Assembly (NCBI GenBank): GCA_963840505.1
Contig: CAWIZB010000018.1
Coordinates: forward strand, 73,292 to 137,291
Reading direction: 5' to 3'
Origin: an uncultured Actinomycetota bacterium
Lineage (GTDB): Bacteria > Actinomycetota > Actinomycetes > Propionibacteriales > Propionibacteriaceae
DNA length: 64,000 bases
In this document: in pieces, positions 1-64,000 of the stretch
How the letters are laid out: the number at the start of each line of letters is the position of its first letter
How positions within the stretch are numbered: the first letter of the stretch is position 1
Program-made: the position numbers and the translations under genes
Notes under the pieces: model-generated
Told to the model about the DNA's origin: nothing
The model's database searches: none
What the model saw: the letters and a program-made list of their open reading frames with translations, nothing else

Positions 1-3000
1 GTCCGCGTCGCTCTGCTCCGGAGGCCCGGCGACGCCACGGACCAGGGCCGCGACCGCCAGGTCCGGCTCCACCCAGTCCCGATCCGCCGGGCCGCTCGAA
101 CACCGCATCGGTCGTACCGGCGGGTCTGGTGGTGATGTCGTCCCGGGCGCCGAAGGCGGTCTCCACGGACGGCGGCTCGGCGTTGTTCCAGGGCTCGAAT
201 GGGGCGGCGCTAAAGGGCGGCTCGCCCGGCTCGTCGGTGGGCATCGGGTCGGCCAGCAGCGAGATGCGCCAAACCAGCGCCTGGGCTGCATCCACAGACC
301 CGGCATCTGGCATGCCGGCGGCTCCGAGAAGGTCGTCGAGCCGCCAGCCGCGCTGCAGGGCGTGGTCGACCGCAGTAACGAGCGCTGGCCACCACAGGCT
401 GGACTGGAGGGTGTCGGCCCGGTCGGCGCCGATGAGCTCAGCCAGCCGTGAGGTCCAGGCCGTGGTGAAGGTATGGTCGGTGTCGGCCTGGGCGGCGACC
501 GCCGGGGTGAGATGCCGGCTGATCCGCCACCACACCGCGGCGGCGGCATGATCATCGGGCAGCGGCCCACCGGTGGTGATGGCCGAACAGAGCAGCTGCC
601 GCGCGTCGACGCCGGCGCGGGAGATCGCCGCCAGCCGGTCGGCGAGCATTGGGGCGAACGGATCCTGGTCAGGTTGGGGCTGAGCTGGTCGAGCAGCCAG
701 CCCCATTCCTGCAGGGCCGGTGACCGGTCGCCGGCCACCTGGCGGTCGAGGTGCCGCTGCCAGGTCCGGGCGGCCTTCTGCAGCTGCACGGGGCCGGTGG
801 GACGCCGGTCCTCCGGGCTGACCTGCATCGCGGCCCGCCACACCTGCACATCCCCGACGACGCTGCTCGGCAACACGGTGCCGCATTGCGTGACCCATGC
901 GGGCGGATCGGTGTCGGCGACGGTGGCTCTAACCTGGTCGGCCAGCGTGCGGACCAGGTCGGATCGGGCGGCCAGATAGTTCCCCCACACCGGGTGGTCG
1001 CGCAGTCCTGGGGGGATGCCGGGGAGCCACGGCAGCGGTCCCGGGCCGGCGTTGCGGTGGCCGGTGTCGTCGAGCCGCCAGTCCAAGACGGCGGCCCGGT
1101 CGTCGGCGGAGTTGAGTTCCCGGCTGCCGGCGGCTGCCGCGAGCTGGGCGACCGGGTCGGTGCCGTGCGCGGCGAGCAGCAGCAGATGGGCGCGGAGGGT
1201 GGGCCAGGCCGGCTCGTCGATCAGACCGGGCACAATCTGCTCGGCCGCGACATCCAACGCCTCGACGACTTCCCGTCCGGCCAGGTCTTCGGCGGCCACC
1301 TGGAGGGCGTCGACGTAGTGGCCGGCGGCGTCTGCGAGCCGGACGGCCGGGTCGTGCTGGTCGCGCTGCAGGGTGGTGGCGGACCGCGGCTGCACCGTCG
1401 CGGGCCAGGATCTGCTCAAGCAGCTCGGTCGCGGTGGACGGGTGGACCGTCTCGGGCCGGATGAGGCTGTGCGGGTCGCCGTCCCCGACGACCTGCAGGT
1501 AGAGGTGGTTGGCGATCCGGCCCCGGGTCAGCATGGTGTACAGCTGCTGCCGGGACTCCTCGCCGGTGACCAGGCCGTGCATGGTGTCGGCGGTGACCCC
1601 TTGCGCGGTGTGCACGGTGGTGGCGTAGCCCAGCTCAACCGACTCGGTGACGTAGCTGGCGGGCAGCCGAACGGTGCGGCCGTTGCGGTGGTGCCGCACC
1701 GTCAGGTCACCGCTGCCGGTTGACCTTGAGGACGGTCCACCGGTCGCCGTTCTTCACCCAATCGGTGGCGGTCAAGCGGAGGGTTCGGTTGTTGGTTCGG
1801 GTGATCACCTGTTCGCCGACACTGGCCGGGTTGCCGTCGGCCAGCATCGCCAGCCGACGAGGCTTCGGGCTCGGTCGCGTCTGGTTCGGTGGCGAGCCGG
1901 TGGGTGCGGGCGCGCTGGTTGAGCTGGCTGACCAGTTCGCGGGTGGGGGCGAGCATGATCGCATCCAGGCCGCTGCTCCGGTCGGTTTGCCAGGCCGAGA
2001 AGACGTCCTCGGTGAGGGCGGTGAGGTCGCCGACATGGATGCGTTGCTGGTCGAGGTAGAAGCCGAGCGCTTCGGGTCGGCCGTCGCGGAGGGCGAGGGA
2101 TGCGGCGCCTTCGGCTGGGTCGGTGAACCGGTGCAGCTCGGTGAGCCGGACCGCTCCGTGGGTGTGGGCGATGTCGCGGAGCACGCCGCCGGCGCCGATC
2201 GCGGCGAGCTGCTGGTCGTCACCGACCAGCCGAACACTGCCGCCGCGTCCGACGATGAAGGCGACGGCGGCGTCAAGGGTAAGGGTGTCGGCCATCCCGG
2301 CCTCGTCGATCACCACCAGGGTCGACGGCCCAATCCTGCGGGCCCAGTCGGGCAGGTCGTGGTGGTCGAGGGACCAGGTGAGTTTGGCGAGGGTGTCGGT
2401 GTGGGCGTTGATCTGGTCGCGGAGCTGCGCGGCGGCGGCCGCCGACGGCGCGAGCCCGATCACGGTGCCGCCGGCTTCGGTCCAGGCGGCGGCGAGGGTC
2501 TGCATCGCGGTGGTTTTGCCGGTGCCGGCGGGCGCGATCGCCAGCTGCAGCCGTGCCCCCGAGGTGGCCATCTGGCGGACCAGCGCGACCTGCCCGGCGT
2601 TCAGGGTGACCCCGTTGGCGGTCGCCTGCAGCAACGCCACATCGACCGCCGCTGGAGATATTGTGTGGCCGTCGTAGCGCCCGGCGGTGGCGACGAGCCG
2701 CTGCTCAGCGTCCAGGATGCGGGTCGAGGTGAACAGCTCGGAGCCGGCGACGGTGTAGACCGAGGTGCCGTCGGATCGCTGCAGCACCGCCGGTTCGGTG
2801 ATGCCGTCATTCGGTCGGGCCAGCGACACCGACCGGTTCTCCAAGCACGTCGCCGACCAGCAGATCGACCAACCGCTCACTCTGCTCGGCTTGGAGCTGG
2901 AGCGCTCGTACCTGCCGCTGCGCCTCGGCCCGGACATGCCAGGTCTGCCAGGTGGAGCGGCGTTCCTCCATCGCCGCCAGCGACCCGGCCGGCCGCGTCC

Positions 3001-4331
3001 TCGACCCACTGGGCGCTCACCGGTGTTCCGGCGACTGGGTTCGGGTGCAGTGCGGTGCGCACCATGTGCTGCACCGCCTGCGGGCCGCCGAGGACCTCGC
3101 CTGCTTGGGCCAGCCAGGCCGCTCTTTGTTCGGTGAGGGTGCGGGGTTCGTGTTTGGCGTCGCGGGTTTCCAAGGTGGCCTGCTGGGCCAGCTTCAACGA
3201 CTCGACCGGGGTGGGTGGTCGGCCGTGGACACGTTGGAAGTCGGCGGCGAGCTCGCCGCGGCGGGTCTGAATGGCGGCTCGACGGGCCGACCAGCGCGCG
3301 TTCAAAGCGGGGTCGACGCCGACGATTTCTCGGACCGGCCGCAACCGTGGGTCCGGGTTGGGCCGTTCGGCGAACCGGACGCCGAGGCTGGCCCGGAGGT
3401 GGTTCTCCAGGGCGGTGTTGTAGGTTTCCGACGCCGCCACGGTGGCCTTGAACAGGATCCGTCCGTCGATGGACAGCCAGCGCCCGTCAAGGGTCTGCAC
3501 CTTGTTGGCGACCGCGACATGGGTGTGCAGGTCCGGGTCGCCGGCGCGGCTGTCCCGGTGGGTGAACGCGGCCGCCACCAACCCGCGTACCTCGACCTGC
3601 CGGACCCCGTTGGTCCCGGTCCGGGTGTAGAGCGCGTGTTGTTCGATGAACCGCAACGCGTCCGCGACGGCGGCCCGGTGGGCCCGTTCGATCGCCGCCG
3701 CCGTGGACTGGTCGGCGACCGCCCACAGCGCCGACACGCTCTTCACCGGGGAGAAGGTCAGGTCATAGCCGGCGACCGCCTGGGTCCGCGGCCGGGAATG
3801 CTTGGCGATCGTGGCGGCCAGCTCCCGGGCATCCTCCGGCTGGCGTCCGTGCTCGGCGGTGAAGAACTCCCGCGCCACCTCGGTGCGGATCCGGGCCCGA
3901 TCCGCAGCCGGCACGGCCCAGTCACCGGGCAGCCCGGCGGCCTGGTTGAAGGCGGCGATCCGTTTCGCCACCTCGACCCGGAACGGCGACACATCCGGCT
4001 GGTAGATCTTGAACGGCGCCCCCAGCCGGGTCACCGCCTGGTAGTCCCGCACGGTCAGGTCCGGCCCCTGCAGCTGCTGCTGTCGTTGCTCAGCCAGGGG
4101 ATGCAGCCCGGCCCCGAACAAGGCCCGCATCTGCTCCGCGGTCACCACGTCGCCGGGGTTGAGGCCGTCGATACCGGCCATCCCGGAGCCCATCCAGACC
4201 CCGGGGGTTTCGCCGCGTTCGGTGTAGTAGGACGCCAATCCGAGATGGCCCTTCTCGGTGGCGTCCAAGGCGGCGACCTGCCGGGTCAGGTAGTCGTACC
4301 CCGACCCGGCGGTGAGCTTGTGGATGCTCAT
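1..4331 (-). CDS. MobF/TrwC-family relaxase-helicase, split by at least 5 frameshifts, runs off the window start
   Basis: N-terminus MSIHKLTAGSGYDY, HUH motif HRDSRAGDPDLHTH, Walker A APAGTGKT, Walker B VIDEAGM, C-terminal helicase GYATTVHTAQG. Frame changes near 2980, 2845, 1855, 1720 and 1365. Confidence 0.9.
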
Positions 4332-4552
4332 CGTCACAACCCCTGAAGCCGTCCCACGTCGTTGCGGCGGTCAGTTCGGCGGCACGGAAATCCGGCAATG
4401 CAAAGAGGTGTGTGGCACATCGGATTTTGAAATCGGCTGGGGGTACGTGAAGCAGGTCGAGATCGTCGGTGATGACCGCTCGAGTCCTCGGAACGGCTTA
4501 GGACTGAGTGAAAGGCCGGTGTCGATAAAGGACCGGTGGCGATAGGGGAGAT

Positions 4553-4879
4553 GTGATGAGTCAGCAGTCGGTGAGGCAGGCGGCGCGACGCTCAGCGTTA
4601 GATGCCCAGGCGGTACTGCGTAAAGAACGGGCCGACCGGGAACGCCGGCTCGAAGCTCTAGCGGTCGCGGTGCTGACCGCACTCGGTGAACGCGATGCTC
4701 TGGTCCGGGACGCTGAGCGGCGCGCCGGGCAAGCGCTGCGGACAATGACTGACGATGAGGGTTTGTCGCTGCGGGAGGCGGTCGACTGGTGCGGCAGCGG
4801 CGTCACTGTGCGGGAGATAACCCGGTTGCTGCGGCTCGACGACGGTCATCAGGGCGGTCGAGACGGACGCGTCGGATGA
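4553..4879 (+). CDS. Hypothetical helical protein divergent from the relaxase (possible relaxosome accessory; oriT expected at 4340-4550)
   Basis: 108-aa ORF with RBS (ggggag), divergent from MobF. Function inferred from position only. Confidence 0.65.
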   Translation: MMSQQSVRQAARRSALDAQAVLRKERADRERRLEALAVAVLTALGERDALVRDAERRAGQALRTMTDDEGLSLREAVDWCGSGVTVREITRLLRLDDGHQGGRDGRVG

Positions 4880-5341
4880 GCGGCAGGCCGGGCCGGCTGG
4901 GCGCGGCGCTGCATGATCGACCACAGTGCCGGAGTTCGGTCGAAGCTGATGCGCGTGCTGAGGTGACTTTTCGTGGTGGACGCCGCGTCGGAGGCCGCAG
5001 TCATGTCCGGCCACGCACACCGCGGGACGGGTAGCGCACCGTCCTCGTTGCAGGGCTACGCAGTGACGCCCAAAGTGGAGTTCCGGGGTTCTGAAGCATC
5101 GGTGTGAGAACCTGCTGTGCCCGTGGTCGCGCCGGGCCGTGCGGTGCGTCGTCACCGCTCCCGATATATGCGGCACGGCGCAGGTCGTGAATGAATCTGG
5201 ATCGGCGGTGCTTGCCGCGAACCTAGACATGACTTGTCTGGGTTCACCAGCGACGCTGGGCAGCCGTCGGCCGGACCAGCCATAACGCGCTCGCCTCTGG
5301 CATCCTCGCCCGCCGCCATACCTGGGATCGCTGTTTGGGCC

Positions 5342-5494
5342 GACCGCTAGCACGGCGTGCCGGCCTTAGGGATATCGAAGGTACGCGGTTTTCCACAGGT
5401 ACGTGCGGGTTGTGCGGCCTGTCGTGGTTTCTGGCTCGATCACTCAGAGGAGGTTCGATTGGACAAGCGCGATGGATGTCGACACGGCAGAAAC
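5342..5494 (+). repeat. Diverged repeat copy A (partner at 11876-12027)
   Basis: Colinear shared blocks: gaccgcYagca, gccttagggat, tttccacaggt, ctgtcgtSStttctgRctcgat, atggatgtYgacacSgc. Confidence 0.8.
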
Positions 5495-5670
5495 CGGCCC
5501 GGCGCCTGCTTCAGCAACAACCTGTGGCATCACTCGTCGACGCCCTCGCAGTTGGCAATCCGCTCGAAGATGTGGGCGGTCTCATGGCCAGCTTGGACCC
5601 CTACCATCTCGGGCTCGTCCTTGCCGTGTTGGGCATGCCTGCTGCGGCAGTAGGGCTTGACGGCCTGTAG
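5472..5670 (+). pseudogene. Degenerate paralog of the 12005-12346 gene (both begin MDVDTAET)
   Basis: Same start peptide and upstream region as 12005; frameshifts immediately after MDVDTAET. Confidence 0.5.
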
Positions 5671-5803
5671 ACGGCCTTGGAGTTGATCATGAAGACAATC
5701 GGAGGTGATGAGCTGCCAAAGAGCCCAGACATGAGAAGTGGCCCGCCAGGAGATTGCCGCTCCTGACGGGCCTGAGACCCACTTATCAAGGAAGCGAGTC
5801 CCA

Positions 5804-6031
5804 GTGACCCAGTCAACCATCCTGTCCTCCGGCCCCATCAACGGTGCCGACACACTCACGATCGAGGTAATCCAGCCCGACTGCATGCCCGCCGTGGTCA
5901 GGATCGTCTGGCCGACCGCGGCAACGATCACCACACCCGCCCACTACCTCGAAGTAGCCAGCGCGGCCATGCGTCTGCTTGCTGAAGCATCCACGACTTT
6001 GGCCCGAATCCGAGCGAGCCGACGGCTCTAA
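5804..6031 (+). CDS. Small hypothetical protein (75 aa)
   Basis: GTG start after aaggaag RBS; protein-like composition (TLTIEVIQPD...VVRIVWP...C-terminal helix). Confidence 0.55.
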   Translation: MTQSTILSSGPINGADTLTIEVIQPDCMPAVVRIVWPTAATITTPAHYLEVASAAMRLLAEASTTLARIRASRRL

Positions 6032-6373
6032 CCGACCTGGAGCACCCGCTTTCAAGCTCATGGGCCGGTTTTTGTCGCGGTCGTTTAGAAGCCGCCGGCG
6101 TGGCTCGGACTTCTGGAACGGCTCATCAGACGATGATGCCGCGGTCACCGAGGAGTCCCAGCCCGGCTGCCGTCTCCTGTCGCCGTCTCCTGATCGACGC
6201 TTAAGGGCAAGCCCGTCAGCTGGCGCCACGGAACTTCCGGCGCCATGCGGAGAGAAGCTGCAGGCCGTTCGGCCGCCTCGTCGAGCACCCACCATGTGCC
6301 TTGTAAGCACTTGCCGCACTTCGTACCCGGACAGCGACGCTGGGGGGCTTGCTCACGCAGCATCGCGAGGGTG

Positions 6374-6755
6374 CTACGCGGCTTTGTCTCCTCTCTCATG
6401 TTGTCCCTCCCTTCCGGTTTGACTGGTATTTCGCACTGCGTGCACGTAGCCCTCGATTTGTCCGGCTTGCTCGTCCGTCAGGCTGTACTTGGCGCGCAGG
6501 TATAACCGCAACTCTGGAAGCGCGCGCCGTGTCAGATAGCCGACTACGGCGCACAGTTCTTCCACGTCAATGCCCAGAGGCACCAGCTAGTCGCTGAAGA
6601 TGCTCCGGATGGAGAGTAGCGATGAAACCCGTCTCTAGCCTGGAGGCCGTTGACGGCACCAGCCCAGCAGCGTCAGCCAACTGACGCACGGTCATGCGAG
6701 CCCGCACCCGATAGCGCTTGAGCAATGTACCTAGTTGTTGCACTACGTCGGCCAA
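6374..6755 (-). CDS. XRE-family HTH regulator, frameshifted near 6575
   Basis: LGTLLKRYRVRARMTVRQLADAAGLVPSTASRLETG (HTH_3 pattern) continues in another frame as IDVEELCAVVGY...LPELRLYLRAKY. Confidence 0.75.
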
Positions 6756-6914
6756 GAACTCGCCAGATACGGCCGCAAGCCGGCCGACTATGACCAGGCC
6801 GCTTTCCAGGGCGGTTCGCCGGTGATCATCAGGTGATCCGAGGTCCACTGGACCAATCCGAACCCTCGGGTGAGCCAGTGCCGCCGGAGCTGCAGCCGCT
6901 CCTCGTCTAACCCG

Positions 6915-7425
6915 AGTGGGTCGAAGAGCGCAAGAAACGCTGGGGGCGTCAGCAGCCCGATCTACCAGTCCAAGGTGCTGGGTGAGTTCCCCGACATCTC
7001 TGACGACTCGCTGATCCTGCCGAAGTGGATCGAGGCGGCGCAGAAGCGAACGATCAAGCGTTGGCATTCCCATAGTGCCGTACAGCGGCGGCGAGGCTCC
7101 TTTCGACAAGGAGCGCTTCGTCAATGCTCGAGCTGAGGACTACTGGCATCTGCGGGAATTCTTCGAGGCAGGCGAGATCGACATCGACGAGCTCGACGGC
7201 GTGCTCGCTGCACAACTCGGTTCGATCAAGTGGACGGTTGATTCCCGTGGCCGGATCAAGATCGAGTCGAAGGACGACATGCGCAAGCGCAGTCTGCCGT
7301 CACCGGACCGAGCCAACACCCAGGCGATGGTCATGTCACGGCGAGCAACCGGCGGTCCTCGGATCGACGTCGAAGCTCACCGCGGCGAGTCCATCACCGG
7401 AGACCTGATGACAAAGACCTGGTAG
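6915..7425 (+). pseudogene. Phage terminase large subunit remnant (two joined fragments)
   Basis: EWVEERKKRWG..SPIYQSKVLGEFPD..LILPKWIEAAQ, then FVNARAEDYWHLRE..LAAQLGSIKWTVDSRGRIKIESKDDMRKRSLPSPDRA, typical of the TerL linker and nuclease C-terminus. Confidence 0.75.
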
Positions 7426-7450
7426 AACGCTCAGTTAGGAAACCGGTGGG

Positions 7451-8140
7451 TTGTGTCGGGCCCTCGCCGTACCCTCGACTGCTGTGGAGAACCGCAGTCC
7501 CGTCATCAGCTTTGGGATCAGCTCGGGCGACAAGCGCTCGGCCTACTGGCGCGTGCGCTCCGGCATGAAGAAACCCGAGTTGTTCATCGAACGTGAGGAT
7601 CACGGCGCGCTTTGGCACCTCAGCCTTCATGAGTCAGGGCGATGGCATCTGAAGATGACTAACGAAGCTCGAGTCCATTGGGTTCGGCCCGCCGAGATGG
7701 TTCCCGGGTACACCCGCGCGGTGGGCATCGTCGTGCCGTACATGGTGACCTACAAGGAAGACGCCGCCCCGGCTGGCGTGGAGTTGGTCCCCATCGAACC
7801 GCACTCGGACCCAATGACGTTCAGCCTCTTCATCGAAGAGCCGGGCGCCAACCTGGATGGCTGGCCCGGCAAGAATGCCATGGGCACCGCTCTGGTTGGC
7901 CGCCTGCCTCTTGCCGGCGGCGCCGGGACCTGCTGCGTCGTCGCCCACCAGGAAGAGCTTGGACCTGCCTCCTGGCACTTTTCGCGTCCCACCGACGAAG
8001 CGCTGGCCTGGATGCGTGAGTCGGTTGCCAGCGGTTCGCTGTACATGACGGTGGTCGGCGAAATGGGCGACGGCGCCATTGCGCTCATCGAACTCCGGGC
8101 GAACCCCGCTGTGCTCTCGCTTCCCGCTGCGGCCGAGTGA
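7451..8140 (+). CDS. Hypothetical beta-rich protein (up to 229 aa)
   Basis: Good coding pattern; motif WHLSLHESGRWHL; stop overlaps the next start (GTGA). Confidence 0.7.
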   Translation: MCRALAVPSTAVENRSPVISFGISSGDKRSAYWRVRSGMKKPELFIEREDHGALWHLSLHESGRWHLKMTNEARVHWVRPAEMVPGYTRAVGIVVPYMVTYKEDAAPAGVELVPIEPHSDPMTFSLFIEEPGANLDGWPGKNAMGTALVGRLPLAGGAGTCCVVAHQEELGPASWHFSRPTDEALAWMRESVASGSLYMTVVGEMGDGAIALIELRANPAVLSLPAAAE

Positions 8141-8699
8141 GCCAAGTCGTGAGGGATGACGAGGTTCTGCGTGACTGGCTGGCGCTCCCTCGCCGGATCT
8201 ACCTCGATACGTGCACGCTTCAAGCGGTGCACGACTACGGGGACGTGATCTGGGACGGCGAGCCATTCGTTCCCAGGGGTCGAGCAGCCAAGGTCAAGGA
8301 CTACGAAAGGACCTCGAAGCATTGCAGATGATCTTGCTCGTCAACGAGCGGGCGATGTTCGAATTTGTGGTGACCGAGACGAATCTGCGAGAAGTGCGTG
8401 GCCGGAATCACCCGAGGTATACGCAGTGGGTTCAAGAGGTCCGAGTGAGTTGGCTGATCCAGTCGGCCGGCCGGGAGATTCCGTCCTGGAGAAGGAAGTT
8501 CGACAACCCCACCTTCGGGATGATCAGCAAGAAGGACCGCATCGTCCTGCAGGACGACCACCGTTGCGATGCATTCCTGACAACGGAACAGAACCTTCCG
8601 GATGCCGTCGAGCACGTTGAACGGAAGACGGGGCTTCGGATCATGCGACCGCCGGAGTACAGGGGCCTGCTCGAGCGCTGGGCGAAGCTGTACTACTGA
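8137..8699 (+). CDS. PIN-domain-like ribonuclease, frameshift at ~8305 (A-run one base short)
   Basis: IYLDTCTL near the N-terminus and KDRIVLQD..CDAFLTTE near the C-terminus match the PIN acidic-residue layout; adding one A to gaaag joins the two ORFs. Confidence 0.6.
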
Positions 8700-9505
8700 C
8701 CGATGGCGAGCGCCCGCGGGCTCTCCATCCCCGCCGCCATGCCGCCGGCCACGGTGCGCTCACACTCCTGAACGCCGAGGCCGATGCTCGTCCCCACGCT
8801 GATCAGGTTGTCGGCTGCTGCGCTTTCGTCGATGGCGCCCATCGCCACGAGCTGACCAATGCTGAACGCTGCCCGATTCAGCGAGTCGTTGCGGGTGCCC
8901 GGTTCCGCCTGGGAAAGTCGGTCGAGTTCCCGGCGTAGCCCCGCTCGTCCGTACGCCGAGCTGTTACCTACTGGCAACTTTTTACGGCCGTGGAGAGTCC
9001 GCTCAGGCGTGATCAACTCCACAAACCACGAGGGCGCTGAACCAAGATCATCCCGAAGCGGGTTGACCCAGCGATAGCGGTGCCCGTCCGGATGCACCGA
9101 TGGCGGCGCGATCACGTAGCCGTTCTTGCCGCGGAAGTCGACGCTCGGCAGAACGGCGGCTCGGTTGCCCATGCCAGTGGGCTTCACGTACCGGTGGAAG
9201 CCGTGAGCAGTTTTGACCATCGGCCCTCGAATCGGCTCTCTCCCAGCCCGCACCGTCTCGAGCACGTCGACCGCGTCCTCGCTATCAAGATCAACGACAT
9301 CGAAGCTGATGCCGGTTCTCAGCCCGATGTTGCGCATCGGGTATGCCGTCCACCATGCCCTTATTACGTCGAGATCCGTCGTGCCGTCGTGGAGTCCGTG
9401 ACCGCCGTTTGCTGCGGAGATCAATGGCTGCTTCGAACGAGGGGCGAGTGGGAAGACGGCGAACCCCTGCTTGGCGTAGGCAAGTGCAGCGGCGAGATGA
9501 TCCAC
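8693..9505 (-). CDS. Bifunctional DNA primase/polymerase (Prim-Pol) family protein
   Basis: ALAYAKQGFAVFPL, NIGLRTG..VVDLD, KTAHGFHRY, DFRGKNGYVIAPPSVHPDGHRYRW. Confidence 0.9.
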   Translation of the reverse strand: MDHLAAALAYAKQGFAVFPLAPRSKQPLISAANGGHGLHDGTTDLDVIRAWWTAYPMRNIGLRTGISFDVVDLDSEDAVDVLETVRAGREPIRGPMVKTAHGFHRYVKPTGMGNRAAVLPSVDFRGKNGYVIAPPSVHPDGHRYRWVNPLRDDLGSAPSWFVELITPERTLHGRKKLPVGNSSAYGRAGLRRELDRLSQAEPGTRNDSLNRAAFSIGQLVAMGAIDESAAADNLISVGTSIGLGVQECERTVAGGMAAGMESPRALAIGQ

Positions 9506-9571
9506 TCGCTCAGTCTGTTTCGACGCGCGGTGAACGCGCAGCTAACGATGCATGACAACGACAAGCCACGG

Positions 9572-9907
9572 CTATCCGCCTCCTTTGGCCGGCCGTAGAT
9601 CAGCTGCTTTGACCCACTTTTGCCGACCGTCCGGCCCCCGTACGCGACCCAACCATTCCTGCCGCTCCTTCACCCAGTGGTCGAGCTCGCCGGCAGCGGA
9701 CCACGTGGCTGACTCCACCTCGATCGGCGGGTCCACCCGTCGCCGGTCGTCTTCATTCCGCTGGCCGTACTGGTTGAACGTGACGTTGAGGTCTGCGGCC
9801 TGCTGCTGAGCGTCAACTTCGCTTAGGTCAGTGGCACGCCAGCCCATCACTCCGGCGTCAAAGACTCCCCAGACGCCAGAGCCGATGTGGCGAGCATCGA
9901 ACCGCAT
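9572..9907 (-). CDS. Hypothetical protein (111 aa), probably SOS-regulated
   Basis: Clean ORF with a LexA-type box immediately upstream. Confidence 0.7.
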   Translation of the reverse strand: MRFDARHIGSGVWGVFDAGVMGWRATDLSEVDAQQQAADLNVTFNQYGQRNEDDRRRVDPPIEVESATWSAAGELDHWVKERQEWLGRVRGPDGRQKWVKAADLRPAKGGG

Positions 9908-9914
9908 AGATAAT

Positions 9915-9930
9915 TAGAACATGCGTTCGG
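9915..9930. promoter_or_regulatory. Actinobacterial LexA (SOS) box TAGAAC-ATGC-GTTCGG
   Basis: Matches TCGAAC-N4-GTTCGA with 2 edge mismatches; 8-9 bp upstream of the ATG at 9907 (-). Confidence 0.65.
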
Positions 9931-10001
9931 TTCTCGGCGGAAGAGGCCGAAACGTGTCGGCCAAGGATGATCAACGCATCGAATCAGGTCGCCGAGCCGC
10001 T

Positions 10002-10283
10002 TCATAGAGGTAGAAGAGTTCGTGTGCTCGTTCTGCGGCCCGTCCTTTGTGTCTGGCGATTAAGGCCTTGGCCATGGTGGTGTAACTGGGGTGCCGGCTG
10101 TGACGGTGGCGGTGAGCAGATGCCGAGATCCAAAACGTCGGCGGAGATGATCGTGAGAAATGACCTCGGCGGTATCCCCCTCTTGACGAAGTTGTCGAGG
10201 TCAGCGCCGAGAGCTAGCAGGAGCTCTTTGGCGAGCTTGTGGTCGGCCATCGCCTGACGGATTTCTGCGAGAGCCGGATCCAT
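10002..10283 (-). CDS. Hypothetical protein (93 aa)
   Basis: Helical N-terminus MDPALAEIRQAMADHKLAKELLLALG; C-terminus looks low-quality. Confidence 0.35.
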   Translation of the reverse strand: MDPALAEIRQAMADHKLAKELLLALGADLDNFVKRGIPPRSFLTIISADVLDLGICSPPPSQPAPQLHHHGQGLNRQTQRTGRRTSTRTLLPL

Positions 10284-10376
10284 CTCAGTACGCCAGATGG
10301 CGTCAATATCGACGCTGACGTGCTCATCGAATGGGCGCGTACCAGATGAGCGCTCATGACACTCCCTGTGTCAACC

Positions 10377-11638
10377 TCATGCCGCGAGGTCGACCGACGA
10401 TTGTGCGGAGAGCGCCTGTGCGGCTCCGTGCCTGGTGGGGTCGTAGGGCGTGTTGTTATGCCAGCAGCGCCAGATCACTCGGATCCAGGCACGGGCGAGG
10501 ATGCGGACGGCGTGGGGGTGGTCTTTGCCGGCTGTGCGGGCCTCGTTGTAGATCTTCGCCGCCCAGGGGCTGGCGTGTCGGCTGTTGTCGGCGAAGGTGG
10601 TGATGGCCGCGCGGAAGCGTTTGTTGCAGGCCCAGCGGAAGTGGACCGCGCTTGTGTTTGCCGGAGGCCTTGGTGACTGGTGTGCAGCCGGCGAGCGCGG
10701 CGATGGAGTCCGGTGTTTCGTAGGCTTGGCGGCAGTCGCCCCACTCGGCGAGCATCTGGGCGGCGTTGATCTGACCCGACCTTGGCAGCGACGTGAAGAT
10801 CTTCCCGTCCGGGTGCTCCCCGAGCCGGGCGGCGACGGATTGGTCGAGGTTCTTGACCGCGGCGTTGACGGCGCCGTCACCACGCCGGCCAGGGCCAGCA
10901 CGGCGTGGTGCAGCGCCGACGGTGAGGTGCGGGTCGGTGGCGCCGGCCGGGCGCCGCTCGCAGCCGAGTGAGCAGTTCGGCGGCGGGTCGTCTGCCGGAG
11001 TAGCCGCGGGCGGCGCAGAACCCGGCGATGCGTTTCTCGCCGAGGTGGGCTGCGGCGGTCGGGGTCGGGTAGCGGTTGAGGAACTCCAGGGCGATCTTGG
11101 ACTCCAGGTCGGCGAAGATCGCAGTGGCCCCGGGCCAATAGGCGTCCAGCAGCGCAGTCAGCTGGTTGACCGCAGCGACCCGCATTTGCACCAGGTCGTC
11201 GCGGGTGCGGACCACAGTGCGGACCGCCTTGGTCTCGCCGGAGTACGGCGTGGCGACGGTCAGCCGGTGCCGCCGCAGCCGCAAATATTCCGCGATCACC
11301 GCGGCGTCGGCGGCATCAGATTTGGCGCCGGAGAGCACCTCGCCCTCGCGCCAGGTCTTGATCGCGTTCGGGCTAACCGGCACCACCGGGTGCCCGGCCT
11401 CCAACAGCAGGTCGACCAGCCGGCCGTCGGGGCGTTCGATCCCGATCGGGACGTCGATCGGCTCGCCGAACTTGGCCAGCCGACGCACCAGCAGGACGAT
11501 CCCGTCGGCGGAATGCTCCACGGTGAACTGCGACAGCACCTTCCCTTCGATGTTGATCACGCACACGGCGTGGACCTGAGCAGCCCAGTCGACGCCGACG
11601 AAGAACTCAGCGGGGGGGCAGGGCAAGAGACAAAGCAA
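10377..11638 (-). CDS. IS110-family transposase/recombinase, frameshifted at several points (~10960, ~10800, ~10590)
   Basis: FFVGVDWAAQVHAVCV, IGIERPDG, AKSDAADA (DEDD/RuvC-like); C-terminal VHFRWACNKRFRAAITTFADNSRH. Confidence 0.9.
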
Positions 11639-11639
11639 C

Positions 11640-11860
11640 TCCTCACAATGGCAGCGACGTCGACTCGGCGGCGACGAGGCCAGCTACTCGGGCGGTCACT
11701 AACCGGCGCTCTACGGCGCTGCTCCCTGTAGCCGATCTCCAGCCCCGCGAGAACCGGGGGCGGTGGTGTCATGAAGGCCCTCGAAGAGCGACCACCACAG
11801 ACCGTCACCCCGGCTCCCGCCGAGTCCCAACAGCAAGCACCGTAACGGTGCCTACTAGAA
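11640..11860 (-). ncRNA. Putative IS110 bridge (guide) RNA region
   Basis: ~220-nt noncoding stretch upstream of the transposase with 8-9 nt matches to the element's downstream end; position matches established IS110 architecture. Confidence 0.55.
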
Positions 11861-11875
11861 AGAGGGTGCCCTAGT

Positions 11876-12027
11876 GACCGCCAGCATCCCGGCGATGCCT
11901 TAGGGATGGTAGGACGGCGGGTTTCCACAGGTCTGCTCGATTGTTGCCGACTGTCGTCCTTTCTGACTCGATGGCAGCGGGAGGGGTGAATGAGCTTTCA
12001 GCGGATGGATGTTGACACCGCCGAGAC
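11876..12027 (+). repeat. Diverged repeat copy B (partner at 5342-5494)
   Basis: See copy A. Confidence 0.8.
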
Positions 12028-12346
12028 ACTGGCGGGGGTGGTCCGGCTGCTGCGCCGGGCAGCTGAGCTTGTGTGGGTTGCTGTGGACGCCGAGGGTGTC
12101 GGGTCGCCTCGACAGGTGCTGGGGTTGGGCATCGACTTGGCCGGGGACGAAGCGCGCAACCTCTTGCCGGACTGGATTTCAGTCGACGGGCCTGTGCCGA
12201 TCGGGGAGGAGCCGGCCGGTCTCCTCCGCTCTGCGGAGCAGTTGCTGCGGCGCGCCGCGATCCCGGGAGGCTGGCCCGCGCTTGATGGTCTGCGGGCCCG
12301 GCTGGCCGCCCTGGTGTGGGAAGCGAACACCAGTGTCGACGGCTGA
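12005..12346 (+). CDS. Hypothetical protein (113 aa)
   Basis: ORF overlapping the start of the next gene; strong GC3 bias. Confidence 0.7.
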   Translation: MDVDTAETLAGVVRLLRRAAELVWVAVDAEGVGSPRQVLGLGIDLAGDEARNLLPDWISVDGPVPIGEEPAGLLRSAEQLLRRAAIPGGWPALDGLRARLAALVWEANTSVDG

Positions 12347-13799
12347 CCGGCGCACGATCGAGGAGCTGCTGGCCGAAAGTGACGCGCTGGCCCGCGAGAC
12401 GCTCCTCGACGCAACTCTCGAGCACGCGCCGGGGATGGTGAGGAGCTGGAATCAGCTGGTCGGGTCCGCTGCCGAGCTGTGGTCCGTGTTGGTTTCCGCG
12501 CCGGATAGCCCGTCCGGCTCGGATCAGATGGAGCGGTTGCGGGCAATCGGGGAAGCGATCGGCAGCAGCGTCACCAGCGGGCACTGGCCTGGGCACGGAC
12601 CAACTGATGAACACCTGACGCAGATCGCGGACAACTTTTCACGGGCGCGGCATTTGGTCGAGCGCCACGGCCGCCCCTCGGAGCCAGCAAACCCGGAAAG
12701 GAATGCCGACAGCCGACATGCTCAGGGCCAGATAATGCACACGCTGTATGTGGCCGCACACGGGACGGCGGTCGCACTCGGCGCATATGTCACAGACCTG
12801 CAACACCGACTGGAGGTTGCCACCCGCCGGCGGCAGCCGATGGCTGACCGGCCAACCGCCCTAGAGATCACCACGGCTCAGGGCGTCATCGCGCGGTTCG
12901 CCGGATTTGAGCAGCTCGCGACGGCGTACATGTTCGGGCCCCCTTCAGCGGATCCTGGACAGCTGAGAGCGGCGGCACCGGCCACACGGCTGGAAACAGC
13001 GCTGGCCGCCTGGGAGGTTCAGGCTCACCGCACCCTGGCCGCAAGTCCGGATCCGGCCGATTTAGTGCGGGTGGCCCGCGTCCACGCGTTCATCACCAGC
13101 ACCACAAGCATCGTCACCGAAGCCGCCGGCACAACGGGCCACATCGATCGCGGTCTGATCCAGCGGCTGGTGCCGACGCTGGAAGCCAACCAGGTTGCCT
13201 GGAGCCGTTTGGCCAAACGCTGGGGCGAACTCACCAGCCCAGCCAGCCGCACCGATCCCGCGCTCGTTGCCGCAGCCAGTGAGGTCCGCGCCGCGATCGC
13301 GGCCACCGCCACCAACCGGACCGGATGGGCTACCCCCGACCAGCTCGCCAGCCGCGTCGACCTCAACAACACCGTAAAGACCCTTCATCTCAGCATCGTC
13401 GCGTCCGTCGACATTGCCCACGTCGCCCGAGATACCGCAGCCGACCACCCGGGTCTTACCGGTCCTGCGCGCATCATCGGCATGAGATCCCAAGGGGAGG
13501 CCGAGATCGCGATCGAGCAAGGTGAGACGCGCTACGAAGGCGTCACCTGGACCACCCCCCAGCAAATCGAGGCCAATCAACTGATCCCGCTGCCAGAGCC
13601 AGCCAGGCGCGGGCTGATCAACCTCGCCGACGACGTCATCGCCACCACAAACCGGGCTGCAGCCGCGGCTGCCCAAGTCGACCCCAGCAACCTCACGCGA
13701 TCAATCAGGTCCGATCCTTCGACGCGCCACGGACAATCATTCGAGTCCCTTCAGATCAACCGCCCACAAAATCCAGTGCCAAAAGGACCACGCCGGTGA
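12333..13799 (+). CDS. Hypothetical all-helical protein (~488 aa)
   Basis: Long ORF; GTG start (MSTADRRTIEELLAESD) overlapping the upstream gene. Confidence 0.75.
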   Translation: MSTADRRTIEELLAESDALARETLLDATLEHAPGMVRSWNQLVGSAAELWSVLVSAPDSPSGSDQMERLRAIGEAIGSSVTSGHWPGHGPTDEHLTQIADNFSRARHLVERHGRPSEPANPERNADSRHAQGQIMHTLYVAAHGTAVALGAYVTDLQHRLEVATRRRQPMADRPTALEITTAQGVIARFAGFEQLATAYMFGPPSADPGQLRAAAPATRLETALAAWEVQAHRTLAASPDPADLVRVARVHAFITSTTSIVTEAAGTTGHIDRGLIQRLVPTLEANQVAWSRLAKRWGELTSPASRTDPALVAAASEVRAAIAATATNRTGWATPDQLASRVDLNNTVKTLHLSIVASVDIAHVARDTAADHPGLTGPARIIGMRSQGEAEIAIEQGETRYEGVTWTTPQQIEANQLIPLPEPARRGLINLADDVIATTNRAAAAAAQVDPSNLTRSIRSDPSTRHGQSFESLQINRPQNPVPKGPRR

Positions 13800-14036
13800 T
13801 ACTGCCTGCCACCGCCCGAGCAGAACGCGGCAGCCTCAGATGGCGCAGGACCCACTGCCAACGATTCGCGCACCTGGGCACGACCTTGCTACGCGTCAGA
13901 AGCCGCAATGGAGATTTTGATCCGCGGCTCCGGAGGAAATCGACCAGGCAGGAAAAGGAACACGTTTCCCAACCTCGCTGCCTGGTGGCGATTTTCGCGG
14001 ACTCCATGCGGCGGCCTCCAGTTAGGTCGTGATCGT

Positions 14037-15146
14037 GTGGCCTCAGTCGAGAAGCGCCCGGATGGTAAATGGAGAGCTAGATACCGGCCAGTGCCTGGCG
14101 GCCGGCAAATCGCCAGGCACTTCCAGCGCAAGATCGACGCCGAACGCTGGCTCACAGAGCAGCAGAGCAGAGTCAATCGAGGGGATTGGACGGCTCCCGA
14201 ATTGGGCCGGATCACGGTCAACGAGTGGGCCGAGACTTGGCTGGCCTCTAAGAAGACCCTGAAGGGTCGTACTTATACAAGTTACGAGAGTGTGTGGCGA
14301 ACGCTGGTCAAGCCTCGCTGGGGCGATACCCGCCTTGATCGAGTTACCCATGGCGAGGCCGTTCGCTGGGTTGCCGAATTGACCGAGCGGGGTCTGTCGC
14401 CGTCGAGGATCACCCAAGCTCTGCTGTGCCTAAAACAGGTACTCGCTCTGGCAGTCATGGATGGCCGGCTGGCGAGGAATGCCGCCGAGCACGTCAAGCC
14501 ACCGAGGCCGCGAAAGGCTGAGCCGCGGTTCCTCACTCATGAGCAGGTGCATGACCTCGCAGAGGCGTGCCGCCAGCATCGGGTCTTTGTCTTAACTGCC
14601 GCATACACCGGGCTGCGCTGGGGCGAGCTGCGAGCCCTACGTGTAAAGCGCATCGATCTTGAACGAGGTCGAATTGACGTTGTTGAAGCCATGCCGGAAC
14701 GGTCTCTAGAGCTGGACACGCCGAAGAACCACAAGCGCCGAACGGTGCCGGTCCCAGGATTCGTAATCGATGGGCTTGAGAAGCACATCCAAGGGAAGGC
14801 GCCTGACGATCTCGTCTTTACTAACTCAGCCGGGAGGATGCTTGACAACACAAACTTTCGTCGCAACATCTGGAACCCAGCAGCCAGGTCGATTGGCCTG
14901 GATGGCTTCACACCTCACGATCTTCGCCATACAACAGCTTCGCTGGCGGTCAGTGCGGGAGCGAACGTCAAGGCTCTGCAGCGCTTGCTCGGCCATGCGT
15001 CAGCGTCGATGACCTTGGACGTTTACAGCGCACTCTTTGACAGTGACCTGGATGCCGTTGCCGAGCGCTTGGGCAAGGCCGCTGAGGACAGGCTGAGGAC
15101 TCGGGGTGCGAGAGTCGCAAGTCTGGACGCCCGAACAGTGCTGTGA
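14037..15146 (+). CDS. int: Tyrosine recombinase/integrase
   Basis: MASVEKRPDGKWRARYR arm-binding N-terminus; YTGLRWGEL, HDLRHT, LLGH, TLDVY catalytic motifs. Confidence 0.95.
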   Translation: MASVEKRPDGKWRARYRPVPGGRQIARHFQRKIDAERWLTEQQSRVNRGDWTAPELGRITVNEWAETWLASKKTLKGRTYTSYESVWRTLVKPRWGDTRLDRVTHGEAVRWVAELTERGLSPSRITQALLCLKQVLALAVMDGRLARNAAEHVKPPRPRKAEPRFLTHEQVHDLAEACRQHRVFVLTAAYTGLRWGELRALRVKRIDLERGRIDVVEAMPERSLELDTPKNHKRRTVPVPGFVIDGLEKHIQGKAPDDLVFTNSAGRMLDNTNFRRNIWNPAARSIGLDGFTPHDLRHTTASLAVSAGANVKALQRLLGHASASMTLDVYSALFDSDLDAVAERLGKAAEDRLRTRGARVASLDARTVL

Positions 15147-15149
15147 CTA

Positions 15150-15224
15150 GGGAATCCTCAGTTTCTTTAACCAGGACCGCGACGGTTTAAAAGTCCGCAG
15201 CTCTGCCAATTGAGCTAGAGGCCC
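15150..15224 (-). tRNA. tRNA-Lys(UUU): intact 5' half, degenerate 3' half (att junction or pseudo-tRNA)
   Basis: GGGCCTC-TA-GCTC AATTGGCA GAGC-T-GCGGA CTTTTAA is canonical, with anticodon TTT at 15191-15189. Downstream ACCGT..CCTGGTTAAAGAAACT GAGGATTCCC lacks TTCGA and a pairable acceptor stem. Confidence 0.8.
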
Positions 15225-15460
15225 GCGGGACGCCGGCAGCGGCGTCACGCCTCAGATAGTCTGGCAGATCCCCCGTGTAATCCCAGTGCGGCCAGTGCAT
15301 TCCTGTGAAGGACAGAGACCTTTACACGCTCCCGGGATGCCGTCCTGTGCGCCTGGTGGCGTCCAGCGAAATGGAGCGCGATGCAAACGGAAGGATGCCA
15401 GAGCCAACCACGACTCCGAATGCACACAGCCGACAGGCGAAGCAGATAACCTGGGGCGGT

Positions 15461-15664
15461 GTGGGGGCAAGACAAAAGGCTGACCTAGCTGAGCTAGCAG
15501 ACTGGGTAGAGGGACTCCGCGCGGCGGCACATGCCGCACGCGAGGAAGGCAACATCACGCTAGCTGAGGCGTTGGAGATCACCCGCTTCGAGGTCTATGA
15601 GGGCTACCTCGATGAGGAGTTGGAGTACCAACAGAGCCAGGCAACTGCTCGACGTAGCCGCTAG
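15461..15664 (+). CDS. Small acidic hypothetical protein
   Basis: ADLAELADWVEGLRAAAH...EVYEGYLDEELEY amphipathic helical pattern; start uncertain. Confidence 0.35.
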   Translation: MGARQKADLAELADWVEGLRAAAHAAREEGNITLAEALEITRFEVYEGYLDEELEYQQSQATARRSR

Positions 15665-15794
15665 CCGCTTCTGCCCACACTCGCAAGGGACGCGAGATCG
15701 CCGCCAAGCTGCTCGACAGCCTCGGCGCGCGCAACAGTCACGACCACAGCACCCGCTAGGGTCGCACCCAGTGATGCCGGAGAGGGGCGAAGCC

Positions 15795-16016
15795 ATGAGT
15801 GGCCATGTGTACGGACTGTCCGAGATCGTCGGTACCTCCAAAGAAGGACTTGACGACGCCATCCGCGTCGGGGTGCAGCGCGCGGCACGTACGGTGCGAG
15901 GCCTTGACTGGTTCGAGGTCACCGAAATCCGCGGGCATCTGGCCGACGGCGAGATCGAGCACTTCCAGGTCACACTCAAGATCGGATTCCGGATGGAGGA
16001 TCCGACGGAGGCCTGA
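15795..16016 (+). CDS. Dodecin (flavin-binding)
   Basis: HVYGLSEIVGTS..DAIR..A.RTVRGLDWFEV.EIRG..FQVTLKIGFRM. Confidence 0.92.
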   Translation: MSGHVYGLSEIVGTSKEGLDDAIRVGVQRAARTVRGLDWFEVTEIRGHLADGEIEHFQVTLKIGFRMEDPTEA

Positions 16017-16107
16017 ACGCCTTCGCGCTTGTGCGCGGGAAAGACAGCGATCCGCCGACTTGAGCGGGCCATCTCGCGGCTTGTGCGCGCAAACGATCCC
16101 GTACCAG

Positions 16108-17250
16108 CTACCCGCCAGCCAGCTTGACCAGCGCGGGAACCACATCAGCGGGGGAGGGCATCGCCGCAATCTCATCGCGCAGCCGGGCGGCAGTCTGACG
16201 CTCAGGCGCGTCACCGAGAAGCGCCTGTACCGCCTCGCCGATTGCGCCTGGCTGCTGAGCGTCGTTTGGCAGCGCCTGCGCTGCGCCCGCGGCCGTCAGG
16301 ATCTCGGCATTGAAGAACTGGTCCGCGCCCTGCGGCAGCAGCAGCTGCGGCAGCCCGGCCTCGAGAGCGCTGAGCACCGTACCCGTCCCGCCGTGGTGGA
16401 CGATGAGGTCGACCAGTGGCAGCACGGCCGACTGAGCCACAAACCGCTCGACGTACACGTTGTCCGGTACCTCGCCGAGCGCGGCAGGCTCGCCTTCCGG
16501 CCCGACGGCCACCAGCACGTCCACATCGAGCGCAGCAATCTCAGCTACCGCACGGCTGAGCACCTCGACGGCGCCGAACGCAACGGTGCCGAGCGTGAGA
16601 TAGACCCGGGGTCGGGTACGCGTCTCGCTGAGCCATGCCGGCACCTCCGCAGTGGACTCGTTGTAGGCCACCGCGCGGATCGGAATGATCACGTCCTCGC
16701 CGTCGCCCGAGTGTCGCAGCGTCGGCGGCACCGGGTCGATCATTGCCGCAGCCAGCAGGCCAGCTCCCTCGGGCGGCGTACGCCCCCGCTGCAGCCACAC
16801 TTCGCGTTGATAACCAGCGGTCGCACCATGCAGCGCGCCGTAGAAGAAACTCGCCAGGGCAATCGCGTACGCCACCGCTGGAATTCCGAGGACACTCGCC
16901 GCCACACCGGCGCCGGTGTTCATCGCCTCGTAGATCACCAGATCAGGGCGCAACCGCTCACATTGTTCGATCATGGTCGGGGCAACTGACTCGGCGGTCA
17001 CGTCAGCGAACATGGCCATGCTGAAGTCCTGATCGTGCAGATCGGGATGGCGTCGTCTGGCTTCCTGGATCGCCCAGTCCAGTTCAAGGTCGGGCGGATA
17101 CCCGGGAACAGTCGGCAGCGGCAACCGTCCAACGAACGGCGGTCCGGTTGCGATCACCGGCTCATGATCGAAATCCGCACACGCCAGCGCCAGCGGCATC
17201 ATCGGGTACAAGTGCCCATACGCGCCGAGCGAGGCGAACATGATCTTCAC
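16108..17250 (-). CDS. GT1-family glycosyltransferase (EryCIII/MGT-like)
   Basis: GAYGHLYPMMPLA N-terminus; VHHGGTGT..LPQGADQFFNA C-terminal signature. Confidence 0.9.
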   Translation of the reverse strand: MKIMFASLGAYGHLYPMMPLALACADFDHEPVIATGPPFVGRLPLPTVPGYPPDLELDWAIQEARRRHPDLHDQDFSMAMFADVTAESVAPTMIEQCERLRPDLVIYEAMNTGAGVAASVLGIPAVAYAIALASFFYGALHGATAGYQREVWLQRGRTPPEGAGLLAAAMIDPVPPTLRHSGDGEDVIIPIRAVAYNESTAEVPAWLSETRTRPRVYLTLGTVAFGAVEVLSRAVAEIAALDVDVLVAVGPEGEPAALGEVPDNVYVERFVAQSAVLPLVDLIVHHGGTGTVLSALEAGLPQLLLPQGADQFFNAEILTAAGAAQALPNDAQQPGAIGEAVQALLGDAPERQTAARLRDEIAAMPSPADVVPALVKLAGG

Positions 17251-17323
17251 GTCGCCATGCTGTCAGATAGCGAGGCGGCGGCGCACAGCGAGACTCGACA
17301 CGTCGCAAAAGCAGAATGCGATC

Positions 17324-17977
17324 ATGAACCTCATGCCCACCCTTCCGCTCACACCAGATGAGTTGCTGACCACGACCCGCACCGTCCGCAGACGCCTCGA
17401 TCTCACCCGTCCAGTGCCGCTCGATCTCGTACGCGAGTGCCTGGAGGTGGCCCTGCAAGCGCCGTCGGGCTCCAATCGGCAAGGCTGGCATTGGATGGTG
17501 ATCACCGACGAGAACACCCGTCGCGTGATCGGCGACTACTATCGCCAGTCCGTCGCGTCGTATCTCAACTCACCGGCCTCGGCCGCGGCGCTTTTCGCAG
17601 ACGATCCGGAGCGCGGTGCGGTACAACGACGAGTGGGTGACAGCGTCGCCCACCTCAGCGAGCACATGGGTGAGGTGCCCGTGCTGGTGATTCCATGCAT
17701 CAGGGCCCCGCGCCTGAGTGCCGGCAGCCAGGCCAGCCTGTGGGGTTCGCTGCTTCCCGCGACATGGAGCTACGTGCTCGCGGCTCGCGCTCGCGGATTG
17801 GGTACGGCGTGGACAACACTGCATCTGCGGTACGAAAAGGAGATCTCGGAACTTCTGGGGATGCCGCCCGACATCCGGCACGGCGCCCTCATTCCCACCG
17901 CCTACTACACCGGTGACACCTTCAAGCCGGCACCACGCCAACCGCTGGACGACGTGCTACACGTCAATGGTTGGTGA
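17324..17977 (+). CDS. Nitroreductase family protein
   Basis: LLTTTRTVRRRLD, APSGSNRQGWHW, ARGLGTAWTT. Confidence 0.9.
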   Translation: MNLMPTLPLTPDELLTTTRTVRRRLDLTRPVPLDLVRECLEVALQAPSGSNRQGWHWMVITDENTRRVIGDYYRQSVASYLNSPASAAALFADDPERGAVQRRVGDSVAHLSEHMGEVPVLVIPCIRAPRLSAGSQASLWGSLLPATWSYVLAARARGLGTAWTTLHLRYEKEISELLGMPPDIRHGALIPTAYYTGDTFKPAPRQPLDDVLHVNGW

Positions 17978-18893
17978 GGAACCGGTCGGTCTCTTCGGCA
18001 GTCGGTGAAGTTGCCGGACCCCGACGGGTGACAGTCAGGGCCGCGACCCCGTTGGCGCGCTCGGCCGCAGCCGAGGCGCCGAGTCCGGTGGCTAGCCCCG
18101 CGATGAAGGCACCGAGGTGAGCATCACCGGCGCCAGTTGTGTCAACGATCGTGACAGGTACGCCAGGCACATGCACCACCGCTGATCCCCGTTGTGCCAC
18201 TAGGCATCCCGACATCCCCAAACGGACCACGACACTCCCGCGCCGCAGCCGGGTCATCAGCTCGACCGCAGCTTCTACAGCGTTGGCGCAACCCGTGGCC
18301 AGCGATGCCTCCCGTTCGCTGCAGCTCCACCAGTCGACCCGCCGACGTACGGCCTCCGCGACCTCCTCAGGAATGGTGTGACCGAGCGGCCCGGGGTCGT
18401 AGCAGACCGTGGTCTCCGGCGAGAGTCGGGGAAGCCGCTCCAGAATGGCACGCCGGTTTTCGTGGTGGAGCAGCCCATAGCCAGAGATTGCGAGGGCGTC
18501 GGCGGGCCGGATTTCGACGTGATCGAGCCGCTGACGAGTGACCCCGGCCTCGGCACCAACCGCGGTCACAAAGGTACGTTCGCCGTCCGCTTCCACCAGC
18601 ACGACATCGAAGCCGGTGTCTCGTTCCTCGTCCGCAGCATCGGGAAGCAGCAGCGCAATAGCCTCAGCCTGCAACGCCCGACGGGCTAGATCACCAAACG
18701 GACCGTGCCCGAGCGCGCCGGCGTATGCCACGTCCAGGCCCTGTCTGGCCGCCGCAGCCATGAGGTTGAAGCCGCCACCGACCTCGAGCGCACCTCTCGA
18801 GGCGAGCACGTCGCCGCCGCGTTCCGGCAGCTCCGGCACCTCTGCGACTACATCGATGATCACGTTGCCGACGCTGACCAACCGGGTGATCAT
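17964..18893 (-). CDS. PfkB-family carbohydrate kinase
   Basis: GGGFNLMAAAARQG; VDTTGAGDAHLGAF PfkB signature. Confidence 0.92.
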   Translation of the reverse strand: MITRLVSVGNVIIDVVAEVPELPERGGDVLASRGALEVGGGFNLMAAAARQGLDVAYAGALGHGPFGDLARRALQAEAIALLLPDAADEERDTGFDVVLVEADGERTFVTAVGAEAGVTRQRLDHVEIRPADALAISGYGLLHHENRRAILERLPRLSPETTVCYDPGPLGHTIPEEVAEAVRRRVDWWSCSEREASLATGCANAVEAAVELMTRLRRGSVVVRLGMSGCLVAQRGSAVVHVPGVPVTIVDTTGAGDAHLGAFIAGLATGLGASAAAERANGVAALTVTRRGPATSPTAEETDRFLTNH

Positions 18894-19891
18894 GGACCGG
18901 CGCGCAGTGCCAGCAGCTTCTCGGCGATCGCGTCCAGATCCAGCTCGTTGGTCTCGCGGACCGTCTGGACGGCGTCGGCAGGCCAAGCGTCCATGCCATG
19001 ACAGGCGCCTGCGATCGCTCCAGCCATCGCAGCAATCGTGTCGCTGTCCCCGCCGAGCGAAGCCGCTGTCAGGCATGCCTGCCATGGGTCATGGGGATGC
19101 AGTGCGAGCACCGCGAAGGCAGCCGGTACCGATTCCTGCGTGGCCAGGCTGGTCCCAACCAGTTCGACGACATCGCGTACCGAGCGGTCATGATCAGTTG
19201 CGTCGACCAGCCCAATTGCCCAGGCGATCCGGCGCGCAACTGCCGCCCCAGCCACCCATTGGCCTCGCCGCTGACCTATCTCGGCAGCCCGGATCCCGAG
19301 CGTCGTAGCCTCGGCGACGGACGCCCCGCCGATGCCGCCACTGACGGCTGCTGCCACCGCCGCCGCGCCAGCAATCGCCACACCGGTGTGGTGGGTCACC
19401 CGGGACGCCTCGACAACAAGATCAACAAGCGCATCAAGATCACCGGTGGAGATGATCAACCCAACAGGAGCGATCCGCATCGCCGCCCCGTTGGTCGCTC
19501 CAAAACGTCCGACCTCGTCCAGCGGGCCACCTGCCACGAGAGCCGCGACTGCCGCACTGCTCGAAGGACCCAGCAGATCCAGCGATCCTCGTTCCCGCGC
19601 GCGCTCCGCCCAGTTCAGCAAGCGCCGCGCGAGATCCTCGCTCTCGATATGGCCACCGCCGACGAGCAGAGCATCGGCCAGCAGCAACGCCTGCTCCGTG
19701 TCGTCGGTGATCGAGCCGGCTGGCAGCCCCGCTGCGATCAGGTGGTCTGCGGGCGGTTCGCGAAACCCGTCGAGGACACCGAAGCAGGCAGCGACCTCTT
19801 CATGCGACATGAGCTGGGTCGGCATGCCGAGTGCATCGCCGATCGCAAGGCCATACAGGGCGCCCCGGGCCCGGTCGACGGCCGTGATCAT
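18890..19891 (-). CDS. ADP-ribosylglycohydrolase family protein
   Basis: LAIGDALGMP, SITDDTEQ, ATNGAAMR, GGDSDTIAAMAGAIAGA. Confidence 0.93.
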   Translation of the reverse strand: MITAVDRARGALYGLAIGDALGMPTQLMSHEEVAACFGVLDGFREPPADHLIAAGLPAGSITDDTEQALLLADALLVGGGHIESEDLARRLLNWAERARERGSLDLLGPSSSAAVAALVAGGPLDEVGRFGATNGAAMRIAPVGLIISTGDLDALVDLVVEASRVTHHTGVAIAGAAAVAAAVSGGIGGASVAEATTLGIRAAEIGQRRGQWVAGAAVARRIAWAIGLVDATDHDRSVRDVVELVGTSLATQESVPAAFAVLALHPHDPWQACLTAASLGGDSDTIAAMAGAIAGACHGMDAWPADAVQTVRETNELDLDAIAEKLLALRAGP

Positions 19892-19901
19892 CTGGCCGTG
19901 C

Positions 19902-20487
19902 TCATCTGATCGGGGACGCCACAATGGCATCCACCTCGGCAATGTCGATCATCGGGTGGTAGAGCGCCATGGCGTCGAGGGCGCGGCGGTGGTCCGCGTC
20001 GGTGACGCCAGCGCATGCATCGGCAGCCACAGTGACATGTACGCCGGCGTCGGCAGCCGCGAGTGCCGTGGAGAGTACGCAGCAATCGGTGGTGACGCCG
20101 GCAAGCACAATGGCATCAGGGTTGCCGAGCGCTCGGCCGGTCTCGGCGTCCCACTTGCCGAAGGTCGTCCGGTCGACCATCGTCGCCGGGATCGACACGA
20201 ACTCTTCCGTGAGCTCGTACAGCAGCGCGTTCCCGGGGTCGAGAGCAAAGGGCCACCTCTGGTAATAGCTGATCCAAGCGCCGGTCGGCTGCTCGAGCGG
20301 GAGGAACCGCGTTAGACAGACACGGGGATTCGAACGCGCCCAGCAGACGCTGAATCCCAGCAGAGGCTGACGCATAGCCCGGAGTGGCCCATTCACTACT
20401 CGGTTCAGCGAAGATTCGCTGCATATCGATGATCATCAACCAGCGGCTGACGGCATCCTCAAAGGATGCTGGCATGCTCTCGCTCAT
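19902..20487 (-). CDS. Cysteine hydrolase/isochorismatase family, frameshift at ~20325 (C-run one base long)
   Basis: LMIIDMQRIF, then FGKW, LAGVTTDCCVLSTALAAADAG. Confidence 0.85.
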
Positions 20488-21995
20488 TCGACAGCTGCCA
20501 CCTCCAGGTCGGCCTCAGCGAGTGGCTTATCCTCCTGTGCGCGTACGGTCCGGGCGCCCAGCACGAGGGTGCCGACGAACCCGATGACCAGCGCCGCGAG
20601 CACCCCGAGGTTCGCGTATGCCCAGGAACCTTCTCGACCGCCCAGCCCGAGTGGGCCGAGCAGATATCCCTGCCAAGCGAGCCAGCCCGCGAAAGAGTTG
20701 GTGACCAGTCCCCAACCGACCACGGCACCAATCAGCATCAGCACAACAGATGCGAGGCGGACGCTGCCATAGCGGCCACGAGGATCCAGCAGCTCCGAGC
20801 TCGCGTACGGCCGGCGGCGCAGCGCGAAGTCGCCGAGGAAGATGCCACACCAGGCTGCGATCAGGACGCCCAAGGTGATCAAGAAACCCTGGAACGGCCC
20901 GATGAAGGTGTCGGCGATGAACACCAGGTAGATGGATCCGGCGATCATCAAAACGCCGTCGACGGCTGCAGCGACGAATCGCGGCACCGGGAGGCCTGCG
21001 CTCAACAGTGCGAGACCGGAGGAGTAGATGTCGAGGACGGCGCCGCCGACGAGGCCGAGCACCGCGACGAGTGCGAATGGCACCAGGAACCAGGTCGGAA
21101 GCAAGGTGGTCAACGCGCCGATCGGGTCTGTTGCGACGGCTTCACTCAGCTCCTGCGACGAACCCGCGAGCATCAGCCCGAAGATCAACAGCACTACTGG
21201 ACCGAGCGATGCGCCGAAGGTGGTCCAGCCGACAACTCCGGCGCTCGAGGCATGCCGGGGCAAGTAGCGGGAATAGTCGCCTGCGGCATTGACCCATCCC
21301 AGTCCGAAGCCGGTCATCATAAACACGAAGGCACCGATCAGCTGCGGAATCGGGCCTGCCGGCAGCGCGGCGAGCGTAGCGAAGTTGATGTTGGAAGCCA
21401 CCAAGATCATGTAGATCACGGTCAGCGCGGCAGTGATCACGGTGATCCACATCTGCAGCTTCATAATGAACTCGAAACCGAGAACTCCACCAATGATGAT
21501 GAGGGCAGCCACCAGGACAAGCGCTGTGACCTTGGTGAGGAAGCCGCCGTGCCACCCCAGCCTGGTGAAGACGGTTGCGGTGGCCAATACCGCAAGTGAG
21601 GCAAGAACGGTCTCCCACCCAACCAGGAGCAGCCAGGAAATGCCCGATGGCACCCGATTGCCGTGGACACCGAACGCAGCGCGGCTCAAGGTCATCGTTG
21701 GTGCATGTCCACGCTTGCCGGACAGGGAGACCAGGCCGCAGAACAGGAAGGAGATGACGATGCCGACGACTCCAACCACGACGGCTTGGGGGAACGAGAT
21801 GCCGAAGCCGAGGAGAAAGGCTCCGTAGCTGATCCCGAGGACCGAGATGTTGGCGGCAAACCATGGCCAGAACAGCTCCCGCGGCCTGCCGCGGTGCTCA
21901 CTGACGTGAATCGAGTTGAGGCCGTTCTGCTCGACTTCCAGCGCTCGCGGAGTTGGAGCGGGGAGATCGACGGGCGTGTCGTCGGCTCGAGTCAT
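20484..21995 (-). CDS. NCS1/purine-cytosine permease family transporter
   Basis: EQNGLN..LFWPWFAANISV; about 12 TM segments; GWVNAAGDYSRYLP. Confidence 0.9.
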   Translation of the reverse strand: MTRADDTPVDLPAPTPRALEVEQNGLNSIHVSEHRGRPRELFWPWFAANISVLGISYGAFLLGFGISFPQAVVVGVVGIVISFLFCGLVSLSGKRGHAPTMTLSRAAFGVHGNRVPSGISWLLLVGWETVLASLAVLATATVFTRLGWHGGFLTKVTALVLVAALIIIGGVLGFEFIMKLQMWITVITAALTVIYMILVASNINFATLAALPAGPIPQLIGAFVFMMTGFGLGWVNAAGDYSRYLPRHASSAGVVGWTTFGASLGPVVLLIFGLMLAGSSQELSEAVATDPIGALTTLLPTWFLVPFALVAVLGLVGGAVLDIYSSGLALLSAGLPVPRFVAAAVDGVLMIAGSIYLVFIADTFIGPFQGFLITLGVLIAAWCGIFLGDFALRRRPYASSELLDPRGRYGSVRLASVVLMLIGAVVGWGLVTNSFAGWLAWQGYLLGPLGLGGREGSWAYANLGVLAALVIGFVGTLVLGARTVRAQEDKPLAEADLEVAAVE

Positions 21996-22087
21996 GGCCG
22001 CACCTTTCAAAAGAAACACTGGCACAGATCTTCCCGTATCGCCGCCCGCGAAACCTCACCCGCGAAACCTCACCGAGCCGACGGCAG

Positions 22088-23254
22088 TCAGGGTGGGCCG
22101 ACGATCAGTTCGGAGTAGTCGTCTGCGGGCCGCTCGAGAAGCGGCGCGGCGGCACCGTTGAGGTGCTTGGCAAAGAACGCGAGCAGCAGGTCGCAGGTAA
22201 TACGCCACATCCGGTCCGGTTGGATCGTGGTCGCGTCGAGTGCTGGCTTGACGATTGACGCATCTGTCACCGGCAGGAACGGCACATCCATGAAGCTGAT
22301 ATGGCTGGCGCCGCTGACCTGTACGGTGTAGCCGGGTTGGGCGCGCTGCTGGACGTTTCGCCACCCTCCGAAGGTGATCGCCTTTTCCGCCTCGAACCAC
22401 TCGACGTTGGGTGCCACGCCGGCCTTGACCGCATCCTCACTTGTCACGGCGAACTCACCATGCTCGGCCAGTATCTGGAGCGCCGGCCCGTCGAGCCCGA
22501 CCGTGCCCACGTCAGTCCACAAGGCACCGTCCAGGTTGGCCGCCGCCCGGCAACGCTGATCCGTCCGGCACAACTCCAGAGCGGCATTGCCGCCGAAGGA
22601 GTGTCCGAGCGCACCGAGCCGGGCGAGATCCAGCCGACCGGCGAAACGCTCGGTCGAATCCGTGTTGAGGTTCTCCAGCTGGTCGGCGACGGAAGCGAGG
22701 TCGGCTGTCTTGTACTCACACACCGATGCTCGCTTGCGGAAGACCTCCCCGTGTGAGCCCGCCTGCGGCCCCAGTGCCCCACCAAGGGCGGCGGGGTTCA
22801 TCGGGACGACACGGCCATCGGCGAATGCCGTCACCGTGGCCTCGTAGGTATGGTTCACACCCACGACGATGAAGCCATGGCTTGCCAGCTCCTCAGCGAT
22901 CGCGCTGAGCAGCAGCGGCGTGAAGCCGCTGGGTGAGAGCAATAGCACGGGGTATGCGGCGCTGTCAGCTGCAACCGGTGCGTCTGGTACTGCATGTGAC
23001 CGCAGGCCCGCGACGTTGAGCCCAAGGAACTCGGCGGTGGGCTCCCACGCCGAAGGAAGGTACGGCGTGAACTCGGCACCTGGTTGCGGACTCGCCGGGT
23101 ACCAAACGAACACCACCAATTCGCGGCGAGCATCGGGGTTGGCCGCGTAGATGTCGAACCGGGCATGGTCGACCCAGTCGAAGGAGACCCGGCCTACCGG
23201 GTGTGGCCCGGTGGGAACGGGCAAACCACCACCTGCGGTTCCCGGGGTCGCCAT
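22088..23254 (-). CDS. Alpha/beta hydrolase (PAF-acetylhydrolase-like)
   Basis: GHSFGG nucleophile elbow, AANLDG, HISFMD. Confidence 0.85.
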   Translation of the reverse strand: MATPGTAGGGLPVPTGPHPVGRVSFDWVDHARFDIYAANPDARRELVVFVWYPASPQPGAEFTPYLPSAWEPTAEFLGLNVAGLRSHAVPDAPVAADSAAYPVLLLSPSGFTPLLLSAIAEELASHGFIVVGVNHTYEATVTAFADGRVVPMNPAALGGALGPQAGSHGEVFRKRASVCEYKTADLASVADQLENLNTDSTERFAGRLDLARLGALGHSFGGNAALELCRTDQRCRAAANLDGALWTDVGTVGLDGPALQILAEHGEFAVTSEDAVKAGVAPNVEWFEAEKAITFGGWRNVQQRAQPGYTVQVSGASHISFMDVPFLPVTDASIVKPALDATTIQPDRMWRITCDLLLAFFAKHLNGAAAPLLERPADDYSELIVGPP

Positions 23255-23302
23255 CGGCCAAGCCTATGATTTCGGTGTCGAGGGCTGCGAGGAGGTAGTC
23301 AG

Positions 23303-24319
23303 ATGATCGACGACTCGCAACCTGCGGAGAACGCCGAGTCAAGTGATGCCGACACCGAACGCTTGAAGCCGGACGGGCCTGAGCAGACGGGCGATCGGAT
23401 CGTCGTTGGCATAGGGGACAGCGGTGCTGACCACTACCTTGCCGCGCTGCACGTGGCCGCCCGTATGAGCCGCCAGCGCGAGCTCACAATCACCCTGGTC
23501 AATGGATGTCTACCACGATTGTCCATTGCGCCGAGTGGGAGCGAGGCGTCGCAGCGCCACGTCGCGCACGGCCTGCGGCTGGTCGAGGAGGCGCGGTTAG
23601 CGCTGTCCCCGATGGTTGATCCCAGCACCCAGATCCGCCTTGCGGCCGTGCCAAAGAACGGTGTCGATGCACTGCTTCAGGAGTCGCAGGCAGCGGAGGG
23701 GCTGATCGTGCAACACCGGAGCCTGTCCACACTGGGCCGCGCTTTCAACAGCGCCACCTCTCATACGGTCGCCGCCCAGGCGGGATGTCCGGTGCTGGTG
23801 GTCAGGCATGATCAGCTTGATGCAGACGCCAAGCGCGGCATCGTGGTCGGAATCGGGCCCAACTCTGGGGGGCGGGCGCTGGCGGTTGGCGTGGTGGAGG
23901 CTACCGCGCGAAAGTGCCCGCTCATCGCCGTGCACGTCTGGGATCTGCCGTTTTCGCCCACCTACGGCGGCCGGGTTGACCCGGATGAGGAAGAGCTTGC
24001 AGAGGCGACCAGGTGGGCCGACTCCTTCCTGGCCAGGGCGGTAGCCGCCGTGGCGACGCGTCATCCTGAGGTGGAATTCCACGCCCGCACCGTCAGGGGC
24101 GTCATCGAGGACGGCCTGCTGCAGGAGTGCGAGGACGCTGAGCTGTTGATCGTCGAGCGTCACCGTGACGCTCATCTGGCTTCGATCGGACTGGGCACGC
24201 TGACGCGTCACCTGATCGACCACGCGCCATGCCCAGTCATGATCACTCCGCATAGCGAACCTGTGGGTCATTCACAGGGTACTGGCGCGACAGAATCCAA
24301 GATCACAACTGAGTCATGA
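23303..24319 (+). CDS. Universal stress protein (two USP domains)
   Basis: IVVGIGD..CPVLVV; IVVGIG..LGTLTRHLIDHAPCPVMI. Confidence 0.85.
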   Translation: MIDDSQPAENAESSDADTERLKPDGPEQTGDRIVVGIGDSGADHYLAALHVAARMSRQRELTITLVNGCLPRLSIAPSGSEASQRHVAHGLRLVEEARLALSPMVDPSTQIRLAAVPKNGVDALLQESQAAEGLIVQHRSLSTLGRAFNSATSHTVAAQAGCPVLVVRHDQLDADAKRGIVVGIGPNSGGRALAVGVVEATARKCPLIAVHVWDLPFSPTYGGRVDPDEEELAEATRWADSFLARAVAAVATRHPEVEFHARTVRGVIEDGLLQECEDAELLIVERHRDAHLASIGLGTLTRHLIDHAPCPVMITPHSEPVGHSQGTGATESKITTES

Positions 24320-24347
24320 TCTTGGCTGCTCGTCGAGGGCGAGCAGC

Positions 24348-24848
24348 TCAGCTGCTCAGCGAAACCGGACGGCCCTCGGCATCGGAGAGATCGCTGGATG
24401 CCATCTCGAGCAGCCGATCGGCGAGGTGCCTCAAGGCACGCGCCGCCGCCACCTCGTCGCCGACCGCGGGCATATCAGGATCGGCCGGGCTGCGGCGCGC
24501 CTCACCCCGGACGTCGAGCGGCGCCGGCACATCACTGTGCAGGACGGCGTTCGCAGAAGTTGAGGCTTGATCTTCGTAGAGGTAGATGTCGACTGTCCAC
24601 CTCTTCGTCGGCTGGGTACGCGATGCGGCTGAACTCTGCTGTCCGCCGGCGTCGCCGCCCTCCCGCTGGACATGCTCGACATGGGCATCCGGGCCAGGGA
24701 AAAACAGGCTCTCGTTGCCACTGTCGGACCATCGCACCAGGTACGGGCCGCCGCCATCTGATCCGGTCTGCAGGATCTCGCCGTCTCGAATCGGCCGGTG
24801 CAGCGTGCCCGAGGCCACCACGATCCGATCGCCGACCTCCGCCTTCAT
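24348..24848 (-). CDS. DUF1918 + DUF1876 fusion protein
   Basis: MKAEVGDRIVV..GEIL..PYLVRWSD..FFPGPDA; C-terminal G.ARRSPADP..PAVGDEVAAARAL..LADRL. Confidence 0.75.
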   Translation of the reverse strand: MKAEVGDRIVVASGTLHRPIRDGEILQTGSDGGGPYLVRWSDSGNESLFFPGPDAHVEHVQREGGDAGGQQSSAASRTQPTKRWTVDIYLYEDQASTSANAVLHSDVPAPLDVRGEARRSPADPDMPAVGDEVAAARALRHLADRLLEMASSDLSDAEGRPVSLSS

Positions 24849-25136
24849 CGTGTCCTCCTGAGTGTCTCTGCCGTCCGCGCAACGGGCACCGCAGTACCCA
24901 GTCGCCTGCCGCTGTGCGGACGCCGTACGGCTACTCCCAGCATTACCCATTGATGGGCTCGTGGACAGACCCCTTTGGCACGCATTTGACTACGCTGAAA
25001 ATGTGACCGGCAGGCCGAGGCTCGCGATGACAAGTGAGGTACGGTCGCCAATCGAGACTTGCGCACTGGCCATGCGGGTATCCCACTCATCGGTGACCGG
25101 TGATCGCGAACATACGTTTAGTGGCGGAGGTGGCAA

Positions 25137-25613
25137 GTGGCGAAGGTGACCGCGAGGTCGTTCCGCGTCGAGCTGCACGGCGTCGATCTGCCGGGCCGGA
25201 GCTGCGGTCCGCGGCCAGGTGGCGGCCATTACGAGGACATCCATGTCGGACTGAAGCGAGGGACCACCGCGATTGATCTCTGTCCAGGTGACGCACCGGA
25301 GGCCAAGTGGACCATGGACGTCACCGTTCGCGAGATCGAGAGCGGCCGCGACTTCGGCGGCCCGTTTGTCAGCGGGCACCGCGATGATCGACATCTCGGC
25401 CTTCGCTGGTACGGGCGGGGGCCCGACGGCCGCGTCGAGAACTTCCGGGGCGCGAAGCTACGCTTCGCCGAGGTCGACCCAGCACTCATCGACCAGGCGT
25501 TACGGACTGGGCGTCCCCTCGTCGGGCGCGTCGTGCTCACCGATGAGCAGGGCTGGCCGCGCTGCGCCCGTGTCCACCCGCCCGCGATCGCGTGGTCGAT
25601 CGGAGACGCCTGA
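25137..25613 (+). CDS. DUF5990-like hypothetical protein
   Basis: GVDLPGRSCGP..YEDIHVG; FGGPFVSG..FRGAKL; GWPRCARV.PP.I.W. Confidence 0.7.
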   Translation: MAKVTARSFRVELHGVDLPGRSCGPRPGGGHYEDIHVGLKRGTTAIDLCPGDAPEAKWTMDVTVREIESGRDFGGPFVSGHRDDRHLGLRWYGRGPDGRVENFRGAKLRFAEVDPALIDQALRTGRPLVGRVVLTDEQGWPRCARVHPPAIAWSIGDA

Positions 25614-25630
25614 CCCGCTCTGGCTGAAGG

Positions 25631-26470
25631 CTAGTCCGCCGTCGGGGAGCGAGGGTGCTGCTGCGGAATGACTGCGACCGGACAAGTGGCGCGATCAAGT
25701 ACCGCACGCGCGACCGAGCGGATCCAGCGGGTCCACTCCCGACCGCGGTACGGGGTGCCGACGACCAGCAGCTGTACGTCGGCCGACACCGAGGGCACCG
25801 CGTCGCGGGGCGCACCGGCAAGCAGCTTGGTCTCAACGTCGATGTCTGGATAGTCGGCCTTCCAGCCGGCCAGGATCTCGGCCAAGTTGAGCCTGGTGTC
25901 CTGCTCGCCTGGGACCAGCTCGGCCAACGGTGCTGAGTGCACCACTAACACTGGAGCCTGGTGCAGGCTCGCCTCGGTGAATGCGTAGCCGAGTGTGCTG
26001 GAAGAAGGATGCTGCCCATCGACCGCGACGGCTACCGGGCGACGGTCGTCGGCTCGTGGCGACCAGCCGCGGGGCACCGCTACCACGGGCTGCCGCGACA
26101 TGCTGGCGACCGACCTCGTCGTATGCCCGAACGGCATATGCCCACCGAGGGCCGGATGATCATGACCGAGCACCGTCAGCTCTGCCTGCTCAGAAAGCCG
26201 GGAGAGTAGGGACTCCGGGCTATCGATCGCGACGAGCTGATCGAGATGCATGGTCGGCGGCACCGTCAAGGTGCCAGCGATCTTGTCGAGCAGCGCCCGG
26301 TGCCTCTGAGGCCCCGCGTGGACGAGGAGCACGTCATCCTTTCGCAGCTCGGCTTCTCGGACTGCCCACTGGGCAGCCGCCTCAGCCTCGGCTGAGTTGT
26401 CCACGCCGACGATGATCAACCGGCGGCTGGACTGCTCGCCGCTTCCAGCGCGCTCACCTGCAGGGATCAT
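25631..26470 (-). CDS. Universal stress protein (two domains; start may be upstream, to 26548)
   Basis: IIVGVDNSAEAEAAAQWA; VAVAVDG..LGYAFTEA; SVARAVLDRATCPVAV. Confidence 0.85.
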   Translation of the reverse strand: MIPAGERAGSGEQSSRRLIIVGVDNSAEAEAAAQWAVREAELRKDDVLLVHAGPQRHRALLDKIAGTLTVPPTMHLDQLVAIDSPESLLSRLSEQAELTVLGHDHPALGGHMPFGHTTRSVASMSRQPVVAVPRGWSPRADDRRPVAVAVDGQHPSSSTLGYAFTEASLHQAPVLVVHSAPLAELVPGEQDTRLNLAEILAGWKADYPDIDVETKLLAGAPRDAVPSVSADVQLLVVGTPYRGREWTRWIRSVARAVLDRATCPVAVIPQQHPRSPTAD

Positions 26471-26553
26471 GAACGTGGCGTCCTCTTTCTCCACGATTCC
26501 AAGGGTGGTCAGCGTATGTGATCGATGATCATGAGCATTGGTCGTCAATCATC

Positions 26554-26567
26554 GGGACCTTGGTCCC
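26554..26567. promoter_or_regulatory. DosR/DevR-like box GGGACCTTGGTCCC
   Basis: Palindrome matching the GGGAC-N4-GTCCC core of the M. tuberculosis DosR box, upstream of a USP gene. Confidence 0.5.
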
Positions 26568-26591
26568 GGGCGGCTGGGCTTTGATCGGGCG

Positions 26592-27803
26592 CTAGCGACT
26601 CATCCGTGCCCGTACCACGGGAAGCACCAGGCCAGTGAAGCTCGCGATGGCACACAGGCTCACCGCGGTGGTGACGATGCCAAGCGGTAGCGCCGTGTGC
26701 TCACCGGCGATGCCGACGAATGGTGCCGCCACCGCGCCGAAGACGAACTGGCTGAGGCCCTGCAGGGAGGAGGCGGTACCCGCCATGTCCGGGTAGTCGG
26801 CCAGCGCCAGAGCGTTCGCCGTCGGGAAGATCAGGCCCACAGCGCTCACCATCACCGAAAGCGCTCCGATCAGCACGCCCAGCGGCAGCCCGATGATCAC
26901 CGTGGCCAGCAAGGACGTTGCACCGAGCAGATTGATGGCCAAGCCGAAGCCGAGCACGCGGGTCAGCGGCCAAACGAGGGCAAGACGGCCTCCGACCTGA
27001 GCGGCGATCACGAGGGCGAGGGAAATCGATCCGAACACGAGCGAGAAGCCCTGAGGAGACATGCCGTAAATCCGCTGCAGCACGAAGGTCGAGCCTGCGA
27101 TGTAGGCGAACATCGAGGCGCCGGCGAGGCCGGAGGAAAGCGCGCAGCCAACGAAGAAGCGGTCGTGGAGGAGGGTGTTGTAGCCGTGCAGTGTTTTGCT
27201 GAGGCCACCGACGATCCGTCGCTCTGGTGGCAGGGTCTCCTTCAGTCCCAGCCAGCCTGCAAGGAGTAGCACCGCGCCGAAGCCGGCCAGCACGCCAAAG
27301 ATGCCGCGCCAGCCCATGATCCGGCTGAGCTGCCCACCGAGGATGGGAGCGATCACCGGTGCCAGTCCCGCCACCAAGATCAAGCGGGAGAAGAAAATCA
27401 TCAGTGCACGTCCGGAATAGAGATCGCGCGCGATGGCGCGCGAGATCACCAGTCCGGCCGCGCCGGCCAGGCCTTGGACAAAACGAAGCAGCACAAGGAT
27501 TGCCGCAGAGGGCGCCAGGGCACACGCGACGGAAGCCAGGACAAAGCCAACCAGCCCGACGATCAGTGGGCGCCGCCGGCCGAGCCGGTCTGATAGTGGA
27601 CCCGCCACGAGCTGGCCAACCGCAAGACCGACCAGGCAGGCAGTGATCGACAGCTGCGCCGCGGACGCTGACGCGTCGAGGTCGTCGGCGAGCTCTGGCA
27701 GCACGGGGAGGTAGAGGTCGAGCGACAGTGGCCCGAATGTCGAGAGCAGGCCGAGCACCACAACCGTGCGCGCTGGCGGCCGGGCGGGGTCGACGGCGTG
27801 CAT
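26592..27803 (-). CDS. Bcr/CflA-family MFS drug efflux transporter
   Basis: FGPLSLDLYLP, GPLSDRLGRR (motif A), AIARDLY; 12 TM. Confidence 0.92.
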   Translation of the reverse strand: MHAVDPARPPARTVVVLGLLSTFGPLSLDLYLPVLPELADDLDASASAAQLSITACLVGLAVGQLVAGPLSDRLGRRRPLIVGLVGFVLASVACALAPSAAILVLLRFVQGLAGAAGLVISRAIARDLYSGRALMIFFSRLILVAGLAPVIAPILGGQLSRIMGWRGIFGVLAGFGAVLLLAGWLGLKETLPPERRIVGGLSKTLHGYNTLLHDRFFVGCALSSGLAGASMFAYIAGSTFVLQRIYGMSPQGFSLVFGSISLALVIAAQVGGRLALVWPLTRVLGFGLAINLLGATSLLATVIIGLPLGVLIGALSVMVSAVGLIFPTANALALADYPDMAGTASSLQGLSQFVFGAVAAPFVGIAGEHTALPLGIVTTAVSLCAIASFTGLVLPVVRARMSR

Positions 27804-27813
27804 GGGGGAACCC

Positions 27814-27978
27814 TAGTGCCCTGGAAGGGAAATCTCTTGACGCTTCGCGGCGCCCAGGCACGCACCTCGCGGCGTTCTCCTCAGTCGACATACGACCCGG
27901 TATCCCTCCCTCGTCGGCCTTGCGATGCACGCACCTGGACGTCGCCAAGCGCCAAGGAACTTCCCTTCCAGGGCACTA
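27814..27978. repeat. MITE/REP-like palindromic element, long copy
   Basis: 45-bp imperfect terminal inverted repeats (38/45 identical, first 18 perfect: TAGTGCCCTGGAAGGGAA); internal segment flanked by a 10-bp direct repeat gcacgcacct. Confidence 0.85.
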
Positions 27979-28068
27979 AGGGGTTGCGGGGTGTTGCGTT
28001 GATTCCCGCATTTCCACACGCCAGTCGCGGCCCGAACGGTGTGTCGCGGAGTTTGACTCAATCTGGCG

Positions 28069-28839
28069 TCAGGTTTTGCGGGTTTGAAGCTCGTTCGCGT
28101 GCTTCGCATCCCGAACTCGGAGCCATGCAGCAAGATCGGGAGCGACGGTCTGATCGACAACATCGAGCGGCGTCTTCTCGTCCCATCCGATCCAGTTGAT
28201 CTCCGCGCCTCGCTCCAACAGGTACTCGGCCGTATCGCGCTGGCCACCGTGGCAGGCACTCCAGAACGCTTGAGTGATCATCTGAGGATCTGGACCAGAC
28301 CCATCAGCGAAGAAGGCCTCGACTCGGTCCAGCAGCCCGAGGGCAGCCGCATCGCTCAAGCGGGTACGCGCACCTCGCTCGACGAGTCTCCTGGCCGCGG
28401 CCCAGTTGCCGAAGCCACAGGCGTCGGCGAGCGCGCTTCCGCCGCCCAGGACAGCCCCAGTCGCCTCGACGTCGGCTCCGGCATCGAGCAGCGCATCGAG
28501 CACCGCGACGTCATCGCTGCTCGCGGCCCAGTGCAGCGGCGTTTCGGTGTGTGAGCTGAACCGGCTGTGTGCGTTCACATCGGCGCCCGCGGCGACCAGA
28601 CGCTCCACGACCGCCGGACCGTTGGGAAAGTGCCCGGGCCAGTCAGTTGCTGCATGCAGCAGCGTCCGGTAGCAGTCCTCGTTGCCAATCCGAGCCCTGG
28701 CCAGCGACGGGTCGGCAGTGAGCAGCCGGTCGAGCTCAGGGAGGTCGCCAGCCTGTATGGCCACCGTGGCTGCGACGGCACGCGGATCATCGGCGGGTAC
28801 CACGGGTATCGAGTCACCCTCACCCGGAAAGGCGGTCAT
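28069..28839 (-). CDS. Ankyrin-repeat protein
   Basis: RTLLHAATDWPGH, ETPLHWAASSDDV..LLDAGAD, KTPLD. Confidence 0.88.
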   Translation of the reverse strand: MTAFPGEGDSIPVVPADDPRAVAATVAIQAGDLPELDRLLTADPSLARARIGNEDCYRTLLHAATDWPGHFPNGPAVVERLVAAGADVNAHSRFSSHTETPLHWAASSDDVAVLDALLDAGADVEATGAVLGGGSALADACGFGNWAAARRLVERGARTRLSDAAALGLLDRVEAFFADGSGPDPQMITQAFWSACHGGQRDTAEYLLERGAEINWIGWDEKTPLDVVDQTVAPDLAAWLRVRDAKHANELQTRKT

Positions 28840-28885
28840 GGCGGCCAAACTACCTCCGGTCCCAGGGTGGCATCCTGTGAAGGAC

Positions 28886-30193
28886 ATGCATCCGATCAGA
28901 CCCGTCCGTTCCCTTGCAGTCCTGACAACCGTGGTATTCGCCACCGCAGCGTGCAGTGGTGGAGATGCTGCGACTTCCGGTCCGTCCACGCAAGCCACCT
29001 CATCACCGGCATCGACTAAGCCGCCGACTCCCCAGCCGACTCCCCGGCCAACCAAGGAGACGTCAGCGCCGAAGCCCGACGCGAAGGAGCAGGCAAGGCT
29101 GAATCAGCAGCTGATCGCTGCCGCCTGGGACAACGACCTTCGCCGCGCCCGAGCCCTGATCGCCCAAGGCGCCGATGTGAATGCCAAGGACAGCACAGTG
29201 CAGAGCGCCTACCTCATCTCCACCAGCGAGGGTTACCTGGAGCTGCTGAACCTGACACTGAAGCACGGCGCAGACGTGGACTCCAAGGACTCCTTCAATG
29301 GCACCGGGCTGATCCGGGCGGCCGACCGCGGCCACGGCGACATCGCCGGCCGGCTCGTCCAGGCGGACGTCGAGATCGACCACATCAACAACCTGGGCTG
29401 GACCGCGCTGCACGAGGCGATCATTCTGGGCGATGGATCTGGGCGCTATGTGGACACCGTGCGGGTCCTGGTCGCCGCCGGCGCTGACCTACGACTGCGG
29501 TCCCAACGTGACCAGATCACCCCGATCGAGCACGCCACGTCCAAGGGCTACCGGGAGATCGCGCAGGTGCTAGGCGCCGCGCTGGAGGCGGACCGGCCTT
29601 CGAAACAGCAGGCCAACCGGCGCTTGCTCGCTGCCGCCGAGCGTGGTGACGCAACCGCCGCGGCACTCGCCATTCGGGCCGGCGCGAGTCTGGAAACTCG
29701 CGACGACAAGGGACGTACGCCACTGTTGCTAGCCGTCACCGAGGACCGGCTCGCGGTCGCCCGGTTGCTGGTCTATCTGGGCGCAGACCCTGATGCGCTG
29801 GACGACCAGCACGACACGCCTTGGCTGGTCACCGGGGTGACCGGCAGCGTCGACATGCTCGAGGTGCTGCTGCCTGCCGGGCCTGATCTGACGATCCGCA
29901 ACCGGTTCGGCGGTACATCGCTCATCCCGGCGAGCGAGCGCGGCCACCTTGCCTACGTGCGGCGCGCGGTACGCACTGACATCGAGGTCAACCACGTGAA
30001 CAACCTCGGCTGGACCGCGCTGCTGGAGGCGGTGATCCTCGGCGACGGGTCCCGGCGCTACCAGCAGATCGTGACCACACTTCTCGACGCCGGCGCCGAT
30101 CCTAAGATCACCGATCGAGAAGGCGTGACAGCTCTGCAGCATGCTGAGCGGCGCGGCCAGCGCGAGGTGGCGCGAATCCTGCGGAACGCCTAG
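28886..30193 (+). CDS. Ankyrin-repeat lipoprotein with two YahD-like modules
   Basis: Signal peptide with lipobox-like ATAAC; Pro/Thr linker; two copies of NNLGWTAL.EA.ILGDGS.RY. Confidence 0.85.
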   Translation: MHPIRPVRSLAVLTTVVFATAACSGGDAATSGPSTQATSSPASTKPPTPQPTPRPTKETSAPKPDAKEQARLNQQLIAAAWDNDLRRARALIAQGADVNAKDSTVQSAYLISTSEGYLELLNLTLKHGADVDSKDSFNGTGLIRAADRGHGDIAGRLVQADVEIDHINNLGWTALHEAIILGDGSGRYVDTVRVLVAAGADLRLRSQRDQITPIEHATSKGYREIAQVLGAALEADRPSKQQANRRLLAAAERGDATAAALAIRAGASLETRDDKGRTPLLLAVTEDRLAVARLLVYLGADPDALDDQHDTPWLVTGVTGSVDMLEVLLPAGPDLTIRNRFGGTSLIPASERGHLAYVRRAVRTDIEVNHVNNLGWTALLEAVILGDGSRRYQQIVTTLLDAGADPKITDREGVTALQHAERRGQREVARILRNA

Positions 30194-30195
30194 CT

Positions 30196-31044
30196 TCACA
30201 CAGCAGCAAGGGCCTGTTCCAAGGACGTGGCCGGATGACCAGTCACCTCAGGAATGTCCTCGCTCACCTCGGCCAGCTCGCCGACGGCGATCGCGGTGTA
30301 TGTGCTGACCCAGGCGTCGACTTGCCACGGCGGCGCGCCGTAGACGGCACGTGACGCGTATGCCTCCTCAATGGTCTCGGGGACATAAGAGACGGTTTGG
30401 CCGAGATGATCACTCAGGATGCCGGCGATCTCGTTCATGGTGAGAGCCGTGGGCCCGGTGAGGTTCAACGTCCGACCGTCGTACGCGCCATCGCTGGTCA
30501 GGACCGCAATCGCAACCTCAGCAATATCGGCCTGGGCCACGAGCGCAACCCGCCCGCCGCCCGCTGGTCCACGAATGTTCCCATCGGTGCCGAGGAAGTG
30601 CGGCGTGAAGTCGGCATAGATGTTGTCGCGCAAGATCGTATGGGCAACGCCGACCGAGCGCAGATGCTCCTCGGTTGCCCAGTGGTCGCGGGCCAGCGTA
30701 AAGCTGGCCGTTGGCGAGGCGCCGAAGAAGGACACGTACACGATGCGCTGTACGCCGGCGTCGACGGCCGCGTCAATGAAGGTGAGGTGTTGCTGGACGC
30801 GGTCGGCGGTCTCGGCGGCGGAGACCATGAACACGGTCTGGGCACCGGTCAACGCCGTTCGGACCGCGGCCCCGTCGGCATACTCGGCCGTCGCGATAAG
30901 TGTGCCGGATAAGGCAGGGGCCTTCGCTGGATCGCGGACCAAAAGTCGCTGCTCCACGCCAAGCCGGGAAAGTCCGCGGGCTACTCGCGAACCTAGCCGA
31001 CCAGTCGAGCCAGTCACAGCGAGCGCCGTCTGGGCAACGATCAT
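30196..31044 (-). CDS. NmrA-like/SDR NAD(P)H-binding oxidoreductase
   Basis: AVTGSTGRLG Rossmann motif; HWATEEHL; ILRDNIY. Confidence 0.9.
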   Translation of the reverse strand: MIVAQTALAVTGSTGRLGSRVARGLSRLGVEQRLLVRDPAKAPALSGTLIATAEYADGAAVRTALTGAQTVFMVSAAETADRVQQHLTFIDAAVDAGVQRIVYVSFFGASPTASFTLARDHWATEEHLRSVGVAHTILRDNIYADFTPHFLGTDGNIRGPAGGGRVALVAQADIAEVAIAVLTSDGAYDGRTLNLTGPTALTMNEIAGILSDHLGQTVSYVPETIEEAYASRAVYGAPPWQVDAWVSTYTAIAVGELAEVSEDIPEVTGHPATSLEQALAAV

Positions 31045-31241
31045 CAGAGTACGGCCGCTGCCAGGCGGTCAATTTGGTCGAGCGTGGCCACCGTCGGATC
31101 CAGCACCAGCAGCTCCCGTCGCAAGTGATCGAGTTTCTCGCCGAATCAGGCAAACATAGACTGCAAGGAGGCTTCGCAAGGGCCAACATGTCAGCGTCTC
31201 AGCCGGCTATGGCCCGCTGAGACGCTGACAAGCTGGAATCT

Positions 31242-31745
31242 TCAGCCTTGGGCGAGTAGGGCATCCAGCTTGTCGTAGCCTTCGTAGACCCCGACCTCCA
31301 TGCCGCTCGCCATGATCGCGTCTCGCCCCTCGAAGTTCTCCACTACCGAGAGACCGACCGTACGGGTCCGACCGTCTCCAAGGTCTTCGAACGTCATGGT
31401 CTCCAGGCTGACGCCATCGGGCATGCCTTCCCAGGTGAAGGTCTGGACCAGCCGCTCGTTTGGTCGCACCTCATGGAAGGACCCGTAGAAGGCGGCTACC
31501 TCCTCGCCAGCCTGCAACGCCGCATAGCGATAGTTGCCTCCGGTGCGAGCGTCCCACTGGTCGATCCTCATCTCGGTGCTCTTCGGGCCGAGCCACTGGG
31601 CGACCAGCTCCGGGTCGATCCAGGCCCTGAAGACCTTGTCGGGCGGCGCGTCGAAGTCACGAACGATGCGGATCGTAGGCAGGTTGGGGTCAGCCTCGAT
31701 CGTGGTCTCGCGCTTCGCGGCTTGCTCGGTGGCATTCGTGCTCAT
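31242..31745 (-). CDS. SRPBCC (AHSA1/START-like) protein
   Basis: RDFDAPPDKVFRAWIDPELVAQWLGP. Confidence 0.9.
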   Translation of the reverse strand: MSTNATEQAAKRETTIEADPNLPTIRIVRDFDAPPDKVFRAWIDPELVAQWLGPKSTEMRIDQWDARTGGNYRYAALQAGEEVAAFYGSFHEVRPNERLVQTFTWEGMPDGVSLETMTFEDLGDGRTRTVGLSVVENFEGRDAIMASGMEVGVYEGYDKLDALLAQG

Positions 31746-32101
31746 GATGCTGCTCCTTTGATGTTGGTGGTTTCACTTTCGTCGTCCATTGCGGCGAGTA
31801 CGGCGTCGAGTCGCCGGTATCGCTCCTCAGCCTGCCGGCGGTATCGCTCGATCCACGCGGTCATCAGGTCGAACACCTCAGCCTCGAGGTGCCGCGGGCG
31901 GCGCTGCGCATCCTGACTGCGGCTCACCAACCCGGCATCTTCCAGCACCTTGAGGTGTTTGGAGACGGCCTGGATCGAGACGTCGTACGGGGCGGCAAGT
32001 TGGCCCACCGTGGCATCCCCGACTGATAGCCGTGCCACGATGTCACGCCGAGTCGGATCGGCCAAGGCGGCGAAGACTCGAGAGAGTCGATCCTCGCTCA
32101 T
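31742..32101 (-). CDS. ArsR/SmtB-family regulator
   Basis: FAALADPTRRDIV..VSKHLKVLEDAGLV. Confidence 0.92.
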   Translation of the reverse strand: MSEDRLSRVFAALADPTRRDIVARLSVGDATVGQLAAPYDVSIQAVSKHLKVLEDAGLVSRSQDAQRRPRHLEAEVFDLMTAWIERYRRQAEERYRRLDAVLAAMDDESETTNIKGAAS

Positions 32102-32129
32102 GTCAGCCTCCTTGCCTTGCCTTGCAGCT

Positions 32130-32196
32130 ATTCAACCGATCGGTTGAATTAGAGCCTACGACAGGCTCTCCGGCGTTGTCAACCGATTGGTTGAAT
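32130..32196. promoter_or_regulatory. Two palindromic operators upstream of the ArsR gene
   Basis: Perfect 20-bp palindrome ATTCAACCGATCGGTTGAAT (32130-32149) and near-copy TCAACCGATTGGTTGA (32179-32194). Confidence 0.7.
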
Positions 32197-32280
32197 ACAC
32201 GAGCACCGTCCTGCTTCCTTGTCCCACTTCGGGCGCCAGGTGACCTCACGTTTTGCCCCGTGCCATCGTCTACAGGGGTG

Positions 32281-32790
32281 ATGAGGACGAAGCGGCCGTT
32301 TGAAGAGATCGTGGCAGAGCATGGACCGACCGTGCTCCGAGTGTGCCGTGCCGTGTTGGCGCGGCCGGATGCTGACGATGCGTGGTCAGAGACCTTTCTT
32401 GCTGCCCTGCGCGCTTATCCAGACCTCGCTGACGGCGCCAATATTGAGGCTTGGCTGGTCACTATCGCCCATCACAAGGCAATTGACGTACTCCGGGCCC
32501 AGAGCCGCCGAGCGACGCCGGTTGCCGTGGTCGCAGAGACCGGGTCCGCCTCCAGTAGCTGGGAACCGGTTGACGACGACCTGTGGGCCGCGCTCCGTGC
32601 CCTCCCGATCAAGCAGCGACAAGCAGTCGCCTACCACCATGTGGCCGGCCTGCCGTACGCGGAGGTCGCCGCGCTCGTTGGCGGGTCGACCGACGCCGCC
32701 CGGCGGGCCGCCCTTGACGGCATCCGGTCTCTCCGCCACCGCTACCTCGAGTCCCCAACAATCACATCGCAGAAGGAATCCCGCTCGTGA
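32281..32790 (+). CDS. ECF RNA polymerase sigma factor
   Basis: DADDAWSETFLAA, AWLVTIAHHKAID, LRALPIKQRQAV..YAEVA. Confidence 0.9.
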   Translation: MRTKRPFEEIVAEHGPTVLRVCRAVLARPDADDAWSETFLAALRAYPDLADGANIEAWLVTIAHHKAIDVLRAQSRRATPVAVVAETGSASSSWEPVDDDLWAALRALPIKQRQAVAYHHVAGLPYAEVAALVGGSTDAARRAALDGIRSLRHRYLESPTITSQKESRS

Positions 32791-33422
32791 TCAACTCCAG
32801 TGACCCTGTACTCGCCGCGATCAATGCCGAGGATGTGCAGGCGATGACCCGCCTCCATGATCAACTTGTGGCGGCCGCCGAAGCCGACCGGCTGCTTGAT
32901 GTCGCGTACCGGACGGTGGATTCGCCCGTCGGCACCCTGCTCCTGGCGGCGACGGACCAAGGCCTGGTCCGGGTCGCGTACCAGCGTGAAGACCATGATC
33001 ATGTGCTGCAGGGGCTTTCGGAGCAGGTCAGCCCGCGCATCCTGCGGGCTCCGCGTCGACTCGATCAGGTGGCTCGTCAACTCGCGGAGTACTTCGCCGG
33101 GGACCGCCGAGATTTCGTACTGCCGTTGGACTTCCGGCTGGCCCACGGGTTCCGGCGCGCCGTGCTCGGGCACCTGGTGTTGATCAACTACGGGCACACC
33201 GAGAGCTACACCGAGGTTGCCGCAGCCACCGGGCGGGCACGCGCCGTGAGGGCAGTCGGCACTGCTTGTGCTAACAACCCGATACCAGTCGTCGTGCCGT
33301 GCCATCGGGTGCTGCGCAGCGACGGGACGCTCGGCGGTTACATCGGCGGGCTGGAGGCCAAGGCGACTCTGCTGTCGCTTGAGGCCGGCAGACCAATCGA
33401 CCGAGATACATTGTCGCGCTAA
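32787..33422 (+). CDS. ogt: Methylated-DNA--protein-cysteine methyltransferase
   Basis: RAVGTACANNPIPVVVPCHRV active-site motif. Confidence 0.95.
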   Translation: MINSSDPVLAAINAEDVQAMTRLHDQLVAAAEADRLLDVAYRTVDSPVGTLLLAATDQGLVRVAYQREDHDHVLQGLSEQVSPRILRAPRRLDQVARQLAEYFAGDRRDFVLPLDFRLAHGFRRAVLGHLVLINYGHTESYTEVAAATGRARAVRAVGTACANNPIPVVVPCHRVLRSDGTLGGYIGGLEAKATLLSLEAGRPIDRDTLSR

Positions 33423-33480
33423 GCGCCTGGCTCCCGTGCGCTACCGGCGCTAGGGTCTGATCGAGCACTGGAGTGAGGCG

Positions 33481-33990
33481 ATGGCGGAGAATCAGGCAGC
33501 GCGCCGGATCCTGGTCGGGGTGACCTATGGCCAGCCGGACATAGTGCTGCGCCAGGCCGCTCGCTTCGCCCGTACCTTTGACGCCGCGCTCGTGTGCGCG
33601 CACGTCGATCCAGGGCGCTATGTGGTGGAAGAGCTGCCCGACGGCACCGTTGCCTCGCTCCCGCTCGATCCGGACCTCCCTGAACTAAAGGACACAGACT
33701 TCGATCAAGGACTGGTGGCCCAGGTCCGCGCAGCGGTGGCCGATGACACCATTGACTTGTCGTTTCGAGAGCTGGCAGGCGACGTCGCGTATGCGCTCAC
33801 CCGGCTGGCCGACATCCTGAATGTCGAGATGATCATCGTCGGCAGCCGCCGCGGTGGCGTACGGGCTGGGCTCAAACAGTTCCTCACTGGCTCGGTCGCC
33901 GCCCACCTGGCCCATCGTCAGCCTCGGCCGGTGGTGGTCATTCCGGTAGCTCCGGTCGCCGAAGGCAAGCCATTGCCTTGGGAGGAGTAA
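33481..33990 (+). CDS. Universal stress protein (single domain)
   Basis: ILVGV; IIVGSRRGG..GSVAAHLAHRQPRPVVVIP. Confidence 0.85.
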   Translation: MAENQAARRILVGVTYGQPDIVLRQAARFARTFDAALVCAHVDPGRYVVEELPDGTVASLPLDPDLPELKDTDFDQGLVAQVRAAVADDTIDLSFRELAGDVAYALTRLADILNVEMIIVGSRRGGVRAGLKQFLTGSVAAHLAHRQPRPVVVIPVAPVAEGKPLPWEE

Positions 33991-34289
33991 GCAACATAGC
34001 CACGATCACCGGCGAACCACGGGCCAGGCCGTCGATCATCGGCTACGTGCTGGGCGGCCTCGCCCTCGCCGGGCTGCTCGCCATGTCGATCTGGTTTTTC
34101 GCCACCGGACTGATGGCTCCTTTGTGGGCAGTCATCGGCTTCATTGCGATCTGGGTGGTCTTGGTTGTGTTGGGCTGTCTTTGGATCCGCCGACACCCGT
34201 GGCGCGTGGTGCTGCTGCCTGTGATCGCCGCCGCCATCCTGTTCAGCGGCATGCGCGCCGGTACGACGCTGCTCGGCTGGACGCCCTGA
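33978..34289 (+). CDS. Small membrane protein, 3 TM (start uncertain)
   Basis: Three hydrophobic segments. Confidence 0.6.
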   Translation: MGGVSNIATITGEPRARPSIIGYVLGGLALAGLLAMSIWFFATGLMAPLWAVIGFIAIWVVLVVLGCLWIRRHPWRVVLLPVIAAAILFSGMRAGTTLLGWTP

Positions 34290-34397
34290 CCTCGAAATAC
34301 AGATTTCGCCAACGACCCAGGTGCCAGTGTCTGCGGCCCTAGTGTTTACGTCGGCAGCTTGCCGGGTACCTCAAAGGCTGGAGAGGAGGTCCTGCCC

Positions 34398-34478
34398 ATG
34401 AACCGGGGAATTATCGGAACCATTATCGGTGTCCTTGTCATCATCATTTTGGTGATAGTGATTCTTCAGCTCACCTGA
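34398..34478 (+). CDS. 26-aa single-TM small protein MNRGIIGTIIGVLVIIILVIVILQLT
   Basis: Strong RBS (GAGAGGAGG) 8 nt upstream, ATG to TGA, fully hydrophobic core, downstream GC hairpin; below the ORF-track cutoff. Confidence 0.7.
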   Translation: MNRGIIGTIIGVLVIIILVIVILQLT

Positions 34479-34569
34479 CCGCAGAACCCCGGGTCGGCGA
34501 GGCGCGCAAGTGGCTGCCCGCCCGGGCCCGCCCTTCCCAATTCTCGTACGCACCCCGACGTCGCGGCAG

Positions 34570-35520
34570 CTAAGCCTGTGCTTCGCGGCGCTCGGGGTGT
34601 TGTGCGGCTAGGTACTGGTAGGTCGACGTCAGATCCTGACTGCTCAGGCCGGCTCGATCCAACAGCTGAAAGAGTTCCTGCACGTTTGCCAGCAGCCGCG
34701 CCGAAGTACCTGTTCGCCAGGCTTGTTGAGCCGCGACTTCGAGCGGCGCCAGTGAAGCCCCAGCGGGTAGATCGGGTTGGAAGTCCCGATTGAGCAGTTT
34801 GGCTCGGGCCGATCCAAGCACCTGGCTGCCCGCGGGCGATAGCTCCCAGCTGTGCAGAACCCGGGATAGGTCGAGGCCGGCACGTTCGGCGATGACAGCC
34901 GCCTCGCTGAGCGCCATGGCGGTAGCCGCGATGATGTACTGCTCGCAAGCGTTGGCAATCTGGGCGCTGCCCACACCACCGACGCGTACGCAGGTTCCGA
35001 GCAACTCCAGTACGGGCAACGCGTCCCGGTAAAGGCCTGGCGTGGCGCCGATCACGATGGACAGGTCGCCTCGGGCGGCCGTTACGTGGGTTCCGCTCAG
35101 CGGAGCGTCGACCACCCGGAGCAGACCAGCGGTCTTATCGGCCAGTTCACCGGCCAGATTGCGTAGGTCATCTGGAGTGGAGATCGCTCCCATCACAAGG
35201 ATCGTGGGACTGTGGACGCCAGCCTGCAGCCCGCTCGAACCGCTGAGATCGCCCTCGAGATCCTCCAATTTCTCAAGCAGCACGAGGACGTATTCGCTGC
35301 GCGCAGCGAGATCGGCAGGACTCGCAGCGCGGTGGGCGCCCAGCTGCTGAAGCTCAGCGAGCAGGTCAGGGTTCCGACCGTACGTCGAAATGTGCGTCGC
35401 TGCCGGCAGCGCGCGCAACAGCCGCTGCAGGACCGGCTCGGCCAGGAATCCGTGCCCAAGCACCCCGACTGAGCGCGGATAGATTGGGTCGCGCGCTCTC
35501 CCCGTCGGCACGCTTGTCAC
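34570..35520 (-). CDS. Beta-hydroxyacid dehydrogenase (GarR/MmsB-like) homolog with degenerate motifs
   Basis: DAPLSG, LSIVIG, ALSEA..AERAGLD fold markers; Rossmann and catalytic motifs altered. Confidence 0.75.
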   Translation of the reverse strand: MTSVPTGRARDPIYPRSVGVLGHGFLAEPVLQRLLRALPAATHISTYGRNPDLLAELQQLGAHRAASPADLAARSEYVLVLLEKLEDLEGDLSGSSGLQAGVHSPTILVMGAISTPDDLRNLAGELADKTAGLLRVVDAPLSGTHVTAARGDLSIVIGATPGLYRDALPVLELLGTCVRVGGVGSAQIANACEQYIIAATAMALSEAAVIAERAGLDLSRVLHSWELSPAGSQVLGSARAKLLNRDFQPDLPAGASLAPLEVAAQQAWRTGTSARLLANVQELFQLLDRAGLSSQDLTSTYQYLAAQHPERREAQA

Positions 35521-35627
35521 TCTATCGAAGGCGCATAGAGACTCTCCCGATGCGCAAGGTGGTCTGATCACGGGACCGCAACGATGTTGCGCATCCTGTG
35601 CGCTTCAATCGCTGCCGAAATGCCGAG

Positions 35628-37028
35628 CTAGTTGGCGCCGCGGTTCAGCACGACCTGGACAAGCCGGCGCAACTCGGGCGTGAGGTCCTGCTCTGGCACC
35701 GTGAAGCGCCAGTCGCCATATTCAACGGTGTAGACAAACCGATCTGGAGCCGGCCGTGTGGCCGTAATTGGCTGCAGGCCGACACTCATCAGTAGGTGCC
35801 GGACCTCCGGCCCTTCCGGATCAGAGTTGAGATCCAATTGCCCGATCTTGGTGGTGCCGGCAAAGCCTCCGCTGCGACACACCGCGACGGTCGCGGGCTC
35901 GTCGGGGCCCGCCGGCGAGGAGCCGGTCGGGGGCTCGGATGAACCAGCGGACTCGGTGATGCCAGCGCGTGCGTCCTGAGCCACCGCGAGATCAACACCC
36001 GCAGCGAGCAGGCCGACCTCGACCCACGCGGCCCAAACTTTCTCCGCGACCGACGGGTCGTTCATGAAAAGGCGACGTGCTGAGGTGACCGTAGCCTGTG
36101 CGAACGACTCAAAGCCGGCTTGCGCACTCAGTTGACCATTGACCAGCGTGTCATACCAAACCTGGCCAGCCTTCTCCCAGCTGTGCCCACCAATCTCCAG
36201 CGCTGCCAGGGCGAAGGCCCGGTTGGGAATTCCTGAGTTGATATGGACACCGCCGTTGTCCGTATCGGTTACGACATAGTCCGACATTGAGCCCACCTGC
36301 AAATCCCTGCCGATTTGGGGGTCGTCGTACGCCGTTCCGGGTTCTCGCATTGATCGGAGCGCTCTGGCGTTGATCCCCGGCATGAAAAGTCCCTCCCCGA
36401 TGAGCCAGTCAGCCTGGGCCGCAGTCTGGCCGAGCACGTGCTGTTTGGCTATCGAGGCAAAAACGTCGCTAATGCTCTCGTTCAGGGCGCCTGGCTGGTC
36501 TTGATAAGCCAATCCGACCGTGAACTGGGTGACACCATGCGTGTACTCATGCGCCATCACATCCATTGGCTTGGTGAAGCGGTCGAAGATCTGCCCATCT
36601 CCATCGCCAAAGACCAGCTGAGTTCCGTCCCAGAATGCGTTGTCGTAATCACGCCCGTAGTGGACGGTGATGGAGACCGTGCCGCCACCTCCGTCAATCG
36701 ACTGCCGGCCGAACTGGCTGTCGAACATATCCCAGACTTGACCGGATGACTCGAACGCCTCGTCAACCGCTGGATCACCGACCGGGGGGTCGCCGTTGCT
36801 CCGGGCAACCTCCCCGGGCAGCAACTCCGTGTTGTTGGCAGTGTGCACCACCCGCTTCTTGGTGCCAGGCAGGCGTGGAGCAGCCATCTGATCCGCTGGC
36901 GACTCCCGTCGGGCCCGCAGACGGTCATCGACCTGCAGTGTTTCCCTGCCGGATGCGGACGCCTGACGAGTACCGCCCCACAGGGCGACGCGCTGCAGCA
37001 GGTAGGGCGGAACAAAGGTGCAGCACAT
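35628..37028 (-). CDS. Protealysin-like M4 metalloprotease fused to a C-terminal emfourin-like inhibitor domain
   Basis: Propeptide FVPPYLL, HEYTH, GALNESISD, DNGGVHINSGIPN; Pro/Ser linker; then RSGGFAG...PDRFVY.V. Confidence 0.88.
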   Translation of the reverse strand: MCCTFVPPYLLQRVALWGGTRQASASGRETLQVDDRLRARRESPADQMAAPRLPGTKKRVVHTANNTELLPGEVARSNGDPPVGDPAVDEAFESSGQVWDMFDSQFGRQSIDGGGGTVSITVHYGRDYDNAFWDGTQLVFGDGDGQIFDRFTKPMDVMAHEYTHGVTQFTVGLAYQDQPGALNESISDVFASIAKQHVLGQTAAQADWLIGEGLFMPGINARALRSMREPGTAYDDPQIGRDLQVGSMSDYVVTDTDNGGVHINSGIPNRAFALAALEIGGHSWEKAGQVWYDTLVNGQLSAQAGFESFAQATVTSARRLFMNDPSVAEKVWAAWVEVGLLAAGVDLAVAQDARAGITESAGSSEPPTGSSPAGPDEPATVAVCRSGGFAGTTKIGQLDLNSDPEGPEVRHLLMSVGLQPITATRPAPDRFVYTVEYGDWRFTVPEQDLTPELRRLVQVVLNRGAN

Positions 37029-37419
37029 GACGCCCTCCTCAACATGGTCTCCGACAAGATGGCACAAAAATGCAGCGCACTTAGGTCACCTGATGGTTTG
37101 ATGAATTCGTTGCGACCGCCTGCAGCATGCTCACAGGCAGGTTACATTCGGTTTTGCGACCATCGGGGGAGAATTTTTGAGCAGGGTTCTTGACGGCATG
37201 CCCCCGCACGTTTCAGGCTGACTTCGGAATGGGTCACCTCGCGCGTGCGACGGCTACCTGTTCTGTGGGTTCGATTGACGGCGCACAATCGGTGACGGCC
37301 ACCATCCGATGGGGCCGATTCTGTGGCCAACTGGGGCCATGGACCGAGGGCGTGCGTGCCTGAGTCGCACTCACTGGCGACGCGTTGGAAAGTGCGCGAA
37401 GCACCTAACGCGATTTTGG

Positions 37420-37442
37420 CATGTCCACTTTAGGACATGTCC
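37420..37442. promoter_or_regulatory. Palindromic operator CATGTCC-ACTTTA-GGACATG(TCC)
   Basis: Perfect 7-bp inverted repeat plus an overlapping GGACATGTCC palindrome, ~20 bp upstream of a predicted -35. Confidence 0.55.
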
Positions 37443-37463
37443 GCTTCCTGCTGCCCTTTTCGC

Positions 37464-37492
37464 GTGACTTCGACATAGGCCATGCATAGCGT
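37464..37492 (+). promoter_or_regulatory. Predicted sigma-70 promoter of the repeat-peptide gene
   Basis: GTGACT-N17-TAGCGT. Confidence 0.4.
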
Positions 37493-37565
37493 CCATCTTG
37501 ACAAGCTCAGGTTCTCGCCCGGCCGGCTGCGCCGGCACGGCGGGACGTCAAGAAGGGAAACTCAA

Positions 37566-37702
37566 ATGCAGAGCATCAATCGTGGACATAGCCTTCGCGG
37601 ACATAGCCTTCGGGGACACAGTCTTCGGGGCACAGTCTTCGCGGACACAGTCTTCGGGGGCACAGTCTTCGCGGACATAGCCTTCGGGGGCACAGCCTCT
37701 AA
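37566..37702 (+). CDS. Small repeat peptide MQSINR(GHSLR)x7-GHSL (45 aa after restoring one G at 37627-37630)
   Basis: RBS aaggga, ATG 37566, eight 15-nt units varying only at synonymous positions in this frame, in-frame TAA at 37700. Confidence 0.75.
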
Positions 37703-37746
37703 GCCAAACGCAGCGCACATTCTCTAAGCCAAACGCAGCGCACATT
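37697..37746 (+). repeat. 25-bp perfect tandem duplication ctctaagccaaacgcagcgcacatt x2
   Basis: Seen directly; includes the peptide stop codon. Confidence 0.9.
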
Positions 37747-37827
37747 TCTGCTTCTGCTCTGAACCGCGTGCCAAATCGCGGTCGAAAGGCTAGTGAAATC
37801 GCGTCCAAAGTCAGATAGTGTTGTCAT

Positions 37828-38010
37828 AGACAAGGCAAGCACCAGATCTTCCGCAAGGAAGCCGGGATACCTGACGTTCCCGGTGGTCGAGATGCGTACT
37901 GAGCGTGGCTCGACCAGCACAGCCCGTGTGGAACTTTTCCCCGAGGTTCCGCTCGGAGTTCCTCCCCCTGGGCGACGCCCGCGGTTCAGATTCGGACCGC
38001 GGGCGTGGCT
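37828..38010 (+). ncRNA. Structured small RNA candidate (possibly Ms1-like)
   Basis: Promoter GTGAAA-N17-TAGTGT (37793-37821); five consecutive hairpins including a GCAA tetraloop; 11-13 bp terminal stem at 37975-38006; no RBS-led ORF. Confidence 0.55.
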
Positions 38011-38017
38011 TTGGGAT

Positions 38018-39034
38018 TTAGCTTCCATGCCCGATCCGGGTCTGAGGCTGATAATTCAGGTATGCAACGGATCTGCCGCCGCGTAAACCGTCTGACCTGA
38101 CGAGTGCTGCGCCTAGCTGCAGCCGCGTCGACACCCCCAGCTCATCCATAAGTTCAGAGATCCAGCGCCGGACCGAGCGCACGTTGATGTTCAACGTATT
38201 CGCTATTGCAGAGTCGGTTGAGCCGGTCATCAGCATTGAGATCAACATCTGGCGACGTGGATCGTTTTCACTGTTGACGGAGGTCATGATCGGCACCGCC
38301 GCCTCCCACACCGCCTCGAAGAGCCACTGCAGTGCTTCGACCAGCAGGGCATGGCGCACGACCGAGGCCCTGAGTTCATGCCCTGGGGCGTACGAACGCA
38401 TCGATGGGATGAGGGCAGTATGAGAATCGATGATGATCAACTTCATCGGAACCGGTGACGTACGTGACTGTTCGCCCTTCTTGGCGAAGAGACTCAGTTC
38501 GGTAAGTCGATCGGCGTCGAAGCCTGGGTCGTAGACGCATCGCATCATCACGTTTCGCTCCAGCGCCTGCCACTCCGGCTCGACGCTGAGAGCCTCTTCG
38601 GTGATGGTCGACCTGATCTGCGCGTACGGCGGCTTGTCGAAGAAGCAGATCTCCCGACGGGCGGAATCCATCAGGTCTCGGTGTACGGCGACTATCGACT
38701 CGCGTCCGACAATGGTCTTGACGTCGTCCTCGGTCGCCCCAGCGGCCGCCAGGTGACTCTCCAGCGACTCGGCCGCCACACTCGCCAACTCGATCTCGGA
38801 CAATCGCTGGGCCTTGAGCTGGTTGACCACATCGAGTAAGGGCAACGCCCGCCAATGTCCCAATGAGGAATCCGTTGCCAGCCCGAGCTTTCGCAACTCC
38901 TCGAGGGTCTCAGCCACACACTCAGAGGTTGATGACGTGAGCCGCGCCAGCTCAGCCACCGACGCCGAAGCCAGTGGCCCGAGCGCGACATATATGGCCT
39001 CCGCTTCGGCACTGATGCCTAGCGGCTGAAGCAT
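38018..39034 (-). CDS. TrmB N-terminal HTH + sensor + LuxR-type C-terminal HTH regulator
   Basis: LGISAEAEAIYVAL..VAELA; PMKLIIID..ALIP; LMTGSTDSAIANTLNINVRSVRRWISELMDELG..TRLQLG. Confidence 0.88.
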   Translation of the reverse strand: MLQPLGISAEAEAIYVALGPLASASVAELARLTSSTSECVAETLEELRKLGLATDSSLGHWRALPLLDVVNQLKAQRLSEIELASVAAESLESHLAAAGATEDDVKTIVGRESIVAVHRDLMDSARREICFFDKPPYAQIRSTITEEALSVEPEWQALERNVMMRCVYDPGFDADRLTELSLFAKKGEQSRTSPVPMKLIIIDSHTALIPSMRSYAPGHELRASVVRHALLVEALQWLFEAVWEAAVPIMTSVNSENDPRRQMLISMLMTGSTDSAIANTLNINVRSVRRWISELMDELGVSTRLQLGAALVRSDGLRGGRSVAYLNYQPQTRIGHGS

Positions 39035-39183
39035 TCTTTCCCTCCAGCGCGACGTTCTGACAGGGGCTATCGCCCGACGCGCCCATGAGCGTAAGCCGAT
39101 ACGCTGAGCCAACGGCACAGCGACCCCGTTCGCTGATCGATCGTCTCACAACCACCCGAACGGCCCAAAGGAGAGTTTCCAGG

Positions 39184-40686
39184 ATGGCTGAACTTGCTCA
39201 GATCGGTGTCACAGGCCTCGCGGTCATGGGCCGCAACCTCGCACGCAACTTCGCCAGGCATGGTCATCGCGTGGCGATCCACAATCGCAGCTACGCCAAG
39301 ACTGAGTCGCTGATCGCCGAGGCCGGGTCAGAGGGGACGTTCATTCCGTCCGAATCCATGCCCGATTTCGTCGCCTCACTGGAGCGTCCGCGTCGCGTAT
39401 TAATCATGGTGAAAGCCGGTGCCGGGACTGATGCGGTGATCGATGAACTGACTCCACTGATGGAACCCGGCGACATCTTGATCGACGCGGGCAATGCGCA
39501 TTTCCCCGACACCATCCGCCGGGAGCGGAAGCTGGCCGAGATTGGCCTGCACTTTGTGGGCACCGGTGTCTCCGGCGGTGAGGAGGGCGCGCTCAACGGC
39601 CCATCGATCATGCCAGGCGGTTCGCGCGAATCGTACGAGTCGCTGGGTCCCTTGCTGGAAAGCATTGCCGCGAAGGTCGACGGCGTCCCTTGCTGCACTT
39701 ATGTCGGTCCGGACGGGGCCGGTCATTTCGTCAAGATGGTTCACAACGGCATCGAGTACGCCGACATGCAGTTGATCGCCGAGGCGTACGACTTGATCAA
39801 GCAGGCCACCGGCGCGAGTGCGGCCGAGATCGGCGAGATCTTCAAGACCTGGAACGAGGGCGACCTGGAGTCGTTCCTGATCGAGATCACCGCCGAGGTG
39901 CTCGGCCAGGTCGATGCCGAGACGGGGAACGCGTTCGTCGACGTCGTCCTGGACCAGGCCGAGCAGAAGGGCACTGGCCGCTGGACGGTGCAGAACGCTC
40001 TCGACCTCGGCGTGCCGATCACCGGCATCGCGGAAGCGACCTTCGCGCGTGCGCTGTCCGGATCGGTGCCGCAACGTGAGGCGGCGCACCGGAAACTGGC
40101 TGCCAGCACCGGGGAGTGGAAGGTCGGCGATCGTGACGCGTTCGTCGAGGACGTGCGGCAGGCGCTGTACGCGTCGAAGGTCGTCGCCTACTCCCAGGGG
40201 TTCGACCAGATCGCGGCCGCCAGCGCGGAGTTCGGCTGGGACATCGACCGCGGCGCTATGGCCCGCATCTGGCGGGGCGGCTGCATCATTCGGGCCAGGT
40301 TCCTGAACCGGATCACCGAGGCGTACGAGCGCGAGGGTGATCTTCCCCTGTTGCTGGCCGACGACTACTTCGTCGACGCCGTCGGCACCTGCCTGGCCGC
40401 GTGGCGACGAGTGGTTGCCGGTGCGGCTCAGAACGGCATCCCCATTCCGGCGTTTTCCTCGTCCCTGGCCTACTACGACGGGATCCGGGCCGAGCGGCTG
40501 CCCGCCGCGCTGATCCAGGCCCAGCGGGACTTCTTCGGCGCGCACACCTACCGCCGCGTCGACAAGGACGGCTCCTTCCACACCGAGTGGAGCGCCGACC
40601 GCACCGAGCGTCAGGTCGGGGAAGCCTTCAAGCAGGATGTGCCCGCAGCCAAGGAGTCCGAGAAGGCGCCCGCCACCTCGGCATGA
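39184..40686 (+). CDS. gndA: NADP-dependent 6-phosphogluconate dehydrogenase
   Basis: IGVTGLAVMGRNLA, HFVKMVHNGIEY, QAQRDFFGAHTY. Confidence 0.97.
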   Translation: MAELAQIGVTGLAVMGRNLARNFARHGHRVAIHNRSYAKTESLIAEAGSEGTFIPSESMPDFVASLERPRRVLIMVKAGAGTDAVIDELTPLMEPGDILIDAGNAHFPDTIRRERKLAEIGLHFVGTGVSGGEEGALNGPSIMPGGSRESYESLGPLLESIAAKVDGVPCCTYVGPDGAGHFVKMVHNGIEYADMQLIAEAYDLIKQATGASAAEIGEIFKTWNEGDLESFLIEITAEVLGQVDAETGNAFVDVVLDQAEQKGTGRWTVQNALDLGVPITGIAEATFARALSGSVPQREAAHRKLAASTGEWKVGDRDAFVEDVRQALYASKVVAYSQGFDQIAAASAEFGWDIDRGAMARIWRGGCIIRARFLNRITEAYEREGDLPLLLADDYFVDAVGTCLAAWRRVVAGAAQNGIPIPAFSSSLAYYDGIRAERLPAALIQAQRDFFGAHTYRRVDKDGSFHTEWSADRTERQVGEAFKQDVPAAKESEKAPATSA

Positions 40687-41894
40687 CCCGCTTCGGTCCG
40701 CAGATCCTGACGCGCCTGGGTGGCCGAACCGCGTGGGCCGCGCGCGCCGCCGGGGCCCGACTGCGGAACGAGGTGGCGTCCGGTGGCTTCGCCGAGCGGG
40801 CCGGTCGCAACGGGCCGGTGCCCAATGCTGGGATTGCGGTCTTCTTCGCCACCGGCCCGGAAAATCTCTACCAGTTCGAGCAGTGGCGTCTTCCGCTGGA
40901 ACATCTGGCCCTGCAGCGTCCGGTCTTCGTGATCGTCGACCGGCCCGACACCGGGGAGCTGGTGCTTCGAACCAGCAGCCTCCCGGTTGCTTTCGTCCGT
41001 GGCAGCGCAGCACTCGAACGGCTGGTCGGTGAACGGGACGTCCGGGTGGTGCTCTACCTCAATCAGCTCGAGGCGAACTTCCGCATGTTGCGGTTTCCGG
41101 GCCCGGTGCACATTCAGATTGGGCACGGTGAAAGCGACAAGGGGGGAAGTGTCTCCAACCAGCACAAGGCGTACGACCTGGTTTTTGTCGGCGGCGATGC
41201 GGGTCGCGATCGCCTCGGTCAGGCGCTGCGCGGTTTCGATGCGACCGAGCGCACGCTGCTGGTCGGCCGCCCACAGCTTGACTACAGCTACCCAGGCGCC
41301 CCGCTCTGGCCACGCGACTCCGGAACCCGGGTGTGGTACGCGCCCACCTGGGCGGGTGATCGGCCGAGCATTGCCTACGGGTCGCTGGCCAGTCACGGCG
41401 TGTCGATCATCGAGGCTCTTCTTGCTGATCCGTCGATCCGCATCATCTACCGCCCGCACCCCCGGACCGGCTACACCACTCGCGAGTATCGCGACGCGGA
41501 CAAAGCCGTCCGAGCCCTGCTCGCGAAGGCCGGCGACCGGCACCTTGTTGATTGCGACGGCTATGGCTGGCAGTGGGACTTCGCAGACGTCTGCATCACC
41601 GATGTGTCGGCCGTTGCCTATGACTGGCTGGCAACGGGCAAACCACTGGTGATCACCGAGCCGGCGCCAACCGCCTACCGCCCAGCCTCACCGCTGCTGG
41701 ACACCCTGCCGCTGCTGGGTGTCGCGGACGCCGGAGAGGTGCTGACGAGAGTCCGCGCACTGCAAGGTGATTCGGCCGCACGGGAGCAACTCCGGGGGCT
41801 TGCCTACCACTATTTCGGTGATGTAAGTGCCCAGCAGGGCACGAAACGGTTCGAGGATGCGATTGAGCGCGCCTACCAGCTCCAACGATCCTGA
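40683..41894 (+). CDS. CDP-glycerol glycerophosphotransferase-like protein
   Basis: HGESDK, YAPTWAG, YRPHP, ITDVSAVAYDW. Confidence 0.7.
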   Translation: MTRFGPQILTRLGGRTAWAARAAGARLRNEVASGGFAERAGRNGPVPNAGIAVFFATGPENLYQFEQWRLPLEHLALQRPVFVIVDRPDTGELVLRTSSLPVAFVRGSAALERLVGERDVRVVLYLNQLEANFRMLRFPGPVHIQIGHGESDKGGSVSNQHKAYDLVFVGGDAGRDRLGQALRGFDATERTLLVGRPQLDYSYPGAPLWPRDSGTRVWYAPTWAGDRPSIAYGSLASHGVSIIEALLADPSIRIIYRPHPRTGYTTREYRDADKAVRALLAKAGDRHLVDCDGYGWQWDFADVCITDVSAVAYDWLATGKPLVITEPAPTAYRPASPLLDTLPLLGVADAGEVLTRVRALQGDSAAREQLRGLAYHYFGDVSAQQGTKRFEDAIERAYQLQRS

Positions 41895-41909
41895 TAGGCC
41901 TGCGTGGAC

Positions 41910-42164
41910 TCAGAGCCCGCGCAGGAAATCGATGTCGTCGTCGGGTGCCTTCGGAAGCTGCGTCTGCTTTGTGCCCGAGGACTCCGCGTTAGGCCGACCA
42001 AGCAACAGCCAGCAGACGGCGCCGGCTAGCGGCAGGCAGATGATCGCAGTCGCCCAGAGCCAGCGAGGCATCCGGCGGACGGCGTACGGCGGGGCCTGAG
42101 CGACCTCGACGACACAGTAGATCATCAGCAACGCAATGATGATGATCGGTAGATACCGCCCCAT
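41910..42164 (-). CDS. PLDc_N-domain small membrane protein
   Basis: Two TM; W.AIICLPLAGAVCWLLLGRP; APDDDIDFL tail. Confidence 0.8.
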   Translation of the reverse strand: MGRYLPIIIIALLMIYCVVEVAQAPPYAVRRMPRWLWATAIICLPLAGAVCWLLLGRPNAESSGTKQTQLPKAPDDDIDFLRGL

Positions 42165-42212
42165 AACGGAAGTATGCGTCTTGGGCCCGGGTCGACACAA
42201 CAGGCGACGCCC

Positions 42213-42306
42213 GTGCCCTCGAAAGGAAATCTCTTGACGCTTGGGGGCGCCCAGGCACGCACCTGAACGTCGCCAAGCGTCAAGGAACTTCCCGTCGAGG
42301 GCACTA
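42213..42306. repeat. MITE/REP-like palindromic element, short copy
   Basis: Same arms as 27814-27978 with only a cacgca spacer. Confidence 0.85.
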
Positions 42307-42375
42307 GGCTGTCGGGATGCCTCGCGGACATGTCGCCATGTCTGGGCGCCGAGATCTGAGCGGGCACGGCGGGTC

Positions 42376-43185
42376 GTGGTGACGGCCGGTTTCGATGTCG
42401 GCGCCGAGCGACCCGCTCGGCCGACGATCACCCAGCTGCGTGAGGTGACGCAGCCCCCGAGCGTCCGTAGCCGTGCCGCCGCTGAACACTGGGTCGCGCA
42501 TGCCTACCTGAGGGACATTTCCCCTTATCTCACACGGATCCTGCTGCGAGGCGGGTTCAGCGCCAACGGCGTTACGTGGCTGATGATCATCGCTGCGGCC
42601 GCCGCTGCGGTCGCCACCGGCTGGCCCGCCCTCTCCGGTGCGATTCTCGCGGTGATCTTGGTCCAGCTGCAGATGCTGCTGGACTGCTGCGACGGGGAGG
42701 TCGCGCGGTGGCGACAAACCTCGTCGCCACGCGGGGTCTACCTCGATCGAGTCGGGCATTACGTGGCAGAGTGCGGGATCGCTGTCGCTCTGGGCGTCCG
42801 TGCCACCGGTGAACTGCGGCTCAGCGGGATCTGGATCAGCGCCGGCCTGCTGCTCGGTTTGCTGATCGCCTTGAACAAGGTCGAGAACGATCTGGTGCAT
42901 GTTGCGCGGCACTACGCCGGCTTGCCGCAGATGCGGGACGCCGAGGAGGTGCGGACGCCGAGGGGAGGTGCGCTCCGTACCGCGCGGCGGCTGGCAGGGC
43001 TGGTGCCGTTCCACAAGGTCTTCCATTCCGTTGAGTTGTCCATCCTGGTGCTCATCGCCGCGATCATCGACCTCTTCGTTGGCGGTGCAGCAACCAAGGT
43101 GCTGCTCGCAGCACTCGTCATCGCAGCCGGCGTGACACTGATTGGTCATCTGATTGCCGTGTTGGCATCGTCCAGGCTGCGATGA
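42376..43185 (+). CDS. CDP-alcohol phosphatidyltransferase family protein
   Basis: LDCCDGEVARWR..GVYLDRVGH signature. Confidence 0.9.
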   Translation: MVTAGFDVGAERPARPTITQLREVTQPPSVRSRAAAEHWVAHAYLRDISPYLTRILLRGGFSANGVTWLMIIAAAAAAVATGWPALSGAILAVILVQLQMLLDCCDGEVARWRQTSSPRGVYLDRVGHYVAECGIAVALGVRATGELRLSGIWISAGLLLGLLIALNKVENDLVHVARHYAGLPQMRDAEEVRTPRGGALRTARRLAGLVPFHKVFHSVELSILVLIAAIIDLFVGGAATKVLLAALVIAAGVTLIGHLIAVLASSRLR

Positions 43186-44057
43186 GCGGGCCTGCGCAGC
43201 CGAAGTTCGGGGTCGTCGTTTTGACGATGGGCAACCGGCCCGACGATCTGAAACGCGGCCTTGCCAGTCTGCTGAATCAGCGCGACGTCGACCTCGACGT
43301 TGTTGTGGTCGGCAACGGGTGGCAGCCAGTCGGCTTGCCTGACGGGGTGAAGGGCCACGGGTTGAGTGAGAACCTCGGCATTCCAGCCGGTCGTAACGCT
43401 GGAGTGAGCTTGGTCCAAGGGGAGTTGCTGTTCTTCCTCGACGATGATGCCTGCCTCCCGGAGGACGACATCCTGGCTCGAATGGCGATGCAGTTCGCCG
43501 CCGATCCAACGCTGGGCATGATCCAGCCCAGGGTCGTCGATCCTCACGGACTAAAGGCTCCCAGGCGCTGGACGCCACGCGTACGCGTCGGCGACCCAGC
43601 TCGGAGCAGTCCCGCGATGAACGTCTGGGAGGGCGCGGTCGCGGTCCGGCGCGATGCGTTCGAGTACGCCAGCGGCTGGCCGGAGCCGTTCTGGTACGCC
43701 CATGAAGGCATCGACCTGGCCTGGCGGGTGTGGGACGGTGGTTTCCACGTTCGCTATGACGGGGCAATCGAGGTGCATCACCCGGCCATTCAGCCCACCC
43801 GGCACGCGGAGTTCTACCGATATCAGGCTCGGAATCGGATCTGGCTCGCCAGACGTAACCTCCCGCTGGCGGTCGGTGTGCCCTACGTGTTGGTGTGGGC
43901 CGGAGTGTCGGCGGTCCGGCTACGGTCGCGTAGCGCGCTCGTCGAGACGTTGCGCGGGTACCGGATCGGGCTCACCCAGTCCGGCGGAGAGCGGCGCCCG
44001 ATGAGTTGGCGAACGATCTGGCGCATGACGCGCGCCGGGCGTCCACCGGTAATTTAG
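43182..44057 (+). CDS. GT2-family glycosyltransferase
   Basis: [20 protein letters not shown]. Confidence 0.9.
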
Positions 44058-44062
44058 CGATT

Positions 44063-45151
44063 GTGGAGCGGGCCGATAGGAATGACCGTGCCTGGTTGGA
44101 GTGGGCGATCGGACAAGTGGAGGCGGATGCGAATCGCAGCGCCGACACCCACCTGCATCGGTTTCCGCTGCCAGCGGAATGGGGTATCAGTCTTTACTTG
44201 AAAGACGAGTCGGTGCACCCGACCGGAAGCCTGAAGCATCGTTTGGCGCGGTCGCTGGTGCTCTACGGCCTCTGCAACAACTGGATTTACCGAAGCACCA
44301 CCCTGGTGGAGGCGTCCTCCGGGTCCACCGCAGTCAGCGAGGCCTATTTCGCGCGGCTGCTCCACCTGCCGTTCGTGGCTGTCATGCCAGCCTCGACCGT
44401 ACGAGAGAAGATCGGGCTGATCGAGTTCTATGGCGGGCAATGCAAGCTGGTCGAGGATCCGACGACGATCTACCAGGTGGCGGCCGACCTTGCCGACAGC
44501 TGCGGTGGGTACTACCTCGATCAGTTCACCTATGCCGAACGGGCCACCGACTGGCGCGGCAATAACAACATCGCCGAGTCGATGTTCGCTCAGCTGAGCC
44601 GCGAGCCGTTTCCAATACCCGTCTGGGTGGTTGTCGGGGCCGGCACCGGCGGTACCAGTGCCACCATCGGCCGCTATCTGAGGTTGAAGAAGTACTTCAC
44701 GCAGCTCTGTGTCGTCGATCCCGAGAACTCGGCGTTCTATGACGGGTGGCGGAACCGGGATGCGACGGTCACCGCCGCCGGCTCGAAGATCGAAGGCATC
44801 GGCCGCCCGCGAGTGGAGCCGAGCTTCGTTCCGTCGCTGGTGGACCGGATGATCATGGTGCCGGATGCTGCATCGATCGCCGCCATGCGATGGTGCACCA
44901 GCAAACTGGACCGCTGGGTCGGTGGGTCAACCGGAACCAATATGTGGGGAGCGCTGCAGCTAATCGCGGAAATGAAAGCCGAGGGCAAACGGGGCAGCGT
45001 CATCACCTTGCTCTGCGACGACGGCCGCCGTTACGCCCACACGTACTACGACGACGCCTGGGTCGCCGAGCGAGGTTGGGACCTGGCTCCGCGCCTGGCC
45101 ACGCTCGAAGCGTTCCAGGCCTCCGGCACCTGGCCCAGCCATGCGCCCTGA
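44063..45151 (+). CDS. PLP-dependent cysteine synthase family protein (Cds1-like cysteine desulfhydrase)
   Basis: [38 protein letters not shown]. Confidence 0.88.
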
Positions 45152-45169
45152 GCCCGTCGAAGGGCTCAG
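45143..45169. repeat. REP-like unit forming hairpin CTGAGCCC-GTCGAA-GGGCTCAG between convergent genes
   Basis: Same family as 47267-47332 and 63179-63252. Confidence 0.75.
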
Positions 45170-46071
45170 CCCGCATTTCCCAGGATCAACCCGATTGCGA
45201 ACCCGACGGAGCTCGCGAGCTCTGCAAGCCCGGTGGCTTTGAGTACGCCGATCAGCGCCAGACCGATGGCTCCGGACGTCACGAGCCGCACGGCAGGAAT
45301 GATCAAGAACAGTCCGGCCAGCCCGAGGAGCGCCCACCAGGTCGTAAGGAAGGCCACGATGATGATCAACAACCCGCTGAGTGCGACCAAGATCACGTAG
45401 AGCACCCGAGTCCTGGCGTCCCCAAGGCGGGTTGCCACGGTTCGCTTGCCGACCTGCTGATCGCCTCGGATGTCGCGCAGGTTGTTAGCCACCAAGATCG
45501 CGCACGCCAAGGCGCCGACCCATACGCCGGTGAGCAGCGTGGCGAATGAAACCTTGCCCACTTGCACGTACGCGGTGCCGCAGACTGCCACCAGTCCAAA
45601 GAAGACGAAGACGAAGACCTCGCCCAGGCCGACATATCCGTAGGGGTGTTTTCCACCTGTGTAGTACCAGGCGGCCAGCACGGCTGCCACACCCACAGCC
45701 AACAGCCACCAGTACTGGGTCATGATCACAAGTGCCAGTCCGGCCAGACAAGCGATCCCGAAGCTGATGAACGCCGCGCGCTTCACCAGCGGCGGCGAGG
45801 CGAGACCCGAACCGACGAGCCGCTGTGGACCGACCCGTTCAGTGTCCGTGCCGCGGATGCCGTCGGAGTAGTCGTTGGCATAGTTCACGCCGACCTGTAG
45901 TGCCAGACTGACGACGAGCGCCAGGACTGCAGCGACCCAGGAGGCGCCCTGCTCGAAGACGGCCAGGCCCGTTCCCGCGATCACCGGAGAGCACGCCGCT
46001 GGCAGCGTACGCGGTCGCGCACCCGCCAGCCACTGCGTCGGCGTCGGCCGGGGAGCTGTCTCGGCGGTCAT
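45166..46071 (-). CDS. menA: 1,4-dihydroxy-2-naphthoate polyprenyltransferase
   Basis: ARPRTLPAA, NYANDYSDGIRGTD, NNLRDI. Confidence 0.96.
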   Translation of the reverse strand: MTAETAPRPTPTQWLAGARPRTLPAACSPVIAGTGLAVFEQGASWVAAVLALVVSLALQVGVNYANDYSDGIRGTDTERVGPQRLVGSGLASPPLVKRAAFISFGIACLAGLALVIMTQYWWLLAVGVAAVLAAWYYTGGKHPYGYVGLGEVFVFVFFGLVAVCGTAYVQVGKVSFATLLTGVWVGALACAILVANNLRDIRGDQQVGKRTVATRLGDARTRVLYVILVALSGLLIIIVAFLTTWWALLGLAGLFLIIPAVRLVTSGAIGLALIGVLKATGLAELASSVGFAIGLILGNAG

Positions 46072-47189
46072 CCGGTCGCCTGCGGCTCAGCGTGTAGGTT
46101 CATGATCATCGACCTGATCGCGATCCGATCCGGCTTACCACTGGCCAACCTCGGGAGCTGGTCGAGATAGATCAGTTCGCGTGGCGCCGCGTACGCCGGT
46201 AATGACTCCCGAACTACGGCCCGGAGATCCTCCAGCGAGCCTGGCGAATCCGAGACAGCAATGATTCTGCTTCCCCACACCGGATCAGGGACACCAAGCA
46301 CGGCGACCTGAGCCCCACCACGAGCCGCCCACTGTTGCACGGACTGTTCGACGTCGGCAAGATCAACCTTGTGGCCGCCGGTGATCACGATGTCGTCCAT
46401 CCGTCCTAGGACCACCAGTTTTCCAGCATCCCAGACCCCCCGATCTTGGGTGCGAAGCCTGCCGTCCACGACAGTTTCAGCGGTGAGATCTGGACGCAGT
46501 CGATAGCCGGTGAAAAGCGTCGAACTCCTGATCATGATCCGACCCTCGTCCGCGAGTTCAACAGCGACGCCCTGCAGTGGCTCGCCGTCACAGACACAGC
46601 CGCCGCAGGTCTCGCTCATGCCGTACGTGATCACGACCCTGATTCCAGCGCTGAAGGCGCGCTCCAGCAAACCGGGGCTCGCGGGGCCACCACCAACCAG
46701 GACGGCACTGAAGCTGGCCAACGCCTCGGCTACCTCGCCGCGGCGCAGCGCTCGGTCGAGCTGCGCCGGAACCAACGAGATGTAGCGACGGTGCGACAGC
46801 GTGCCGCCTACCTCCGGCAGGTTGCTGAGATCGGAACGCACTGGCGCTGCACGCGTGCCGTCAAGACACGCCCGGGCCAGCACCATCAGGCCGGCGATGT
46901 AGTGCGTGGGCAAGGCCAGCGCCCAGTCGCCAGCTCCGCCCAGCGGCGTGCCCATCGCCTCGACCGACGCGCGGATCGCGGCGCGAGAGAGTACGACGCC
47001 TTTTGGTGCTCCAGTCGAACCGGACGAGGCGACGACCACAGCCGCGTCAGCCTCGGTCACAGGCTCTGCGGGCTGGAGCATCGTGATCGTCCGAGCCTGC
47101 TCGATCGGGTCCGCCGGCAGTGGGGCGATGGGAGGACCGCCACTCAAGGAAATGGCCAGCGACCAGGCGACGTCTGCGGGCTCAACCAA
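46068..47189 (-). CDS. menE: O-succinylbenzoate-CoA ligase
   Basis: SSGSTGAPKG, TYGMSET, LASGKPDR; men cluster context. Confidence 0.88.
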   Translation of the reverse strand: MVEPADVAWSLAISLSGGPPIAPLPADPIEQARTITMLQPAEPVTEADAAVVVASSGSTGAPKGVVLSRAAIRASVEAMGTPLGGAGDWALALPTHYIAGLMVLARACLDGTRAAPVRSDLSNLPEVGGTLSHRRYISLVPAQLDRALRRGEVAEALASFSAVLVGGGPASPGLLERAFSAGIRVVITYGMSETCGGCVCDGEPLQGVAVELADEGRIMIRSSTLFTGYRLRPDLTAETVVDGRLRTQDRGVWDAGKLVVLGRMDDIVITGGHKVDLADVEQSVQQWAARGGAQVAVLGVPDPVWGSRIIAVSDSPGSLEDLRAVVRESLPAYAAPRELIYLDQLPRLASGKPDRIAIRSMIMNLHAEPQATG

Positions 47190-47266
47190 CCGGAGCCTTG
47201 ACCTCTCCCGGGGCAGCTGGGCTCACGGCGGCGGGGCTCACGGCGACCAGGCTAGCCAGTGATTGC

Positions 47267-47332
47267 GCGCTGAGCCCATCGACAAGCTCAGGACGGCGCT
47301 TGTCGAAGCGCCCTTCGACGGGCTCAGGGCGC
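47267..47332. repeat. Cluster of REP-like units (CTGAGCCTGTCGAAG family) between menE and menC
   Basis: ctgagcccatcgacaagctcagg..gcttgtcgaagcgcccttcgacgggctcagggcgc. Confidence 0.75.
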
Positions 47333-47338
47333 AAACAC

Positions 47339-48334
47339 ATGGGCCAGACTGGGACCGTGCCGGACGAGCCCTTCTGTTACGCGCTCGGCCTGCGCACTCG
47401 CTTCCGCGGCATCAATGAACGGCAGGGGATGGTGTGGCGGGGTGCCGCGGGTTGGGGGGAGTGGAGCCCCTTCCTCGACTATCACGGAGTTGAGCTGGTG
47501 CCGTGGCTGCACGCGGCTGAGGAGGCGGCCGAGCGCGGTTGGCCGACACCGGTGCGCACCGAGATTCCCGTCAACAGCACAGTCCCGGCGGTCGGCCCGG
47601 CGCTGGCTCACGAGATCGCGCGGACTTCAGGCTGCCGCACCGCCAAAGTCAAGGTGGCCGAGCGCGGGCAGACGCTGGCCGACGATACCTCTCGCCTAGA
47701 AGCCGTGCGCGACGCACTGGGCGCGGACGGGAAGATCAGGATCGACGCCAACGGAGGCTGGAGCGTGGATGAGGCGGTGCATGCGATTCGGGAACTGGCT
47801 CGCTTCGATCTGGAGTACGTCGAGCAACCGTGCGCCAGCATCGAGGAGCTGGCCGATCTGCGGCGCCGGCTGCCGCGATCTGGATTGCACGTGGCGATCG
47901 CCGCCGACGAGTCCATTCGGCGCGCTCACGATCCCTATCAGGTGGCGGAGCGCGCGGCCGCGGACATCGCCGTTCTCAAGGTGCAACCGCTCGGCGGGGT
48001 ACGAGCCTGTTTGGAGATTGCCGACCGTATCGGCCTGCCAGTCGTCGTCTCGAGTGCCCTGGAGACCTCGGTAGGAATCAGGGCGGGCCTGGCGCTGGCC
48101 GCTGCGCTGCCTGACCTGCCGTACGCCTGTGGGCTCAACACGGTTGCCTTGCTCGCCGATGACCTGGTCACGGAGCCACTGATCGCGGTGAATGGGGTGA
48201 TCAAGGTGGCTGATCTTGCCGTTGACGAGGCGGCGCTGGACAAGCACCGGCCCGACAACGTGGTGCGGCGGTTCTGGCAGGCTCGTCTCGTGCAGACTCG
48301 GGAACTGGCCCTTCAACAGGCTCAAGGCGCATGA
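47339..48334 (+). CDS. menC: O-succinylbenzoate synthase
   Basis: GWGEWSPF, TAKVKV, IRIDANG, YVEQP, AADES. Confidence 0.93.
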   Translation: MGQTGTVPDEPFCYALGLRTRFRGINERQGMVWRGAAGWGEWSPFLDYHGVELVPWLHAAEEAAERGWPTPVRTEIPVNSTVPAVGPALAHEIARTSGCRTAKVKVAERGQTLADDTSRLEAVRDALGADGKIRIDANGGWSVDEAVHAIRELARFDLEYVEQPCASIEELADLRRRLPRSGLHVAIAADESIRRAHDPYQVAERAAADIAVLKVQPLGGVRACLEIADRIGLPVVVSSALETSVGIRAGLALAAALPDLPYACGLNTVALLADDLVTEPLIAVNGVIKVADLAVDEAALDKHRPDNVVRRFWQARLVQTRELALQQAQGA

Positions 48335-49968
48335 CGGGTAACGCCACCGCATGTGCGCGGGTGATCATCGAGGAGCTGATCAGCCGCGGCGTACGCGATG
48401 TTGTGCTTGCCCCGGGCGCCCGGAATGCGCCGCTTGCATATGAGTGCTTCGAGGCCGACCGCATTGGGCTGCTACGGCTGCACGTACGGGTCGATGAGCG
48501 TACTGCCGGGTTTCTGGGCCTCGGGCTTGCCAAGGCGCACGGCGCACCAGTTGCCGTGCTGACCACCTCGGGCACCGCGTCGGCCAACCTGCATCCAGCG
48601 GTACTCGAGGCCTGGCATGCACATGTGCCGCTGATCGTGATCACCGCAAGCCGACCGCGATCGGTGATCAATGTCGGGGCCAACCAGAGCACTGACCAAG
48701 ATCAGCTCTTCGGCCGGCATGTGCGTGGCTATGCCGGTCTGTCGGACGAGGTCCCTGATCATCGGACCTGGCGTTTCGAGACCGCCCGGATCATGACGGC
48801 AGCCACCGGGTCCAGGACGCGGATGCCCGGCCCGGCGCAGCTGAATGTCGAGTTCAGCGAGCCGTTGATCCCCGCGGAGTTCGCCTGGCCGCCGCCAGCT
48901 CCCGGGCTGGTGATCACCGCCTCGAACACAACCGCGGAACCGATGGTGCTCTCCGACGGAACTCAGACGGTGATCATCGCTGGCGACTGCCAGCCCGACC
49001 TGGGTGGCACGGTCGCTGACCTTGCTGCGCAAGCTGCAGTTCCTCTCTTTGCAGAGCCGTCGAGCAACGCACGGCGTGGCGCGGCAGCGTTGTCCACCTA
49101 TCGGCTGCTGCTCGCCTCGACACTTGCCGGTGAGATTGAGCGTGTCGTGGTCTTCGGTCGGCCGACCCTGTCCCGGTCGATCAGCCGGCTACTGGCCCGC
49201 AACGACGTCGAGCTCGTAGTGGTCTCGGCGTACGCGGACTGGATCGACCCCGGACGTGCTGCGTCCCTGGTGACCGATGCAGTGAAGTTGCCCGAGCCAG
49301 GTGATCGAGGCTGGTTCGATGCCTGGCACGAGGCGGACCTGATCGTACGAGAGCGCCTGGACGACCTGCTGGCGGCGCAGCCGTACTTCACCGGACCGGC
49401 ACTGGCGGCAGCGGTTTGGGTTGCCCTTGGTGCAGACGACGCGCTGTTCGCGGGTTCTTCCAATCCGATCCGCGATCTCGACCTCGCCGCCATCAACTCG
49501 GCGTCTCCGCTGGTCTACGCCAACCGCGGACTATCGGGCATCGACGGGAACGTGTCCACTGCTGCGGGCATTGCGCTCGCCCTGGAGCGCCCGACCCATG
49601 CGCTGCTGGGTGATCTGACCGCGCTGCACGACGCGACCGGACTGGTGATCGGACGGGAAGAGCCGCGCCCGGATCTCAGGCTGGTGGTGGCGAACGACGA
49701 TGGTGGCAGCATCTTCGCCACCTTGGAGCAGGGTGAACCTGCTCACATGGGCGCTTTCGAGCGACTGTTCGGCACGCCTCAAGGTCTGCATTTCGAGGCA
49801 CTGGCGGCGGCCGCCGATATCGGCTACCGGCGCGTGCAGACCGCGGCCGAGCTGGCGGAGGTACTGGCGCAGCCACCCGTTGGGATGGAGCTTGTCGACG
49901 CCGTCATCGACCGTGCCCACCGCCGCACACTGGATCGCGAGATCACTGCGCTCGCATCCACCCTCTGA
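48331..49968 (+). CDS. menD: SEPHCHC synthase
   Basis: VDERTAGF, TTSGTASANLHPA, ANRGLSGIDG, GDLTALHD, NDDGGSIF. Confidence 0.96.
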   Translation: MTGNATACARVIIEELISRGVRDVVLAPGARNAPLAYECFEADRIGLLRLHVRVDERTAGFLGLGLAKAHGAPVAVLTTSGTASANLHPAVLEAWHAHVPLIVITASRPRSVINVGANQSTDQDQLFGRHVRGYAGLSDEVPDHRTWRFETARIMTAATGSRTRMPGPAQLNVEFSEPLIPAEFAWPPPAPGLVITASNTTAEPMVLSDGTQTVIIAGDCQPDLGGTVADLAAQAAVPLFAEPSSNARRGAAALSTYRLLLASTLAGEIERVVVFGRPTLSRSISRLLARNDVELVVVSAYADWIDPGRAASLVTDAVKLPEPGDRGWFDAWHEADLIVRERLDDLLAAQPYFTGPALAAAVWVALGADDALFAGSSNPIRDLDLAAINSASPLVYANRGLSGIDGNVSTAAGIALALERPTHALLGDLTALHDATGLVIGREEPRPDLRLVVANDDGGSIFATLEQGEPAHMGAFERLFGTPQGLHFEALAAAADIGYRRVQTAAELAEVLAQPPVGMELVDAVIDRAHRRTLDREITALASTL

Positions 49969-51715
49969 CCTGACTGGTCGCGATCACGTCGTCCTCGTTG
50001 TATTCAAGTACGCGGCGCTGCGCCCGCGCGCGTACCTCAGCAGTCTCCCCGTGCACGGCCTCGGCGAACCACAGCTGTGAGTTGAGTCCTCCGGGATCAT
50101 CGTCGCGCCAGCGGAACCCCACATGCCGGGCCATCAACTTGAGGCCGAGACCTCTGACACCGAAGTAGTGGGCCTTGACGATCTCCAGTAGATCGACGAA
50201 GTGCTCCTCGGCGTACATCGCTGCCCAATCCAACAACTCGTGCCGCTCGCGGCGCGCCAGCTCGATGATCTTCGCAACCTCGTAGCCGCTGTAGTGGAAG
50301 ACGGCCACCGAGGGGGTGGATTCAACGACGCTGCGCAGCCAGCTGAATGCGTCGACGGCCAGCGCAGCCTCACTCCGGTCATCAAGATCATCGAAGCGGC
50401 TGAACTCGTGATAGTTTGCTCCGATTTCACCGGCGCGCTGGACGAGGAATCCCCACAAGTAGATGCGGCCATCCGCCGAGCTTTCGATATCCAGATCGAT
50501 CTCAAGCTCCGCCTGTGGCATCTCGATCGGACCGGTGGTCTCCCGATCAAAGGTGATGCCTTCGAGCAACATTCTGGCGCGCCGTGCTGCCACCCTGATG
50601 CGGCCTTCAGCGCCGGCGCGGTGAGTGACTTCGGGTAGGTACCACTCCAGTAATTGATCGAGATCGGCATCGGCGAGATCGGTGATGGTGGTGATGCCAT
50701 GCCGGCGCAATGTCGCGATTTCACGCATGTCCAGGGGTGCGGTATCGATGCGCAGGCTGACATCGTCGGGGTCAAGCCGGGGTAGACAGTGCTCCCACCA
50801 CTGGCAGCGCGGGCATTCCTTGTTGACGATAGGGCGGACCAGCAGCTCAGGGTCAGTGTCCGGCCGGCCGGTTTGCCGCTGCGCGACGGCAGCTATCTTG
50901 AGCCGGAACGCGTGTTGGTGGTCATAGCGCTCCAGCAGGCTGCGGAGCCGCCAACCCTCCGGGCTGCTGCGTGAGAATGTTCGCACCTGCGGCTGGCCCA
51001 AATCGGCCCAGGCCAGTACAGGTGCTTCGAACAAGTCATCAGTCCCGATGACGCCGGCGAACGCCTGCGCGGCGCCGAACCCGCAGGCCTGGAGCATGCG
51101 GTGATAGTGAGCCAGCTGAAGAAAGTCGGCTTCCCGGCTCGCGATCCGCAGTCCGTATCCGGAAACACCGACCGCCGCGTTAAGGGTCGGGTCGGTCAAT
51201 CTCGAGTAGCGCAGCATTGGCGGCTCCACGGCATCACCGTCCGGCGGTCGCGGACGCAGCATGATCTTGTGCCACTTCACTTCCACCGGGTGGTAGGTGG
51301 GCGAGCCGTTCGCAGTATCCGCGCCACGGATCAGCAGATCGGGAATGCCGACCCGGTGACCGGAAAGATCAACAGGCAGGCACCCATTGAGGATCACCTG
51401 AGCGCCGGAGGTCATGGCTCGGAGGCACGCCTCGGTCTGCACCTCGCGGGTGCTGGTCGACAGCGGTCGAAGATCAACAACCCGTCCCTGACAAGAGTTG
51501 ATCAGCTGGTCGAGTACGGCGGTTTTGAATTGAGCACCGCCGACAAAGAGCTCGGCGAGCCCATCGTTCACCTCGGCCCCAGCACTATGAGCGGGGGTTT
51601 CGATGGTCACCGTGGGATCAAAGGCGTTCTGGGTCTTGACTGGGCAGCTGCGTGCGGCGTACGCGCCGAGCAAGATCGTCCCTGGCGGAGCGGTGACGGT
51701 CGATGCTTCGATCAT
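49943..51715 (-). CDS. TM0106-family RecB-like nuclease
   Basis: [15 protein letters not shown]; QLAHY; C-terminal RNase H-like DLDIES..YNEDDV. Confidence 0.85.
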
Positions 51716-52425
51716 GCTCGGGCTCGATGCAGAGCGACGATGCCGCCGGACAGATTCTGCCACTCAACATCTCGCCAGCCGGACATCTCGATCATGGTCG
51801 CCAATCCCGGCTGGTCGGGCCAGGCCTGAATTGACTCGGCCAGGTACTCATACGCTGCAGGGCTGGAGGAAACCAGCGATGCGATCCGGGGCAGTGCGGC
51901 TATCAGATAGTTGGAGTAAAGGGTGCGGAACGGGCGCCACGTAGGCGTGGAGAACTCGCACACCACGAGCGTGCCGCCCTGTTTGATCACCCGCCGCATC
52001 TCGGTGAGGGCAGCTGAGGTGTCCTCGACGTTGCGGAGCCCGAAGGAGATGGTGACCGCGTCGAAGCTGGCGTCGGCATACGGCAGCTGAAGTGCGTCGG
52101 CGGCGACGAAGCTCAGACCAGGCCGGCGTTGCTTGCCAACCAGCAGCATGCCGAAGGAGAGATCGGTCGCAACGACAGTTGATCCGGCCTCCGCGATCGG
52201 ATCACTTGAAGTGCCCGTGCCCGCCGCCAGATCCAAGATCAGCTGCCCGGGTCGCGGCGCAACAGCTTCCGCCACCCGTTTCCGCCAGGCTCGATCCTGA
52301 CCGAGCGAGAGGACATCATTCGCCAGGTCGTAGCGCTCAGCCACCCGGTCGAACATCGCGGCGATGTCACCGCGCCTCTTGTCGAGCGTGGCGCGATCCA
52401 AACCGGCAGAGTCAGCGTCAGGCAC
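51712..52425 (-). CDS. menG: Demethylmenaquinone methyltransferase
   Basis: [39 protein letters not shown]. Confidence 0.95.
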
Positions 52426-52464
52426 ACCGAAAGCCTCCCACGCCCCACCGACAGCCGACGCTCT

Positions 52465-53296
52465 TCAGCTCGACAGTTCGGTGACCGCCTGGATGGCTGA
52501 CGGTGTCGGCTGCGGCGCTCCGCCGGCCGCTTCCACGCTGACAGCCAGGCCCGTGACTCCACTGAGGGTCTCGCGGAAGAACTCTTGGCGATCCCCGCCG
52601 CCGGCCACGAGATTGTCCGGGATAGCGCGTCTCGCCCTCGAGCGTCCACAACTGATATGTCTGGTCGGCGCCGACGGTTGGCAGGTCCTTGCCGATGAAC
52701 ATCGCGCGATCGAGGCTTCTCGACACCACAAAGGAGATCTGGCCGCCGTCCTTCATGGTGGCGGAGTACGTCTGCACGTCGGGGGCCGTGAGCAGTTCAG
52801 TCTCTGCCGCCTGCTGGGCCGCCTGCTGGGCCGCCTGCTGAGCCACCTGTGCCTGCTGTGTCTGCTGTGTCTGGACCAGCGTGTAGACCACACCACCCAG
52901 CGCCACCGCAGCAGCAAAGACTGCGGCCACGAGAACGCTGAGGACTCGGGTACGCCGTTGTTGCCGACGTAGCGCCAGCTCATCGATCGCGTGCCTGATG
53001 TCGGCTGTAACAGTCTGGGTCCCGTTCCCGGTCGGCTCCGCCTGTGCAGTCTCGGCTGGAGGCTCCGGGGGCAATGGCCTGACCTCGGAGATGGCAGAGA
53101 GGATCGATCCACGCAAGGCCGCAGGTGGCGGAGGCACACTCGCCAGCAGCGACAACTCAGCGGCGGTCTCACTGAACTCCACAACCTCTCGGCTGCAGGT
53201 TGGGCACACCGCCAGATGCGCCTCGAACTCCTCCAGCTCATCGGGGTCCAGTGCATTGACCACATAAGCCCCGACGGCGCCGTGGATTTCGCTCAT
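52465..53296 (-). CDS. rskA: Anti-sigma-K factor, frameshift at ~52630
   Basis: ZAS-type EFEAHLAVCPTC, one TM, DQTYQLW; C-terminus LAVSVEAAGGAPQPT lies in another frame. Confidence 0.85.
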
Positions 53297-53928
53297 GCTT
53301 CCACCCCCAACGCATCTCGGAGCCCGATCAGCCCATCACGGATTCTGGTCTTGACTGTGCCAAGCGGCAGGTGCAACAACTGCGCAACTTGGCTCTGGGT
53401 ATAGCCACCAAAATAGGCGAGCGTCAGCGCCTCCCGCTGAATCGCGGTCAACGAGGCCATCCCCTTCCGCACTCTCTCAACATCAAGTCGTTGCGCCACT
53501 CCATCCCACACCTGGTCGATCTCGCGCTCGCCGCCATGGAGGGCATACCGCTCATCCCGAGCCACTTCGCTGGACACTGACCTCACCCGATCTACCGCCC
53601 GCCGATGCGCCATGGTGGTCATCCAGGCAATGACGCTGCCCCTGTCCGATGAGTAGCGGGCCGACTGCCGCCACACCTCCACGTAGACCTCCTGGGTCAC
53701 CTCAGCAGCATGGTCCGGCGAGCGGAGAACTCGCAAGATAATCCCGTGGATGCGCTGCGAAGTGAGGTCGTACAACTCAGCAAAGGCATCTTCATGACCA
53801 CGGGAAGAGAGCGTCATCAGTTCGACAAGATGCGCCGCTTCGGCCTCGCGACCAGAAGACGCGTCGCGATGCCGAGCGGACCGGGAGGACTGGCCTTCCG
53901 CGTCGGGTGGCACCGACGAGACGTTCAC
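53293..53928 (-). CDS. sigK: ECF sigma factor SigK
   Basis: AFAELYDLT, AEVTQEVYVEVWR, MAHRRAVDRVRS, PLGTVKTRIRDGLIGLRD. Confidence 0.92.
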   Translation of the reverse strand: MNVSSVPPDAEGQSSRSARHRDASSGREAEAAHLVELMTLSSRGHEDAFAELYDLTSQRIHGIILRVLRSPDHAAEVTQEVYVEVWRQSARYSSDRGSVIAWMTTMAHRRAVDRVRSVSSEVARDERYALHGGEREIDQVWDGVAQRLDVERVRKGMASLTAIQREALTLAYFGGYTQSQVAQLLHLPLGTVKTRIRDGLIGLRDALGVEA

Positions 53929-53961
53929 AAGATCGACGCTCTCACGACCGATGGTGCTTGC

Positions 53962-54012
53962 TCAGAATGTCCGCAGCAACACGCTGGCGATGCTGGAGAT
54001 CGCGGTCATCAT
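53962..54012 (-). CDS. Putative 16-aa ORF MMTAISSIASVLLRTF upstream of sigK
   Basis: GAGGGG RBS 8 nt upstream; lies between a SigK-type promoter and sigK. Confidence 0.35.
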   Translation of the reverse strand: MMTAISSIASVLLRTF

Positions 54013-54072
54013 CAGTGGTTCCCCTCAGGTGTCGTGTTTTGGGCGAGTCAGGCCATCGCCTGTCTCACCTGG

Positions 54073-54101
54073 ATTCGTTGCCGCGGCTACTTTGGGATTG
54101 G
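54073..54101 (-). promoter_or_regulatory. SigK-type promoter CCAATCC-N16-ACGAAT
   Basis: Resembles the mycobacterial SigK consensus (CCATCC..CGAA) and points at sigK-rskA. Confidence 0.5.
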
Positions 54102-54233
54102 TGACCGAAAGAACCTGTTGCTGGCTGGTGCGCCCCCGGTCTCTCATGCTCTGAGCCTCGGCGCCGCTGAGCGTGGAACCGCTTACGAGAGATTCGTCCG
54201 GATCTCTTGCCGGGAAGGGGCAGAATCGCCTCC

Positions 54234-54878
54234 ATGGCCAAACGCACGACGATCCTCAAGGTGTCCGGCCTGCGCCGGGCATTCGGGCCGAACACCATCT
54301 TCGACAAGTTCAGTCTCGAGGTGCGTGCCGGAGAGGCGATTGCGCTCACGGGGCGCAACGGCGCCGGCAAATCCACCCTGCTGCGCTGCCTGGTTGGCGC
54401 CGACCGGCCAGACGATGGCAACGTGCAGGTTTGCGGCAACGCCATGTCGGAGGCCTCACCGGAGATCAGGCGCGACGTTGCCACAGTGATCGATGATCTT
54501 GACTTCTTTCCTGACCTGAGCGTGGTCGAGCATCTGGATCTGCTTGCCCGAGCGCACGGCATCGCTGACCCGGACGACGTGGTCGATGAGGTGCTGGAGG
54601 AGGTCCAACTGGTTCCGCAGTCCGGGCAGTTGCCCGGCACCTTGTCCTCGGGGCAGCGGCGCCGGCTGGCTCTGGCCACGGCGTTCGTACGTCCACGCAA
54701 GTTGTTGATCTTGGATGAGCCGGAACAGCGGCTGGACACCGAGGGTGTGACCTGGCTGGCACAACGGCTGAAGTCCGAGCGGCAGAAGGGTTTGGCGATC
54801 GTCTTCGCAAGCCACGAGCCGGAGCTGGTCGACACTGTTGCGACGCGGGTGATTGAGCTCGGAGCGCCGCGCGGATGA
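54234..54878 (+). CDS. ABC transporter ATP-binding protein
   Basis: GRNGAGKST, LSSGQ, ILDEP, SH. Confidence 0.95.
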   Translation: MAKRTTILKVSGLRRAFGPNTIFDKFSLEVRAGEAIALTGRNGAGKSTLLRCLVGADRPDDGNVQVCGNAMSEASPEIRRDVATVIDDLDFFPDLSVVEHLDLLARAHGIADPDDVVDEVLEEVQLVPQSGQLPGTLSSGQRRRLALATAFVRPRKLLILDEPEQRLDTEGVTWLAQRLKSERQKGLAIVFASHEPELVDTVATRVIELGAPRG

Positions 54879-56530
54879 GCAGCCTGGAAGCGGGTGCCGA
54901 TGATTTCGCGTATCACGAAACCTCCGAGCCCAAATCGCTGACCCCGGCCAGCCCTCGCGAGCTGAAGGGGCTGATCAAGGACTGGCGTGCCGGTCGGGCG
55001 ACCCGCAACGTGCTTCAGGCGATGAGTGACGCCTACGTTGCCGTGTTTGCTGCGGTGATGCTCGGCGCCATGGTCGTCAATGTGATCTTGAAGGCGCAGC
55101 GGACGGTCGCGCAGTGCACCAGTGAGTCCTGTCTGTCGGCCAGGACCCTCCTGCCGTGGGCTGCGTTCGCGGCCGTCGTGGCGATCGCATTGGCGGCCAG
55201 CCGGCTGTTCGGGCCGGTCCTGGCGTCGGCAGCCGAAGGGTTCTGGTTGCTCGACGCGCCGATATCACGATCACAACTGCTCCGCTCCCGCCTGGTCGGA
55301 GGCGTGCTGGCGGCATTCCTGGGTGGCGCTGCGGTTGGTGGGTTGGTCTCAGCCCTGACCGGGTCGGGAACGGTCGAGGTTGTGGTGTGGGCGGCAGCCA
55401 CGGCTCTTTCGGCTGCGGCATCGGTCGCCTTCGCTGCCGCACAGCAGGGTGTCGAGCGGCACGTGTTGACGCGCGCGGCGACATACGTCTTCGGGTTGCT
55501 GGGCATCGGTGCGCTCTTCAGCGTTGTTGGCGTGGCGGCCGGGTGGTTCAGCCTGGGTATCTCGGACAATCTCGGCACCGAGCTCGGTGCGATCATGATC
55601 GCGGCCTCAGGTCTGGTGCTGGCGGTGAGTGGGGTACTGGCCGCTCTCCGGCTGGGTCAGATTCGCAGGGCCAGGCTGCTCAGCGGCGGGGCACTGGTGA
55701 CCGGCATATCCGGCGCGTTCTTCGCGCTTGATATCGGACTGGCCCGCGACATCGTTGTCGAGCGGCGTGCCATTGAGCGCGGCCATGTCCACCCCAGACG
55801 GGGCAAGGGATTGGGCCTTGAGGCGCTCATCTGGCGGGAATGGCAGCGGCTCTGGCGGTTCCCGCAGCCCTTGCTCGTGCTGGCCGGCACGATCGTCGTT
55901 CCGTACGCCGCCGACGCGCTGGGCATGAGCACGCTCACTCCCGTCTTTGCTGCACTCGCCCTCTTCGGTGCAACGATCCCGCTGCTGGGCGGGCTCCGGG
56001 TGCTGACACGTACCGGTGGGTTGGCTCGTTGCCTGCCCTTCTCACTCGCCCGAATCAAACTGGCATCGATCGCCGTGCCTGCGATTTTGGCAGGAGTCTG
56101 GGCGGCGGCGACGACCCCGGCCTATCTGGGCTTCGGCGACGGCGCCGCGCAGCGGACGGTGCCCGACGCATCCATCGTTGCCATCGCGACGGCGGCTGCC
56201 GGGCTGCTGGCGGCGGTCCGCTGGACCCAGGCGAAAGGCGTGGACTTCGGGGCGCCCATGGTCGCGAGCCAAGCGGGTGCGTTCCCTCCGGGTCTGGTGA
56301 CCAACTTGTTCCGCGGTTTCGACGTCTGCCTGCTGACCACAGCACCTTTGTTGCTGGGCTTGTCGCCGTTCTGGTCGCTGCTCATCGCGCTCATCGCGGC
56401 CATGATTCTGCTCAACTCCATGGATGCTGAAGCCCTGCGGGCTCGCCAGGCCGAGCAACAGAAGCAGCTGGCAGCGCAAAAGAGGCAGCGCGACGAGGCG
56501 TCCGCGGCAACAAAGCAGCGCAAGCGGTAG
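54875..56530 (+). CDS. Polytopic membrane protein (DUF6297-like ABC permease)
   Basis: 12 or more TM segments, coupled to the ABC ATPase. Confidence 0.75.
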   Translation: MSSLEAGADDFAYHETSEPKSLTPASPRELKGLIKDWRAGRATRNVLQAMSDAYVAVFAAVMLGAMVVNVILKAQRTVAQCTSESCLSARTLLPWAAFAAVVAIALAASRLFGPVLASAAEGFWLLDAPISRSQLLRSRLVGGVLAAFLGGAAVGGLVSALTGSGTVEVVVWAAATALSAAASVAFAAAQQGVERHVLTRAATYVFGLLGIGALFSVVGVAAGWFSLGISDNLGTELGAIMIAASGLVLAVSGVLAALRLGQIRRARLLSGGALVTGISGAFFALDIGLARDIVVERRAIERGHVHPRRGKGLGLEALIWREWQRLWRFPQPLLVLAGTIVVPYAADALGMSTLTPVFAALALFGATIPLLGGLRVLTRTGGLARCLPFSLARIKLASIAVPAILAGVWAAATTPAYLGFGDGAAQRTVPDASIVAIATAAAGLLAAVRWTQAKGVDFGAPMVASQAGAFPPGLVTNLFRGFDVCLLTTAPLLLGLSPFWSLLIALIAAMILLNSMDAEALRARQAEQQKQLAAQKRQRDEASAATKQRKR

Positions 56531-56587
56531 CCCACCTCAGGTCAGCTGCGGCGTTCTTCTCACAAAGCCGCCGGTCTGCCAGCGCGA

Positions 56588-56605
56588 TTGTGAAAGCAAT
56601 CACAA
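56588..56605. promoter_or_regulatory. Rex-like (or CRP-like) box TTGTGAA-AGCA-ATCACAA upstream of menF
   Basis: One mismatch to the Rex consensus TTGTGAA-N4-TTCACAA; also fits TGTGA-N6-TCACA. Confidence 0.6.
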
Positions 56606-56665
56606 ATTGCGAGTTTGGATGCAGGCAGATTGGTGAGCTGCCGGCCCACAGCTACGCTGTGCCCC

Positions 56666-57916
56666 GTGACCTCGTCGGCTTCCGGCCCGCCGCGGCTGCA
56701 CGTGCGGACCCATGCGATCGAGGATCCGGGCTCATTGCTGGCCCTTCTTCCGCCGAAGGACTGCTACGTCTGGTTGCGCCATCGCGATGGCCTCGTGGGC
56801 TGGGGAGAAGTGGTTCGGCTCAAGCCCACCAGCATCGCGGAGGCGGCCGAGTGGTGGTCAGACCTCGCCGCTCAGGTTGAGGTCATCGCCGAGTTGGACC
56901 GCCCAACCGCGGGGGCGGGTCTGATGGCGTACGGCAGCTTCTTGTTCGACCCGGCGAACTCAGCCGGGCGGTCGAGCCTCATCGTGCCGCAGACCGTCGT
57001 CGGACGGCGCCATGGTCAGGCCTGGATTACCGAGATCGGATCGGCGTCCGGGAATGAAGTTGAATCCGGCGGGCCAACCCCCGCCGAACGGCCGCGCAAC
57101 GTCACTTTTGGGGATGGCGGGCTGAGTGGACCGGAGTGGGAGGCCGCAGTTGCCGAGGCGGTACGCCGCATCGGTGATGGCGAGCTGGAGAAGGTGGTGC
57201 TTGCCCGCGACCTGTTGGCCTTTGCTGAGAACGACATCGACTTGCGGTGGATCGCCGGACGTCTCGCGGAGAACTACGCCCAGTGCTGGACATACTCGGT
57301 TGACGGTCTGGTTGGAGCTACCCCCGAGATGCTGGTGAAGCGCGAAGCAGGTCTGGCCACCTCCCGAGTTTTGGCCGGCACTATCCGCCGTTCCGGAGAT
57401 GATGATCATGATCTCAACCTCGCGGCGGCGCTGGCTCAGTCGAGCAAGGACCTGGAGGAGCACGAGTACGCCGTGCGCTCCGTGGCCCGGGCACTCCGGC
57501 CCTTCTGCTCGGGCATGAACGTGCCCGATGCGCCCTATGTGCTGCAGCTGCCCAATGTGTTGCACCTAGCGACTGACATCACCGGGGTCGCCGACAAGGG
57601 GGTGGCTTCTCTGGCCCTTGCCGCGGCACTGCATCCGACTGCCGCGGTGTGCGGGACGCCCACCGACAGCGCGCGATCGCTGATCGCCGAGCTGGAGCAT
57701 CTCGATCGTGAACGCTATGCCGGACCCGTCGGCTGGATTGATGCCAATGGCGACGGGGAATGGGCGATCGCCTTGCGCTGCGGCCACCTCAGCGAGACCG
57801 ACCCACGCCAGATCAAGCTCTTCGCCGGCTGCGGAATCGTGGCGGGATCTGACCCCGCTGCGGAGCTGGCCGAATCGAACGCCAAGCTGATTCCTATGCG
57901 GGACTCGCTCGGCTGA
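56666..57916 (+). CDS. menF: Isochorismate synthase
   Basis: KVVLARD, GATPE, LAGT, EHEYAV, LHPTAAVCG, YAGPVGW, FAGCGIV. Confidence 0.92.
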   Translation: MTSSASGPPRLHVRTHAIEDPGSLLALLPPKDCYVWLRHRDGLVGWGEVVRLKPTSIAEAAEWWSDLAAQVEVIAELDRPTAGAGLMAYGSFLFDPANSAGRSSLIVPQTVVGRRHGQAWITEIGSASGNEVESGGPTPAERPRNVTFGDGGLSGPEWEAAVAEAVRRIGDGELEKVVLARDLLAFAENDIDLRWIAGRLAENYAQCWTYSVDGLVGATPEMLVKREAGLATSRVLAGTIRRSGDDDHDLNLAAALAQSSKDLEEHEYAVRSVARALRPFCSGMNVPDAPYVLQLPNVLHLATDITGVADKGVASLALAAALHPTAAVCGTPTDSARSLIAELEHLDRERYAGPVGWIDANGDGEWAIALRCGHLSETDPRQIKLFAGCGIVAGSDPAAELAESNAKLIPMRDSLG

Positions 57917-58192
57917 TAGGGACTCTGGCGCGCGAGCAGGCAGCCACAAGTCTGGCGTTATCGGACCGTGACAGACGCTATTTGCGACGGGTCTAGTCAC
58001 AAGTTCGTATCGCCCCCGCGTGTCGGTCCCAGGTGTCGCGATGACCTTGAGTTTTCTTCAGATTGGGTGCAGCCGAGCGTGTTAGCGTGCCGCTGCCTGC
58101 GGCGTTAGCTGGGGCCAGCCAGGCGGGGAGACCGGGAGGCTGGCATCGCGAGTCGGGTCTTTCCATCACTGAATTCGGGGGTTCGGATCTAC

Positions 58193-59464
58193 ATGAAGAA
58201 GCTCGTCCGCCCTCTTGTCGCGCTCGTGGTCGTGATGCTCGGGGTAGTCATCGTGCCGCCGGCGCAGGCCAAAGCACCGCCGCCGTCGTCGTATTCACCG
58301 CAGACCGGCGCGCTATTCAACAATCCCGACGGGACCTCAGCCGAGCAGCTGGCCCTGCTGAACCACATCACCAACGCAATCGACAGTGTCCCCGAAAACT
58401 CCATCATTCGGATCGCGGCCTATTCGTTCAGTTACCAGCCCATGGCCGACGCATTGATCGACGCGCACGAGCGGGGTGTGCAAGTGCGTCTGCTGATCGA
58501 CAGCCACACCGACACATCTCAGTTGAAGGCATTGCGCAGCGCCCTCGGCACAGACAGGAGCAAGTCCAGCTACCTCAGAACCTGCACGTACGGCTGCATG
58601 TCGAGCAAGGCCTCGTACATGCACTCCAAGCTCTACCTGTTCTCGCGGGCAGGTAGCTCGACGCGTGTGTCGATGATCTCCTCGACGAACCCGGCGTGGA
58701 CCGGAGCCAGGGAATCTTGGAACAACCTCTACACAATCGCCGGCGACAAGACCATTTACGACGCAAACGTTGACAACTTCAACGACATGCTGCCCGACAA
58801 GACCAACACCGACTACTACCACACCGTGTCCAGCGGCCCTTACAAGCAGTACTTCTTCCCGCGGGCCGGCTCTACGCCCACGTCGGACACGCTCTACAAC
58901 GTGCTGTCCGATGTCACGTGCACCGGGGCTGCTTCCGGCTACGGGGCCGGCGGCAAGACCGTGATCAAGGTCGCGGCATACCAGTGGACGTCCCTCCGCA
59001 TTCACATCGCCAAGAAGCTCACCGAGCTGAAGGGGAAGGGTTGCAGCATCGAGGTGATCTACCCCTCCGACAACGTCGATACGGAGGTCGCGACTGAGCT
59101 CCTCCAGAAGAGCATCCCCGTCTACAACGGTCGCCTGGACCGCGACAATGACGGCGTCAATGATCTCTACCCGCACAGCAAGTATGTATTGATCAATGGC
59201 GTGTACCAGGGCAACGCGAAGGTCAAGGCTGTCTACACCGCTTCGCAGAACTTCACCAACACCAGCCTTCGGGAAAGCAACGAGGTGATGCTGCGGATCC
59301 CGATCAATTCGGTTCATGATCAATACGTCAGCAACTTCAACCTCATCAAGAACAACTACACGGTGAAGGTGACGTCGGCTTCGTCGGCTTCCAAGACGAC
59401 CGCTGGCGTTGACAGCGCACGTAAACGGGTCCTCCGCGACAACGCCCCTGACCCTGACGAGTAA
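58193..59464 (+). CDS. Secreted phospholipase D-like protein
   Basis: Signal peptide (VIVPPAQA); two HxK motifs (MHSKLYLF, PHSKYVLI) followed by SSTN / SQN. Confidence 0.85.
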   Translation: MKKLVRPLVALVVVMLGVVIVPPAQAKAPPPSSYSPQTGALFNNPDGTSAEQLALLNHITNAIDSVPENSIIRIAAYSFSYQPMADALIDAHERGVQVRLLIDSHTDTSQLKALRSALGTDRSKSSYLRTCTYGCMSSKASYMHSKLYLFSRAGSSTRVSMISSTNPAWTGARESWNNLYTIAGDKTIYDANVDNFNDMLPDKTNTDYYHTVSSGPYKQYFFPRAGSTPTSDTLYNVLSDVTCTGAASGYGAGGKTVIKVAAYQWTSLRIHIAKKLTELKGKGCSIEVIYPSDNVDTEVATELLQKSIPVYNGRLDRDNDGVNDLYPHSKYVLINGVYQGNAKVKAVYTASQNFTNTSLRESNEVMLRIPINSVHDQYVSNFNLIKNNYTVKVTSASSASKTTAGVDSARKRVLRDNAPDPDE

Positions 59465-59474
59465 ACGTCCTTCG

Positions 59475-60671
59475 TTGCGACGCGTCACCGCGGTTGTTCT
59501 AGCTGGTGGCGCGTCGCAGCGCTTCCCTCCTGACAAACTGAGTCAGTTGGTGGAGGGCACATCGTTGCTGGACCGTGCGCTCGCCTCACTGCCGGAACAG
59601 TTCGAGGTCGTGGTCGTCGGCTCGGTGCGCCAAGTCGCCCGTCCGGCGATCTTCACTTCAGAGGATCCTCCCGGTGGAGGGCCAGCCGCGGCAATGATCG
59701 CCGGACTTCGTCGAGCGCTGGCAGAATCCGCCGACGTCATCGTCGTGCTACCGGCGGATGCGCCGCTCGGCGGTCAGGCGGCGAGCACTTTGCTCAGCCG
59801 CCTGGAGGGCGATCCGACCGCCGAAGCGGTCGTCGGCGTTGATGCACACGGTCGAGAGCAGCCGCTCCAGCTCGCCTTACGACCCGCCGCGGCCGAAGCA
59901 CTGGTGACGGCAGCCGGGCCAGCTGGTGCGGCCGGAGTGTCGGCGCGCCGGCTGCTCGATGCGCTCCGACCGGGATTGGTCTCTCATGAGTTGGCGACCG
60001 CCGAGCTCTGGGACATTGACACCGCCGATCAACTACTTGCCTGGCGGCTGCGGTCCTCAGCGGCCGTGTCATCGATCCTGGAGCTGGCAGCCGAGAGGCA
60101 GACGGGAATCGACCGGCCGGTTGTCATTGCCATTGATGGTCCGAGCTGTGCCGGCAAGTCAATCCTCGCGACCGCGCTGGCGCTTCGATCTGGGGCTGCG
60201 GTCGTCGCAGGCGACGACTTCTACCGCAACACGCTGCCACGACTGAGCGTTGCGCAGCGGGAGGCGATGTCGGATGCCGCGGTGGTGGATGCCGTGATCG
60301 ATTGGGAGCGGCTCCGAGCAGCAGCGCTGCTGCCCTTGCGGGCTAGGCAGTCGGCCACGTTCCAGCCCTACGACTGGAATGCTGACGACGGCCGGCTGGC
60401 ACCGCCGAAGATCATTCCGGCTTCGGACGTGATCATCCTGGAGGGCGTCTACGCTGCACAGCCGGACCTCGCCGATCTGGTCGATATTGCCGTCTACCTC
60501 GGCGTCGATCCTCAGGTCCGTGCCAGCCGGTATGCCGAACGGAAGAACGATCCGGAATGGCAGCGCTTTTGGGAGCGCGGTGAGGCTCATTATTTCCGCG
60601 TCATCCGTCCTCCAGCGAGCTTCGACCTTCGCGTGGACGATCAAGATTTACGCAACGTTCGCGATGCCTAA
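59475..60671 (+). CDS. MobA-like NTP transferase fused to a uridine-kinase-like P-loop domain (start uncertain)
   Basis: VLAGGASQRF..DK, GGPAAA, LPADAP, DIDT; then IAIDGPSCAGKS, DDFY, YDW, ILEGVY. Confidence 0.8.
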   Translation: MRRVTAVVLAGGASQRFPPDKLSQLVEGTSLLDRALASLPEQFEVVVVGSVRQVARPAIFTSEDPPGGGPAAAMIAGLRRALAESADVIVVLPADAPLGGQAASTLLSRLEGDPTAEAVVGVDAHGREQPLQLALRPAAAEALVTAAGPAGAAGVSARRLLDALRPGLVSHELATAELWDIDTADQLLAWRLRSSAAVSSILELAAERQTGIDRPVVIAIDGPSCAGKSILATALALRSGAAVVAGDDFYRNTLPRLSVAQREAMSDAAVVDAVIDWERLRAAALLPLRARQSATFQPYDWNADDGRLAPPKIIPASDVIILEGVYAAQPDLADLVDIAVYLGVDPQVRASRYAERKNDPEWQRFWERGEAHYFRVIRPPASFDLRVDDQDLRNVRDA

Positions 60672-60772
60672 ATCCGCCTGATCTCCTTACAGGGTTGAGA
60701 TGTAGCTCGGCTCGAGTGTCTTTGCACCCAACAAGACGATGTGCCCGCGAGAGTCGTAGACTCGTGCCTGAT

Positions 60773-60798
60773 GACTTAGTGAAGTTTTTCACTAAGTC
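60773..60798. promoter_or_regulatory. Rex-like operator in an 11-bp perfect inverted repeat upstream of menJ-nuo
   Basis: GACTTAGTGAA-GTTT-TTCACTAAGTC, just downstream of a TAGACT -10 (60757-60762). Confidence 0.7.
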
Positions 60799-60821
60799 CC
60801 GGGGTAACGGCAGGAGACGCC

Positions 60822-62144
60822 ATGTCGGTCACGACGAACGGGCTCGGCCCGTACGCGGAGACTGACGAACGTGCTCGTTCGACCACCCCTGCTATCGACG
60901 CTGACGTGATCGTGGTCGGCGCTGGCCCAGCCGGTTCGGCCACGGCGACACACCTGGCGCGCCACGGCTTGCGCGTCTCGCTGCTGGAAAAGAGCCGGTT
61001 TCCTCGCGAGAAGGTCTGCGGCGACGGCCTCACGCCGCGGGGCACCAGGCAGCTGATCCGGCTTGGCATTGACACGTCGGAAGCGGCCGGCTGGCTGCAC
61101 AACAAAGGCTTGCGTATCTACGGTGGTGAGCGTCCCTTCCAGCTGGAGTGGCCAGATCTTGCCGACTTTCCTTCCTACGGCCTGGTCAGGCCTCGTGCCG
61201 ACTTCGATGATTTGTTGGCGCGCCATGCGGTGGCGGCGGGGGCCTCGCTGTACGAACTCAGCAATGTGGTCGAGCCGATCATCGACTCCCATACCCAGCG
61301 CATCGTTGGAGTCCGCACCAAGGACGGCCGCCGTTTCACGGCCCCGCTGGTTGTGGCTGCGGATGGAAATTCGACCCGGTTGAGCCTCGCCATGGGACTG
61401 AACAGGCGTGAGGACCGGCCCATGGGCGTCGCTGTTCGCACCTACTACGCCAGCCCACGACACCGTGACGACTACCTGGAGTCCTGGCTGGAGCTGTGGG
61501 ACGGCAAGCCGGGCAAGAGCGCTCTGCTGCCCGGATATGGATGGATCTTTGGCATGGGCGACGGCACCTGCAATGTCGGGCTCGGGATCCTGAACACCTC
61601 AGCTGCCTTCGGGAAGACCGACTACAAGGATCTGCTCCGACGCTGGCTGCAGAACACACCGGAGGATTGGGGTTTTCGGAGTGAGAACATGATCACCCCA
61701 GTGCGCGGAGCGGCGCTCCCTATGGGCTTCAACCGCCAGCCGCACTACGGTCGTGGTCTGCTGCTGGTCGGTGATGCCGGCGGGATGATCAACCCCTTCA
61801 ACGGCGAGGGCATCGCGTACGCCATGGAGTCCGCTGAGATCGCCGCAGCTGCGATGGCCGAGGCACACGAGCGGGGATCCGGCAGCCCGGCCGCCGAGCG
61901 GGCGCTGCAGTCGTATCCGACCAAGCTGAAGGCGGAGCTAGGCGGCTACTACACCCTGGGTCGCGCCTTCGTTAAGCTGATCGGCCATCCGCGGGTGATG
62001 CGAGTCTGCACGACGTACGGGCTGCCCCGGCGGACCTTGATGCAGTTCACGTTGAAGCTGCTCGCCAACCTGACCGATGCCAACGACGGCGACGGGATGG
62101 ATAAGTTGATCAACTCGTTGTCCAGGATTGCGCCGGCCGCATGA
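60822..62144 (+). CDS. menJ: Geranylgeranyl reductase family (menaquinone reductase MenJ-like)
   Basis: VGAGPAGS, FPREKVCGDGLTPRG, GDAGGMINPFNGEGI; immediately upstream of nuoA. Confidence 0.88.
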   Translation: MSVTTNGLGPYAETDERARSTTPAIDADVIVVGAGPAGSATATHLARHGLRVSLLEKSRFPREKVCGDGLTPRGTRQLIRLGIDTSEAAGWLHNKGLRIYGGERPFQLEWPDLADFPSYGLVRPRADFDDLLARHAVAAGASLYELSNVVEPIIDSHTQRIVGVRTKDGRRFTAPLVVAADGNSTRLSLAMGLNRREDRPMGVAVRTYYASPRHRDDYLESWLELWDGKPGKSALLPGYGWIFGMGDGTCNVGLGILNTSAAFGKTDYKDLLRRWLQNTPEDWGFRSENMITPVRGAALPMGFNRQPHYGRGLLLVGDAGGMINPFNGEGIAYAMESAEIAAAAMAEAHERGSGSPAAERALQSYPTKLKAELGGYYTLGRAFVKLIGHPRVMRVCTTYGLPRRTLMQFTLKLLANLTDANDGDGMDKLINSLSRIAPAA

Positions 62145-62178
62145 GCAACGTGGACACCTGGGGAAGGGGAGCTAGCTG

Positions 62179-62538
62179 GTGAGTCCGTACATCGGGATCG
62201 TGATCTTGCTGGCGATTGCATCAGGGTTCGTCGCGCTGACCATTCTGACCAGCGTGCTGGTGGGTCCGGGGCGGTACAACCGAGCCAAGTACGACTCGTA
62301 CGAGTGCGGCATCGAGCCGACACCCCAGCCCATAGGTGGCGGCCGGTTCCCGGTGAAGTACTACATCACCGCGATGCTCTTCATCGTTTTCGACATTGAG
62401 ATCGTTTTTCTTTACCCGTGGGCCGTGGCGTTTGATCTCATGGGCACCTTCGCGCTAGTCGAAATGATCTTGTTCATCGGCACCGTCTTCATTGCCTACT
62501 TCTACGTGCTGCGCCGGGGTGGGCTGGATTGGGATTGA
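62179..62538 (+). CDS. nuoA: NADH-quinone oxidoreductase subunit A
   Basis: YECGIEP, YYITAMLFIVFDIEIVFLYPWA. Confidence 0.97.
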   Translation: MSPYIGIVILLAIASGFVALTILTSVLVGPGRYNRAKYDSYECGIEPTPQPIGGGRFPVKYYITAMLFIVFDIEIVFLYPWAVAFDLMGTFALVEMILFIGTVFIAYFYVLRRGGLDWD

Positions 62539-62556
62539 GAATGCAAGCGAGCAGGA

Positions 62557-63123
62557 GTGTTGGCTGAGATGGGCCTCGAGGAGAAGCTTCCCAGCGGTGT
62601 GATGCTGACCACCGTTGAGAATCTGTTCGGCTACATGCGGAGCGCTGCTTTTTGGCCCGCCACGTTCGGTCTGGCGTGCTGCGCGATCGAGATGATGACG
62701 TACGGCGCGCCGCGTTATGACTCCGGTCGCTGGGGGCAGGAAGTGTTTCGTGCCTCGCCCCGGCAGGCCGACCTGATGATCGTCGCTGGCCGAGTGAGCC
62801 AGAAGATGGCGCCGGTGCTGCGCCAGATCTACGACCAGATGCCCAATCCGAAATGGGTGCTTGCCATGGGTGTCTGCGCCAGCACCGGCGGAATGTTCAA
62901 CAACTACGCGATCGTGCAAGGAGTGGACCACGTCGTCCCCGTTGACATGTACCTGCCCGGCTGCCCGCCGCGGCCGGAGATGCTGATCGACGCCATGTTC
63001 AAGCTGCGGGACAAAGTGCGGCACACCCCGATCGGCCTCGACGCGATCGAGGCCGCGCAGGAGGCGGAGCAAAAGCAGCTGGAGGCGCCCGCCCTCCTTG
63101 AGCAGAAGGGCCTGCTTCGATGA
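62557..63123 (+). CDS. nuoB: NADH-quinone oxidoreductase subunit B
   Basis: [32 protein letters not shown]. Confidence 0.97.
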
Positions 63124-64000
63124 CCGAAGGCCCCCCTCCTCGCAAGCCGCCTCGAAAGCGGACGCGCAAGCAGGCGAAGCGCCCTGAGCCTAAAGAGATG
63201 CGCCCTGAGCCTGTCGAAGGGCAGCATGAGGACGCTTCGACAAGCTCAGCGCCCATTCATGAGGAGTCCGACGAGAAGGCGCCGATCAAGGGCGCGGTGC
63301 CCGAGGGTGAATCCGAGCCGGACGCCGAAACCAAGCCTGAGTCACTGACAGGAGCAGCGCCAGAGGTCGACTCTGGGGCGACTGCGGCGGAGGAGGATGA
63401 AGCTCAACTAGTCACCGCCGAGCCGACCGCCGAGGTACTCCAGGCCCGTAGGGGCATGTTCGGCGTCAAGGGCAGCGGCGACACTTCGGGATACGGCGGC
63501 CTGACCCGCGTTGTGGAATTTCCGGGTGCTGCCACCCCGCCGTTCGGTGGCTGGTGGGACCAGGTGTACGAACGGATCGGTACGCTGATTCCCAACTTCA
63601 GCGACGTGATCATCAAGGTCGTCATCTACCGCGGTGAGATCACCTTTCACGTCGCGCGGCAGCATCTGGCTGAGTTGGTTCGGTACCTCAGGGACGACGC
63701 TCACCTGCGCTTCGAGTTCTGTAGCAGCGTGTCCGGGGTGCACTATCCGGCTGACAAGGACCGTGAGCTGCACGCGGTCTATCACTTGCAGTCCATGACT
63801 CATAACCGGCGCATCCGGCTGGAGGTATCGGCGCCCGACGGTGACCCGCACATCCCATCGGTGGTGGCCACCTATCCCACCGCCGACTGGCACGAACGCG
63901 AGACCTACGACATGTTCGGCATCATCTTCGATGGCCATCCGGCCTTGACCCGGATCCTGATGCCTGACGATTGGCCCGGCCACCCGCAGCGCAAGGACTA
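63120..64000 (+). CDS. nuoC: NADH-quinone oxidoreductase subunit C (partial, runs off the window end), with a long N-terminal extension
   Basis: ATGA overlap with nuoB; open frame to [47 protein letters not shown]. Confidence 0.93.
63179..63252. repeat. REP-like palindrome inside the nuoC coding sequence
   Basis: CTGAGCCTGTCGAAG (63205-63219) paired with CTTCGACAAGCTCAG (63235-63249). Confidence 0.75.

Follow-up and report, generated by a model that had tools for sequence, protein, structure and literature searches.

A small repeat-peptide gene and the adjacent regulator, which combines TrmB-, PLD- and LuxR-like parts, may together form a polymorphic peptide–receptor signalling cassette that resembles the RRNPP systems in function and is not homologous to them. 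Both genes lie in a 64,000-nucleotide stretch of DNA (the window) from an uncultured bacterium of the Propionibacteriaceae, and on the sequence comparisons given below we rate this interpretation at about an even chance. A tiny repeat gene that co-varies with a regulator is the signature of a peptide-signal/receptor pair undescribed in this phylum: to our knowledge, peptide signalling via cytoplasmic receptors is known almost only in Firmicutes and their phages, and Actinobacteria are thought to depend on butyrolactones and similar small molecules.

The host clade comprises soil actinobacteria (Microlunatus/Friedmanniella), in which we compared approximately 110 loci. The sequence-only reading from which this analysis started had proposed a five-part module, and each part lies where that reading had placed it (Table 1), in the order M4–emfourin protease (−), palindrome, peptide gene (+), small RNA (sRNA; +) and regulator (−), which is kept throughout the genus. 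The regulator is flanked by a divergent gnd, the pair being syntenic in all loci, and the other neighbours are a HIBADH-like dehydrogenase, a USP-domain protein and small membrane ORFs. Among these neighbours we found no exporter or modifying enzyme, as that reading had stated, and thus not the modifying enzyme and/or exporter beside the precursor that mark a RiPP cluster.

Table 1 Features of the locus (positions in the window; res, residues)
Feature	Position	Strand	Details and basis
Protealysin-like M4 metalloprotease with C-terminal emfourin (inhibitor) domain	35628–37028	−	Pfam, homologs
Emfourin domain	~35649–35876	−	
Protease domains	~36012–36770	−	
Second inverted repeat	37380–37413	none	ACGCGTT-N20-AACGCG; kept in most loci retaining the operator
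Operator-like palindrome	37420–37442	none	CATGTCC-ACTTTA-GGACATG-TCC; conservation
Putative peptide promoter	37464–37492	+	−35 GTGACT, 17-nt spacer, −10 TAGCGT (TAnnnT type); conservation
Repeat-peptide gene	37550–37702	+	RBS AAGAAGGGAA 37550–37559; ATG 37566; eight GHSL(R) units of 15 nt, 37584–37699; TAA 37700–37702
Direct repeat, 25 nt, 2.3 copies	37690–37746	+	Duplicates 3′ end and stop codon of peptide gene; Tandem Repeats Finder
Stand-alone sRNA	37794–38016	+	Promoter-like GTGAAA-N16-TAGTGT 37794–37821; RNA ~37828–38016 (~190 nt)
Regulator, 337 aa	38018–39031	−	ORF; start MLQPLGIS conserved
Probable LuxR/GerE HTH, then variable tail	38078–38269	−	res 255–318
PLD-like putative sensor	38282–38731	−	res 101–250; degenerate HKD motif PMK-x4-D-x6-PSMR
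Coiled-coil helix		−	res 63–100; structure model
Winged HTH	38846–39031	−	res 1–62; structure model, fold search

The repeat peptide and the neighbouring protease

The GHSLR-repeat gene described by the sequence-only reading stands as far as its repeats and their coding in relatives are concerned, but its reading frame in the window is not continuous, a one-base frameshift having been overlooked. In a six-frame scan, the G run at 37627–37630 counts four bases instead of five and so divides the gene between two frames, one reading MQSINR(GHSLR)3... and the other (GHSLR)4GHSL*, that is, 3 + 5 GHSL units. The deletion is probably an assembly error, and the unbroken peptide would read MQSINR(GHSLR)7GHSL. 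The repeats might be non-coding DNA (iterons, binding sites or a hypervariable tandem repeat), given that the tandem array is unique in the genome, variable in copy number and out of frame in the window; against this, the five positions that vary among the units are all third codon positions and all synonymous, and in the relatives, in which intact homologous ORFs are present, the RBS and ATG are invariant, the motif is kept at the protein level despite different codons, spacers and DNA periods (15 or 18 nt), and the stop always comes right after a unit. Comparison with relatives shows the small ORF to be a conserved coding gene. The non-coding explanation is barely credible, and we rejected the iteron reading because the repeats are conserved at the protein level.

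Across the approximately 110 clade loci, a small protein in the same slot terminates in a tetrapeptide specific to the lineage, [GAVS][HNRT][GSTN][LVIYW] (general form x-[H/N/R]-[small]-[hydrophobic]), usually repeated 2–20 times, and metagenomes contributed 46 further intact alleles. Among 65 homologs, the unit lies at the exact C-terminus in 61, is present in at least two copies in 55 and is accompanied by a signal peptide in 43. As the first unit often abuts the signal-peptidase site and the last is the exact C-terminus, the unit is GHSL and not LRGHS. The intracellular role suggested earlier is no general rule, given the 43 homologs with a signal peptide; the subclade of the window has lost it, and its alleles are leaderless. 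Unit copy number and spacers change quickly from sample to sample, searches of Pfam and NCBIfam with the peptides returned no family, and the 25-nt direct repeat at the 3′ end of the gene is missing in relatives.

The protease ORF spans 35628–37067(−), and homologs in public assemblies begin at the ATG at 37028, which gives 466 aa. Pfam detected Peptidase_M4 (5e-28, 98.8 bits) and Peptidase_M4_C (1.3e-46, 159 bits), both above their cutoffs, and Emfourin (39.8 bits, cutoff 27). The translation contains HEYTH and NESISD, and a short propeptide (MCCTFVPPYLL...), in which we take PPYLL to be the propeptide motif of the PLP literature, is present without a signal peptide; the protein belongs to Peptidase M4, in the protealysin-like subgroup with emfourin (I104). 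The 120 best homologs are without exception M4 proteins; most of them carry all three domains, and NCBI labels some ‘protealysin inhibitor emfourin’. Fusion of both parts in one polypeptide is common in public assemblies of this clade. In the protealysin–emfourin operon of Serratia proteamaculans, an emfourin-family inhibitor likewise accompanies an M4 protease that has a short propeptide and lacks a signal peptide (PMC9505478), whereas the two are fused in the window.

A function centred on this protease had been proposed, in which cleavage before Leu releases LRGHS-type peptides; equally, the peptide might be a substrate, a decoy or an activator that displaces the fused emfourin. Family M4 has a thermolysin-type P1′ preference for hydrophobic residues, to which the small-residue/hydrophobic junction within every unit is suited, and protease and peptide gene are conserved, divergently oriented neighbours with a shared control region. 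Protealysin is, moreover, intracellular (PMC9505478), as the leaderless peptide of the window’s subclade would be. However, protease and peptide do not co-vary, since strains that differ in the peptide have proteases of 98% identity; the peptide and regulator are also retained in loci and genomes in which no protealysin-like gene was detected, such as L099/G172 and L067/G178 (MAGs that may be incomplete), and no convincing adjacent peptide was found beside the M4–emfourin genes outside the clade (L039, L045) or that of G008 (L038). Most homologous peptides are exported, in contrast to a protease without a signal peptide, and the LRGHS register is at odds with the conserved unit boundaries, namely the signal-peptidase site before the first unit and the C-terminus after the last. 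The proposed link has thus fared poorly, and we regard it as very improbable: the protease is a conserved neighbour outside the co-varying cassette.

Co-variation of peptide and regulator

Over 22 kb (24.5–47 kb), the window is 96–100% identical to the conspecific loci L149 and L150, with the exception of 37300–39200. Inside this interval the peptides (GHTL-K versus GHSL-R) cannot be aligned, and identity is ~83% for the sRNA and 69–83% for the regulator, whereas gnd and the protease are 98–99% identical. The regulator alleles (~88% protein and 74–79% DNA identity) differ at 27 of the 150 residues of the PLD-like domain versus 0 of 64 in the LuxR domain. In three pairs of loci the divergence is split between two islands, one formed by the peptide ORF and the other by the N-terminal/PLD-like part of the regulator, and in L055/L065 and L066/L086 the LuxR HTH and sRNA that lie between the islands are near background. 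Among close pairs with the same tetrapeptide, the divergence of the regulator is about that of the flanks; where the tetrapeptide differs, it exceeds the flanks by 3–18 points. These observations, in which co-variation between strains is independent of the flanks, agree with the earlier suggestion that the peptide feeds back on the regulator. Linkage of neighbouring genes can also yield co-variation, but the two-island pattern argues against this; the two-island comparisons, of which there are only three or four, may go back to a single pair of old allele classes.

At the level of residues, the nearest neighbours of the PLD domain group by peptide type and those of the winged HTH do not. Residue 130 is F in 36 of 37 GxSL loci and A or G in 27 of 27 GxTL loci, F130 having been reached separately by the GNSL and L073 lineages; as an exception, one GHSL locus carries a GHTL-type regulator. 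Independent contrasts for this residue gave 4/4 and then three same, none opposite and one unchanged, numbers too few for significance. Mutual information between regulator and peptide is highest for columns 130 and 180, and nine of the 12 top columns fall in the PLD domain, but the domain means are alike (0.22–0.27) and the signal is therefore dominated by phylogeny.

The repeat peptide could alternatively be a secreted effector under diversifying selection, for instance an antimicrobial, an adhesive or a metal binder, and the regulator would then govern it while sensing a different cue and diverge through hitchhiking. Cu(II) would be bound by His-type units whose N-terminal Gly/Ala-His is free, the frequent signal peptides and the fast turnover of copy number and spacers fit an effector, and the higher identity of the regulator in protein than in DNA points to purifying selection on an old allele. 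Yet the divergence is asymmetric, in that it covers the regulator but ends near the peptide promoter on the protease side, where identity recovers to ~91% at the operator and is at least 91% from ~37300, and neither the two islands with near-background sequence between them nor the sorting of the PLD domain by peptide type favours an effector, which we consider unlikely though not negligible. His-dependent metal binding as a general function was rejected, many lineages having Asn or Arg at position 2.

Regulator architecture and its candidate operator

An AlphaFold model of the regulator built from 41 sequences (pLDDT 79) replaced one built from eight (pLDDT 61). Foldseek matched it to TrmBL2 (5bpd, 1e-12) and TrmB (3qph, 4e-8; 2f5t, 4e-6), with PLD-fold proteins among the top matches of the central domain, and so recovered the winged HTH, coiled coil and PLD-like effector subdomain of the TrmB family; a profile search of the PDB matched TrmBL2 weakly (E 0.25), and Pfam TrmB models gave no match even at E ≤ 10. 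Where TrmB has its sugar-binding subdomain, the regulator ends in a probable LuxR/GerE HTH: the model places four helices (residues 258–317) in the GerE-like region, the 41-sequence profile matched GerE (1fse, 1.4e-4) and DosR (0.03) in the PDB, and Pfam GerE reached 18.5 bits (cutoff 23.5), with DUF7436 also weak. The PLD-like domain is well conserved overall, including the HKD-derived pocket. The regulator thereby resembles TrmB and TrmBL2 (archaeal sugar-responsive regulators and a chromatin protein) in its N-terminal winged HTH, long dimerisation helix and PLD-like first effector subdomain, and differs from them in the LuxR/GerE HTH that replaces the C-terminal sugar-binding barrel and in its inferred ligand, a peptide and not a sugar.

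The palindrome occurs once in its exact form in the 4.55-Mb genome and belongs to a family with the consensus TGTCC-N2-TT-N3-GACATG(T)CC. Of 68 loci, 62 carry the site, centred ~138 nt 5′ of the peptide ATG; in the window, 21 nt separate its end from the putative −35 downstream. Its outer half-sites are invariant, and the recognition helix of the LuxR domain is nearly invariant. The pattern was found 1–7 times per genome in 35 of 41 genomes of the genus (reversed control, 0) and in none of the 109 genomes searched from 20 other genera; the regulator ortholog is restricted to the same genus. One genome, G008, has no operator motif, a divergent regulator and a peptide slot without a recognisable peptide gene. 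In line with the operator role proposed for it, the palindrome is conserved at a fixed distance from the peptide promoter and matches the regulator ortholog in its range. A second inverted repeat, at 37380–37413, could be a further operator or a hairpin in the RNA of the divergent transcript. The −35 and −10 blocks of the peptide promoter are kept among relatives; a scan of 37000–38100 for E. coli-type promoters and terminators gave no matches, and promoters were therefore inferred from conservation alone. The family motif has just two sites in the genome. The second marks a noncoding unit of ~430 nt on contig C25, for which a search of Rfam at E ≤ 1 returned no family.

Sugars are the usual ligands of TrmB proteins, and the regulator might accordingly be a TrmB-type sensor of a sugar or sugar phosphate that controls the divergent gnd, the peptide gene being an unrelated neighbour. 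The constant synteny of the gnd–regulator pair, the TrmB-like fold and the conserved pocket are compatible with this, as are paralogs elsewhere that occur without a peptide (none was found beside 20 paralogous regulators of Kribbella-like and other genomes). It is nevertheless improbable, given that the near-identical gnd lies outside the divergent block that holds the regulator, that neither motif site falls in the gnd–regulator interval and that the regulator allele follows the peptide type.

Proposed mechanism, related systems and the small RNA

Under the peptide–receptor interpretation, proteases would free tetrapeptides (GHSL in the window) from the pro-peptide, and the PLD-like domain of the regulator would bind them. 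The remnant of the HKD pocket (K197, D202 and S210) may grip the C-terminal carboxylate of the tetrapeptide, and specificity is perhaps set by variable residues such as 130, 139–142, 165, 168 and 180. With its ligand in place, the regulator would then use its invariant LuxR-type HTH to bind the TGTCC...GACATGTCC site and so control the peptide gene (autoinduction), with the C25 noncoding unit, which bears the same site, as at least one second predicted target. More tentatively, this could be the first peptide-pheromone system of the Actinomycetota, assembled from components not related to those of known systems: tandem tetrapeptide precursors would be sensed by the PLD fold of a regulator that has two DNA-binding domains, pherotypes would segregate within species, and noncoding RNA effectors would be driven via a genus-specific operator, much as in agr/RNAIII but with a one-component receptor.

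The RRNPP systems of Firmicutes (Rap–Phr, NprR–NprX, PlcR–PapR, PrgX and the phage pair AimR–AimP) likewise place a small pro-peptide gene, in most cases with a signal peptide, beside a cytoplasmic HTH regulator, have a short C-terminal peptide as the presumed active part and diversify peptide and receptor jointly among close strains; the x-R-G-x units of the clade recall Phr and AimP peptides, and multi-copy Phr precursors are known. Unlike theirs, the candidate receptor has no TPR (no TPR protein was among the 50 best Foldseek matches listed) but a winged HTH, coiled coil, PLD-like domain and LuxR HTH, the unit has just four residues in up to 20 copies, the host is an actinomycete and the window subclade is leaderless. 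With Bacillus comQXP and Staphylococcus agrBDCA–RNAIII the locus shares a hyper-divergent block of putative signal and receptor in a near-identical genomic background, and it recalls agr P2/P3 in that one kind of regulator site would serve both the signal gene and a noncoding RNA unit elsewhere; it differs from comQXP and agr in having neither a modifying enzyme nor a histidine kinase or response regulator, its candidate receptor being one-component. If correct, this interpretation would broaden both the range in which peptide sensing is known and its structural basis, with a repurposed PLD/HKD pocket as the addition. More than 20 tetrapeptide specificities, paired with their receptor alleles, would form a natural series in which the evolution of specificity could be studied, and synthetic biology would gain very small orthogonal ligand–regulator–operator sets. 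The interpretation lends itself to direct testing, since several cultured type strains carry the locus (including M. ginsengisoli, M. parietis, M. flavus, M. lacustris and M. spumicola) and tetrapeptide synthesis is trivial.

The sRNA is physically inside the cassette and is assigned no role in the proposed mechanism. For its pairing with the RBS region of the peptide mRNA, a crude test on 13 species gave duplex energies that did not improve on those of shuffles (z −1.6 to +1.5), and hence no sign of preferential pairing. Like 6C RNA (Rfam RF01066, Actinobacteria), it is small, stands alone and combines a strong terminal hairpin with C-rich unpaired stretches (UUUCCCCGAGG and UCCUCCCCCU); unlike 6C RNA, it is limited to part of one genus, as judged from matches of model R1, and a cmscan of 35000–39500 against Rfam at E ≤ 1, 6C RNA included, gave no match. 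The structure consists of a 5′ CUUCC/GGAAG hairpin and a 17-bp terminal stem, and an alignment of 33 relatives has 95% of its cells paired, with compensatory changes at 19 of the 44 pairs and a covariation score of 0.268, versus 0.150 for shuffles and 0.05–0.08 for slid controls.

Layout of the locus and coding nature of the repeat gene

The genome that holds the window (4.55 Mb, 64.5% G+C) has relatives named Propionibacteriaceae, Microlunatus or Friedmanniella, and across the genus the order gnd, regulator, (sRNA,) peptide gene, operator and M4-emfourin protease is kept, which bears out the five-part synteny of the sequence-only reading. The sRNA, found in about half of the clade, is a member of no Rfam family.

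Features of the locus, in window coordinates
Feature	Position	Strand	Details
Small hydrophobic ORF	34359-34478	+	Core MNRGIIGTIIGVLVIIILVIVILQLT
M4-emfourin protease fusion	35628-37067	-	Peptidase_M4, Peptidase_M4_C and Emfourin above Pfam cutoffs
Stretch from protease start to operator	37068-37400
Inverted repeat ACGCGTT/AACGCG	37380-37413		Control region
Palindrome CATGTCC-ACTTTA-GGACATG-TCC	37420-37442		Unique in the genome
Repeat gene	ATG 37566		RBS AAGAAGGGAA; eight 15-nt units
G run	37627-37630		Four Gs
Direct repeat	37690-37746		25 nt
Structured RNA (sRNA)	~37828-38016	+
Regulator	38018-39031	-	Conserved start MLQPLGIS
Regulator C-terminal tail	38018-38077	-	Residues 319-337
gnd	ATG 39184		Divergent from regulator

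The eight units of the repeat gene differ at five positions, all of them third codon positions and all synonymous, and the unit in close relatives is five or six codons long and therefore points to constraint on a protein rather than on a DNA repeat; that the repeats are non-coding seems to us extremely improbable. In the window the frame is split: because one G run has four Gs instead of the five present at other unit junctions, the ATG frame holds just three GHSLR units, and five lie in another frame that ends GHSL-TAA. The RBS and ATG are invariant in close relatives, in which the peptides are intact (for example, MQSLTHR(GHTLxR)nGHTL and M(Q)STR(GHSL[N/S]R)nGHSL). Given that the further frameshifted alleles (homologous loci L055, L056 and L066) all come from 'MFD' MAGs, each allele having several small indels, and that 46 alleles from short-read JGI metagenomes are intact (in a screen that accepted intact ORFs only), the frameshift is, on this comparison of sequences, a probable homopolymer error. 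Judged by their contig names, the MFD MAGs are probably long-read assemblies. The direct repeat copies the final codons and the stop codon of the peptide gene; it has no counterpart in relatives and resembles a scar left by slippage or duplication.

Homologous loci, mostly from MAGs, were gathered via the regulator (80 from genomes and 46 from metagenomes), and peptide ORFs were chosen by a heuristic (RBS and motif). In these loci, TETRAPEPTIDE-repeat pro-peptides are encoded by a small ORF with a strong RBS in the matching slot, which lies between the 3′ end of the regulator and the protease, on the strand opposite the regulator. Of the 65 motif-bearing ORFs from genomes, 61 terminate precisely with a unit of the form [GAVS][HNRT][GSTN][LVIYW], 55 carry 2–20 copies of it and 43 encode a signal peptide at the N-terminus; 21 of these 43 have their first unit immediately behind a small-x-small site. 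Among the unit types are GHSL, GHTL, AHTL, AHNL, GHGL, AHGV, GRGV, GRGL, GRGI, GRGY, ARGV and STGI, as well as ANSW, ANGL, GNSL, GNTL, SHTL, VNGV, VNGI, VNGL, VNSL, VNSI and ANSV, and pro-peptides may end, for example, in AAPAHA/AHGV-RSNTVIAR-AHGV, TAASA/GRGL-SQA-GRGL (slash before the first unit) or (ANGL)5. For cultured type strains, the tetrapeptides predicted are VNGI (M. ginsengisoli), VNSI (M. parietis), GRGY (M. flavus and M. spumicola) and GRGV (M. lacustris). The hydrophobic leader has been lost in the window's subclade and is retained by the basal loci L047, L067, L069 and L070. Pfam and NCBIfam contain no family for the pro-peptides.

A second tandem peptide gene occurs as two full ORFs in one relative's genome (G018, loci L005/L018) and as an upstream copy in L049/L053. 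In L146-L148, a one-unit mini-ORF (MNRGHTL and stop) lies ~25 nt past the peptide stop, and samples from a single lineage can differ in the number of units (7 and 8 in L146/L147).

The regulator and its candidate operator

The structure model of the regulator (pLDDT 79, from a 41-sequence alignment) comprises a winged HTH (residues 1–62), a long helix (65–96), an alpha/beta region (~101–250) and a four-helix C-terminal domain (258–317). Foldseek ranks TrmBL2 first (1e-12), followed by phospholipase D, TrmB (3qph, 2f5t) and other PLD-fold proteins, and profile matches of the C-terminal domain are to GerE (1.4e-4) and DosR C-terminal domains; compared with TrmB, the regulator is a TrmB-fold protein to which a LuxR HTH has been added. 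On our reading of the alignment, the central domain carries a degenerate HKD motif (PMK197-x4-D202-x6-PS210MR), all residues of which are invariant. Both the length and the sequence of the C-terminal tail are hypervariable: homologs total 321–420 aa, and the tail contains NGAxGSSxTP repeats in L101/L042.

Full-length relatives of the regulator are multi-copy in Kribbella-like genomes of the same order (at most 12 per genome, best E 1e-48). None of the 20 Kribbella-like regulator neighbourhoods examined contains a repeat peptide, and the peptide link is therefore specific to the ortholog of this genus. There, regulators with this TrmB-PLD-LuxR layout were seen in 5–12 copies per genome (E 1e-26 to 1e-48; for example, G037, G064, G102 and G131), and several Kribbella-like matches contain in-frame stop codons.

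A site TGTCC-N2-TT-N3-GACATG(T)CC is present in 62 of 68 loci, centred ~138 nt upstream of the peptide ATG, with the outer TGTCC and ATGTCC invariant and the inner half-site variable. Downstream of it follow conserved −35-like (GTGACT) and −10-like (TAnnnT) blocks, promoters here being read from conservation only, and then the RBS. The pattern occurs one to seven times per genome in 35 of 41 genomes of the genus (reversed control, 0); outside it, 109 genomes covering 20 genera of the same order contain no copy, and the regulator ortholog is distributed as the motif is. In one member of the genus (G008), the regulator is only ~45% identical and neither the motif nor a recognisable peptide was found. 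Across the clade, the recognition helix of the LuxR domain hardly varies; the DosR box also has GGGAC/GTCCC half-sites. These correlations make the palindrome a candidate binding site of the regulator. The G008 spacer (L038 4279-4404, minus strand) holds a different repeat ORF (MGPARSMGLEVSMAPARSMGRGVSMAPARSMG...).

The only other strong operator match in the window's genome (31.8 bits, GATGTCCGCTTTTTGACATGTCC) lies on another contig at C25:31828 and heads a ~430-nt unit (locus L231, C25:31826-32330) with a −35 (TCGACA), a −10 (TAATTT) and a terminator formed by a GC-rich hairpin and TTTT. At least five other genomes of the genus conserve this unit from the motif onward; it contains neither a convincing ORF nor a match to Rfam, and may be a second RNA target of the regulator.

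Co-variation of peptide and regulator

Two ENA contigs (L149 and L150) encode a protease 98% identical to that of the window and match the window at 96–100% identity over 24.5–47 kb except at 37300-39200. The peptide ORFs are unalignable (MRGHTLSK...(GHTLK)n versus MQSINR(GHSLR)n), the sRNAs are ~83% identical and the regulators share 69–83% DNA identity, with gnd at 98–99%. The PLD-like domain accounts for most of the residue changes between the two regulators (27 of 150), compared with 6 of 62 in the winged HTH, 2 of 38 in the coiled coil and 0 of 64 in the LuxR domain.

Regulator and flank divergence were compared over all pairs of loci with flanks at least 88% identical. Pairs with the same tetrapeptide have regulators that diverge as their flanks do (median excess −0.1), whereas regulators of pairs with different tetrapeptides exceed the flanks by 3–18 points (median 13.5; Mann–Whitney p = 0.004, n = 6 and 6, the pairs being phylogenetically non-independent). 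Fine maps resolve two islands of divergence (that is, the N-terminal/PLD part of the regulator and the peptide ORF). In between, the sRNA and the stretch that codes for the LuxR domain stay at background or close to it (91–95% in L055/L065, 84–99% in L066/L086); the profile of a same-peptide control pair (L046/L065) is flat. Nearest relatives by PLD domain have the matching peptide type, whereas those by winged HTH do not. Residue 130 is Phe in 36 of 37 G-x-S-L loci and Ala or Gly in 27 of 27 G-x-T-L loci, and Phe130 was reached separately from the main GHSL group in GNSL (nested in ANGL) and L073 (nested in GHTL). One GHSL locus has a GHTL-type regulator. Independent contrasts at this residue (4 of 4, then three the same, none opposite and one unchanged) share one direction, yet are too few for significance.

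A functional coupling between peptide and regulator is, in our view, likely. An effector peptide with which the regulator merely hitchhikes is a doubtful explanation of these alleles, and a sugar-sensing regulator of gnd with the peptide gene as an unrelated neighbour is a still less probable one.

The sequences show that the peptide gene is conserved and coding, that its product has an export signal in most lineages and is built of units with definable boundaries, that peptide and regulator alleles co-vary, and where the operator lies and in which genomes it occurs; our signal–receptor model builds on these points. The pro-peptide would be cleaved to free tetrapeptides, which would be sensed by the PLD-like domain, in which the HKD remnant could plausibly hold the carboxylate and the variable residues ~130–180 could plausibly set specificity. 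The regulator would act at the operator, whose centre lies ~68 nt ahead of the predicted start, as is typical for activator sites, and its action at the peptide operator would result in autoinduction. For the leaderless alleles of the window's subclade, we envision either another exporter or a peptide that acts inside the producer. RRNPP cassettes and pherotype loci (comQXP, agr) are closest by function, yet no part is homologous to theirs, and no protein with the TPR typical of RRNPP receptors is among the 50 best Foldseek matches listed for the regulator; full-text literature searches found no description of this combination. The reading as a whole, which we regard as evenly balanced, would place a known principle (a peptide signal with a cytoplasmic receptor) in a system built from unrelated parts.

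The protease and neighbouring small features

In public homologs, the protease starts at the ATG at 37028 (466 aa); its 120 best homologs are all M4 proteins, most with the same three domains, and some are annotated 'protealysin inhibitor emfourin'. Serratia has an intracellular protease whose gene shares an operon with a separate emfourin gene (PMC9505478), whereas the protease of the window is a fused version of this pair. The sequence-only reading had made the protease a part of the module, with a thermolysin-type cut before Leu releasing LRGHS pentapeptides. This part of the proposal is not supported: the protease is dispensable for the rest, being missing from several loci (L067, L077, L078, L092, L093, L098, L099, L105 and L106), and the unit boundaries give a tetrapeptide that ends in the hydrophobic residue. 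No protealysin-like gene was found anywhere in 4 of 10 protease-less genomes (MAGs, for which absence is not proof), and in other families of the order both regulator and peptide are missing beside M4-emfourin genes. Despite the conserved order of the locus, we therefore hold a protease-centred model to be very unlikely.

Between the protease start and the operator, conservation is high in close relatives (including CCTGCAGCATGCTCACAGGCAGG and TTGACGGCATGCCGTCGCACGTTTCAGGCTGAC) and partial (74%) in distant ones; this stretch may be a protease leader or promoter, or another small transcript. The small hydrophobic ORF recurs near the locus in relatives, as MNRGLIGVIIGVLVIIILVIVIMRLV in L092 and with a similar C-terminus in L077, and is probably a conserved single-pass membrane peptide.

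Follow-up and report, generated by a model that had tools for sequence, protein, structure and literature searches.

A conserved Microlunatus module with a small gene for repeated tetrapeptide cores, a convergent regulator and a structured RNA

Some pheromone propeptides of RRNPPA quorum sensing, for example in the Rap-Phr systems of Bacillus phages, are tandemly duplicated, and extracellular proteases process them (PMC11343458). The PlcR-PapR system with its M4 protease NprB is related, and a thermolysin-family protease gene is located beside the PapR locus. All known cytoplasmic peptide receptors share one fold. Other described systems are the leaderless communication peptides (SIP/LCP-RopB, PMC10518010) and, in fungi, the Kex2-processed repeat proteins and the alpha-factor-type pheromone precursors (PMC7329392). 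Cyanobactins and multi-core graspetides are multi-core RiPP precursors, and RNAIII/hld of S. aureus is a dual-function RNA, i.e., an output of quorum sensing that also encodes a peptide.

Here, we describe a small ORF in a stretch of 64,000 nucleotides from an uncultured bacterium of the Propionibacteriaceae (assembly GCA_963840505.1); this whole stretch is below referred to as the window. The ORF encodes an array of the tetrapeptide GHSL, and the array is single-copy in the genome (4.55 Mb, 64.5% GC). It belongs to a module that is found throughout Microlunatus and consists of a palindromic site, the small ORF, an RNA of ~185 nt, a convergent regulator and usually a divergent gene for an M4 protease-emfourin fusion. 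The comparisons below show that this module is conserved across the genus, while the function of the peptide is inferred.

The module resembles the RRNPPA systems in several ways. A small ORF lies beside a transcription regulator, here in convergent orientation in all loci with enough flank, and in most Microlunatus species, though not in the clade of the window, the ORF has a Sec signal peptide (as judged by eye), a pro-region and a short peptide at the extreme C-terminus. There are several copies of the peptide per propeptide, and the peptides are species-specific. Maturation in RRNPPA needs a protease, and the Microlunatus module has an M4 protease alongside, whose role in processing is inferred. 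However, there is no sequence relation, the hosts are Actinomycetota and not Bacillota, and the regulator combines a TrmB/PLD-like fold with a LuxR HTH and has no TPR repeats. The number of identical copies, which reaches 12, the leaderless clade and the attached structured RNA also set the module apart from RRNPPA. Neither the AlphaFold (AF2) model of the regulator nor Foldseek revealed the TPR fold of cytoplasmic peptide receptors, and since this receptor-fold test failed, the family is not a member of RRNPP.

The likeness to the other systems is also partial. Leaderless communication peptides are encoded by very short ORFs without a secretion signal beside a regulator, and the 7-codon ORF MNRGHSL of one species is of similar size. 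However, they are single hydrophobic peptides of Firmicutes with Rgg/RopB-type receptors, while the peptides here are hydrophilic, basic and multi-copy, with an unrelated regulator; no Rgg/RopB-type receptor is present at the locus, where the fold of the regulator is TrmBL2/PLD-like. The Kex2 and alpha-factor precursors share the tandem identical cores, the basic separators, the many copies per product and the synonymous drift of the DNA. These are, however, eukaryotic secretory substrates with dibasic KR sites and a signal peptide, whereas the clade of the window has single K/R linkers and no signal peptide, and in the Microlunatus clades that do have a signal peptide the spacers are mostly non-basic. 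The repeated short cores, variable spacers and single small precursor are as in multi-core RiPPs, but there are no co-located maturase genes and no long leader. Finally, in most Microlunatus species one transcript would carry the small ORF together with a structured RNA with C-rich unpaired motifs, as in RNAIII/hld. There is no sequence or structural relation to that RNA (no Rfam match), and in the clade of the window the RNA seems to have its own promoter.

Table 1. Positions of the described features in the window.
Feature	Position	Strand	Remarks
Protealysin-like M4 metalloprotease fused to an emfourin inhibitor domain	35628..37028	-	Divergent; Pfam Peptidase_M4, M4_C, Emfourin
Palindrome ATGTCC-N6-GGACAT(GTCC)	37421..37442	.	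Putative protein-binding site; no binding data
Promoter-like GTGACT-N17-TAGCGT	37464..37492	+	GTGACT 37464-37469, TAGCGT 37487-37492
Ribosome-binding site AAGAAGGGAAA	37550..37560	+	5 nt 5' of the ATG; conserved genus-wide
Small ORF, intended extent	37566..37702	+	MQSINR + (GHSLR)x7 + GHSL, then TAA; two in-frame pieces flanking the G run
GHSL array, eight cores	37584..37699	+	Eight tandem units; Arg codon after each of the first seven cores; last core abuts the stop
G4 run	37627..37630	+	Unit 4 cut to 14 nt (other units 15 nt), frame moved by one base
25-nt direct duplication, 2.3 copies	37690..37746	+	Copies ORF end, stop codon and 3' flank; TRF score 100
Promoter-like TAGTGAAATCG...GATAGTGT	37791..37821	+	Precedes the structured RNA; specific to the window's clade and nearest relatives
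Structured RNA, ~185 nt	37828..38012	+	Alignment and RNAalifold; five helices; single copy in the genome
Convergent regulator	38018..39034	-	True start MLQPLG

The features of the locus are listed in Table 1. TRF detects the array at 37580-37698 (period 15, 8.0 copies, score 133) as the sole sizeable tandem array in the 64-kb window, and the 25-nt duplication sits directly 3' of it. Before the G run, translation from the ATG gives MQSINR(GHSLR)3. Past the G run, the +1 frame continues as HSLR(GHSLR)3GHSL and reaches the TAA at 37700-37702. Read without the frameshift, the small ORF is thus a peptide of 45 residues with a 6-residue head, MQSINR, single-Arg separators and a stop after the last Leu. 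As assembled, the ORF instead covers 37566-37727 and drifts into ...GTVFADTVFGG...AAHIL, with the stop at 37727. The variable sites of the array are the unit positions 4, 7, 10 and 13 plus a CTT/CTC difference in the last unit, and all differences are at third codon positions in the frame of the ATG at 37566. However, a minus-strand frame, (RLCPR)n (listed as ...RRLCPRRLCPRRLCPR...), is also fully synonymous. Synonymy within the array was therefore rejected as an indicator of the strand; the window alone cannot choose between the two frames, and it is the comparison with relatives that decides.

Homologues of the intergenic region are present in most genomes of the same GTDB genus. The downstream RNA contains a 19-base motif that is invariant, and a scan for it in one genome per species gave 82 loci. 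Of these, ~62 are true homologues, with Propionibacteriaceae soil MAGs, Microlunatus parietis, M. speluncae, M. ginsengisoli and Microlunatus sp. SOC37 as their sources. The alignment with four close relatives is base for base at the palindrome, the promoter hexamers, the RBS and the ATG, whereas the DNA of the array differs and the logic of a core followed by a stop is kept. The arrays of these close relatives have the forms M..(GHTLR)n GHTL-stop, (GHTL[S]K/R)n GHTL-stop and (GHSLS[K/R])n, and one of them has a second small ORF, MTR(GHSL[N]K/R)n GHSL-stop. Some species have two or three small ORFs in series, with their own AAGGAG sites or with ATGA overlaps. The 7-codon ORF mentioned above has a single core.

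The codon statistics are drawn from 32 intact leaderless homologous arrays. Differences within these arrays fall at codon positions 3, 1 and 2 in the numbers 1007, 101 and 64, and there are 992 synonymous against 45 non-synonymous codon differences. The units are 15 nt (n=94), 18 nt (n=65) or 21 nt (n=1) long. All 32 arrays end with a core and then a stop, with a conserved RBS and ATG. Among the six frames, only the one that opens at the ATG is free of stops, and it is also the most repetitive by amino acids (25 arrays with at least four cores); the minus-strand frame that is synonymous in the window has 38 stops in the arrays of the relatives. This comparison shows, without expression or peptide data, that the small ORF is a translated gene and that purifying selection at the peptide level is strong. 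Comparative evidence for translation can hardly become stronger without experiment.

Most of what the earlier note had described from the sequence alone held. Both the sequence and TRF confirm the eight tandem units, one of them 14 nt long at a G4. The sequence also bears out the synonymy of all unit differences in the frame of the ATG, the RBS, the ATG and the TAA directly after the last GHSL, and the drift of the ORF track into a wrong frame. The RBS and ATG are also kept in relatives. The note had overlooked that the minus-strand frame is equally synonymous. The proposed promoter GTGACT-N17-TAGCGT held for its position, although a generic promoter and terminator scan for sigma-70 signals flagged nothing in 36900-38300 despite the conservation of the hexamers in relatives. 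Non-synonymous changes, or length changes that are not multiples of three, in the arrays of relatives had been named as grounds for refutation, and this check favoured the note, as nearly all changes are synonymous and lengths change only by multiples of three. A hidden small gene for a multi-core precursor of an undescribed family also held, but not the pentapeptide core: the core that is conserved has four residues, GH[ST]L, and the linkers between the cores are R/K, or SK, NR, SR or GR.

More distant Microlunatus species have a small ORF behind the same promoter, RBS and ATG, but here it begins with a Sec-type signal peptide, and short cores come after it. These signal peptides were judged by eye (basic n-region, hydrophobic stretch, A-x-A), and no predictor was used. 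The cores follow the consensus [A/G/S/V/I]-[N/H/R]-[G/S/T]-[L/I/V/Y]. Examples, where "/" marks the A-x-A site, are SAGA/AHTL SQSK AHTL SQTK AHTL ... AHTL-stop, SADA/VNSL... and AHA/AHGV RSNTVIAR AHGV-stop, while M. speluncae has AASA/VNSL KAENGWGSE VNSL QFESG VNSL-stop. Multi-copy forms are (ANGL)5-stop, (SNSL)8-stop and (GNSL)12-stop, and single C-terminal cores are found in M. ginsengisoli (..QVNGI-stop) and M. sagamiharensis (..FQGRGY-stop). In M. parietis the cores are VNSI and VNGV, and strain SOC37, like M. speluncae, has VNSL three times. In at least 12 species the first core directly adjoins the A-x-A site, and in all species the stop comes immediately after the last core. The number of cores ranges from 1 to 12 and the spacers from 0 to ~12 residues, and the cores are the same within one species but different between species. 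Because spacing and copy number vary, we infer that these are independent cores freed by cleavage rather than a folded repeat.

The clade of the window lacks the signal peptide; it has K/R linkers, more cores and leaderless heads of 3-6 residues. Intermediates are a signal peptide with GHSL or GHTL cores, and a signal-peptide ORF in decay that has new leaderless small ORFs behind it. Since such intermediate forms exist, the leaderless K/R-linked arrays are derived. Two signal-peptide forms from isolates are recorded as 'hypothetical protein', WP_344802748.1 (M. ginsengisoli) and WP_157719987.1 (M. sagamiharensis). An exact look-up of three leaderless arrays found none of them in a collection of 15 billion proteins, and a protein similarity search with one signal-peptide form returned nothing at E<=0.01. 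We rejected a pentapeptide-repeat or other solenoid fold, since the units are 4-8 residues long and vary between close relatives; nor does the consensus x-[NHR]-[GST]-[LIVY] match the A(D/N)LXX of the strictly 5-residue pentapeptide-repeat (beta-helix) proteins. An attenuator leader peptide was also rejected, as there is no downstream gene on that strand.

The only conserved neighbours of the small ORF are the regulator, the M4-emfourin gene and gnd. The regulator has an N-terminal winged HTH, a coiled coil, a PLD-like domain (TrmB/TrmBL2 fold) and a C-terminal LuxR/GerE HTH. Pfam gives only weak matches, to GerE and DUF7436, with a profile match to GerE 1fse (E 5.8e-5). The AF2 model has a pLDDT of 71, and its best Foldseek match is TrmBL2 (5bpd, E 4e-14), with further matches to PLD-fold proteins and to the TrmB sugar-binding domain (2f5t). 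Wherever the flank is long enough, the regulator adjoins the small ORF. Its orthologues (E<1e-100) are found only in this genus and always beside the small ORF, while the weaker paralogues in other families of Propionibacteriales have no such small ORF alongside. The M4 protease has an intact HEYTH, an N-terminal PPYLL and no signal peptide. Of the 43 loci whose upstream DNA is long enough, 35 have it in the divergent position; the other eight keep the small ORF and the regulator with no M4-emfourin alongside.

The promoter is conserved as well: in an alignment of 23 loci, TGAC in the first hexamer and TA in the second are conserved at 90% or more. The palindrome lies ~26 nt upstream of the -35-like hexamer, and its centre is ~70 nt upstream of the inferred transcription start. 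Such a position is typical of activators that bind at class I sites. We infer that the palindrome is in an activator-like position. The palindrome does not vary among close relatives and can be recognised throughout the genus; the genome has one exact copy, where 0.16 would be expected. On contig C25, another conserved non-coding unit (below the C25 unit) has a near-copy at its head. A G-rich segment of this unit is nearly complementary to a C-rich motif of the RNA downstream of the small ORF, and the C25 RNA matches no family in Rfam.

The fold of the structured RNA is supported by covariation. In the alignment 96.7% of the cells are paired and compensatory double changes are seen in 15 of 39 pairs; none of 500 shuffles reached the observed values, and slid controls were 40-49% paired. 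Two unpaired, invariant and C-rich motifs are UUUUCCCCGAGG (37935-37946) and UUCCUCCCCCUGGG (37959-37972), and a terminator stem follows at 37974-38012. In most species the RNA starts ~45-55 nt past the stop of the small ORF, as its 3' UTR, although co-transcription is inferred. In the clade of the window it is located 200-250 nt further on and has promoter-like boxes of its own in front, and several relatives in this clade have a hairpin right after the small ORF. Rfam gave nothing better than E=2 in 36900-38200. Predictions of RNA-RNA duplexes between this 3' element and the 5' regions of the protease, the regulator and the small ORF were uninformative: the full-length duplex energies, -68 to -100 kcal/mol, are weaker than the mean of random genome windows, -108.

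We suggest that the small ORF encodes a multi-copy precursor and that cleavage releases identical short signal peptides from it. We give this reading a probability of roughly 0.5; the function is inferred, and there are no expression, peptide or binding data. In this model the precursor would be cut into its cores, in most species after Sec export; signal peptidase would make the amino terminus of the first core, and the stop codon would set the last carboxyl terminus. The cores may then act as a signal that feeds back, through the neighbouring regulator, on the promoter bearing the palindrome. The convergent TrmB-fold/LuxR-HTH regulator would bind the palindrome ~70 nt upstream and drive expression, the structured RNA, made with or beside the small ORF, would be part of the output, and the M4 protease-emfourin fusion is a candidate for the processing enzyme. 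The cleavage of the cores, their export or re-import, the protein that senses them and the role of the RNA are all inferred.

Several observations speak against the signal model. The fold of the regulator is TrmB/PLD-like and not the TPR fold known from peptide receptors; effector domains of the TrmB type are known for sugar binding. The clade of the window has no signal peptide, which leaves export unexplained, and the M4 protease, which also lacks one, is missing from 8 of 43 loci. Further, the residues flanking the cores fit no single protease specificity, and the copy in the window is frameshifted as assembled.

The main rival, which remains possible, is that the peptide serves the adjacent M4 protease-emfourin fusion as a dedicated substrate, a decoy or a modulator. 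The protease would then cleave at each core, with [G/S/T] followed by [L/I/V] as a hydrophobic P1'. Either the array would titrate the protease activity or report on it, or fragments of the array would act on the pair of protease and inhibitor, and there would be no intercellular signal. The divergent M4-emfourin neighbour in 35 of 43 loci speaks for this. M4 enzymes favour a hydrophobic P1', and grimelysin, which is close to protealysin, cleaves actin at Gly42-Val43 (PMC12643060, PMC7311988); cores ending in G/S/T and then L/I/V fit this preference. Also, neither the protease nor the leaderless peptides have a signal peptide, so both would be in the same compartment. However, eight loci retain the small ORF and the regulator without an adjacent protease, and in most species the peptide is Sec-exported while the protease has no signal. 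Cutting within the cores would leave the position of the first core at the signal-peptidase site unexplained, and peptides with two cores would yield unequal products.

A second, unlikely alternative is that the peptide acts intact, as a cationic His/Arg repeat of the leaderless clade that binds metal, nucleic acid or a polyanion, or that is antimicrobial. In its favour, (GHSLR)n has one basic residue and one His per five residues, and this composition is strongly conserved. An amino-terminal Gly-His, as left after cleavage, would resemble known Cu(II)-binding peptides. However, the orthologous cores ANGL, SNSL, GNSL and VNGI are neutral, without His or Arg. The variation of the units between 4 and 8 residues among close relatives is evidence against a conserved fold or a fixed binding register, and one species keeps a 7-codon ORF with a single core.

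It could also be that the gene is truly broken here, either as a recent pseudogene or as the off state of a slippery G run, or that the repeat is untranslated and acts as DNA or RNA; we find this improbable as well. For a broken gene, there is the G4 in the assembly, and for this or a DNA-level role there is the resemblance of the GGACAT within the units to the half-site of the palindrome. However, the four units past the shift remain perfect GHSLR/GHSL with an in-frame TAA, so any break must be very recent. Frameshifts are also confined to Nanopore MAGs: a frameshift is seen in 7 of 25 homologous arrays from such assemblies and in 0 of 27 arrays whose source is an isolate or a short-read MAG (Fisher p=0.0036). 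All seven (L038, L040, L061, L065, L066, L070 and L082) are from the 'MFD' MAG series, which we take to be Nanopore-based, and two of them have two or three indels in 90 nt, partly in G runs. The genome of the window, with 33 contigs of up to 667 kb, resembles the 'MFD' Nanopore MAGs. A run of 4-5 G is moreover short for phase variation. Two exact-pattern scans of metagenome contigs found no contig of the same species. The G4 is thus likely a long-read assembly error, although the raw reads have not been seen. A non-coding role for the repeat is very unlikely, since DNA motifs are not conserved in relatives while the peptide is; an array of DNA-binding sites was rejected for the same reason, as the motif drifts to GGTCAC and GGCCAC and the peptide is kept.

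A RiPP precursor modified by enzymes encoded elsewhere in the genome has the multi-core layout, the short variable spacers and the conserved Ser/Thr/Gly at core position 3 in its favour, and some RiPP precursors do carry Sec signals, but it is very unlikely, as no radical SAM, YcaO, lanthipeptide, ATP-grasp, P450 or MNIO genes are found among the conserved neighbours or within ~9 kb on each side of the small ORF in the window (Pfam), the protease is the only enzyme linked to the small ORF, and the leaderless forms, with heads of 3-6 residues, have no recognisable leader for a maturase.

Of the functions that the earlier note had proposed, the signalling peptide is retained as an inference and has not been shown. 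The RiPP-like peptide is unsupported, with no maturase near the small ORF, and the metal- or polyanion-binding His/Arg peptide is weakened by orthologues with ANGL, SNSL, VNGI or GRGY cores. A pseudogene or phase variation, to which by the note a true G4 in reads would point, is less favoured than an assembly error.

If the preferred reading, a precursor cut into signal peptides, is taken further, it can be speculated that this is a pheromone-type module native to Actinomycetota, in which a TrmB-fold/LuxR-HTH regulator replaces the RRNPP receptor. We consider the odds to be against this bolder version, including the steps that follow. A Sec-exported propeptide with a single core would have become multi-copy and then a leaderless K/R-linked array, all within one genus, and the leaderless step may turn a shared signal into a cell-private one. 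The output would include one or two small RNAs, the 3' element and the C25 unit, under the same palindrome.

Multi-copy peptide precursors are already known; what is new here is a family that has no known sequence relative and no known Pfam or Rfam model and that is combined with a different type of regulator. We found no description of this small-ORF family in the literature searched. Ribosomal peptide signals are well studied in Firmicutes, whereas in actinobacteria they are, to the best of our knowledge, scarcely described. The leaderless arrays are a clear case of genes that annotation misses, and small ORFs with tandem repeats are hot spots for indel errors in Nanopore MAGs. The module is easily recognised and has cultured hosts, M. 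parietis DSM 22083, M. speluncae, M. ginsengisoli JCM 16929 and M. sagamiharensis, although the data covered here include no cultured member of the leaderless clade. In these hosts a putative receptor of another kind, the protease-inhibitor fusion and the new small RNAs can be studied side by side. The family forms a natural series, from a secreted single-copy propeptide through multi-copy forms to a leaderless precursor.

The head of a second transcript-like unit, on another contig (C25) of the window's own genome, carries a near-copy (ATGTCCGCTTTTTGACATGTCC) of the palindrome upstream of the small ORF promoter. This near-copy is followed by a non-coding stretch of about 270 nt and then by a terminator. 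Conservation of the non-coding stretch is very high across six genomes of the same genus, and a search of Rfam with it returned no matching family. The segment GGGGGAGGGAAC of the C25 unit is nearly complementary to GUUCCUCCCCCU, an invariant motif in the structured 3' RNA downstream of the small ORF. In short-read MAGs, contig breaks fall inside the C25 unit.

Features described in this part, with their coordinates
Feature	Location	Strand	Remarks
Second transcript-like unit	contig C25:31827-32165		window's own genome, outside the window; loci L136-L143
Extra copy, 3' end of the structured RNA	genome G018, contig C41:4452-4568		locus L022; 97% identity to the window
Fusion of a protealysin-like M4 protease with its inhibitor, emfourin, in one ORF	window 35628-37028	-
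Regulator with two DNA-binding domains	window 38018-39034	-
25-nt direct duplication	window 37690-37746		2.3 copies

The alignment of homologous loci (A2) shows a conserved AACGUCAGGGGUUC in the 5' UTR of the forms with a signal peptide (e.g., L006, L007, L008 and L011), and one part of it, ACGUCAGG, shows complementarity to the 3' RNA's invariant CCUGACGU. It is therefore possible that this 5' UTR pairs with the 3' RNA within a single transcript. The contig that carries the extra copy of the RNA's 3' end is 4.6 kb long, with the copy at its end; the copy likely reflects either strain variation or duplication during assembly.

Leaderless repeat small ORFs occur two or three in tandem in six loci (L081, SMAG_U10720; L085; L086; L096; L103; L090), and in L081 they are linked by ATGA stop-start overlaps (..GHGLR-stop/MSRGHGL..). 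In L080 (SMAG_U1895), the signal-peptide form stops after a single GHSLR, another GHSL is out of frame, and a 7-codon ORF, MNRGHSL, follows downstream, preceded by a strong AAGGAGG site. By appearance only, this signal-peptide form is in decay, and the locus resembles a snapshot of a switch from the exported to the leaderless form.

The protease-emfourin fusion is kept genus-wide, as matches extend to residue 464-466 in most loci. Serratia encodes a protealysin-like protease and emfourin in one operon; in the window both are fused in one ORF. The regulator combines an N-terminal winged HTH (TrmB type), a PLD-like domain and a C-terminal LuxR/GerE HTH; another family of the order, with genomes of about 8 Mb, has two to six of its paralogues per genome.

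The 25-nt duplication repeats the small ORF's final codons together with the stop codon and 3' flank, a sign of slippage or duplication at the end of the array. Seven tandem-repeat small ORFs from Nanopore-derived MAGs (L061, L066, L082, L038, L040, L065 and L070) each contain one to three indels. ORFs of this type are an error hot spot in such MAGs, and the indel errors would conceal genes of this kind from gene callers.
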